Part shown: one piece after another, positions 1 to 37,547 of the stretch
Layout: each line of letters begins with the position of its first letter
Numbering within the stretch: the stretch's first letter is position 1
From: Candidatus Nanoarchaeia archaeon
GTDB taxonomy: Archaea; Nanobdellota; Nanobdellia; Woesearchaeales; DATDTY01
Assembly: GCA_035290625.1 (NCBI GenBank)
Contig: DATDTY010000013.1
Coordinates: 1 to 37,547 of the forward strand
Length of the DNA: 37,547 bases
Direction of reading: 5' to 3'
Program-made: the position numbers and the translations under genes
Notes under the pieces: model-generated
Told to the model about the DNA's origin: nothing
Database searches by the model: none
Seen by the model: the letters and a program-made list of their open reading frames with translations, nothing else

Positions 1-1
1 A

Positions 2-1039
2 GGAAGAGCCCAGGATTTGGAGAGCAAGATTAATGAAGTTACTGAGCAGCATCAGAAGGAGCTTGGGCTGCTTGAGAAGCAGTTTAAGCAGCAGCATGAG
101 GGGTGGGAGGAGGAGCTCAGCGCTCTACATAGGGATGTTGATGTTTTGGAAGAACGATTGCGGTTCAATCAGGAACTGTTAAAGTCCCATAGAAGAGGCC
201 CTATAAACAAGCCTGCTATTGAGAACTTTGTCAAAATCCTTATTGGGGCATACCAGCTGGAAACGTTTGTGACAGAGCAAGATCGGGATTTAATAACGGA
301 GGGGCTGATATACCGGGGATTTGACACGAGACTATGCTCTTTCCTTAACGGAGAGAATCATAATATCCATTCCGATGAGCAGAGGCGCCTTCTCGATAAG
401 GTAATTGAATTTGAGCGAGATGCCAGAGTTGAACAGGACACGCTCCCGGGCGTCTTTATGTATATCATTATTGCTTCCAGAATGTATGATATCCTAGATC
501 AGTATGAGGAGGGCATGGGTAAACAACTTGTGCAAAGCGAAAAACAGTTCCTAACCAGCCACCTCGGCTGGAAGTACCACAGAATCGTAAAGCTCAGACA
601 GAATGATGGAGTGAATGAGGAACTCGAGGTATGGGCTTTGAAGAAGTCCATTGAAAAGTACAAAGAAAGCATCCAATTGGGAAAACATGGCCATCAGGAT
701 TATCGGCATCTCGCGCTTTCGCTAAAAGACTATGCAGTTAAGATATCGGATGCGGCTGAATGCGCTGGCTGTCTCGCTGAGGCGAAAGAGGCTGTGCTGC
801 AATTCATGAAGAAAGCTGAACTCGCGTGTACTCCTGAGAATCCCAACCATCTCATTAGACATGAAGTTGCTTCTGCGGAAGATATTATTCTGGAAATTCT
901 TGCGTTTACAAAATATGGGCCTTTGAAGGGAGCCCCTGCGATTAGGGAGATTAACAAGGACTACTGGAAGTTATACAATCCTGATTTTATGGTCTTCAAG
1001 CAAAAGTTAGGGCTTCTTGATGAACGCAGCAATCCTTAG
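2..1039 (+). CDS. Hypothetical protein, 5'-truncated; N-terminal coiled coil followed by an alpha-helical region
   Basis: The frame of ORF 17..1039 is open back to position 2, so the gene probably starts before the window. E/K/Q-rich heptads at the N-terminus. Its 3' end overlaps the convergent gene by 33 nt. Confidence 0.7.
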   Translation, partial: GRAQDLESKINEVTEQHQKELGLLEKQFKQQHEGWEEELSALHRDVDVLEERLRFNQELLKSHRRGPINKPAIENFVKILIGAYQLETFVTEQDRDLITEGLIYRGFDTRLCSFLNGENHNIHSDEQRRLLDKVIEFERDARVEQDTLPGVFMYIIIASRMYDILDQYEEGMGKQLVQSEKQFLTSHLGWKYHRIVKLRQNDGVNEELEVWALKKSIEKYKESIQLGKHGHQDYRHLALSLKDYAVKISDAAECAGCLAEAKEAVLQFMKKAELACTPENPNHLIRHEVASAEDIILEILAFTKYGPLKGAPAIREINKDYWKLYNPDFMVFKQKLGLLDERSNP

Positions 1040-1741
1040 CAAAACAAACCTCTCTGCCCACGCCAGATACAAGACAAGGCTTGCTGTTGTTGCAATGGAA
1101 TAGATCAATGGAGGGGCGAAGTATAACAAGAGGAGGATTCCCAAACTGATGATGAGGGTGAGTGCTGCAAAGAGGAAGGGCTGGATTAAGGAGGGGAATC
1201 TGGTGATTGCAAGAGAGAAGGTTTTCTTGAATGGGATTTTTTCCTTCGTGCTTAAGACACTGAAGATGGGCGTGGTGTAGAGGAAGACGCCTCCAAGAAT
1301 GATGGAAAGGATCTGCTGCTGAGAAGTGTAGCGGAAGACTGCTGCAACAAGCAGAGCCCAGGCTGCATACCAAAAAATATTTAGAATGATAAAACGGAGA
1401 ATAAATTTCTTTGGTTGGAAGAGGAGCAGGAGGATTGCTGCTGTAAAGAGGGTGATAAGGATAAATGCTGATACGCCTGCTATCCAGAAAAGCTGCTCAG
1501 CTCTGCCTATGGAGTCTTCAAACTGAGACTGAAGAATTTGCATCTCTCCCAAAGAGAGCTCTTTTTCAAAATCTGGAACTTCCGGAAGCTTTTGGAAGGC
1601 ATTTCCAATTTCCGCATTCAATACACTCACGCCTGCAACAATACTTGCAAGAAGAAGTATGTTCGCCAGAATCAACAATAGAAATGATTTGCTGATGCTG
1701 AAGCTTCTTTTGTATTCTGCCCAGTGGATTGAGCTTTTCAT
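1007..1741 (-). CDS. Polytopic membrane protein (about 6 TM helices), last gene of the surface operon
   Basis: Several hydrophobic helices. ATG at 1741 (MKSSIHW) lies just after the upstream stop at 1745-1743; ATG 1756 is an alternative start. Confidence 0.75.
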   Translation of the reverse strand: MKSSIHWAEYKRSFSISKSFLLLILANILLLASIVAGVSVLNAEIGNAFQKLPEVPDFEKELSLGEMQILQSQFEDSIGRAEQLFWIAGVSAFILITLFTAAILLLLFQPKKFILRFIILNIFWYAAWALLVAAVFRYTSQQQILSIILGGVFLYTTPIFSVLSTKEKIPFKKTFSLAITRFPSLIQPFLFAALTLIISLGILLLLYFAPPLIYSIATTASLVLYLAWAERFVLLRIAAFIKKP

Positions 1742-1742
1742 C

Positions 1743-4115
1743 TTAAATATCCCCATTCAGCCCAGGCTGGTTTGAAGCTTGCAGCCCAGGAGTTGTCCGT
1801 TCAGGATTTTCAGTGCCTCCAAGGCCTTCTCCTCCGGAGCCTTCAGGCATGGCCATGCAGTCAGGAAGGAAGTCTGATAACGAGGAGCAGATGTTTCCCT
1901 CACGCAGCGCAACCTCTTCTGAATCAACAATAGGGCTGCAGAGTTCAGAGCCTTCCTGGATGCCTATCAAGCAAGGGCTGAGCTGCGGGCCTATCACTTG
2001 GGGATCAAGCCTTGTAAATCTGATGCAGATCTGGTTGTAGTTTCTTGCGCTTTCAAAGAATTTTGAGTCTGTAACCCTGTTAATTTCACCATCCCTTGTT
2101 GCAGTATACATGAAGGGCAGGGCGTTTCCTGTGTCAGTAACCATCGGTATTGCTGCATCTCCTTTCAGCCAGATCTCAAAATTAATCGTGCAGCCTCTCT
2201 CTTCTGAACCGCCGATAACTCCAAAGCTTGCGCGGTAGAGATAGCTGGATTGCGGAGGTTGCGCGCTGTAATTCGTTACACGGACTTTTGTTGCCTCAAC
2301 ATGGGCTGATGCTCCTCCTGTTGGGGTGTCTGAAAAAGCAATTCCTGCATCAATGCTGTCTACTGCTTTCTGCCTGCAGGCCAATGATTCCCAGCCATCC
2401 ATTCCTCCAAGGATGCCTGTGACGAGCTCGTTCTCGATTAAAGGCTGAGGGTCTGTGTAGAAGATATTCAGACCTCTATAGCCTGAGGTGATGTAGCCGA
2501 TCCTGTCAAGGGAGGTTCCTATGGCTGCTGAGTAGTAATCCCACCAGCCGACTTCGTCTCCTTGTGTTTGGCTGCTGGTAAGGAGGCCATTGCTGCTGAG
2601 CCTGTAATAGGTGGTAACACCAGCATCAGTTCGCTGGAAGTAGGTGTTGCCGAGAGGAGTTGGTGTTGAGGTGCCGGTGAATTCTTGTCTTTCTTGGTAT
2701 GCGCCTTGGTCATTAACTGGGTAGATGAAATAATTGTCTTCACCATTTACAATGGTCTGGCCTAAAATGGCGCCGTTACGATAGGTGGTAAGCGGAGTTG
2801 TTGAGATGATTGTATCATCTATATCTGTTACATATGCAACATACCTGTTGTCTTGTGTGTGGAAGGTTCCATCAGCTAATAAGGTTGCTGATTCGCCTTC
2901 TCCATCAGGGATTGGAATGGTAAATACTCCGTTTTGATCGCTCTGAAGAGGACGGTTTGAATCCGGCATAATATATACTCTGCTTGTCGGTCTTCCACCT
3001 TCACCTATCGCCACATAACTAAATCCCCTTCTTCCTTGATCATAGGCCGTAAAGCTGCGGCCGATTTGGGTTGTTGCTATTGGAGTAAAGCTGAAGACAT
3101 CTTGGCCGGAGTAGTATTGGTTGGTGGTGCCGGGGAGGAGTTGGCCGACTTTCGTTTTTTCCCCGAGGTTATATACCTCATGTGTTTGAGGATGAGTCCA
3201 GAAGATTTGTTGAGGAGCTACGGTGGTAGCAGCTTGCGCACCAGTAGATGCCTGAGCAGATTGGTAACTCACAGAACCGTAGCCTAAAGGATTCCCATTA
3301 GCATCCTGGTACACAAAGAGATTATTTGGAAGAGCTGATTCGCTCGCGATATTATTTTTGAAAATACGGATTTCTTCTCCTTGACTGTTTCTAGCACTAA
3401 TCATTACTTGCGCAAGGCGTTGTGCTGCAGGTGGTTCTGTCCCCAGCTGTAGCGCTTCTGCTCCTGAAACATAGCCGTACACATGCACACCACTAGGAAG
3501 ATTTTCCGATGCGTAAAACTGCCCATCGTCTCCGAGAACATACCAGGTTTCAGCCTGTAATTGAGTTATAGGTATTGAAGAGCCTTGCGGTTGAAGGCTG
3601 GTTTGATAATTTTGGACAGATTGAATATAAGCCCTAGTATCCGCAGGGATGCCATCATACCAACGCTCGCCGTTCCGGCCAAGCGCTCGGTTCAAATCTC
3701 CTTCTCCCCAGTTATAGGCAGCCAGAGCTTTTGGTCTGTTTCCGCCATACTGACTGACAAGACGCGCATAATGCATGGTTCCTGCTTGAATGTTTTGGGT
3801 TGGGTTATAAGAGTCAACTACTTGGTAATACCCCTCCCCATTTGGCTTGAAGTAATCATAGTTAAGCTGCATCAGACCTCGGCTATCTTCACCGAGAGTA
3901 TTGTGGGCGGCCGGGTTAAAATTCGATTCTTGTTGTATAATCCCTTTAATTTCTGCTGAAGTAATAGCAGCGTTCGGATATGCGCTATTCGCGCTTGAAA
4001 CAGCAGCTGCAATAATTTGATCGTAAGCATTTGGTTGAGAGGTTTGCGCGTGAGCGATTTGCGTACCTGTTAAAATAAGTACCAGTACCAACAACGCTAT
4101 TAGTTTATTCTTCAT
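1743..4115 (-). CDS. Secreted protein with an N-terminal soluble lytic transglycosylase (SLT/GH23-like) domain and a long uncharacterised C-terminal region
   Basis: Signal peptide MKNKLIALLVLVLILTGTQIAHA. SLT motifs IIQQESNFNPAA (catalytic Glu), SRGLMQL, NPTQNIQAGTMHY, ALAAYNWGEG and TRAYIQSV. Cys-containing C-terminal domain. Confidence 0.9.
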   Translation of the reverse strand: MKNKLIALLVLVLILTGTQIAHAQTSQPNAYDQIIAAAVSSANSAYPNAAITSAEIKGIIQQESNFNPAAHNTLGEDSRGLMQLNYDYFKPNGEGYYQVVDSYNPTQNIQAGTMHYARLVSQYGGNRPKALAAYNWGEGDLNRALGRNGERWYDGIPADTRAYIQSVQNYQTSLQPQGSSIPITQLQAETWYVLGDDGQFYASENLPSGVHVYGYVSGAEALQLGTEPPAAQRLAQVMISARNSQGEEIRIFKNNIASESALPNNLFVYQDANGNPLGYGSVSYQSAQASTGAQAATTVAPQQIFWTHPQTHEVYNLGEKTKVGQLLPGTTNQYYSGQDVFSFTPIATTQIGRSFTAYDQGRRGFSYVAIGEGGRPTSRVYIMPDSNRPLQSDQNGVFTIPIPDGEGESATLLADGTFHTQDNRYVAYVTDIDDTIISTTPLTTYRNGAILGQTIVNGEDNYFIYPVNDQGAYQERQEFTGTSTPTPLGNTYFQRTDAGVTTYYRLSSNGLLTSSQTQGDEVGWWDYYSAAIGTSLDRIGYITSGYRGLNIFYTDPQPLIENELVTGILGGMDGWESLACRQKAVDSIDAGIAFSDTPTGGASAHVEATKVRVTNYSAQPPQSSYLYRASFGVIGGSEERGCTINFEIWLKGDAAIPMVTDTGNALPFMYTATRDGEINRVTDSKFFESARNYNQICIRFTRLDPQVIGPQLSPCLIGIQEGSELCSPIVDSEEVALREGNICSSLSDFLPDCMAMPEGSGGEGLGGTENPERTTPGLQASNQPGLNGDI

Positions 4116-7100
4116 CTCTCAACGCCTTGTCACAGACTTCATTTCCTAATGTTGCATCCTGCCAGAACGGAGTGCAGCCTCCTAAGCCGAGGTCGCAGCC
4201 GATCTCAAGGAAGACATTCAAAAAATCTGCATAACTACAAGCAGTGCAAAGGCCTGGTATCGGGTTAGGTGTCGGTGTTGCACATGTGATACGGCAAGAT
4301 CCACTTGCTATAAACCCTACCAATGCGAGAGGGCTGGAAAGCGCGGTGAGTATGTTCTGGGCAATAACTGAGATGGCTGCAGCAAAGGGAATGAGGTTGA
4401 AGAACTCTCCGAAGACAAATTTGCACTGCTGATAGCTCTTGCGCTCTGAGCAGATGCTGACGGGCAATCCGTCCTTCGCAAGCTTCAAGCAGCCGATGTA
4501 CTCACATTCAATTGCCCTTGCCTTCTGGAGGTTGAAGATGATCCCTGGAAGGCAGAGGAATGCTATGCTGAGGATAAGGCTTCCCTGAGGATCAACATTT
4601 CCAAAGTAGTCTTCTCTGCTATTAGCCTGGTTCTGGAGGAACCAGGGAGAGGCTATGATCCTTTGATACCAACTCGCGCCTGCTCCTTCTTCTGGGATTC
4701 TGCTAGTGCTCCAAGGATCGCTTTCGGGTGTTGGCTCTCTATCTGTTACCTGGCGTTGATTGGACCCATAAGGTGTATCAGAGTCGGAGCCCAACCAGTC
4801 TTTCTTCCACATTTGGCAGCTGAGGAGCTTGCACCATTTATTCCCTGACTCTCTGTAAAGTTTCTTGAAGGTTTCCTTTCCTGCTTCAAGACCTGCAGCT
4901 TCTGCTGTCTGGGCTTGACAGCAGGGGCTATTTGGCCCACCAAAAATAAAGAAAGTGGTTGCACAACAGCTTTTGAATCCATCTGTAATGGCAGCCCAGG
5001 TTTGCTTAATCTGCTCCCATCTGTACAGGAACCTGCAAACTGTTTGCGCAAATCTCAGGATCGTATTTGCAATGTCAAGCCACTCTGCCTTGACAAGCCA
5101 GCTGTCTTTTGCTTTTTCAATCTCTGCGTCAATGTTTGCAGCAGCATTCCCTAAAGGATTGTTGTAGTAGGGAATCTCAACTGCAACCTCCTGGGACTCT
5201 GCTATTGATACTGTTTCATCATTCACCAATGTCCTGATGTTGATGTTGCAGGTTACAGGAACAACAGGAGATTCGGGGGCTCTTTGCTTCATTGTGTATT
5301 TGAGATAGAACTGATAATGTCCAGGCTGCCTGTTTGCAACTGAATTGAAATCAACAATCTCAGGCTTATTCTTCTCAGAGCTGAGGAGCGTATTCTGGCC
5401 AGAGCAGTCTCCAACTTGGATGTCAACAGGAAAAACATTTTGCTGTTTTGGAGTCAGGGTAATAGGGAACCAGATAAAGGGATCGTAAAAGGTTACTAAA
5501 CTGCGGTCAATGCCATGGGGAGAAGGCTCTCCTACTGCAAGATCCCAGTAATCAACAGGAGCCTGTCCTCCTGTTCCATAGACTCTGACTGGAAGAGTTT
5601 CCCTGTGCTCATTTCCTGCAACATCTGTAAATATCAGAATAAGGTTGGCGTCGAATGGTCCTGGCCTGTCGATGAGCATTTCCTGATTCCAGGTGCATCG
5701 ATAGCCTGCTGCTGTTGCCACACAATCTGCCTGTTTGCTTGTTGCTCCTTGCTGGAGCCCTGAATAATCTGTTACTGCAGTTATGAGTGAGCTATCGGAG
5801 ACATCTGCAATGATCTCAAGGCCGCTGTTGAGGGTAGGGACTGTGGTAAGGGAATTTTGAGAGGTTTGCACAGTACGGAAGCTGGAAGAAGATACTGTTG
5901 GAGGCTCTCTATCGATGCTGAAGGAAAATCCCTCGTTGGGCTGGAGCGGATTGCCTAACGCATCTGCTGATTCAGCGAAACGAAGCGTGACTGCGCCTGT
6001 TCCTTGGGTTGCAGCAACGCCTTCCCAGGTGCACGTTTTGCTGGTTGTTGAGTTATCGCAGGAGGTTGCTGGAACTCTGATTGAGCCTCCGATTGGAGAA
6101 AGGTCGAGAAACACCATTTGAGAGTTCATGGCGTTGTTTTCTGTGAAGGTTGCTGTGAGGGTATTATTCTGGCTGCCGAGCCAGCTCACGCCTGGATCAG
6201 CTCCGTCATCAACATGATTTGAAACAAGGCTTGCTGCCTGAGGGCCTTCTTCGTCTATCTTTAAGGTTGCTGAGAGAGGGGTTGTTGTTGACTGGCCTGC
6301 ATTATCTGCTGCCGTAAATGATATAGAAACTTGATTCTGTCCTGATGGCAGATCAATAAGAACATCTCGCCAAGTGCATTCCCATACGCCTTCAGCCAGT
6401 GTGCAGGGGCTTGGACCAGGACTGTAGGATGGATTTATCAAAACGGGGTTCAACGCCTGCAAATTTGCACCCAGAGAGTTGATATTCAGTCCGGTTTCTG
6501 GATCAGTGATGCCAACAGAAACATCGACGCTGCTTATGCTTCGGCTGAACCATCCTGTAAGAGGCTGCCCGTTTTTTAATATCCTGAGCTCTGAGATGCG
6601 CGGCCCAAGAGTGTCCTGTTGGAAGTCGTGAGTAAGGGCTATATTTTGAGTGACTCTATTCCCTGCATTATCTGAAACAGTGATTGGGATATCAAAATTG
6701 AAATTTACTGCTGTGAGGGTATAGGGAAATGCCCAGGAGCATCTGGTTACACCATTGACTGGTGCTTGGCAGGTTACGGGCTGATTGGCTAGGCCAAACA
6801 GGGCAAGGTTTGCTGCCACGCTTGATGAATTCAAGTCTGATTCGGTAATGTCGATGCTAAAGCTTACAGCAACAGGGATAGGAGCATAATACACAACAGG
6901 TGCATTTCCTTCTGTGATTTGAAGCTCATGGAGAGTGAATGCAGGAAGGGTTTTATCAACCCTGAAAGAGACTGATGCTGTTGCTGACTGGTCAAAGTAG
7001 TCTTTGGCGATAAGCGGAATTGTGTTAGGGCCGTCTGCAAGGTCAGAGGCAGCAAGAGTGAAGGATTCCTGAAGAGTGCATCTGCCTTGAGGCCTGTTGA

Positions 7101-7668
7101 GGACATGTTCCACTCCATTTACTGTTACTGACTTGAGACCAACACATTCGTTTTGTCGAACAGAGGGTTCTGTAGATGAGTTCTCCCTGATGTTAGCGGT
7201 TATCCTGACAGTATCGCCAGCAGCGTACAATTGCTTATCAGTTGAGATTGAGACAATTTCTGGAGGAAGATGATCGCAGACTGAGCGTATATCTGCCTGA
7301 TATCGTGTTTGCGTTCCTCGGTCATCATAGAGTGCTACCTGGAAATTTTCTGAATCGCAGACACGAAGGGTATGGAAGTCCTGATTCGGAAGGCTGCAGA
7401 GATACCCAAGGTCTGGATGGCTGTCATCAAACACACATGCCTCAAACTGCCTTCCGCTTGGCAAGCGCACTTGGTCTGGGGTGATTGTTGGGTCAGTCGG
7501 AAGCTGGGCATAGACCCAGAAGCTGAAGAGATCCTGGGAATTCCTGACATAACCTGGAATATTGTCGTTGCCCTTCACCTCTCCGTTATTCAATCCGTAA
7601 ATCGCTGCTGTGGAGACTGGCAAGAGGATGATAAGCCAGCTCATGAAGAGGGCAAGGAACCGTTTCAT
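4105..7668 (-). CDS. Large secreted/surface protein with Ig-like repeats and a Cys-rich, partly hydrophobic C-terminal domain
   Basis: Signal peptide. Repeated Ig-type boundaries DHLPP/DKTLP/DTLGP/DEEGP/DREPP and D-x-A/L-G-N/Q turns, each repeat with a Cys pair and a CxW motif. The C-terminal ~330 aa has many Cys and the segment SLILSIAFLCLPGIIFNLQKAR. Overlaps both neighbours (translational coupling). Confidence 0.85.
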   Translation of the reverse strand: MKRFLALFMSWLIILLPVSTAAIYGLNNGEVKGNDNIPGYVRNSQDLFSFWVYAQLPTDPTITPDQVRLPSGRQFEACVFDDSHPDLGYLCSLPNQDFHTLRVCDSENFQVALYDDRGTQTRYQADIRSVCDHLPPEIVSISTDKQLYAAGDTVRITANIRENSSTEPSVRQNECVGLKSVTVNGVEHVLNRPQGRCTLQESFTLAASDLADGPNTIPLIAKDYFDQSATASVSFRVDKTLPAFTLHELQITEGNAPVVYYAPIPVAVSFSIDITESDLNSSSVAANLALFGLANQPVTCQAPVNGVTRCSWAFPYTLTAVNFNFDIPITVSDNAGNRVTQNIALTHDFQQDTLGPRISELRILKNGQPLTGWFSRSISSVDVSVGITDPETGLNINSLGANLQALNPVLINPSYSPGPSPCTLAEGVWECTWRDVLIDLPSGQNQVSISFTAADNAGQSTTTPLSATLKIDEEGPQAASLVSNHVDDGADPGVSWLGSQNNTLTATFTENNAMNSQMVFLDLSPIGGSIRVPATSCDNSTTSKTCTWEGVAATQGTGAVTLRFAESADALGNPLQPNEGFSFSIDREPPTVSSSSFRTVQTSQNSLTTVPTLNSGLEIIADVSDSSLITAVTDYSGLQQGATSKQADCVATAAGYRCTWNQEMLIDRPGPFDANLILIFTDVAGNEHRETLPVRVYGTGGQAPVDYWDLAVGEPSPHGIDRSLVTFYDPFIWFPITLTPKQQNVFPVDIQVGDCSGQNTLLSSEKNKPEIVDFNSVANRQPGHYQFYLKYTMKQRAPESPVVPVTCNINIRTLVNDETVSIAESQEVAVEIPYYNNPLGNAAANIDAEIEKAKDSWLVKAEWLDIANTILRFAQTVCRFLYRWEQIKQTWAAITDGFKSCCATTFFIFGGPNSPCCQAQTAEAAGLEAGKETFKKLYRESGNKWCKLLSCQMWKKDWLGSDSDTPYGSNQRQVTDREPTPESDPWSTSRIPEEGAGASWYQRIIASPWFLQNQANSREDYFGNVDPQGSLILSIAFLCLPGIIFNLQKARAIECEYIGCLKLAKDGLPVSICSERKSYQQCKFVFGEFFNLIPFAAAISVIAQNILTALSSPLALVGFIASGSCRITCATPTPNPIPGLCTACSYADFLNVFLEIGCDLGLGGCTPFWQDATLGNEVCDKALRDEE

Positions 7669-9881
7669 TCTATGCTAACCTCGCCAGGATGGTCGCTGCT
7701 GAATTCCTCTTTTTTCCCGGCTGTTCGTATGTGGTCGTCTGTGTAAAGATTGTCAAAGGTCTGCGGGCTTGCAATGACTCCAAATTGGATAGGGGTGTCG
7801 ACTCGGGCACGATCGTCAAGGAACTCTGGAGAGAATCTGAAGGTTCGGTAAGCGCCCCCTATTTGCATATCAGAGTCATAGGGTATGGGTTCAGTCGTTA
7901 CTCTGACATCATCCCCAAACACGCCGCCATCCTTTTTATAGGTTTGTCCTTGGAATACGACATTTGTCCTTTCGGCATTTGGAAGCTGGTACATGAGGTC
8001 TATGTCAATTTGGTAGTTTCCAGGAGCAATGGAGATCTCAACTGGGCCTGTGCTATCGTTATAGAGCGCAAATACAGGATCAAGATCAGGATCTGAGGGG
8101 TCGTCTTTGAGGTGCTGGAGCTGGATCATAGCATAATCATACTGTTCAAGAGGGACTTTGATCCAATCAAACTGCCAGCTCCCATCAATACGCATATGTC
8201 TCGCTTTCTCAACCATAACTTTAACCGTACGGTAGGGCTCAAGCTCAACCCGCAGGGTTTCTCCTGAGCAGATGACTGAAGGATCTTCACAGCGTGCATC
8301 TATTGCTCGGTTTGCATCGCAGAGCACAGTTGCTCGCGTTGTATTGGTCACATAGCCTTCCTTTGAGAATGAAAGAGTTCCCCCTGCCACTGAAGGAAGA
8401 TTGGCTGCTCCATCAGTTGAGCTAATGCTGCACTGTTCAGCCTCTATGCCATAGCTTACTGCAACATCATCAATAATGGATGCTGTCTTTGCGTCTGTTG
8501 CTTCAATTCTCACATCAGCGCATGCAACTGCTGGCCTGCAGAGATTTGTTGCCACAGGCGGGTATGAAGAAACTCTTCCGCTTCCTGTGCAGTTGATTGG
8601 CTTGTTGTCCCTCACATTTGCCTCAAGGCCGAAATAAAATTTATACCCTCTTGAATTGAATGCGTCGGGATCATACAGCTGGACAACTACAGGAAAAGAG
8701 GCATCATAATAAAAGTTGTATCTCCTGCTGATGCCAATCAATGGAAAAAAACCTGAGGATATTGTTTCAGGCCCTATCGAGTCTCCTTCCACGCCTCTTC
8801 CTGTAATGTCAAAATAGATCGGCCAGTCGATATAATTAAAATTTGCGTCATAATTGGCAAACTGCGCGTCAAATTGCAGGCTTTGCGGATTTGGCAAAAG
8901 ATTTGCAGGATTCAAGAAGGGGTTATGGATCAGGAAGGTTGCTGCCTGGAGCGGCGTGCTTCCCCTATCCCGGTAATTATGGAGAGGATATACCTGAAGG
9001 AGTGACGTGTAAGGAAGCACATCTCTCTGGAATTTCTCTGTTACCTGCTGCTTGCTCCATCGCTCTTCCCTGCTTCCTGGGCCGAACTGCGATGCAGACA
9101 TCGGAGGAAGCCTGTTGCGGTCCAATGGAAGGGATAATGTGCTGATTATAGATGTTGTCCATTTTTCAATTATCGAGTAGTTCTGCTGGGTGTTGAGGAT
9201 TAACTCTGCAAGGCCGTAAGTCCTGTTGAGGTTTACAGGAAGCCTGATGACAGACTGGCCGAAATCCTGCTTTTGCTCTTCTTTCCTGGCCTGGAAAGGA
9301 TAGGTGACGAAGATGGTTACATCGTTTTCACCAATATCTGTGTCTACTGAGATGTCTGCATCTGAGGGAAGCTGGAAGTCAAATCCCTGGCTGCGAAAGA
9401 TGTTAAAATTATCAATGCAGGAAGGCAATTGCCGCTCAACATATTCTGAGATCCTGCTTTCAATGGAATTTGGGCCTTTCAAAGGAGGCTTTTCAGAGGC
9501 GCAGTTGCAGTTTTGCCTGCAGGTGTTGGTGCTTGCGAAGTGAATCCAATACGGGACAGCGCTTGCCGGCTCGTTGGTTAAGGTTCTTACGCCTTCGCTT
9601 TCAGTTGGCTCTGCTGTTGCAGAAAAACTGAGGTCGCTGCTCAGATACCCCCCATGCTCGCCTAAATTCTTAATTCCTGCTTCTCCTGTCGAAGAGATGC
9701 AATTGTCAACAAAACTTCTGACAGGCTGGAAGAGGACAGGGGTTTCTTCCCGGAAAATCTCAGGAACATCTACTCTTGCGGTCTGCTGCGTTGAATAGAG
9801 GACAAGGCCGATGCTGATGAGAAGCAGGATGCCGATTATAATAAACAAGGTTACCTGAGCCCTTCTTGCCTGCAAAAGCAT
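7665..9881 (-). CDS. Large pilin-like protein with a class III (prepilin) signal peptide
   Basis: ATG 9881 preceded by AGAGGGGA. N-terminus MLLQARRA/QVTLFIIIGILLLISIGLVLY fits the archaeal class III signal (basic residues, G/A, cleavage, hydrophobic stretch). The ORF-track start at 9926 is probably too early. Confidence 0.8.
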   Translation of the reverse strand: MLLQARRAQVTLFIIIGILLLISIGLVLYSTQQTARVDVPEIFREETPVLFQPVRSFVDNCISSTGEAGIKNLGEHGGYLSSDLSFSATAEPTESEGVRTLTNEPASAVPYWIHFASTNTCRQNCNCASEKPPLKGPNSIESRISEYVERQLPSCIDNFNIFRSQGFDFQLPSDADISVDTDIGENDVTIFVTYPFQARKEEQKQDFGQSVIRLPVNLNRTYGLAELILNTQQNYSIIEKWTTSIISTLSLPLDRNRLPPMSASQFGPGSREERWSKQQVTEKFQRDVLPYTSLLQVYPLHNYRDRGSTPLQAATFLIHNPFLNPANLLPNPQSLQFDAQFANYDANFNYIDWPIYFDITGRGVEGDSIGPETISSGFFPLIGISRRYNFYYDASFPVVVQLYDPDAFNSRGYKFYFGLEANVRDNKPINCTGSGRVSSYPPVATNLCRPAVACADVRIEATDAKTASIIDDVAVSYGIEAEQCSISSTDGAANLPSVAGGTLSFSKEGYVTNTTRATVLCDANRAIDARCEDPSVICSGETLRVELEPYRTVKVMVEKARHMRIDGSWQFDWIKVPLEQYDYAMIQLQHLKDDPSDPDLDPVFALYNDSTGPVEISIAPGNYQIDIDLMYQLPNAERTNVVFQGQTYKKDGGVFGDDVRVTTEPIPYDSDMQIGGAYRTFRFSPEFLDDRARVDTPIQFGVIASPQTFDNLYTDDHIRTAGKKEEFSSDHPGEVSIE

Positions 9882-9933
9882 TTCCCCTCTTTTTGATAGA
9901 CTAAACCCTAGTGAGGAAGATACCAAGAAGGAG

Positions 9934-9953
9934 TGTATTTATAGGTTTCTGTT
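9934..9953 (-). promoter_or_regulatory. BRE/TATA promoter of the surface operon
   Basis: Minus strand reads ACAGAAACCTATAAATACA about 55-70 nt upstream of ATG 9881. Confidence 0.5.
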
Positions 9954-10007
9954 TTTTTGCTATGAAGGAAAAAAGGAGGGGGAACTGCAGGGAAGCCTGG
10001 AGGTGGT

Positions 10008-11288
10008 TTAAAGAAGCAGGTATTTCCATAGAGGGGTAAACAACAATCCTGGCTCATGTTTCTCAGTGTCCTTAGTTATTATCACCAGTCGTTTTGCCTT
10101 CTTAAATTTATTTTTAAACTCTTCCATGGCTTTAATCTCTCTTTCCGGAATTTCATCGGCATAGCAGACATTTATTGCTGTTAATGAGTTGTCTTTATTT
10201 TTTATGACAAAATCCACTTCTCCTTTGCCGCTCCAATAGTAAAATTCCTTTTCTGCCGCGGTTAGATGTATAAAGACGAGATTCTCCGCTAATTTTCCCT
10301 CATCTTTTGAAAACTTAAAGCTGACTGCGTTTCTTAATCCATTGTCTATGCAGTAAACTTTTGAGGCGTTTGCTTTTTGCTCTTTGATAGAATACGAGAA
10401 ATAGTCTAAAGTAAAAAACAAAAACGCCTCTTTATAATAAGAGAGGTAGTCTTTTATTGCATCATAGGACAGGCTAAGCGAATTCCTTAAACTTCTCAGG
10501 GACACCAAACTCGTAAAATTCGCAGCAAAGTATAATGCAAGATCCTTTGCCTTTTGCACATTTAGGTTATATCTGTCAACTATGTCCTTGTAGAGTATAT
10601 CATCGAAATATTGCTCAAGAACCGTGGTTTTGTATTGTTTTGGCTTGAAAAAAATCTCTGGAAATCCCCCATGAGCCATATATTCTCTCAAGGACTTTAG
10701 TATAGAAAATTTTGTCTTCTCCAGGAGTATCCCTTTCTTAAGCTTCTCTTTATCTATCTCAAGGCCCTTGAAAGACAAGAATTCCTCAAAACTTAAAGGA
10801 AAAACCTCAAACGCTATGTTTCTGCCTGTCAAAAGGGTTGAATATTCCTTTTTTAATAGATACGAGCAAGAGCCAGACACAACAAATTTTTCATTGCTTT
10901 TTAAGTCGTATTTTTTCCTTATCCATGACTCCCATCCCTCTTTTCTATGAACTTCGTCAAGAAAAATATAGGCCTTCTTGTCAAGATTTATGTTTTCCCT
11001 GTAGCATCCGTATATATCATCCAGTGAGTCATTTAAGAGCTTCTTGTCCTCCAAGTTGATAAATAATATCTGCTCTGGAGCTGTGCCTTCATTCATTAAA
11101 TGGTCAATCATCTGGAACATCAACGTGCTCTTTCCAGATCTTCTGACGCCGGTTATTACTGTTATTTCCTTTAAGTCTATAGAGTTAGTCAGATGCGCGT
11201 ATTTAGGCCTTGGCTTTCCTTTCAGCCCTTCTATAAACTCCTTCTTTTCCCACCAGGGGTTCCATTCAGTAAGTTTTCCTATTTCCAT
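10008..11288 (-). CDS. AAA+ ATPase, COG1373 type (AAA_14 plus DUF4143)
   Basis: NPWW at the N-terminus, Walker A GVRRSGKST, Walker B IFLDEV, SGS, LTGR, GGFPE, KVYCIDNGL, LAENLV and EVDFV motifs. Visibly more AT-rich than its neighbours. Confidence 0.9.
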   Translation of the reverse strand: MEIGKLTEWNPWWEKKEFIEGLKGKPRPKYAHLTNSIDLKEITVITGVRRSGKSTLMFQMIDHLMNEGTAPEQILFINLEDKKLLNDSLDDIYGCYRENINLDKKAYIFLDEVHRKEGWESWIRKKYDLKSNEKFVVSGSCSYLLKKEYSTLLTGRNIAFEVFPLSFEEFLSFKGLEIDKEKLKKGILLEKTKFSILKSLREYMAHGGFPEIFFKPKQYKTTVLEQYFDDILYKDIVDRYNLNVQKAKDLALYFAANFTSLVSLRSLRNSLSLSYDAIKDYLSYYKEAFLFFTLDYFSYSIKEQKANASKVYCIDNGLRNAVSFKFSKDEGKLAENLVFIHLTAAEKEFYYWSGKGEVDFVIKNKDNSLTAINVCYADEIPEREIKAMEEFKNKFKKAKRLVIITKDTEKHEPGLLFTPLWKYLLL

Positions 11289-11343
11289 GCTACAGTAGAG
11301 TGTAACAAGAAGTATATAAATGTTACGATTGAGTGTAACATTT
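11288..11343 (-). promoter_or_regulatory. Promoter with two TGTTAC-N8-GTAACA palindromes flanking a TATA box
   Basis: TGCTAC-agtagagt-GTAACA (11288-11307) and AAATGTTAC-gattgagt-GTAACATTT (11318-11343). Minus-strand TTTATATA at about 11313-11320. Confidence 0.6.
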
Positions 11344-11508
11344 CAAGGTCGTTCAGGATGGAAAACATGACCAAAAACAACATACTTAACTGCCTGGGTC
11401 CCACGAAACAGGCGGCAGCCTTTCGCATTAGAGTTATACTCACTCGCATAATTAATTGAGCAATACATGCTCGTTCGTAATAAGCAAAGAACGTCGTCCA
11501 TTGTTCAG

Positions 11509-12102
11509 TTATTTGTGTTCTTTGCTATATAATTGCTGCATGAATTGTTTGATGCTATCTACAATCTTCTCAGAGGCCGCCAATGCTGCTATCTCTGCCC
11601 AGCGCTGCTGGTTGGCTAATGTGAGGACCAAGAGATGATTCTTTTGCAATGGGAAAAGTTGGGAGAGGGCCTGGTATTCTCTCTGCCTTCTGCCTCCGAA
11701 AAGCTGGAATTGTTCCTTTTGCTGGAAGATCAGGCATGCATCGGCGCCGTTTTTCACAGCAGTATCCCTGAGCGAGACGACTGCCGGCTGGCTTGCTGGC
11801 TTCTTTATATGGCAGGCTGCCTTTTTGAGGCTTTGAAACTGGGAGAGGGGTATGTCCACTCTTTTGAGATCAAATGCGCTATGCAGCTGGCTCAATACCT
11901 GGATGCCAGAGGCCGTCAGGGCATGGCCCTGGGCTGAGGAGCTTATGAGTCCTTTCTCTTTGAGGATATTGAGGAGCGTTCTCATCGTGCCCTCTCCCAC
12001 TTCTAAGGAGCCTGAAAGGTGTTTCCGTGATTGGCTGTCCTGAAGAGAAAGGAAGCAGCGGAGAACGTCAAATCTGGAGTAGTTCGGAAGGTTGTCAACC
12101 AT
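11509..12102 (-). CDS. Archaeal winged-HTH protein, DUF4443-like
   Basis: ATG 12102 gives 197 aa: SRKHLSGSLEVGEGTMRTLLNILKEKGLI...GHALTASG (wHTH) and LRDTAVKNGADA. The longer ORF-track N-terminus is antisense to the next gene. Confidence 0.75.
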   Translation of the reverse strand: MVDNLPNYSRFDVLRCFLSLQDSQSRKHLSGSLEVGEGTMRTLLNILKEKGLISSSAQGHALTASGIQVLSQLHSAFDLKRVDIPLSQFQSLKKAACHIKKPASQPAVVSLRDTAVKNGADACLIFQQKEQFQLFGGRRQREYQALSQLFPLQKNHLLVLTLANQQRWAEIAALAASEKIVDSIKQFMQQLYSKEHK

Positions 12103-12175
12103 GGCTTTGAGTAAACAAATATTTATATATAAGGCCTTTGGTTGGATATAATATCCAATTAAGGAGGGGGTTCCA

Positions 12176-12808
12176 ATATACAAGATATCCGTAGAGATCC
12201 ATGAAGAGGTAAGAGAAACGCTTATCTTCAGCAAGGGAGTAAAACAAAGGCTGAGGAACAAAAGACAACATCTTAATCTGGAGATTCGACTGCAGGAGGA
12301 AGAGCAAGGGCGTAGAGATACTTCTGCTGTAGATGAAATCATCAGAGCAGTCCAGGAGCACAAAGAGGAACTCGAAGAGATCATAGAGGCTGAAGAGCCG
12401 GAAAATGATGCTTTGGGGGGTTCTGTCGCATACGGGCCTGAGGAGGTTGTGTATGGGATAGCAGGCAGCGGAATCTCTATTAACTATGAGGAGCTGTTTT
12501 CCTATATGGGAAGCGGGGTGGCCAGCCTGGAGATTGCTTATGGGCAGGATGAAGGCAGGCAAGAGGATGCTGGGCAAGCCACTGTCTTTGGAGTGGATAT
12601 GGACAATGAGACTATCGACCTTATCGTGAAAGCAAAGAAGATGGATGCTATGGTGGGTTATGGGACAAGCAAGTTAGGAGGCTCTAGCAGGTATGCAACG
12701 GCTTCCCCTGCGGTATCAGTTTCTGACATGGAAAAATTCCAGCTTCTCAATAAGATGGCGCATATATTTGCACTCACTCTTATCAAATATGAGATGAATG
12801 GCTGGTGA
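12176..12808 (+). CDS. Hypothetical acidic protein, probably initiating at ATA 12176
   Basis: The frame is open from 12152 with normal E/K/R-rich coding style and has no ATG/GTG/TTG until 12413. Strong SD AAGGAGGGGG at 12161-12170 precedes an in-frame ATA. Confidence 0.6.
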   Translation: MYKISVEIHEEVRETLIFSKGVKQRLRNKRQHLNLEIRLQEEEQGRRDTSAVDEIIRAVQEHKEELEEIIEAEEPENDALGGSVAYGPEEVVYGIAGSGISINYEELFSYMGSGVASLEIAYGQDEGRQEDAGQATVFGVDMDNETIDLIVKAKKMDAMVGYGTSKLGGSSRYATASPAVSVSDMEKFQLLNKMAHIFALTLIKYEMNGW

Positions 12809-12907
12809 GGCCTTGCCAATTTTTGTTACTATTCTCAAATGATTAAAAACCAAAAGGTTTATAAATGGTGAAACATTCCACACCCCTAAACACTTAAAAC
12901 TACTGGG

Positions 12908-13966
12908 GTGGTTAAAATCAAAAAGCTACTATTGGCATTAAGCATTTTTATGATACTGGCTGCTTCGCTTGCGAGCGCAGTTACAGTGACAAATATCAGC
13001 AATTCTAAATTAAATATTCGTGATATTGAGGTTACGGTTGATGGAAGCAAGGATTCCTCAGTCAGCCAGGGAGATGAAGTAGGCCCGGATGTGAAGCCTC
13101 AATCCACGATCAAGATGGAGTTCAAGTTTGAGAACCTCTTTTCAACCACTGAGGATATAGATATCCAGGACATTACTGCTACTGTCATTATCCGGGATAT
13201 TGATGATGGCGAAGATCTTGAAGAGGAAATCAGCGACTTTGACCTTAAGCCTGGCAGAGAAAAGACCCAGCGGGCTTCATTCACAGCTCCTCTAAAGATT
13301 GACGAGGGGTTGTATGACGTTGATGTCGAGGTTGAGGCAAGCGATGAGAACAACACTGACTATGACCTTGTCTGGACATTCCAGCTGAATGTTGACAAGG
13401 AGAAGCATAAGGTCATCATCCACAAAAAGGAGCTTTCAAGCCCTGAGATCCAGATCGGAAAGTCTGCTGACCTTACCCTAGGCATCATTAACATCGGCCA
13501 AGAGGATGAGGATGATGTCACTTTGGAAGTCACCAGCAAGGAGCTTGGGCTGAACAAGAAGGAGACATTCAGCATGAGCGCTGATATCGATGATGAGGAC
13601 AACGCGATGACCAGGGCCTACACCATCAGGCCTGAGAATGTTGAGCCCGGGATATATAGCATCAGTATCAAGGCAAGCTACCAAGATGGAGACAAGGTGG
13701 ACACTGCTACTCAGAGCATAACAGTTTTAGCAGCTCCTCAGCCTACACCTGAAGAGGTTGTTGTTGTGACTGCGCCGCAGGCACAAGAACCGATTATGGG
13801 AGAGGTCCTTTTACCTACCTATATCCCGCCCGTGTCTGAGAGCGAGACGCCAAGCCTTGGCTTCCTTAACGGCAACATGAGCTATATTGCCTTGATTGGC
13901 TTAGCATACGTCATCGTGATTGTTGTTGGCGTCGTAGTTGCAGTCAGGATGTTCAGGAAGGAGTAA
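12908..13966 (+). CDS. S-layer-like/CARDB-like Ig-fold surface protein with a C-terminal TM anchor
   Basis: Signal peptide, two acidic beta-sandwich domains (..NIGQEDEDDV.., EGLYDVDVEV, PGIYSISIKASY), P/E/V-rich linker, and a C-terminal TM helix with a basic tail. T-rich tract downstream. Confidence 0.75.
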   Translation: MVKIKKLLLALSIFMILAASLASAVTVTNISNSKLNIRDIEVTVDGSKDSSVSQGDEVGPDVKPQSTIKMEFKFENLFSTTEDIDIQDITATVIIRDIDDGEDLEEEISDFDLKPGREKTQRASFTAPLKIDEGLYDVDVEVEASDENNTDYDLVWTFQLNVDKEKHKVIIHKKELSSPEIQIGKSADLTLGIINIGQEDEDDVTLEVTSKELGLNKKETFSMSADIDDEDNAMTRAYTIRPENVEPGIYSISIKASYQDGDKVDTATQSITVLAAPQPTPEEVVVVTAPQAQEPIMGEVLLPTYIPPVSESETPSLGFLNGNMSYIALIGLAYVIVIVVGVVVAVRMFRKE

Positions 13967-13971
13967 AAACC

Positions 13972-13995
13972 CTTTTTCTTTTATTTTTTTCTTTG
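13972..13995 (+). terminator. Oligo-T archaeal terminator
   Basis: Run of T tracts immediately after the stop at 13966. Confidence 0.5.
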
Positions 13996-14098
13996 TATGA
14001 AGCTTTTAATAACGAATCGTAATTTTTAAAAACTGTTGTTAAAACCACAAGTTCGAGGCATATCGGCACAGAGATCGCTAGAGGCAGGTAAGCATACA

Positions 14099-14479
14099 AT
14101 GAGCAGGAAAAAAGGAAAAAAGGAAAAGCCCGAGAAATACTACTATCTTGAGGTCTATCTCCAGCTTACAAGGGATGGGCGTTTTAGCTCTAAGTTTGGA
14201 AAGGGATGGGGAAGCGGAGAGGTCAGCGAGAGTTACTATCCTGGCCCTGAGTCTAAAAGGATGGAAACATTTGCGAATGCACTTATTGAGAGGCTGTGGA
14301 ATGCAACATATTACAGCATACAAAGAAGCAAAGGGGTTTCTGAGGGCAGGTTTTTTCCTGACAGGGCCTATAATTCGCTTGTTGCAAAAATAATTGAACA
14401 GCTTGGCGAGCCTGGCCCTGACGATTTTATAGAAGGCCGCAGCCACGCATGTGTTCCAATTCTGAAGGGATATGACTGA
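14099..14479 (+). CDS. Hypothetical protein (126 aa)
   Basis: ATG 14099 (MSRKKGKK..) preceded by GAGGCAGGT. No recognisable family. Confidence 0.55.
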   Translation: MSRKKGKKEKPEKYYYLEVYLQLTRDGRFSSKFGKGWGSGEVSESYYPGPESKRMETFANALIERLWNATYYSIQRSKGVSEGRFFPDRAYNSLVAKIIEQLGEPGPDDFIEGRSHACVPILKGYD

Positions 14480-14490
14480 AATGAATAATA

Positions 14491-14650
14491 CGCCGAGGGG
14501 GAGAAAGTCACTATTCGCTCCTGCCATTTGGCAAGCCGAAATAGATTTGAACTCCCGTGCCCTTTCGGACAGAGGATGTCTGCGGGACTGGCCTAGCAAT
14601 CTTACGGTTCCTGAAGAATCTCCGCAATGGCCAGACTATGCGACCTCGGC
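14491..14650 (-). tRNA. tRNA-Ser(GCT) with three introns (29/30, 37/38, 59/60)
   Basis: Acceptor GCCGAGG/CCTCGGC-G, D arm GCA..TGC, anticodon GCT at 14597-14595, long variable arm TGTCC-GAAA-GGGCA, T arm GGGAG/CTCCC. Removing 14619-14602, 14593-14578 and 14545-14505 (each with a BHB-type motif) gives an 85-nt canonical class II tRNA. CCA is not encoded. Confidence 0.92.
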
Positions 14651-14705
14651 ATAGGCAGAAGGTTTCCTGGCATGTTTATAAACATTGTTGATTTTCTCTA
14701 GAGGA

Positions 14706-16121
14706 ATGAAGAAGGGTGTTGCATGGCTTCTCTTTGGGATTTTGATAGTAAGTTTTGTTGCGGTTGAGTCAAAGGGGCTTAGAAACACCCTGCTGGGCGA
14801 TGATTTTGTCTATTTTGAGATGGCCAAGCTGATGGCAGAGGGGAAGGTGCCGTACAGGGATTTCTTCAACTCGCATCCGATACTTCATGCGGGCGTGATT
14901 TACCTTTTTTATCTTGCGTTTGGATATAACATGGTTCTCCTGACTTCCATTGCGACGGTGAGCGAGATTGCCGTTGCGTTATTTCTCTTTCTGCTTGTTT
15001 CAGAGAGATTTGGCTCTAAGGCTGCTGTGGTGAGCGTCCTGCTCTACCTTTCAACCTACCTCGTCCCGGTTATGGGAGTTAGTGTGTATGGAGTGAACCT
15101 AGCTCTCATGTGGACAATGATCGGGCTCTATTGCCTTCATAAAGAAAGGCCTGCCCTTGCAGGGATGCTGTATGGATTGGCCGGGCTGACGATGCTGTAT
15201 TCCCTTCCAATCACCTTTGCTGTTGGAACGTATTTGCTTGTAAAGAAAAGGACAGATAGCCTGCGTTTTTTCCTTGGATTTCTGGCAGTCTTCGGGACAG
15301 CAAATCTTGCTCTGGCCTTTATACCGGGATATCTTGAGCAGGTTTTCTTCTACCATATGAAGAAGCTTCCTGTTGAGGGGGTATCAATCGAGTTTTTGCT
15401 CACTACGATCAGGCAAAACGGCGTTTTGTTTGCTTCTCCTTTCCTCTGGCTTTTGTTTCTCACCCGGCAAAAGCTGAGGGAAAACAGCTTGTTCCTGTGG
15501 ATCATTGTGGTGTATATGGGTTTTATTTTCTCCCTGCCTATCTTTTTTGATTATTACCTTATGATGATATTTCCGTATCTTGCTCTGCTCGGCGGAGCAG
15601 GAACAGTTGAATTTGCAGAGCAGCTCGGAAAACGGATCCGGCTGAAGCACGCTTCATTCATTCTGCTGGTTGTGCTGCTTGGCTTATTTGTCTGGTATTC
15701 CAAAGAGTCGTATTATATCCTGTGGAAATATGATTTCCTGGATATCAGGATTGAGCCGTTTGTGGACTATATCAACACCCATTCTGACAGCCAAGCACCT
15801 ATTTTTGGGGATGTCCTTTTTGCATCCACGCTGAGTCTGGAGACTGGCAGGCCGATTTACCATAACTGGGCTGACACCAATGCATTTATTTTCTCCTCCG
15901 GGATACAGGATATCGGGAAACTTGTGGCTGAGATGAAAGAAGACCCGCCGAGCTTTGTTGTTGCGCGGCCTGAGATGGAGCTTGGAGCAATTCCTGAGTT
16001 TGCAGATTTCCTGCTGGAGCAATGCCGTATCGGGCTTGTTGTTGATGATCAGTTCTATGGGGAGATATTTTTATTTGAGTGCGACGATGAAAATACTTAT
16101 AAAGAGGGCGCGATTCATTGA
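14706..16121 (+). CDS. GT-C fold membrane glycosyltransferase (ArnT/PMT-like)
   Basis: GDDFVYFEMAKLMAEGKVPYRDFFNSHP after TM1, about 11 TM helices, and an extracellular C-terminal domain. ATG 14706 follows TTTATAAA at 14676-14683, which sits between this gene and the divergent tRNA-Ser. Confidence 0.8.
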   Translation: MKKGVAWLLFGILIVSFVAVESKGLRNTLLGDDFVYFEMAKLMAEGKVPYRDFFNSHPILHAGVIYLFYLAFGYNMVLLTSIATVSEIAVALFLFLLVSERFGSKAAVVSVLLYLSTYLVPVMGVSVYGVNLALMWTMIGLYCLHKERPALAGMLYGLAGLTMLYSLPITFAVGTYLLVKKRTDSLRFFLGFLAVFGTANLALAFIPGYLEQVFFYHMKKLPVEGVSIEFLLTTIRQNGVLFASPFLWLLFLTRQKLRENSLFLWIIVVYMGFIFSLPIFFDYYLMMIFPYLALLGGAGTVEFAEQLGKRIRLKHASFILLVVLLGLFVWYSKESYYILWKYDFLDIRIEPFVDYINTHSDSQAPIFGDVLFASTLSLETGRPIYHNWADTNAFIFSSGIQDIGKLVAEMKEDPPSFVVARPEMELGAIPEFADFLLEQCRIGLVVDDQFYGEIFLFECDDENTYKEGAIH

Positions 16122-16127
16122 GGCAAT

Positions 16128-16251
16128 AGCGAGGTGGAGCAGCCAGGAGTGCTCGGAGGGCTCATAACCCTCAGATGAGGAAACCTCAGAGGAAGTCGGT
16201 GGTTCAAATGGTGAACACGCTTGTGTTCTTCGGGAATTCCACCCCTCGCTA
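16128..16251 (+). tRNA. Initiator tRNA-Met(CAT) with two introns (45/46, 59/60)
   Basis: A1-U72 acceptor AGCGAGG/CCTCGCT-A. Anticodon stem GAGGG-CTCATAA-CCCTC with three consecutive G-C pairs (initiator hallmarks). Removing 16175-16194 and 16209-16237 restores AGGTC and TTCAAAT, giving a 75-nt tRNA. TATA-like CTTATAAA at 16096-16103. Confidence 0.93.
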
Positions 16252-16252
16252 T

Positions 16253-16284
16253 AGGGATGGCAGTTTGCTGTCCCTTTTTCTTTT
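16253..16284 (+). terminator. Hairpin plus T-tract after tRNA-iMet
   Basis: AGGGATGGCA-GTT-TGCTGTCCCT followed by TTTTCTTTT. Confidence 0.6.
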
Positions 16285-16292
16285 GACATATC

Positions 16293-16455
16293 GGCTCCGG
16301 TGAAAATCTTGCTTCGCAGCTGCCGCCGGCTCGGCTTGCGCTGTCCACCTGTATGTATCGTTGAAGCCCCGAAGGGGCCAACCCCCTCAACTCAGTCTAT
16401 GGCAATCCTTAAGGGCCTCGCAAAAAAGGCGTCAGCCCTGATTTTCACCGAAGCC
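16293..16455. repeat. Dispersed structured element, copy A (MITE-like or ncRNA)
   Basis: Terminal inverted repeat GGCTCCGGTGAAAATC / GATTTTCACCGAAGCC with nested inner stems. The first 18 nt are identical to copy B at 22905. Confidence 0.75.
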
Positions 16456-16497
16456 CGTATCGACACCTATTTAAACAAACCATCCTTTTCTCTCTGC

Positions 16498-17157
16498 ATG
16501 GTTTTGATTTGCGGGATTGATGAATCCGGGAGAGGCCCTGTAATCGGGCCGATGGTTATCGCAGGAGTTTTAGCGTCTGAGCCGGAGATTAAGCTGCTGG
16601 AAGGGATGAAGGTCAAGGACTCCAAGCTGCTCACTCCAAAGAGGAGAAGCTTTCTCTACGACAAGATTATCAAGAGCGTTTCCGGATATAAGATCATTGT
16701 CCTGCCTCCGAAGGAGATTGATGCTGCACTGGAGTCAGACAGCCTGAACCTGAATCTTCTTGAGGGAGTGAACATCGCGGCAGTGATCAATGAGCTGAAT
16801 CCTGATAAGGCATACATTGACTGCCCCTCAAATAATATTGAGGAATTCAAGCGGTTCGTGAAGAAGAATCTCACAGTCAAGGCTGAGCTGATCCTCGAGC
16901 ACAAGGCTGATGTGAGGTATCCTGTTGTGAGCGCAGCCTCGATTCTTGCAAAGGTTACCCGGGACAAGGAAGTGGAATTGCTGAAGAAGGAGATCGGGAT
17001 TGACTTTGGAAGCGGGTATGCGACTGATCCCATAACACAGGAGTTTATCAAAAAGCATTATAATGCGTATCCTGAGATATTCCGGAAGAGCTGGGAGACG
17101 TATAAGAGTTTGAAGAGGAAGGAAGGGCAGAAGGGGCTGAAGGAATTCTCGGAGTAG
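16498..17157 (+). CDS. rnhB: Ribonuclease HII
   Basis: MVLICGIDESGRGPVIGP, VKDSKLL, AYIDC, EHKADVRYPVVSAASILAKVTRD, GSGY, FRKSW, and a C-terminal PIP box QKGLKEF. TATTTAAA at 16468-16475. The ORF-track extension to 16300 runs through the repeat element. Confidence 0.97.
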   Translation: MVLICGIDESGRGPVIGPMVIAGVLASEPEIKLLEGMKVKDSKLLTPKRRSFLYDKIIKSVSGYKIIVLPPKEIDAALESDSLNLNLLEGVNIAAVINELNPDKAYIDCPSNNIEEFKRFVKKNLTVKAELILEHKADVRYPVVSAASILAKVTRDKEVELLKKEIGIDFGSGYATDPITQEFIKKHYNAYPEIFRKSWETYKSLKRKEGQKGLKEFSE

Positions 17158-17220
17158 GCATTCATTTACGGAGCATTTTACAAAGGAGAAAGTTTTATAT
17201 AGGGGGGTTACCAGGAATCA

Positions 17221-18087
17221 ATGATTACGATGAAAAAGATTGCAAGAAGACAAGTTAACCTTGAAAACAAAGTACGGAAGGATTTCCCCAGGTATACGGG
17301 CAGGAATGCCCAACGGCATTACCAGCGGCTTTCATTGCTGGTTGCGTTTCTTTTCGTGGCTTTGGTTATTGGAAGCTTGATTGGGAATAACGGAAGGGAT
17401 AGGGCCGGGTTGGCGGCAAATGATGCGAGGCAATCGTTTGAGTCTGATATTTTAACAGAAGGGTCTAGTAAAACATATTATTTAAATGGGGTACAGTATG
17501 ATGTAACATTGTATCTTGTGGCTACTGCTAATCAAGTAGCTAAGTTTATCGTCAATGGTGAATATACTACTTCGTTGGCGGAAGGGGAATCTTACACATT
17601 AGCTGATGGAGCAATAATCTCAGTAAAGAATATTTTGATTGGAGCCGTATCTTTTGTTGAATTCATACCAAGTGGCTCAAATAGGGTTGAATTTCACCTT
17701 ATTCCAGCAAGAGTTGGTGGAGCAGAACCTCCTTCTCCGCCCAGCCCACAGCCTACGCCAGAATCTAGCTTGACGAGGCGAGAGGTTTTAGATATGCTGA
17801 ATGGGTGCGAGGCATATCCCGTTTTATTACGCGACGTTGGGCTAGATGTAGATATTGCTTCTGTTGATACTAATTCAGACGCGCTTATATCAGGAGACGA
17901 ATTATGCAATAATTATTATCGGTTGTTTCCTTGGGTTAGCAGAGCAGGAGTCTGTATCCTTTCCCTAGCATATCAGCGATTGAGTGATGAAACCTCTACT
18001 CCACTAGGCTTGCGTTCATGTTCAGAAGGCTTGCCTCATTATGCAGGAGAATATGTTATGACTCCTGTCTGCTGCAGAGCTGAATAA
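17221..18087 (+). CDS. N-terminally anchored surface protein (S-layer-like beta domain, Pro linker, Cys-rich C-terminal domain)
   Basis: TM helix YQRLSLLVAFLFVALVIGSLIG, beta domain LTEGSSKTYYLNGVQYDV..KFIVNGE..LAEGESYTLADG, PPSPPSPQPTP linker, and C-terminal SGDELC..CI..SC..CC. Confidence 0.7.
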   Translation: MITMKKIARRQVNLENKVRKDFPRYTGRNAQRHYQRLSLLVAFLFVALVIGSLIGNNGRDRAGLAANDARQSFESDILTEGSSKTYYLNGVQYDVTLYLVATANQVAKFIVNGEYTTSLAEGESYTLADGAIISVKNILIGAVSFVEFIPSGSNRVEFHLIPARVGGAEPPSPPSPQPTPESSLTRREVLDMLNGCEAYPVLLRDVGLDVDIASVDTNSDALISGDELCNNYYRLFPWVSRAGVCILSLAYQRLSDETSTPLGLRSCSEGLPHYAGEYVMTPVCCRAE

Positions 18088-18299
18088 ATGCCGCATATGA
18101 GGATAGATAGCAAGTATATATAAGCAGATTGAGGCATAATCATCTTCATCTCACGCGATGTTGTTTATTTTACTTTTGATCTCCCTAGGGAGTTGCAGAC
18201 ATTTCTAGGGCAGTCTTCTTTATCAAAAGGTATTTATATGAATGGCCCGATGAGAGTTTAGGTATGATGCCCATTCCTGCATACCGGTGATTTCATATC

Positions 18300-18674
18300 A
18301 TGGCAAGAAAAAGGGAGTCTCTTGGAGGGAGCCTAAAGAGTGAGCCCCCAACGCACATAAGCTTCAGTGCTTACCAGTATCAAAGGCTTGGATTCCTGGC
18401 TGCTTTTCTTTTTGCTGCTTTGGTTGTTGGAAGCTGGATCGGCAATATGGGTATGAATACAGGGGAGAACAGGATTGGGCTTGCGAGCGAGACTGCTATC
18501 CAGAAAGGGGATGTCGATGGAGACGGGAGCATCACACGGGAAGATGTTTACCTTGCATATGATATCGTCCAGGGAAGGGTCATTCCAACTGCTAGCCAAC
18601 GAAGAGCTGCTGACGCCAATGGAGATAACTCTGTGACCATAGAGGATGTAAGAATAATCTTTGGGAAAATCTAG
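18300..18674 (+). CDS. Membrane-anchored dockerin type I domain protein
   Basis: Duplicated Ca-binding motifs GDVDGDGSITREDV and ADANGDNSVTIEDV. N-terminal anchor is paralogous to that of 17221..18087. Confidence 0.85.
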   Translation: MARKRESLGGSLKSEPPTHISFSAYQYQRLGFLAAFLFAALVVGSWIGNMGMNTGENRIGLASETAIQKGDVDGDGSITREDVYLAYDIVQGRVIPTASQRRAADANGDNSVTIEDVRIIFGKI

Positions 18675-18700
18675 CTTTTATTGCTTTTTTAACGTTCTTT

Positions 18701-19288
18701 TTAACGATAACTCCTTTTTCTTTGCTTGCTTCTTTTACTAGGTTTTGCAATGTTTAGGAATTGATTGTGATGGCGGGGCTTTTCATAGAATGGAAGAATC
18801 TTCAGCAGGCGGGGTGCCCTGAGGATTGCCCGCAGCTGCGGCACCCTCTCAGAAAGCAGCAGAATAGCCCTGCTTCTGCTGACCTTCCCAACATTCTCTG
18901 CCTCCCGGATGAGCTTGGAGGTCTCTTTCTCGATCTCAACCCCGACATGCGCTATCCTCTGCGTCTCAACAATGGTTTCTGTGGAGAGCAACAGGACCAG
19001 AAAGTTCTCAATCAGGCGGAAGACAAGGAAAAAGGGGAACACAACAAGGATGTCCAGCCAATAGAGCCTGATAAACCTTGGAACGCGCCTGACGCGGTTG
19101 TATTTGAATGCCAAATCAACGACAAATACTGCAATAACAACGTAATCAATGGTATCCAGATATGCCCGATACGGGGCAGCCCTCTCATGAAAGCCAAGCT
19201 CAGCGACAATGACTCCAAGCAGCAGAAGGACGAGCCAGGGAATGCTTTTGTCTGTAATGATCTCCAGCTTATGCAGCCAAGGCTTCAT
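18701..19288 (-). CDS. Ion-transport (voltage-sensor-like S1-S4) membrane protein without a pore domain
   Basis: ATG 19288 with SD GAGGGAGG. S2-like DYVVIAVFVVDLAFKY, S3-like FIRLYWLDILVVFPF, basic S4-like LRAILRAPRLLKIL. No S5-P-S6. Confidence 0.6.
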   Translation of the reverse strand: MKPWLHKLEIITDKSIPWLVLLLLGVIVAELGFHERAAPYRAYLDTIDYVVIAVFVVDLAFKYNRVRRVPRFIRLYWLDILVVFPFFLVFRLIENFLVLLLSTETIVETQRIAHVGVEIEKETSKLIREAENVGKVSRSRAILLLSERVPQLRAILRAPRLLKILPFYEKPRHHNQFLNIAKPSKRSKQRKRSYR

Positions 19289-19405
19289 ACCTCCCTCTCT
19301 TGTTTTTTTGTATATTAATGTTGTGGTTGCCTGGCTCTGCCGTTTGAATGCCTCTCTCTGTGTGCATGGCAAAGCTATTTAAATCAAGAAGAACGCGATT
19401 CTGCT

Positions 19406-22400
19406 ATGACGAGAATCACCAAGCTTGTCGTCCACGGGTTCAAGTCCTTCGCGAACAGGACGGAGATTCCTTTTGGAGGCTCTGACTATAATGTGATCCT
19501 TGGGCCAAATGGGTCCGGAAAGAGCAATGTGCTCGACGCGATCTGCTTTGTTCTAGGAAAATCATCAAAAAAAGAGCTGCGGACTGAGAAATCTGCGCAT
19601 TTGATCTACAATGGGGGGAAATCGAAGGTGCCTGCATCGAAGGGTGAGGTCTCCATCTATTTTGAGAATTCGAAGAAAGAATTTCCTCTCGACACGGAAG
19701 AAGTCAGGGTAGGCAGGATTGTCAAGCAGAATGGCCAGAGCGTCTATAAGATTAATTCGCAGACACGAACGAGGGCTGAGGTGCTGGAGCTGCTTGCGAG
19801 GGCGAGGATTGACCCCGACGGATATAATATCATACTTCAGGGAGACATTGTGCGGTTTACTGAGATGCCGAGCATTGAGAGGAGGCAGATTATTGAGGAG
19901 ATTGCGGGAATCTCAATGTACGAGGACAGGAAGCTGAAGGCCCTCAGCGAGCTTTCGAACGTTGAGGGCAAGATCAAGGATGCTGAGCTCATCCTGAATG
20001 AGCGGAATACCTACCTGAAATCCCTGAAGGGCGAGCGGGACCAGGCGCTCAAGTACAAAGAGATGAATGACCAGATCCGCAGCCATGAGGCTTCGCTGCT
20101 CAAGATCCGGATTGACTCTGATGAGAACCAGAGGGGTATTGTTGAGAAGAGCGAAGCTAGCCTGCGGAAGCGCCTCGACAGCATCAATGATATGATTGCG
20201 CAGAAGAAGAAGAGCGATGACCAGAAGAAGGAAGAGATTTCCAGCATTTCCAGCGAGATCGAGGAGAAGGGGGAGATTGAGCAGATTCGGATCAGCAAGG
20301 AAATCGAGGCTATGAAGATCCAGATGGCAAAAGTGCAGATGCGCATTGACTCCGTCAGGGCTGAGGCTTCGAAGATCAGGAAGCGGGAAGAGGACCTGAA
20401 GAAGGATCTTGATGAAGCTGCAGGCAAAATCAAGGAACTGAATGAACATAAGGCTGATTTGGAGAAGCAAAGGAGCAGCGCAGAAAAGGAGAAGGAGCTG
20501 ATTGGGCAGAAGATCGCGAAGTTCAAGGAGAAGAACAAGATGGAGTCTGAGGGCAGCATCGAGAAGGAGATTGAAGAGACTGAGAAAAAATCCGAGGTGC
20601 TGCAGCAGAAGCTGAATGAAATGAAGGAAAAGGAGCACAGCCTGCTGAGGCAAAAGGACGGGCTGGAGCGGGAATACCAGAGCTTCGAGGAGCGCATGCA
20701 GAAGGTGGAGCAGCTGAAGAAGGAAAACCGGGAAAAGATGAATGCCCTCGAGGCGAAGAGGAGCGAGTTTAAGAAGGCCACGCTTGAGCTGAATAAATGC
20801 CTCGACTCAGATTCGCTGCTGGCATCGCAGATTGGGAGCAACCGGGAGAGATTGTTCCGCACTACCGAGGAACTGGCAAAGCTGAAGGCAAAGAGCATCA
20901 CTGCACGCGACTTTGCAAGCTCAGAGATTGCTGTAAGAAAAGTGCTTGAGCAGAAGGGGAAGATCCCTGGCATCTATGGCACGGTTGCCGAGCTTGGGAA
21001 TGTTGAAAAGAAGTTTAGCGTAAGCCTTGAGGTGGCAGCTGGCCCGCGGCTTCATTCGGTTGTTGTTGAGGATGATAAGGTTGCGGCAGATGCTATCCAG
21101 TTCCTGAAGAAGAACAAGTTTGGAACAGCCACGTTCCTTCCGCTGAATAAGATACGGCCTCCTGAAGAGCGTGTCAAAAAGCAAAAAGAGAAGGGTGTGC
21201 TTGGCCATGCCCTTGATCTTGTCACCTATGACCCAAAATACAGGAAGGTGTTTGAGTATGTCTTTGCCAATACCCTTGTCGTAGATACCATCGCAACTGC
21301 CAGGAACATCGGCATCGGGACTGCGAAGATGGTCAGCCTTGATGGCGACATTGCTGAGCTGTCAGGATTGATGCGCGGAGGGTTCAGGCTGAAGAGGAAG
21401 GAAGGCGGGTTCTCAGAGAAAGAATCGGAAAACCTGATCCTGGAGCGCGAGCGGAGCATTGCTGATTTCCAGAACACTCTGAAGGTCCTGGAGAAGCAGC
21501 GCAGGGAGAATGAAGAGAGGATCACTGCACTGCGCCAGCTGAAGGCGACGCTTGAGGGCCACATCATCAAGGAAGAGAAGAGCATGTATCTTGAGCACGA
21601 AGATATGGATGTTTCAGACAAAAAGATTGAAGAGCTGAAGAAGAGCATTGCAGATGCTGAGAAGAGCCTTGACAGCCTGCGTGGACAGAGCTCCAGCGTG
21701 CACGCAGAGCTGATGCAGCTGAAGGTGAAGAGATCGGAATTACGGACGCGAATCGGCATGCTGAGGGATCCTGTCCTGATTGCTGAGCTGCAGGCGTTCG
21801 AGGATCGGAAGAACCAGATCAGCGAGATGCTTTTGCTCAATGCGAATGAGGCCAAGAACATTGAAAATTCTGTCTCCTCGGTGTACATCCCTGAGCAGAC
21901 AAAGATTCAGAATGTGATGAAGCAGCTTGCGAAAGACGAGAGGGGGTTCAACGAAGAAGAGAAGAACCTGAAGATCCAGTACAAGAAGGATGAAGATGCT
22001 CTTCGCCAGAAAGAAAAAGCAGCCACCGAATTCTCAAAGAGATTCCGGCAGCTGTTTGAAAGGCGGAAGAAGATCGAAAACGAGATCCATGCAGATGAGG
22101 TTGAGATCGCGAAATACCTCGAGCAGAGCAGGGATCAGGAGATCAAGCTGAACACACACACCCTGAAGCTGGTTGAGATCAAGGCCAAGCTGAAGGATCT
22201 CCAGCATCAGTTTGAGAGGTATCATGGCGTTGAGATTGACACCAAGAAGTCTGAGGAGGAGCTCCAGAAGGAGATTGAGAAGTTCCAAAGGATGCAGCAG
22301 CAGATTGGGATGGTCAATATGCGGGCGCTGGAGATCTATGATGCGGCTGAGGCCGAGTATCAGTCGCTTATTGAGAAGAAGAACACCCTGGCGTCTGAGA

Positions 22401-22894
22401 AGGAGGATGTGCACCGCCTGATTGAGGAGATTGAGCAGAAAAAGAGTGACTTGCTCATGAGGACATTTGATTCTGTGAACGACCATTTCCAGAGGATATT
22501 CAAGCAGCTTTCAGTGGTTGGGGACGCGCATCTTGAGCTGGAAGACCCCAAGAACCCCTTTGAGGGAGGCGTGCAGATCCGGGTGAGGCTGAGCCAGAAT
22601 AAATATCTGGAGATACGGGGGCTTTCAGGCGGAGAGAAGACGATGACTGCCCTGGCATTGATCTTCGCGATTCAGGAGCATGATCCTGCGTCTTTTTACG
22701 TGTTCGATGAGGTTGATGCTTCGCTCGACAAAAAGAATTCTGAGATGTTTGCCAAGCTGATACGGGCATACTCAAAACGGGCCCAGTATGTCATCATCTC
22801 ACATAATGATTATGTGATCTCGGAAGGGTCACACCTGTTCGGAGTCTCAAAAGATGAGCACGGGATTACGAATGTGGTGAGCCTCAAGATTTGA
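19406..22894 (+). CDS. smc: Chromosome segregation protein SMC
   Basis: GFKSFA, Walker A GPNGSGKSN, Q-loop ILQGDI, hinge GIYGTVAELG..GTATFLPLNKI..GLMRGG, signature LSGGEK, Walker B FDEVDASLD, and long coiled coils. Confidence 0.98.
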   Translation: MTRITKLVVHGFKSFANRTEIPFGGSDYNVILGPNGSGKSNVLDAICFVLGKSSKKELRTEKSAHLIYNGGKSKVPASKGEVSIYFENSKKEFPLDTEEVRVGRIVKQNGQSVYKINSQTRTRAEVLELLARARIDPDGYNIILQGDIVRFTEMPSIERRQIIEEIAGISMYEDRKLKALSELSNVEGKIKDAELILNERNTYLKSLKGERDQALKYKEMNDQIRSHEASLLKIRIDSDENQRGIVEKSEASLRKRLDSINDMIAQKKKSDDQKKEEISSISSEIEEKGEIEQIRISKEIEAMKIQMAKVQMRIDSVRAEASKIRKREEDLKKDLDEAAGKIKELNEHKADLEKQRSSAEKEKELIGQKIAKFKEKNKMESEGSIEKEIEETEKKSEVLQQKLNEMKEKEHSLLRQKDGLEREYQSFEERMQKVEQLKKENREKMNALEAKRSEFKKATLELNKCLDSDSLLASQIGSNRERLFRTTEELAKLKAKSITARDFASSEIAVRKVLEQKGKIPGIYGTVAELGNVEKKFSVSLEVAAGPRLHSVVVEDDKVAADAIQFLKKNKFGTATFLPLNKIRPPEERVKKQKEKGVLGHALDLVTYDPKYRKVFEYVFANTLVVDTIATARNIGIGTAKMVSLDGDIAELSGLMRGGFRLKRKEGGFSEKESENLILERERSIADFQNTLKVLEKQRRENEERITALRQLKATLEGHIIKEEKSMYLEHEDMDVSDKKIEELKKSIADAEKSLDSLRGQSSSVHAELMQLKVKRSELRTRIGMLRDPVLIAELQAFEDRKNQISEMLLLNANEAKNIENSVSSVYIPEQTKIQNVMKQLAKDERGFNEEEKNLKIQYKKDEDALRQKEKAATEFSKRFRQLFERRKKIENEIHADEVEIAKYLEQSRDQEIKLNTHTLKLVEIKAKLKDLQHQFERYHGVEIDTKKSEEELQKEIEKFQRMQQQIGMVNMRALEIYDAAEAEYQSLIEKKNTLASEKEDVHRLIEEIEQKKSDLLMRTFDSVNDHFQRIFKQLSVVGDAHLELEDPKNPFEGGVQIRVRLSQNKYLEIRGLSGGEKTMTALALIFAIQEHDPASFYVFDEVDASLDKKNSEMFAKLIRAYSKRAQYVIISHNDYVISEGSHLFGVSKDEHGITNVVSLKI

Positions 22895-22904
22895 ACATTG
22901 CGGA

Positions 22905-23061
22905 GGCTCCGGTGAAAATCTTTTCAAGGTTGCCGTCGGTTCGGCTGTGCAAGTGATGGGAATGACCGACATTCCCCGTAAGGGACATCCCCCTTGTCGG
23001 TTTGGCATCTTTACGTTTAAGAGCCTCACGAATTGACGGCAACGCCATTTTCACAGGAGCC
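22905..23061. repeat. Dispersed structured element, copy B (MITE-like or ncRNA)
   Basis: GGCTCCGGTGAAAAT / ATTTTCACAGGAGCC termini. Inner stems GTTGCCGTC/GACGGCAAC, GGTTC/GAGCC and GACCGACA/TGTCGGTT. Lies between convergent genes. Confidence 0.75.
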
Positions 23062-23135
23062 CATCAGGGATAGGCAACTCGAGCACATCAGCAGGTCTTG
23101 GGCTGATTATCCTGCTCATCCTGCCACCATTGCGA

Positions 23136-24341
23136 TTACTCATACCGCAATGCCTCCACCGGAGGAAGCTTCGCGGCCTGATATGCGGGGAGGGCTCCGG
23201 CAATCGCGCCTACAAGGAACGCAAAAAGAATCAGGCTTACCGTGAGGTACCAGGGAAAGACCGGCTTGAGGATAGCGTAGCCATACGCTGAAGCTATGTT
23301 CCCTGCTGCGGCAGAGATCAGGTAGCCAAGGAGAACTCCGATGATGCCGCCGACTGCGCCCAGAAACCCTGCCTCAAAGATAAAGATAATGCCTATGTCT
23401 GCGTTCCTTGCCCCTATTGCCTTCATGACCCCGATTTCCTTTGTGCGCTCCAAAACAGCAGTATACATTGTGTTCATGATATTGACAGACGCTACGATAA
23501 GAGAGATGCATGCAATAAGGACGAGCACGGCATTGATGATAATGATGATTGTCCCAAAGGTTGCCAGCACATCCTCAAAAGTCTGGATATAGAAATCTTC
23601 CTTGTCCTTGTCCTGGCCCTTGAATTTCCTGAGCTTTTCCCTGATCTTATCGGCAAGGTCTGCTGTTGCAGTTCCATCTGCCCTGATCATGGCATAGCCG
23701 AACTTGTCCTTTGTATCGTAGAGAAGCTCCATCTGGCGTTTGGTGACATAGATATTTGAGTCGTCCTGGGGATTCCCAATCTCCTCATAAAAACCGATGA
23801 CCTCAAAGGGCTGCCCGTTAATCTTCACCTTGTCGCCGAGGCTGATTCCGGACCTGAAGATGCTTTCCGGGATTTGGTAGTTGTAGCCAAGGATGGCCTT
23901 GCCTAACTCGCCTTTCTTGAATTCCCTTCCGCTGCTTACCTGAACTGTAAAGACCTCAGTGATGAACCTCTGCTTCTCGGGATTGATGCCTATCAGAAAG
24001 CGGAATTTCTTCTCATCCTTGAATTCAAGCTCGCCTGCTTTGGTATAGATGCCTTCGACTTCGTCAATTCCCTGGATCTTTCCGATGAAGTCAAGATCGT
24101 CCTGGGAAAGGAAAAACGTCGTGTCAATGCCTGGGGCTCCGGTTCCCTTTGCCTGGATGAAGAGCTTGTCCCTGCCTGCCTGGTCTGCCAAGGTGTCAAC
24201 ATACTTTTGGATGCCCAGCCCGAAGCTCACCAAAGAGAAGATTGCGGCAATCCCGATGAGGATGGAAAGGACTGTGAGCCAGCTGCGCATTTTCCGATGG
24301 AGGAGGCTTTGAATGGAGTATTTGATTTCATCAGGGTTCAT
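23136..24341 (-). CDS. ABC transporter permease, MacB/FtsX-like
   Basis: RSWLTVLSILIGIAA, large extracellular domain, IMNTMYTAVLERTKEIGVMKAIGA, and C-terminal PVEALRYE. Confidence 0.95.
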   Translation of the reverse strand: MNPDEIKYSIQSLLHRKMRSWLTVLSILIGIAAIFSLVSFGLGIQKYVDTLADQAGRDKLFIQAKGTGAPGIDTTFFLSQDDLDFIGKIQGIDEVEGIYTKAGELEFKDEKKFRFLIGINPEKQRFITEVFTVQVSSGREFKKGELGKAILGYNYQIPESIFRSGISLGDKVKINGQPFEVIGFYEEIGNPQDDSNIYVTKRQMELLYDTKDKFGYAMIRADGTATADLADKIREKLRKFKGQDKDKEDFYIQTFEDVLATFGTIIIIINAVLVLIACISLIVASVNIMNTMYTAVLERTKEIGVMKAIGARNADIGIIFIFEAGFLGAVGGIIGVLLGYLISAAAGNIASAYGYAILKPVFPWYLTVSLILFAFLVGAIAGALPAYQAAKLPPVEALRYE

Positions 24342-25564
24342 TTTGCATACCTCAATGCTTCAACCGGCTGCATACGGGATGCCTGGTAGGCTGGAAGCAG
24401 GCCAGCAGCAAGACCTACAAGGAATGAGAAGAGGAGGGAGCCTATGACCAGAAATGGAGTAACTCTGGCTTGGAGGAGATCTGACCCTACTGCGAGGCTT
24501 CCCAGGAAAGCAAGGCCGTAGGCAAACGAAATCCCAAAGAGGACGCCAACAATGCCGCCCACCATGCCGAGGAAGCCTGACTCTATCGAGAAGAGTATGA
24601 AGATGACCTTGTTCTTCGCGCCGATGGACTTCATAATGCCGATTTCCTTTGTGCGCTCCAAAACAGCAGTATACATTGTGTTCATGATGCCGATCCCGCC
24701 CACAAGCAGGGAGATTGAAGCAATGATGTAGATGAAAAGCTGGACAGCAAACAGCGTGGAGTTCAGGGTTTCCAGGATGTTCTGCGGGCTCTGGACCTCA
24801 AAGTCCTCTTCCCCTTTTTTGACATCGCGCTCCTTCCGGAGGAGCTTTTCAATATCCTCTTTTACTGTAAGTATGGCGTTTTCGTCCTTTACCTTCACAC
24901 CAATGACGTTTACTGTTCCGTCATCACCGAAATCCTCCAGAAGGGTGTCCTCGTTGACAACAAGAGCATTGTCCAGGATAAAGCTCCCTTTTTTTTCAAG
25001 GATGCCAATAACCTCATACGGGATTCCATTAAGCAGGACTGCGTCCCCTGTCCGGATCCCTGCTCTTCCCCAGACTTCTGGATCCTGGAAGTTGCTGCCG
25101 ATAAACACCTTGGCCTTGTCGCCATCTTTAAGCAGCCTTCCTGCTGAAGCTTCCAGATTGAGCATCCCCTCCACAATCTTCCGGTTTTCCTTTGAGGGCA
25201 TGGAAACCAGGCTGACAATCTCCTGGCGCCTATTGAATTCCAGCGTGGCTGTCCTGAGGTATCGGTTTATGGACGCCTCTACGCCGTCGATCCTTCCAAT
25301 CTTCTCAGCAAGATCATCGCTCAGGGGCGTGGCAACTGCAGTTCCTGGCGGGCCTGCAAAATTGATGCCTGATGCCTGGACGCTCAGGACATCTGATCCC
25401 AGGAAGCCGAATTGGGAAGTGACTGCAGCCCTCAGCCCTTCTCCAAGACCGATAAGGCTTACAATGGCTGCAATGCCGATGAAGATGCCAATCATGGTGA
25501 GCCAGCTTCTGAGCTTCCGCTTAATCAGATTCTTAAGAGAAATATAGATATAATCCCGAATCAT
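24338..25564 (-). CDS. ABC transporter permease, MacB/FtsX-like
   Basis: RSWLTMIGIFIGIAA, GGIGIMNTMYTAVLERTKEIGIMKSIGA, PVEALRY. Confidence 0.95.
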   Translation of the reverse strand: MIRDYIYISLKNLIKRKLRSWLTMIGIFIGIAAIVSLIGLGEGLRAAVTSQFGFLGSDVLSVQASGINFAGPPGTAVATPLSDDLAEKIGRIDGVEASINRYLRTATLEFNRRQEIVSLVSMPSKENRKIVEGMLNLEASAGRLLKDGDKAKVFIGSNFQDPEVWGRAGIRTGDAVLLNGIPYEVIGILEKKGSFILDNALVVNEDTLLEDFGDDGTVNVIGVKVKDENAILTVKEDIEKLLRKERDVKKGEEDFEVQSPQNILETLNSTLFAVQLFIYIIASISLLVGGIGIMNTMYTAVLERTKEIGIMKSIGAKNKVIFILFSIESGFLGMVGGIVGVLFGISFAYGLAFLGSLAVGSDLLQARVTPFLVIGSLLFSFLVGLAAGLLPAYQASRMQPVEALRYAK

Positions 25565-26916
25565 TTTTTGCGTTTTCTATAGGCATAGACCCCGGCTGCT
25601 GCCAGGGCCAAGACAATGAGGATGCCGATAAGGGGATTGCTCTTCTTGAAGCCGAGCTTTTTCAGCTCTGAAGTTGAGTAGAGCGTAAGAGGAACAAGGA
25701 TGTCTTGCGTGTATGCCTTATTGTTTGCATCCTTATATACAAGATGCAATGGCAGGGCCACCTGCTTTTGAGCTGCGCCTACATACAGGTCAAATTCTGC
25801 TGTCTCATAGTCATCTGAATCAATGTGGCCAACATAGACCTCAGGGGAAGAGAGCAGGGTTACTGCGGTATCGGGCTCGAGATAGATGCTGAGGAACTTG
25901 ATATCAGTAACTCCCCTGTTGACAATGCGCACAGCCACGGTTCCCTTTGACTTCCCGCTTTTGATCTCTGAGGAGTCAAGGGTGACGCTCAGGTCGGGTA
26001 TATCCCCTATCCTCAAGCCGATAGTTGCATTTCTCTCGTAATGCGTTCCTGAGTTGTCATCATAGTTAAGGAAGACGGGTATCTTTACGATTCCGGCTTT
26101 CGCGTCTGATTCTGCAGCAAGGGTGAAGTTGAGCTGGCTGAAGGAGCGCCTGTCCAGGATGGCTATTGCCTTTTCGTTTGATGAATCCAAAGGCACAAGC
26201 GGAGTGCCCTTAAGGTCAAGGGTTGCGCGGATGTTCCGCAAGGGAGAGTCAGCAAGGTTGTGGAGAGTAATCGAGACTGCTGAAGCCTCGCCTGGCCTGA
26301 TGCTGGCTGGCCTGGCAAGGGCAGATTCGATCAGCAGTATGGCGTCTCTGGTCTTGATACGGACGAGATATGGATCGAGAGTAATCCAGCTCTTTCCATT
26401 ATCAGCTGAATAGCGAAGCCTGATCTGATTATCACCTTCCACTGCATCAAGGTCCACCTTGAGCTTCCAGAAGACAATAATTCCTTTCTCTCCTATTTGC
26501 CTTCCGTTGAGGGAGCCTATCTTTTTTGCAGCAGAGTCTCCGGGCAGCAGGGAGAAGGGATGTTCAGGGAGGAGTTCTACCCAGATATTCTCTGTCTTGG
26601 TTGAGCCGAAATTCTCAACTTTCCATCTGAGTTCAACATACTCGCCTGGCTCAACAGGGTCAGGAATCTGGTTGACGAAGGTGTGGTCTACGTTACTCCT
26701 GTTGATGTCGCTTTTGTTCGAAAAAGTGATTAGAGGGGAATCCAGTTCAGTGATGCCGCGTTCTTTTACAGTTGTGGGAAGGTCTGCTGCAACAATGAGC
26801 GCCAGAGACGCCAGAGAAGCAATCCCGGCAATCACCAAGAAGGCGATGAAGAGGATAGGCACAAAAAAGAGGGATAGAGATTGAAGAGGAGTCTTAGATT
26901 GAAAAGAGTTCTTCAT
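25561..26916 (-). CDS. COG1361 S-layer-domain protein
   Basis: PDPVEPGEYVELRWKVENFG, YVGHIDSDDYETAEF, YKDANNK, and a C-terminal TM helix with RKRKK. Usual partner of archaeal MacB-like ABC clusters. Confidence 0.85.
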   Translation of the reverse strand: MKNSFQSKTPLQSLSLFFVPILFIAFLVIAGIASLASLALIVAADLPTTVKERGITELDSPLITFSNKSDINRSNVDHTFVNQIPDPVEPGEYVELRWKVENFGSTKTENIWVELLPEHPFSLLPGDSAAKKIGSLNGRQIGEKGIIVFWKLKVDLDAVEGDNQIRLRYSADNGKSWITLDPYLVRIKTRDAILLIESALARPASIRPGEASAVSITLHNLADSPLRNIRATLDLKGTPLVPLDSSNEKAIAILDRRSFSQLNFTLAAESDAKAGIVKIPVFLNYDDNSGTHYERNATIGLRIGDIPDLSVTLDSSEIKSGKSKGTVAVRIVNRGVTDIKFLSIYLEPDTAVTLLSSPEVYVGHIDSDDYETAEFDLYVGAAQKQVALPLHLVYKDANNKAYTQDILVPLTLYSTSELKKLGFKKSNPLIGILIVLALAAAGVYAYRKRKK

Positions 26917-26940
26917 GTGGATTCCACCAATGCTTATTGT

Positions 26941-27630
26941 TTATAAATGTTTCACAATCTGCCCGTCTTTGATGTGAGTGATACGCTGGGCTATCCTTGC
27001 GAGATGGGGGTCATGTGTGACCATCACGACTGTCTTTTTCTCTTTCTTATTAAGCTGCTTAAGGAACTCTATGACAGTATCGCCTGTCTTGGTGTCTAAG
27101 TTTCCTGTAGGCTCATCTGCAAGGATCACGTCAGGGTCGTTCGCAAGAGACCGGGCAATTGCAACGCGCTGCTGCTGCCCGCCTGAAAGCTCAGCAGGCC
27201 TATGGCTCATGCGATCACCCAAGTCGACAAGAGTGAGCAGCTCTTTTGCCCTGGACAGGCGGGTTTCGCGAGGCACAGCCTGGAAAATCATCGGGAGCGC
27301 CACATTTTCAAGGGCTGAGAGCGCCGGGATGAGATTGAACTGCTGGAAGATGAAGCCTATCTTCTTTCCCCTCACGGCTGCAAGATCAGATTCAGAGAGG
27401 CTTGAGATATCCTTTCCCTCCAGATAAATCCTTCCCCGGGTGGGGATGTCCAGGCAGCCTACCATATTGACCATTGTTGACTTTCCTGATCCTGAAGGGC
27501 CCATGATAGCCACAAATTCTCCTGTCCTGATGTCAAGTGAAACTCCTCTGAGGGCATGTACCTTGACCTCCCCCATACTATAGGTTTTCCAGACATCTTC
27601 GAGATGGATTACTTTGTTCATAGTGTTCAT
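26941..27630 (-). CDS. ABC transporter ATP-binding protein, LolD/SalX-like
   Basis: GPSGSGKST, IGFIFQQFNL, LSGGQQQRVAIAR, ILADEPTGNLD, VTHD. Confidence 0.97.
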   Translation of the reverse strand: MNTMNKVIHLEDVWKTYSMGEVKVHALRGVSLDIRTGEFVAIMGPSGSGKSTMVNMVGCLDIPTRGRIYLEGKDISSLSESDLAAVRGKKIGFIFQQFNLIPALSALENVALPMIFQAVPRETRLSRAKELLTLVDLGDRMSHRPAELSGGQQQRVAIARSLANDPDVILADEPTGNLDTKTGDTVIEFLKQLNKKEKKTVVMVTHDPHLARIAQRITHIKDGQIVKHL

Positions 27631-27671
27631 AGCACAGAAAAACTTTTAAAGTGTGCCCAGGTTCTTAAGGT

Positions 27672-28265
27672 ATGGTGCAAGACCGGAGAGAGATGTATAA
27701 AAAGCTTATGGTGTTCCTGCTTGCTGGCATCATGATCAGCAGCGTGTTTGGGGTTATTTTCTTCGGATTTGGAGGAAGCAATGGAGATTCCCTGCAGTAC
27801 AATGGGTTTGAGTTTGTTCGGGTGTCAGGGGGCTATCAGCTTCAGACTGAACGGACAACGATCACGTTTAGCCATTTTCCGTCAGAGCTGTCTTATGAAG
27901 TCCAGAACGGCACAGATGATATCCTTCAAGGCCAGAAGCAGTTCCTGTATACCTCTGATTTTCATGACAGGCTGAACCAGACTATTGCGTTAGTCCATTA
28001 TAACCTGGCCCCCCTGTTCCAGGAGGAATTTGGGGTCTCTCTCATTCCTGCATATACATCAAATGTCTCAGGATTTCCGGCTGCAGATTGCAGGAATGCA
28101 ACTGCCATCCTTCCGGTTATCCTTACAAAAAGCGCTGATATAAGCAGAATTTCGCTCAATGACAGCTGCATTGTGCTCGAGGCTGCCGAGCCTGAGGACC
28201 TTATCTCTCTTCACGAGCTTATCCTCTACAGGATGCTGGGAGTTATCGAAGGAGGAACCACGTGA
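27672..28265 (+). CDS. N-terminally anchored hypothetical protein
   Basis: TM helix, then YNGFEF..C..A...PVI..CIVL. Paralogous to the next gene. Confidence 0.75.
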   Translation: MVQDRREMYKKLMVFLLAGIMISSVFGVIFFGFGGSNGDSLQYNGFEFVRVSGGYQLQTERTTITFSHFPSELSYEVQNGTDDILQGQKQFLYTSDFHDRLNQTIALVHYNLAPLFQEEFGVSLIPAYTSNVSGFPAADCRNATAILPVILTKSADISRISLNDSCIVLEAAEPEDLISLHELILYRMLGVIEGGTT

Positions 28266-28978
28266 GAGAGATTGAGTCCCCTATTGAAGGAAATCTTGGC
28301 AAAGAAGCTGGCAAAGAGGATACGCAGCCACAAGGCTATGAGCCTGGCCAGGATGAACTAGGGGATGAGGCTCATGTTGATGAGAAAAAAGAGAACAGAA
28401 AACTGGGCATGATCGTTATATCGCTCGTAGCCCTCTTCCTTTTGTTTATCGGGGTGTTTCTTTACAGCAAATCGCAAGGGCCTGTGGTGCCAACCTACAC
28501 CTACAACGGGTTTGTAGTTGAGAAGGTTGCCGGGCTGTGGAATACTGAATGGCAGAGGGGAGATACTGTGTATAAGATCCATCTGAGGTATGGGCCAAGA
28601 GAGGCTGAGGATGTCTCACTGGAGTTTGCAGATGAGTTTGTGATCACGAATACCACCTACATCACCTTTGATCCTGAAGGGGAGGATCTCGGCTATGTTG
28701 CGCTTGCGAGCGCTGAAATCACTTTGAGCCTGTCAAATGTGTTTGGCATCCAGGCTGTTGCTGCATGCTCCAGAAATGCGACTGATGCGTGCCATACGAG
28801 GCCTATTGTGAACTGCGAGATCAGTAATGGCACCACCGAGAGCATTATCTTTATTAAAGAACATCCTGAACCAAAGGTGAGCGTTCAGGATAACTGCCTT
28901 GTTATCCAGGGGAGGAAGGAAGAGATTGTGAGGGCGGCTGACAAGGTCATCTGGAAGTGGTATGGGATAATCAAATAG
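28262..28978 (+). CDS. N-terminally anchored hypothetical protein
   Basis: GTGA overlap with the previous gene and SD GGAGG. Acidic N-tail, TM helix, YNGFVV, TYITFDP, PIVNC..CLVIQG. Confidence 0.8.
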   Translation: MREIESPIEGNLGKEAGKEDTQPQGYEPGQDELGDEAHVDEKKENRKLGMIVISLVALFLLFIGVFLYSKSQGPVVPTYTYNGFVVEKVAGLWNTEWQRGDTVYKIHLRYGPREAEDVSLEFADEFVITNTTYITFDPEGEDLGYVALASAEITLSLSNVFGIQAVAACSRNATDACHTRPIVNCEISNGTTESIIFIKEHPEPKVSVQDNCLVIQGRKEEIVRAADKVIWKWYGIIK

Positions 28979-29044
28979 GCGGCCAGATTCTGCCATAATT
29001 TTGCGTAGACAAATTTATAAGTCGAATACGTTTCTTACGGGTAC

Positions 29045-29650
29045 ATGAAAAAACATCTTCATTACTATTCCAGAAAGCAAGATTCGCCCTTGCGGCAGCA
29101 GATGATCCGGGCAAGGCTTCTTGGCAGGGAATTCTCTTTTTTAACAGGATCCGGGGTTTTCTCAAAAGACAGGATTGATGCCGGGACGTTGGTGTTGATT
29201 GACCATATGATCATTAAGGACGGCTGGGATGTCCTTGACTTAGGATGTGGGTATGGCGCTGTGGGGATTTGTATTGCGAAGAATTTTACGAAGTGTGAGG
29301 TTGTTATGTCTGACATCAATGAGCGGGCTGCCAGGCTTGCAAGGCGGAATATGTCGCTTAATGATGTCCAGAATGCTGAGGCAAGGATGGGGGATAGTTT
29401 TGAGAATATCAGTGCTGATGAGAAGTTTGACACTATCCTTATCAACCCTCCAAGGATGGCCGGGAGAGAGGTGTGCTTCAGGATGATAGAGGAGTCGTTT
29501 CAGCATTTGAAGAAAAACGGCTTGCTACAGGCGGTTGCGAAGCATAACATCGGAGGAAGGGAATTATCAAAGAAGATGAAAGAAGTCTTTGGGAATGTTA
29601 AAGAGGCCGGGAAAAAGTCAGGGTATCGGGTGTATGTGAGTGAGAAGTGA
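29045..29650 (+). CDS. Class I SAM-dependent methyltransferase, RsmC/MTS-like
   Basis: GVFSKDRIDAGT, VLDLGCGYG, DINERA, INPP, KSGYRV. Confidence 0.92.
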   Translation: MKKHLHYYSRKQDSPLRQQMIRARLLGREFSFLTGSGVFSKDRIDAGTLVLIDHMIIKDGWDVLDLGCGYGAVGICIAKNFTKCEVVMSDINERAARLARRNMSLNDVQNAEARMGDSFENISADEKFDTILINPPRMAGREVCFRMIEESFQHLKKNGLLQAVAKHNIGGRELSKKMKEVFGNVKEAGKKSGYRVYVSEK

Positions 29651-29732
29651 TGTGGTTTGTTATAAGTCATAAGAGGGTTATAAAATTTTTAATACGAAAC
29701 ATAAATAAAGAGGACTTGGTGAGCTAGGAGAT

Positions 29733-30308
29733 ATGGTCTTTCTAACGATTGCAGAGATTCTGGACATGGCGATCATGATAGCCTTTGTAGGATTTATTTT
29801 CAAAGATGCGTTTCCACGGCAAAGGGTAGATGATCCTATTGCATATTACACCAATGCCAGCCGAAGCGATTTCTGGTTTGCTGTCATGGCTGTTGCTCCT
29901 GCCATCATCCTGCATGAGTTCGGGCATAAGCTGATTGCTGTTGCATTTGGCCTTCAGGCATCATTCAATGCAGCATACGGATGGCTTATCCTTGGAACGC
30001 TGCTGAAGCTGATGAACTTTGGATTTATCTTCTTTGTCCCTGCGTATGTCTCATTTGGCTGTGCTGGTTTTGGGTGTGTGATTCTGCCCTGGCAGAATAT
30101 CCTTATTGCCTTTGCAGGGCCTTTGGTGAACCTGCTCCTCTGGGGAGTTGCCTCTGTCCTGCTTTATCAGAAAGGGATTAAGGAGCAGCATCGGGATATC
30201 CTGTTCCTGACGAAAAGGATCAATATGTTCTTGTTTGTCTTTAATATGATACCGATTCCGGGATTTGACGGGCACAAGGTCCTCCTGGGAATCTTCCAGC
30301 TGTTTTGA
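29733..30308 (+). CDS. Site-2 protease (peptidase M50)
   Basis: HEFGH, IAFAGPLVN and FNMIPIPGFDG within hydrophobic segments. Confidence 0.93.
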   Translation: MVFLTIAEILDMAIMIAFVGFIFKDAFPRQRVDDPIAYYTNASRSDFWFAVMAVAPAIILHEFGHKLIAVAFGLQASFNAAYGWLILGTLLKLMNFGFIFFVPAYVSFGCAGFGCVILPWQNILIAFAGPLVNLLLWGVASVLLYQKGIKEQHRDILFLTKRINMFLFVFNMIPIPGFDGHKVLLGIFQLF

Positions 30309-30337
30309 AGTTCAGTTTGAATTTCAGTTCCGGCAAA

Positions 30338-33202
30338 TCATTCTGCCAATCGCCTTCTGTAGTAGAAGAACATGCCTGTCAGGAGGATGCCGATCATTGC
30401 CATTTCCACTGTGAACAATGCTGCTGGCGACCGCTTCTTGGAAAGCAGAGGCAGGTAAGGAGTATAGGTTCTGGTGATGAGAGTTTGGCACCCCGCAACT
30501 GCGCTTTGGATGAGGCTTGTGGCGTTCTCATAGGCGCCATGGTCAGCTGCTGATTCTGCTGCTTCCAATACCTCTCCAAGCTCGAGGCACTCTGGATTTT
30601 CCCTGAACAGGTCTGCGGCAAAGAGAATCTCCTTGATGACGACATCCCGTCTCCTGAAGTCTTTCTCTTTGACGTCGATGAATATCTTCACCGTGTCTTC
30701 TGCAGGAGGATCGGCTGCGCTTCCCTTGATTTCGATTGCATAGCGGCCTGGCTTTGAGAGAGGCAGGGAGGTTATGGCAAGCTGGAACGATTCCTGCTGG
30801 CCTATCACCAGCTTCTCATAGGATCTTCTGGAGAGAGAGAAGGACACTTCTGAGCTGTTGGAGATGCCGGCCAGCCCGACATCAGCCAGGGTTTTCTTTC
30901 CGTCGTTCTTTATGGATATTGTTGTTGTCAGGGTCTGGTCAGGCTCAACTACCAGAGGCTCGGGGGCGTCAAGGCTGAGGCTTGCAATAGGAGGCTCGGG
31001 TATCGGAGCAGGAGGCTGGCTGGTTGGGGCTCCAATGCCGACCTCTTGTGTGAGGGTTGTCTTATCTTCTGCGAAAAGGTAGATGGTTCCGTTCTGGGAT
31101 AGAGTTGCTGAAATGACGTTTCCGGCAGTATCGAGAGTTGCGGACTGCTGGGTAAAGCTACAGGACTGGAGATTCTGGCAGGTATAGAGGACAAGATTTG
31201 ATTCGTCCTCCAGGACTAATGAGATAGCGCTATAGTCCCAGCTCACCGAAAGGTTATTGTAATCTGTCATGTTTGTAATGGCCTGGAATTCGAGCACGCT
31301 TCGTTTATTGCTGGGAGCTGCATGCAGCTTTCCAAGGGGGGTGTAGTTGAAGGTAAAGACTTCTGTGTAATTCTGCACATAGCTGAGATTCGTGAAATTA
31401 ACAGTATTGAGGATGAGGCTTGGGTTGGCTGTTGCAGCCTCTGCAGAATAATGGGATCCGTTATAGATGCTGAAATTGTTCCCTGCCATGATGCGTTCAT
31501 TGGTGCACACATCCCTGAGATAAAATGCCTGGACATTGGTGCCTGTAAGGTTGATGGTTTTTGATGCAGATCCATTGGCAAAGGAGGTAAAGCTTGAGTT
31601 AAGGGACTGGATGTTATTGGCTGCATCAACGACTGTGCCTGTGATGTTAAACGTGCCTGTCTCATTGATGCGGAATGAAGCATAGTAGGTGTATGCGAGC
31701 CGGGAGCGGCTTAGCCTGTCGATTGAGAGGTTCACAATTCCGCTTGTTGGGGTTTGGATTGTTATGTTTGAAAAGTTTGAGATGGTCTGGAGCGCGGCTT
31801 TCATCTGCAGCGTGATGTTTGTGTTGTTGGTTGCATAGGTTTCGTTCGCGCAGACATAATTGATGGAGATAGAAGAGGCTGACGTGTTGCGGATGAGGAT
31901 TTCTGAGATAACTGTGGTATTGACGGCAACAGAGGTATTGTAGCCATACGCAGTTAGGTTATACACTCCGGGATCCATGTCGAGTGTGACTGGAAGAGTC
32001 CAAGTTGAGGAGAAGGTTGCGTTGGTGAAGTTCTTTCCAGCCAGGGTGATAGTGACGTTGTTGATCCAGTTGTTGCTGTCTGTCTCGGATAAGGTGAGGG
32101 TTATGGTGTCTCCAAAGTTATGCTGCGAGCTGTTTTCAGGTGAAGTGATATTCAGGGTTGCTCTCTTGATGTCAAAGGTCAGGGTTTCTGAATAAGCGGA
32201 ATAATTATACCCGTCAAATGCACGGACGCGAACATAGCGCAACCCATTCGTGAGTGTGTTGTTGGTGAAGAGTGTGGAATAGGATGCTTGTGAGATATTG
32301 GCTACAATCAGGTCATAGGCTGTGAAGTCTGCATCCTGGCCTGCTTCAAGGAAGTAGGTTATGGTGTCGTTCTCTGGGTCAGTTGAGCCTGTCCATGTAA
32401 ACTGGATATTGTCAGAGGAACGCAGGGAGTTGTTGGCAGGAGTGAGGAATGAGACTGCTGCTGGAACGTCTCGGTTTGCCACTGAGAATGATTGTAAGGA
32501 GCCTGAGGTCGCATTATTGAGGGAGTCATTGGCATACCATTGATAGCCTATTGTTTCACCATTTGAGAAGTTTCCTGAGCCAATGATGAAGGCGTAGACA
32601 GGGCCTGGCTGCGCGAGAGTGATGTTCTGCCAGCTGCCTGTCCAGTTTCCTGATATCCAGACTGTATTGAGGCTCAAGTCGGTTATAGTGGCATTCACAG
32701 TAACGCTGGTGTTTATGAAGATGACATCCGGATTCCTTGTTTCAGCTGTGATGTTAGGAGCCAGGATATCGAGGATATAGCGGAATGCTGAGGTTGAGGT
32801 ATTCCGGTTTCCTGAGGAATCTACTGCAACGGCCTTCCATGTCCAGGTCTTGTTTGCTGGCCAGATATCTGGTATGAGGATAGAGTTGTTTGTTGTGTTG
32901 TAGGTATAATTGATCTTATCAAAGGTTCCGGAATCATCTACCTCAACAAGGTAATAGGCGAGGCCTGGAATTGTTGAGCTTGTCCAGTTTAACCTTGGAG
33001 TCTGGTTCTTGCTTACTGCGCCATCCTCAGGAAGGAGAAGTGTCAGTGAGGCATCGGGATTTGTTCCTAGAGGCCCTGTTGCGAATCCTGTGATCTGGGG
33101 CTTTAGCAACAGGATTGCGCCTCCCAGTACGAGCATGAGGCTCAATAGAAGGAGGGGCAATACAGCAAATGGCTTATTTCCAGAGTTCCCTTCAGGCGTC
33201 AT
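30338..33202 (-). CDS. Large surface glycoprotein with FN3/Ig-like domains and N- and C-terminal TM helices
   Basis: TM helix followed by ITGFAT. FN3-like segments (LNWT..YYLVEVDDSGTF; FTWTGSTDPENDTITYFLE), very dense N-x-S/T sequons, a CARDB-like domain, a helical ENPECLEL..C domain and a C-terminal TM helix with RRR. ATG 33202 overlaps the upstream stop (ATGA); 33208 is an alternative start. Confidence 0.85.
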   Translation of the reverse strand: MTPEGNSGNKPFAVLPLLLLSLMLVLGGAILLLKPQITGFATGPLGTNPDASLTLLLPEDGAVSKNQTPRLNWTSSTIPGLAYYLVEVDDSGTFDKINYTYNTTNNSILIPDIWPANKTWTWKAVAVDSSGNRNTSTSAFRYILDILAPNITAETRNPDVIFINTSVTVNATITDLSLNTVWISGNWTGSWQNITLAQPGPVYAFIIGSGNFSNGETIGYQWYANDSLNNATSGSLQSFSVANRDVPAAVSFLTPANNSLRSSDNIQFTWTGSTDPENDTITYFLEAGQDADFTAYDLIVANISQASYSTLFTNNTLTNGLRYVRVRAFDGYNYSAYSETLTFDIKRATLNITSPENSSQHNFGDTITLTLSETDSNNWINNVTITLAGKNFTNATFSSTWTLPVTLDMDPGVYNLTAYGYNTSVAVNTTVISEILIRNTSASSISINYVCANETYATNNTNITLQMKAALQTISNFSNITIQTPTSGIVNLSIDRLSRSRLAYTYYASFRINETGTFNITGTVVDAANNIQSLNSSFTSFANGSASKTINLTGTNVQAFYLRDVCTNERIMAGNNFSIYNGSHYSAEAATANPSLILNTVNFTNLSYVQNYTEVFTFNYTPLGKLHAAPSNKRSVLEFQAITNMTDYNNLSVSWDYSAISLVLEDESNLVLYTCQNLQSCSFTQQSATLDTAGNVISATLSQNGTIYLFAEDKTTLTQEVGIGAPTSQPPAPIPEPPIASLSLDAPEPLVVEPDQTLTTTISIKNDGKKTLADVGLAGISNSSEVSFSLSRRSYEKLVIGQQESFQLAITSLPLSKPGRYAIEIKGSAADPPAEDTVKIFIDVKEKDFRRRDVVIKEILFAADLFRENPECLELGEVLEAAESAADHGAYENATSLIQSAVAGCQTLITRTYTPYLPLLSKKRSPAALFTVEMAMIGILLTGMFFYYRRRLAE

Positions 33203-33348
33203 TTCCATTTTGCCAGCCTTTTCTTGAGTGTATTGCCTTTTCCGAGGTAGAGGAGGACTTTTTGGCGCACTTTTCCGTGTTCGTAACGGTTTTCAACAAG
33301 GTAGAAGTACGTATGCCCTGCTATCTTCTTCTTCCGGATAAAGGCCAT
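33199..33348 (-). CDS. 49-aa basic beta-sheet putative DNA-binding protein (resembles the IS1634 transposase N-terminus)
   Basis: Hand translation: MAFIRKKKIAGHTYFYLVENRYEHGKVRQKVLLYLGKGNTLKKRLAKWK*. Absent from the ORF track, probably below its size cut-off. Minus-strand TTTATATA at 33371-33379 lies about 25-30 nt upstream of the ATG. Confidence 0.8.
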   Translation of the reverse strand: MAFIRKKKIAGHTYFYLVENRYEHGKVRQKVLLYLGKGNTLKKRLAKWK

Positions 33349-33350
33349 TG

Positions 33351-33552
33351 TTTAGGCACTATGTTTTTGGATATATAAAGCTTATGCTTTGAAGCTTGTT
33401 TTTTAGGCAGCTTATTTCTTAGGCACTATAATTTACCACTTTTGTATCTTATTTATGTATTAAGTTTAGGCACTATGTGTTAGTATTTTAGGCATTAGTT
33501 ACGGTGATTATCCTTTCTTTTTTATTAGAAAAAATCTATTTTTAGGCACTAT
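33351..33552 (+). repeat. Six direct repeats of consensus TTTAGGCACTAT in an AT-rich divergent intergenic region
   Basis: Copies start at 33351, 33402 (partial), 33418, 33465, 33487 (variant) and 33541, all in the same orientation. Confidence 0.9.
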
Positions 33553-33589
33553 GAATACTTTTATAAAGGGAGGGAGTCTATGCGTTTCT

Positions 33590-34324
33590 ATGCCAGCAGA
33601 TGCATGGATTGCAGGGCTGATCAGTGTAGGCATTGTGAGCCTGATCTCACTTGTTGGAGTGGTTATCCTCTGGTTCCGCTATGATCTGGTCAGAAAAGGG
33701 ATCATCTACCTGGTTGGCTTTTCTGCAGGAACGCTGTTAGGTGGCGTCTTTATCCACCTGCTGCCTGAAGCTGTAAAGGAGGGATTTGAGCTGACGACAT
33801 CACTTTATATCCTTCTTGGGCTATTGTTTTCTTTCCTTATTGAGAAAGCTGTGCACTGGAAGCATGCTGACAAGCCCCATCATACAAAACCTTTTGCCAC
33901 CCTTATCCTGGTAGGAGATGGTATCCATAATTTCATTGACGGCCTTATCATTGGAGGAAGCTATCTCGCAAGCTTTCCTGTCGGCTTGGCAACAACATTG
34001 GGCGTCGTGTTTCATGAGATCCCCCAGGAGATCGGAGAGTTCGGAGTGCTAATCCATGCGGGGCTGCCAAAGTTCAAGGCATTGCTGTTCAATTTCCTCT
34101 CTGCCCTGACTGCCATTCTCGGAACCTTGATGGCGTTGACGTTCGGGGGGGTTGGGTTACAGTCCTTTCTTGTGCCATTCGCGGCCGGTAATTTTATTTA
34201 CATTGCTGGGGCTGACCTGATTCCGGAACTCAATAAGGAAGTTGGCGTTGAGAAATCAATCTGGCAGTTCGTTTCCATTGTTCTTGGGATGATTGTGATG
34301 GTATTGCTGCTGGTTGTGGAATAA
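33590..34324 (+). CDS. ZIP-family divalent metal transporter
   Basis: FIHLLPEA, GDGIHNFIDG, FHEIPQEIGEFG, AAGNFIYIAGADLIPEL. ATG 33590 follows TTTTATAA. Confidence 0.95.
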   Translation: MPADAWIAGLISVGIVSLISLVGVVILWFRYDLVRKGIIYLVGFSAGTLLGGVFIHLLPEAVKEGFELTTSLYILLGLLFSFLIEKAVHWKHADKPHHTKPFATLILVGDGIHNFIDGLIIGGSYLASFPVGLATTLGVVFHEIPQEIGEFGVLIHAGLPKFKALLFNFLSALTAILGTLMALTFGGVGLQSFLVPFAAGNFIYIAGADLIPELNKEVGVEKSIWQFVSIVLGMIVMVLLLVVE

Positions 34325-34328
34325 AGGG

Positions 34329-34823
34329 TTACTCTTCAAATATCTTATCTTTTGATGGCACTATAATTTTGTCTTTTTTCTCAATCTCCTCAATTAATTC
34401 TTTTACGTATTCTTTGGTTCGTATCTCCTCTTCCCAGAGGTACCGCAATATGGAGTTAAGGGTTAAAGCAGCTACCCCGTGCTTTTCACAAAAATTCAAC
34501 ACTTTTTTCTCATTTGTAAGGAAGACTGCATTCCGTATTTTAGCAACGGCTATACTGTCAGATTCTCCCCTGCCAAAACTCTTTGGCAGTGTTCTTTTGT
34601 AGGATGATTCTTCTTGGGATAGGCGAACCATGGTAATGCTGTTTGTTTTGACGAGATTTAGGATCTGTTTTGCGTACTCGTACCCAAGTTCATCGGCTTT
34701 CGTTATCTCATTGAAGACATTTGGAGAGATGAAGAGGCGTTTTTCCCTGAAGACAGAGAAGAGAAGAAGCATCTTATCTATTTTTCCAAATGTGGAAAGA
34801 ATATCCGTATCAATGATGATCAT
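34329..34823 (-). CDS. PIN-domain toxin (VapC/DUF3368-like)
   Basis: IIIDTDILS, VFNEI, GRGESDSIAVA, FLTNEK. Overlaps the upstream antitoxin gene. Confidence 0.85.
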   Translation of the reverse strand: MIIIDTDILSTFGKIDKMLLLFSVFREKRLFISPNVFNEITKADELGYEYAKQILNLVKTNSITMVRLSQEESSYKRTLPKSFGRGESDSIAVAKIRNAVFLTNEKKVLNFCEKHGVAALTLNSILRYLWEEEIRTKEYVKELIEEIEKKDKIIVPSKDKIFEE

Positions 34824-35151
34824 TGTTTTTCTTTAAATTCCGCATCAGATCAACTCCCCTCTTGATTTCTTGCCGTGACTGCCTTGGAACCCTTATCTTA
34901 ATTCCACGGTCAAGCAGGAGCTTTTTGAACTCCACGAAACTCATTGAAGCAATTTCTGCTGCTTTGCTTAAGGTTACCACTCCTTTTTTGTACATTTCAA
35001 TAGCTGCAGCTGTTCTGAGCTGACTCTTGGTGTCAAAGAGGTTTCTCAGGGCATCCCTGACTACTTCGGACTTATTGGAATAGTATCCTGCATGAATCAC
35101 GGCCTCGATTTCTTGTTCATAGAGTTCGGGTATGCTGAACGCGCTTGGCAT
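34810..35151 (-). CDS. Antitoxin: ribbon-helix-helix fused to a UPF0175-like HTH
   Basis: GYYSNKSEVVRDALR (RHH, CopG/MetJ-like) followed by AAIEMYKKGVVTLSKAAEIASMSFVEFKKLL (UPF0175-like). Confidence 0.85.
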   Translation of the reverse strand: MPSAFSIPELYEQEIEAVIHAGYYSNKSEVVRDALRNLFDTKSQLRTAAAIEMYKKGVVTLSKAAEIASMSFVEFKKLLLDRGIKIRVPRQSRQEIKRGVDLMRNLKKNNDHH

Positions 35152-35155
35152 GTTG

Positions 35156-35184
35156 ATAATAGATGATAACTATTATTATAAAAA
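35156..35184 (-). promoter_or_regulatory. Toxin-antitoxin promoter with a palindromic operator
   Basis: ATAATAG-N7-CTATTAT (35156-35176) between the minus-strand TTTTATAA box and ATG 35151. Confidence 0.5.
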
Positions 35185-35393
35185 TGTTTCGGTTTTAGAG
35201 AGAGTTTCGAATACATATTTTCTCAGCGTCTGTTTTCCAGTGGAAACTGAGGTCGAGTCCAAAATCAGATATTCTTCTTGGTTTTGCGACGCAGCTGCAA
35301 TGGAAATAGCGGCGGGATTATTCGAAAATCCCCACTTGTTGTTTACCCATCTGAATCAAAACACATAAATAGGGCAAGTGTTGATGCCTTCTC

Positions 35394-37547
35394 ATGCAGG
35401 CCATCAAGTGGTTCAAAGACATCAGAAAGGAGGATGTCGGATCTGTGGGAGGCAAGGGAGCAAACCTTGGCGAGATGTGGAATAATGGATTTCCCGTTCC
35501 GGGAGGATTTGCCATTACAGCCCAAGCGTATGCTGAATTCAGGGAAAATGCAGGGATTCGTGATGCGATTAATGATATCCTGAAGACCATCGATGCCGAG
35601 GATTCTGAGGATTTGCAGAAGAAAGCCAACAGGATCCAGAAGATTATTGTTGGATCCAGGATTCCTGAAGATATTGCTTCAGAGATTGAGAAAGCATATG
35701 ATGCATTGGAGGTTATGGAGCAAGGCATGACTGATTCTGCAGATATCGTTGAGGCTGATGAGGAGCCTTTTGTAGCGTGCAGGAGCAGCGCAACTGCAGA
35801 GGATCTGCCTGAGGCGAGCTTTGCCGGGCAGCAGGCAACATTTCTGAATGTAAAGGGGGCTTCCCAGGTTCTTGATGCCACAAGAAAATGCTGGGCCTCG
35901 CTGTTTACTGCACGGGCAATCTACTATCGCGAGAAGAACAAGTTTGACCATGACCAGGTATTAATTTCTGTGATTGTGCAGAAGATGGTAAATTCTGAGA
36001 AGGCAGGGATCATGTTTTCCATCAATCCTGCAACCAATAATTCCAAGGAGATCATGATTGAGGCAGTGTATGGATTAGGAGAGACGATTGTTGGGGGCCA
36101 GGTCAATCCGGACCTCTACATTATTGATAAGGAGCTGCTGGAGATCAAGCAGAAAGAGGTCAAATCACAGAGAATCGGGCTGTTCAGGAATTCTGAAGGC
36201 AAGAATGTGGAGAGGAACCTTCCTGTGGAGGATCAGGGAAAACAGAAGCTTTCTGACAAGGAGATTGAGGAGCTTGCAGGCATCGGCAAGAAGATTGAGA
36301 AGCATTATGGCAAAGCACAGGACATCGAATGGGCTGTTGAAAAGGGCAGGATCTATATTGTGCAGAGCAGGGCTGTGACAACACTCAAAAGAACAGCTGA
36401 AGAGCTGAAGGAGGAGGCTGAGGAAGAAGGGAAGATCGAGGGAAACATCCTTACAAAAGGGCTGACTGCTTCAGGCGGAACAGCCTCCGGGCCTGTCAAA
36501 GTGATCCATGATCTCAATGAGCTTGACAGGGTGCTTAAGGGAGATGTCCTTGTTGTCTCTATGACTAATCCTGACATGGTTCCTGCGATGAAACGAGCTG
36601 CAGCCATTGTAACTGATGAAGGAGGGATTACATGCCATGCTGCTATTGTTTCGAGAGAGATGGGGGTCCCCTGCATTGTTGGAACAACGAATGCAACAAG
36701 TGTGTTGAAAGATGGGCAGATCATCACAGTTGCAGCTTCCCATGGTGTGGTGTTTGAAGGAAAAGTGGGGCATGAGACTTCAAGGGAGATCCATGCATTC
36801 AAGGCGAGCAAGCTGAGGACAAAGACCCAAGTTAAGGTGATTGCCGATCTGCCGGAATATGCAGAGAGGGCTGCAACAACAGGAGCAGATGGAGTAGGGC
36901 TCTGCAGGCTGGAATTTATGATTGCTGACAATGGGGTGCATCCGGCATGGTATATAAGAGAAGGGAAGGAGGGAGAGTATACTGCAATGCTTGTTGAGAA
37001 CCTTTCAAAGATTGCAGGAGCCTTTGAAGGAAAGCCGGTCTGGGTCAGAACTTCGGATATACGGACAGATGAGTACAGGAACCTGAAGGGAGCTGACAGA
37101 GAGCCGAAAGAAAGCGATCCGATGATAGGGTGGCATGCGATACGGAGAGGATTGGATGAGCCGAAGATTTTGAAGGCTGAATTTCAGGCAGTCAAGGAAC
37201 TGCATAAACGAGGGTTCACGAATGTAGGAGTGATGATCCCTTTTGTGATACGGGCTTCTGAGGTTGCTGCTGCAAAGGAGATTATGAGGGAGGTCGGGAT
37301 GGAGCCTCTTGAGGATGTTGAGTTTGGGGTTATGGTTGAGACGCCTGCAGCGTGCTGGATTATTGATGAACTGTGCAGGGAGGGGATCAGTTTTGTTTCG
37401 TTTGGTACCAATGACCTGACGCAGCTTACGTTAGGGATTGACCGCAATAACGAGAAGATTGCAAAGCTGTTTGATGAGATGCATCCTGCTGTGCTGGGAG
37501 AGATCGAGATGGTGCTTTCTGTTGCAAAGAAATACGGAGTCCAGACT
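35394..37547 (+). CDS. ppsA: Phosphoenolpyruvate synthase (pyruvate, water dikinase), 3'-truncated by the window end
   Basis: Hand translation: MQAIKWFKDIRKEDVGSVGGKGANLGEM, RSSATAEDLPEASFAGQQ, QDIEWA, GGITCHAAIVSRE (phospho-His), MVETPAA, FGTNDLTQ. Missing from the ORF track because no stop falls in the window. Confidence 0.97.
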   Translation, partial: MQAIKWFKDIRKEDVGSVGGKGANLGEMWNNGFPVPGGFAITAQAYAEFRENAGIRDAINDILKTIDAEDSEDLQKKANRIQKIIVGSRIPEDIASEIEKAYDALEVMEQGMTDSADIVEADEEPFVACRSSATAEDLPEASFAGQQATFLNVKGASQVLDATRKCWASLFTARAIYYREKNKFDHDQVLISVIVQKMVNSEKAGIMFSINPATNNSKEIMIEAVYGLGETIVGGQVNPDLYIIDKELLEIKQKEVKSQRIGLFRNSEGKNVERNLPVEDQGKQKLSDKEIEELAGIGKKIEKHYGKAQDIEWAVEKGRIYIVQSRAVTTLKRTAEELKEEAEEEGKIEGNILTKGLTASGGTASGPVKVIHDLNELDRVLKGDVLVVSMTNPDMVPAMKRAAAIVTDEGGITCHAAIVSREMGVPCIVGTTNATSVLKDGQIITVAASHGVVFEGKVGHETSREIHAFKASKLRTKTQVKVIADLPEYAERAATTGADGVGLCRLEFMIADNGVHPAWYIREGKEGEYTAMLVENLSKIAGAFEGKPVWVRTSDIRTDEYRNLKGADREPKESDPMIGWHAIRRGLDEPKILKAEFQAVKELHKRGFTNVGVMIPFVIRASEVAAAKEIMREVGMEPLEDVEFGVMVETPAACWIIDELCREGISFVSFGTNDLTQLTLGIDRNNEKIAKLFDEMHPAVLGEIEMVLSVAKKYGVQT

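Follow-up and report, generated by a model that had tools for sequence, protein, structure and literature searches.

The A-D locus and its genomic setting

The window (the whole stretch of DNA analyzed here, 37,547 nucleotides) comes from a small groundwater archaeon with relatives in the Woesearchaeota. It carries four minus-strand open reading frames (ORFs), genes A, B, C, and D, which overlap by 4, 11, and 14 bp (Table 1), and the ORF calls confirmed the boundaries and overlaps that an earlier note on this DNA had given for them. For gene A, an alternative TTG start at position 9926 is likewise open. Profile scores bear out the archaeal placement of the contig, with 807 bits for the archaeal model versus 609 in the case of the SMC protein of the window and a score above the TIGR00729 cutoff for its RNase HII. 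A paralogous second half of the locus sits on another contig of the same genome, and a search of the genome contigs for related loci gave a single match of 17 residues, attributable to chance.

Table 1. Features of the locus, in window coordinates
Feature	Position	Strand	Basis and remarks
Promoter-like BRE/TATA-like element 5' of gene A	9936..9951	-	Seen in the sequence; putative function
GAGGGG ribosome-binding-like motif 5' of gene A	9884-9889	-	Seen in the sequence; putative function
Gene A, 738 aa from ATG	7665..9881	-	ORF call; homologues adjoin B throughout the loci examined
Class III-like signal RRA/QVTLF and hydrophobic stretch of A	9798..9866	-	EppA-type Gln at +1; Phe, not Glu, at +5
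Gene B, 1187 aa	4105..7668	-	ORF call; homologues in same-order genomes
Helical Cys-rich domain of B, aa 842-1183	4120..5145	-	With the last Ig domain, predicted A-binding surface
Gene C, 790 aa	1743..4115	-	ORF call
SLT domain (PF01464) of C, aa 48-151	3663..3974	-	Pfam; Glu63, the likely catalytic residue, at 3927-3929
Conserved C-terminal domain of C, aa 516-745	1881..2570	-	By alignment, amphipathic helices followed by a beta-rich part with Cys
Gene D, 249 aa, polytopic membrane protein (unnamed family)	1007..1756	-	ORF call

Proteins A and B

The N terminus of A reads MLLQARRA/QVTLFIIIG and continues into a 19-aa hydrophobic helix (KD, 3.1), confirming the class III signal claimed for it. 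The motif [KR][GAS]Q was found in 29 of 34 aligned homologues, and among these 29 the residue at +5 was Phe in 24 and Glu in none. EppA sites of this kind (RAQI/KGQV) are described for the Epd pilins of Methanococcus maripaludis (PMC4371748), where the part of the paper on processing gives a Glu at +5 for EppA substrates, not for every archaeal pilin. A has in common with the Epd pilins the [KR][GA]/Q[IV] site (here RA/QV, with Gln at +1) followed by a hydrophobic helix, but it differs from the form described there (PMC4371748) in having Phe in place of the +5 Glu, in being a multidomain protein of 738 aa without a pilin Pfam match, and in lying away from motor genes.

Besides its N-terminal anchor helix, which is predicted to stop at residue 34 and to be followed by a low-confidence loop, A contains two conserved alpha/beta regions (ca. 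45 to 430), a transthyretin/CnaB-like domain (451 to 551), and a further beta domain. None of the 34 A-family members matched a pilin Pfam family, nor was any Pfam family common to them; profile searches found no solved relative (best E value, 0.026), and type IV pilins were absent among the fold matches listed for A, the whole-chain lists being filled by domain 451 to 551. A gp25/TssE-like fold was discarded, its weak matches (Z, 5.8 to 5.9) falling inside the common background. Motor loci of the PilB/TadC type occur twice in the genome, which also encodes a prepilin peptidase; these genes lie on contigs C1, C69, and C73, unlinked to the module. The peptidase ORF (285 aa) differs from the large EppA form, and Pfam and NCBIfam profiles detected no motor gene within the window. 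Of the pilus association proposed earlier, the signal motif thus stands, while the +5 Glu and a nearby motor gene are both absent.

B has a signal-peptide-like N terminus, a tandem Ig-like beta-sandwich stalk, and an all-helical C-terminal domain that holds 19 of its 35 Cys residues. The description of B as an Ig-repeat protein with a Cys-rich hydrophobic tail was borne out for the repeats and the cysteines, but the hydrophobicity proved only moderate: for each tail segment, the best 19-aa window attained a KD of 1.6 in between 1 and 7 of the 29 homologues (0 of 29 for an Ig control segment). This inconsistency across homologues, together with the location of the predicted A-binding site in the tail, led us not to favor a transmembrane anchor or distal pore-former there. 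The fold lists for the helical domain consisted mostly of Ig domains, and the profile matches were generic helical bundles with E values of 0.035 or worse; profile searches yielded no solved relative of this part of B. The ESM Atlas returned no usable match for it or for the C-terminal domain of C, a result that proves neither absence nor novelty.

Structure prediction of the complex supported the A-B pair, with a score of 0.72 against 0.00 for the best of three controls. Of 157 solved complexes, 116 reach the score mark used, as do 2 of 215 mismatched pairs; the calibration is rough here, the alignments being our own. Prediction runs shared at least 77% of contacts, with a partner pLDDT of at least 77, and the predicted interface coincides with conserved motifs of both proteins (714 to 737 and 837 to 858 in B; 240 to 313 in A). 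The predicted contacts pair residues 724 to 728 of B with 290 to 296 of A, and 837 to 846 of B with 248 to 258 and 287 of A. A and B are therefore predicted to bind each other.

Protein C, its transglycosylase domain, and protein D

C consists of a signal-peptide-like N terminus, an SLT domain, a lineage-specific spacer (ca. 180 to 515), and a conserved C-terminal domain. The intact SLT motif set read in C was upheld by the profile check, the match to PF01464 having an E value of 2.9e-21 and 75.6 bits (gathering cutoff, 21.3). The motifs QES (E63), GLMQL (80 to 84), and AYNWG (133 to 137) align with Slt structures, and E63 falls where one PDB entry has Gln replacing Glu. We infer an intact-looking lytic transglycosylase domain and, hence, a putative peptidoglycan cutter.

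Two known systems are close to this domain. With the GH23 family 1 Slt enzymes (Escherichia coli Slt70 and Pseudomonas-type; 1qsa, 6fbt, and 5ohu), the motifs align over ca. 125 residues (E values, 1.6e-6 to 1.4e-4), but C lacks their TPR/U and L domains, scores 28 bits against an NCBIfam whole-protein cutoff of 536, and belongs to an organism with no detectable murein synthesis. In this genome (completeness, 100) we found no Mur ligase or transpeptidase, and there is therefore no evident murein of its own to remodel; an M23 peptidase was not found in it either. The SLT domain also matches phage virion-associated lytic transglycosylases (PHROGs 669, 2013, and 342; E values, 4e-20 to 2e-13), which likewise carry SLT on a large structural protein and open the wall locally, a functional analogy. 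The match is limited to SLT, however; no PHROG matched A, B, or D, and the locus is chromosomal and order-wide.

Such resemblance to phage lysins and bacterial Slt proteins could also arise if a foreign SLT had been misassembled into an archaeal contig, which we regard as extremely improbable. SLT shares its ORF with an archaeal domain that occurs throughout the order, GC content is level over the four genes, and identity was at most 42% for every SLT relative among the matches listed. Moreover, a contig from another run, one carrying no mark as a possible source, spans positions 1364 to 4461, including the whole C gene, with one other letter, and so the fusion of SLT to the C terminus is no assembly chimera. 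An 8672-base "joint" in the contig comparison was disregarded, as it rests on 20 letters. No RNA data set was among the listed holders of this sequence.

The C-terminal domain is the fixed part of the protein. It lay no more than 57 residues from the end in all 262 proteins, and among 129 locus proteins, 21 were fusions of it with B. A full HMMER scan with it retrieved 1,032 clusters, compared with only 4 proteins in a word-index search using the same domain alignment; no solved relative was found. Profile alignment of this domain with the paralogue B2 was weak (probability, 4.9; E value, 0.008), so that homology is a hint only.

C is thus a carrier in which this domain is combined with a hypervariable passenger. 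The 222 passengers fell into 108 similarity groups, of which 84 were singletons, and most had no recognizable domain. All the enzyme and wall-binding Pfam domains found in them are peptidoglycan directed (SLT, PG_binding_1, LysM, and a weak peptidase M15), while the remaining matches (Stig1, OCRE, and a weak coiled coil) have no relation to the cell wall. Protein D is indeed a polytopic membrane protein, with five windows at a KD of ≥1.6 (seven at 1.3); it has no Pfam or NCBIfam match, and no Pfam family is common to its members.

Distribution of the module and its possible role

Linkage of the four gene families was upheld in relatives. B homologues occurred in 53 of 61 same-order genomes and the C-terminal domain of C in 185 of 301 genomes. 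B was fused to, adjacent to, or close upstream of C in 69 of the 72 loci with enough contig upstream of C, and C was followed by D or an A paralogue in 67 of 99 loci (D being the next gene in 46). What did not hold up is SLT as a conserved part of the operon: a clear SLT was present on just 6 of 262 C proteins, with 2 more weak cases, so that the module is not a dedicated muralytic machine in most of its carriers. None of 17 B2 paralogues had one.

C-borne SLTs were spread over ca. 5 lineages, versus 2.1 to 2.5 expected from the background rate of the order (Poisson P of 0.06 to 0.11 for 5, a rough figure as kin are not independent), a small excess that counts against a tie between SLT and the module. 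They occupy differing positions and need at least two and up to four changes on a tree made by a quick method from 136 columns. In the sister lineage, SLT sits on the B-family giant in 9 of 25 genomes. For the sister order, nine regions were selected for having SLT within a large ORF; each of these nine ORFs is homologous to B, with an A homologue immediately preceding it. This distribution supports the repeated attachment of murein hydrolases to the module, and such grafting in two lineages suggests regular contact with murein.

The same counts bear on two other explanations. One, unlikely in our view, makes the module a structure of the envelope or for adhesion in general, perhaps serving archaeal hosts or cell shape, on which SLT is an opportunistic graft that scavenges wall fragments of dead bacteria or just binds them. 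The module is near-core, yet few C proteins bear SLT, hardly more than background predicts; 40 of 61 genomes have SLT somewhere, on a variety of unrelated proteins; and the DPANN archaea known in culture live on archaeal hosts. Some DPANN are known as episymbionts of archaea (PMC8204110). However, independent grafts of SLT, LysM, PG_binding_1, and M15 on different module members in two lineages speak against this explanation. The other, which we consider distinctly unlikely, places A as a minor pilin on the end of a type IV filament; the core job of the module would be delivery of muralytic enzymes to bacterial prey, with the unrecognized passengers targeting walls too. It draws on the EppA-like site of A, the motor loci and prepilin peptidase of the genome, and the frequency of SLT on the sister-lineage giant; the predicted end of the N-terminal helix of A at residue 34, the lack of a motor gene in the window, and the rarity of SLT on C in Woesearchaeales speak against it.

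The best reading is that murein hydrolases were repeatedly grafted onto a display complex. We give roughly even credence to its specific form, in which A, B, C, and D are a membrane-anchored complex, near-core in Woesearchaeota, whose C passenger here bears SLT against a bacterial contact site. The N-terminal helix, which the prepilin peptidase probably trims, would anchor A, and A would hold the C-terminal end of B, with the Ig stalk pointing outward. C may dock through its conserved C-terminal domain, as its fusions to B suggest, and display the fast-changing passenger, presumably the part adapted to the partner cell, with D as a putative membrane accessory. The SLT tip could then nick peptidoglycan locally where a bacterium is touched. 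Of the single surface complex with a muralytic domain proposed in the earlier note, the linkage, the SLT domain, the A-B prediction, and the B-C fusions in relatives favor retention, while SLT as a conserved part was not supported and the pilus link found no support beyond the signal motif.

Woesearchaeota and Pacearchaeota are abundant and diverse, but little is known of their hosts or of how they attach. It is possible, if somewhat unlikely, that the four proteins are an undescribed anchoring complex and host-contact apparatus throughout both lineages, with exchangeable passengers in which repeated hydrolase captures mark independent moves of archaea to bacterial hosts, in which case the type of host could be read from the passenger. 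Concrete targets follow from the conserved set of four genes, its predicted A-B interface, and its carrier domain, including a small SLT domain, a protein pair, and a census of passengers against hosts. If living bacteria are the target, it would be a device for cross-domain parasitism of an archaeon on a bacterium.

The idea of archaeal enzymes acting on bacteria has already been published; what is gained here is the architecture. Bactericidal peptidoglycan hydrolases of archaea (Strock et al. 2025, PMC12352652) and "vampiristic" Woesearchaeota (Vigneron et al. 2022, PMC9723730) share with our locus murein hydrolases that are aimed, here putatively, at bacteria and are noted as prominent in Nanoarchaeota, but the passages concerned deal with zoocin A-like M23 enzymes or gene inventories and describe no anchoring module. 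A close counterpart is fam00969 (Castelle 2021, PMC8204110), an exported SLT/GH23 family confined to the same two lineages, with bacterial walls as its proposed target and with a listed length of 1947 aa, signal peptide 0.79, and GH23 0.53. Here, in contrast, a separate carrier, the 790-aa C, bears SLT and the 1187-aa B lacks it, so that neither is a giant exported GH23 protein; partner genes, a class III signal, and a carrier domain go unmentioned in the text on fam00969 in that paper. The sister-order SLT giants (ca. 2100 to 2600 aa), which follow an A gene and are homologous to B, do combine giant size with GH23. They fit the fam00969 entry and may belong to it, judging from size and content rather than from its sequences. 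A literature search, with most subscription papers and bioRxiv supplements outside its coverage, did not find the module in print. The SLT-bearing module fits a life on bacteria, which has been proposed for these archaea in print but is unproven. Elsewhere in the genome, a second class III-like protein bears a murein amidase.

Conservation and setting of the module

The four genes that had been described as abutting or overlapping are real, with overlaps of 4, 11, and 14 bp, and one contig, assembled from a run that is not flagged as a possible source, covers positions 1364-4461 without a break. Among the listed entries, those containing the sequence were groundwater and soil metagenomes. The archaeal rather than bacterial placement of the contig was borne out by both the SMC and the RNase HII models. 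Assignment to the Woesearchaeota rests on C proteins of two genomes from the same order, which their source labels Candidatus Woesearchaeota archaeon. Searches of the 1.37-Mb genome (listed completeness, 100%) turned up neither a Mur ligase nor a transpeptidase.

Linkage of the genes was conserved in relatives. We fetched 100 further C loci from 150 listed rows and dropped one that had no C match to the profile; the upstream contig was too short in 27 of the remaining 99. In 69 of the other 72, B was either fused to C (12 loci), its direct neighbor (36), or a short way upstream (21). Of the 99 loci, 46 had D as the next gene after C, and 21 had an A paralogue there. Many relatives have the complete locus A1-B1-C-D1-A2-B2-D2, in which B and B2 are paralogous (hhalign, 99.2%); in the window's genome, A2-B2-D2 sits on contig C18. 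Within the order, 53 of 61 genomes had a match to B. The profile of its C-terminal part matched 193 of 251 genomes sampled from the phylum (weak matches in 39 listed other-order genomes included), and the C-terminal domain of C was found in 185 of 301 order genomes, almost always in single copy, with both of these tallies taking in five genomes marked unpublished (G172, G192, G194, G196, and G420), which enter into none of the other results. The C domain matched 1,032 clusters at 50% identity.

Both the SLT enzymes found in these archaea and the idea of a bacterial host have already been published (PMC8204110, PMC9723730, and PMC12352652). Our literature search found no description of the module, the carrier domain of C, or an A-B interaction. 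The surface module is real and conserved, it is apparently undescribed, and SLT is a rare passenger on it.

Loose ends of several contigs near 10100-10300 suggest a variable insertion at the AAA_14/DUF4143 ATPase gene. In 13 relatives' loci (L039, L040, L041, L044, L045, L060-L064, L068, L070, and L071), the module adjoins what looks, from its N-terminal motifs, like a methionyl-tRNA synthetase gene; this neighbor is not beside the module in the window.

Features of the module, its surroundings, and related loci (G000, the window's genome; C, contig; L, fetched locus)
Feature	Location	Description
A	7665-9881 (-)	Class III-signal protein, 738 aa
B	4105-7668 (-)	Ig-repeat/Cys-rich protein, 1187 aa
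C	1743-4115 (-)	SLT carrier, 790 aa
D	1007-1756 (-)	Polytopic membrane protein, 249 aa
ATPase gene	10008-11288	AAA_14/DUF4143; GC 36% vs ~47% around; immediately upstream of module
Putative S-layer-like protein	12908-13966	Weak NF033506 match
Two small membrane-anchored proteins	17221-18674	One with dockerin-like domain
Stand-alone SLT protein	G000:C72:15422-16162 (L244:3423-4163)	Second SLT protein, 246 aa; convergent with gene for 783-aa exported alpha/beta-hydrolase (lipase-like)
Third A paralogue	G000:C22 (L242:2047-18946)	546 aa; heads 4952-aa Ig-repeat giant with dockerin-like domain
Class III-like protein	G000:C19:503-1480 (L243)	In row of five pilin-like genes; N-acetylmuramoyl-L-alanine amidase domain
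RHS/FG-GAP repeat protein	L245:1-4078 (G025, a relative)	TcdB_toxin_midN and SpvB-type domains; few genes off module

SLT as a passenger of C and in sister orders

The SLT domain proposed for C passed Pfam (E = 2.9e-21), and its E63, GLMQL, and AYNWG align in register with solved Slt enzymes. SLT is a passenger on C: the conserved domain ends at most 57 residues from the C terminus in all 262 distinct C proteins, preceded by a region of 95 to 2737 aa. The 222 passengers fell into 108 groups, and the window's matched only one other, over SLT alone. Pfam was applied to two sets of locus proteins (18 and 96) and to 119 of 152 database proteins, and a custom SLT profile was applied to all 262. SLT was clear in six C proteins (the window's, database proteins P0054, P0096, and P0101, and those of loci L147 and L149) and weak in two more. 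P0096 also carries PG_binding_1; other wall domains were LysM on one C protein and a weak peptidase M15 on one. SLT occurred anywhere in the genome in 40 of 61 order genomes. Scaling the genome-wide rate to passenger length, with exported-proteome size roughly estimated from the window's genome, gave 2.1 to 2.5 expected C-borne SLTs, so that the enrichment is modest. In a quick tree, the C-borne SLTs need at least two, and up to four, changes. None of 17 B2 proteins carried SLT.

Castelle et al. 2021 (PMC8204110) described fam00969, a family of large exported GH23 proteins that possibly bind bacterial hosts; 81% of the Pacearchaeota have it, as do 59% of the Woesearchaeota. Of the 39 other-order genomes that matched B, we took 25, and SLT was present in 15 of these. 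We fetched the nine regions where it falls in an ORF of at least 1200 aa. Each of the nine ORFs is a homologue of B (E = 9e-8 to 4e-17) and comes immediately after a homologue of A (E = 8e-62 to 2e-103); three regions have an extra SLT gene downstream. Thus, the point at which murein hydrolases are grafted onto the module differs between lineages. These genomes are presumably Pacearchaeota, and their SLT giants fam00969.

Pilus part or anchor

The earlier note had connected the class III signal of A with type IV pilus-like subunits and suggested a pilus-associated complex. The RA/QV site of A resembles EppA-processed sites (PMC4371748). Of 34 homologues, 29 retain the motif, but the +5 Glu is absent from all of them. 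Pilus motors and a prepilin peptidase are encoded on other contigs of the genome. Since class III signals are found also on substrate-binding proteins (PMC4371748), a filament-free anchor role for A is as plausible as a part in a pilus.

The amidase domain in the pilin-like row on C19 is Amidase_3 (E = 3e-14), with zinc-site His/Glu motifs that look intact by eye. In relatives (L073, L074, and L098), a similar row ends in an SLT-bearing gene, which is followed by what appears to be the same neighbor. Several relatives' SLT proteins start with similar signals, as read by eye.

Predicted structure and A-B binding

The model of A (pLDDT 82) starts with an N-terminal helix and two alpha/beta regions; these are followed by a transthyretin/CnaB-like domain (Z, 8.8; rmsd, 1.9; 78 aligned) and, at the end, another beta domain. 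That of B (pLDDT 73) has tandem Ig-like domains followed by a helical Cys-rich domain, which fold searches barely probed. Binding between A and B found support in the model of A(38-432) with B(703-1187), which scored 0.72 against 0.00 for the best control. Among solved complexes, 116 of 157 attain a score of 0.72, compared with 2 of 215 mismatched pairs; with our own alignments, these counts apply only approximately. At least 77% of contacts agreed between runs and partner pLDDT was at least 77, and the model supports A-B binding as a prediction only. The predicted interface lies at the last Ig domain of B and the first part of the helical domain that follows, which would place the C-terminal end of B by the membrane-proximal part of A, with the stalk pointing away. 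Finally, the B-C fusions (21 of 129 locus proteins) suggest that C may dock as well.
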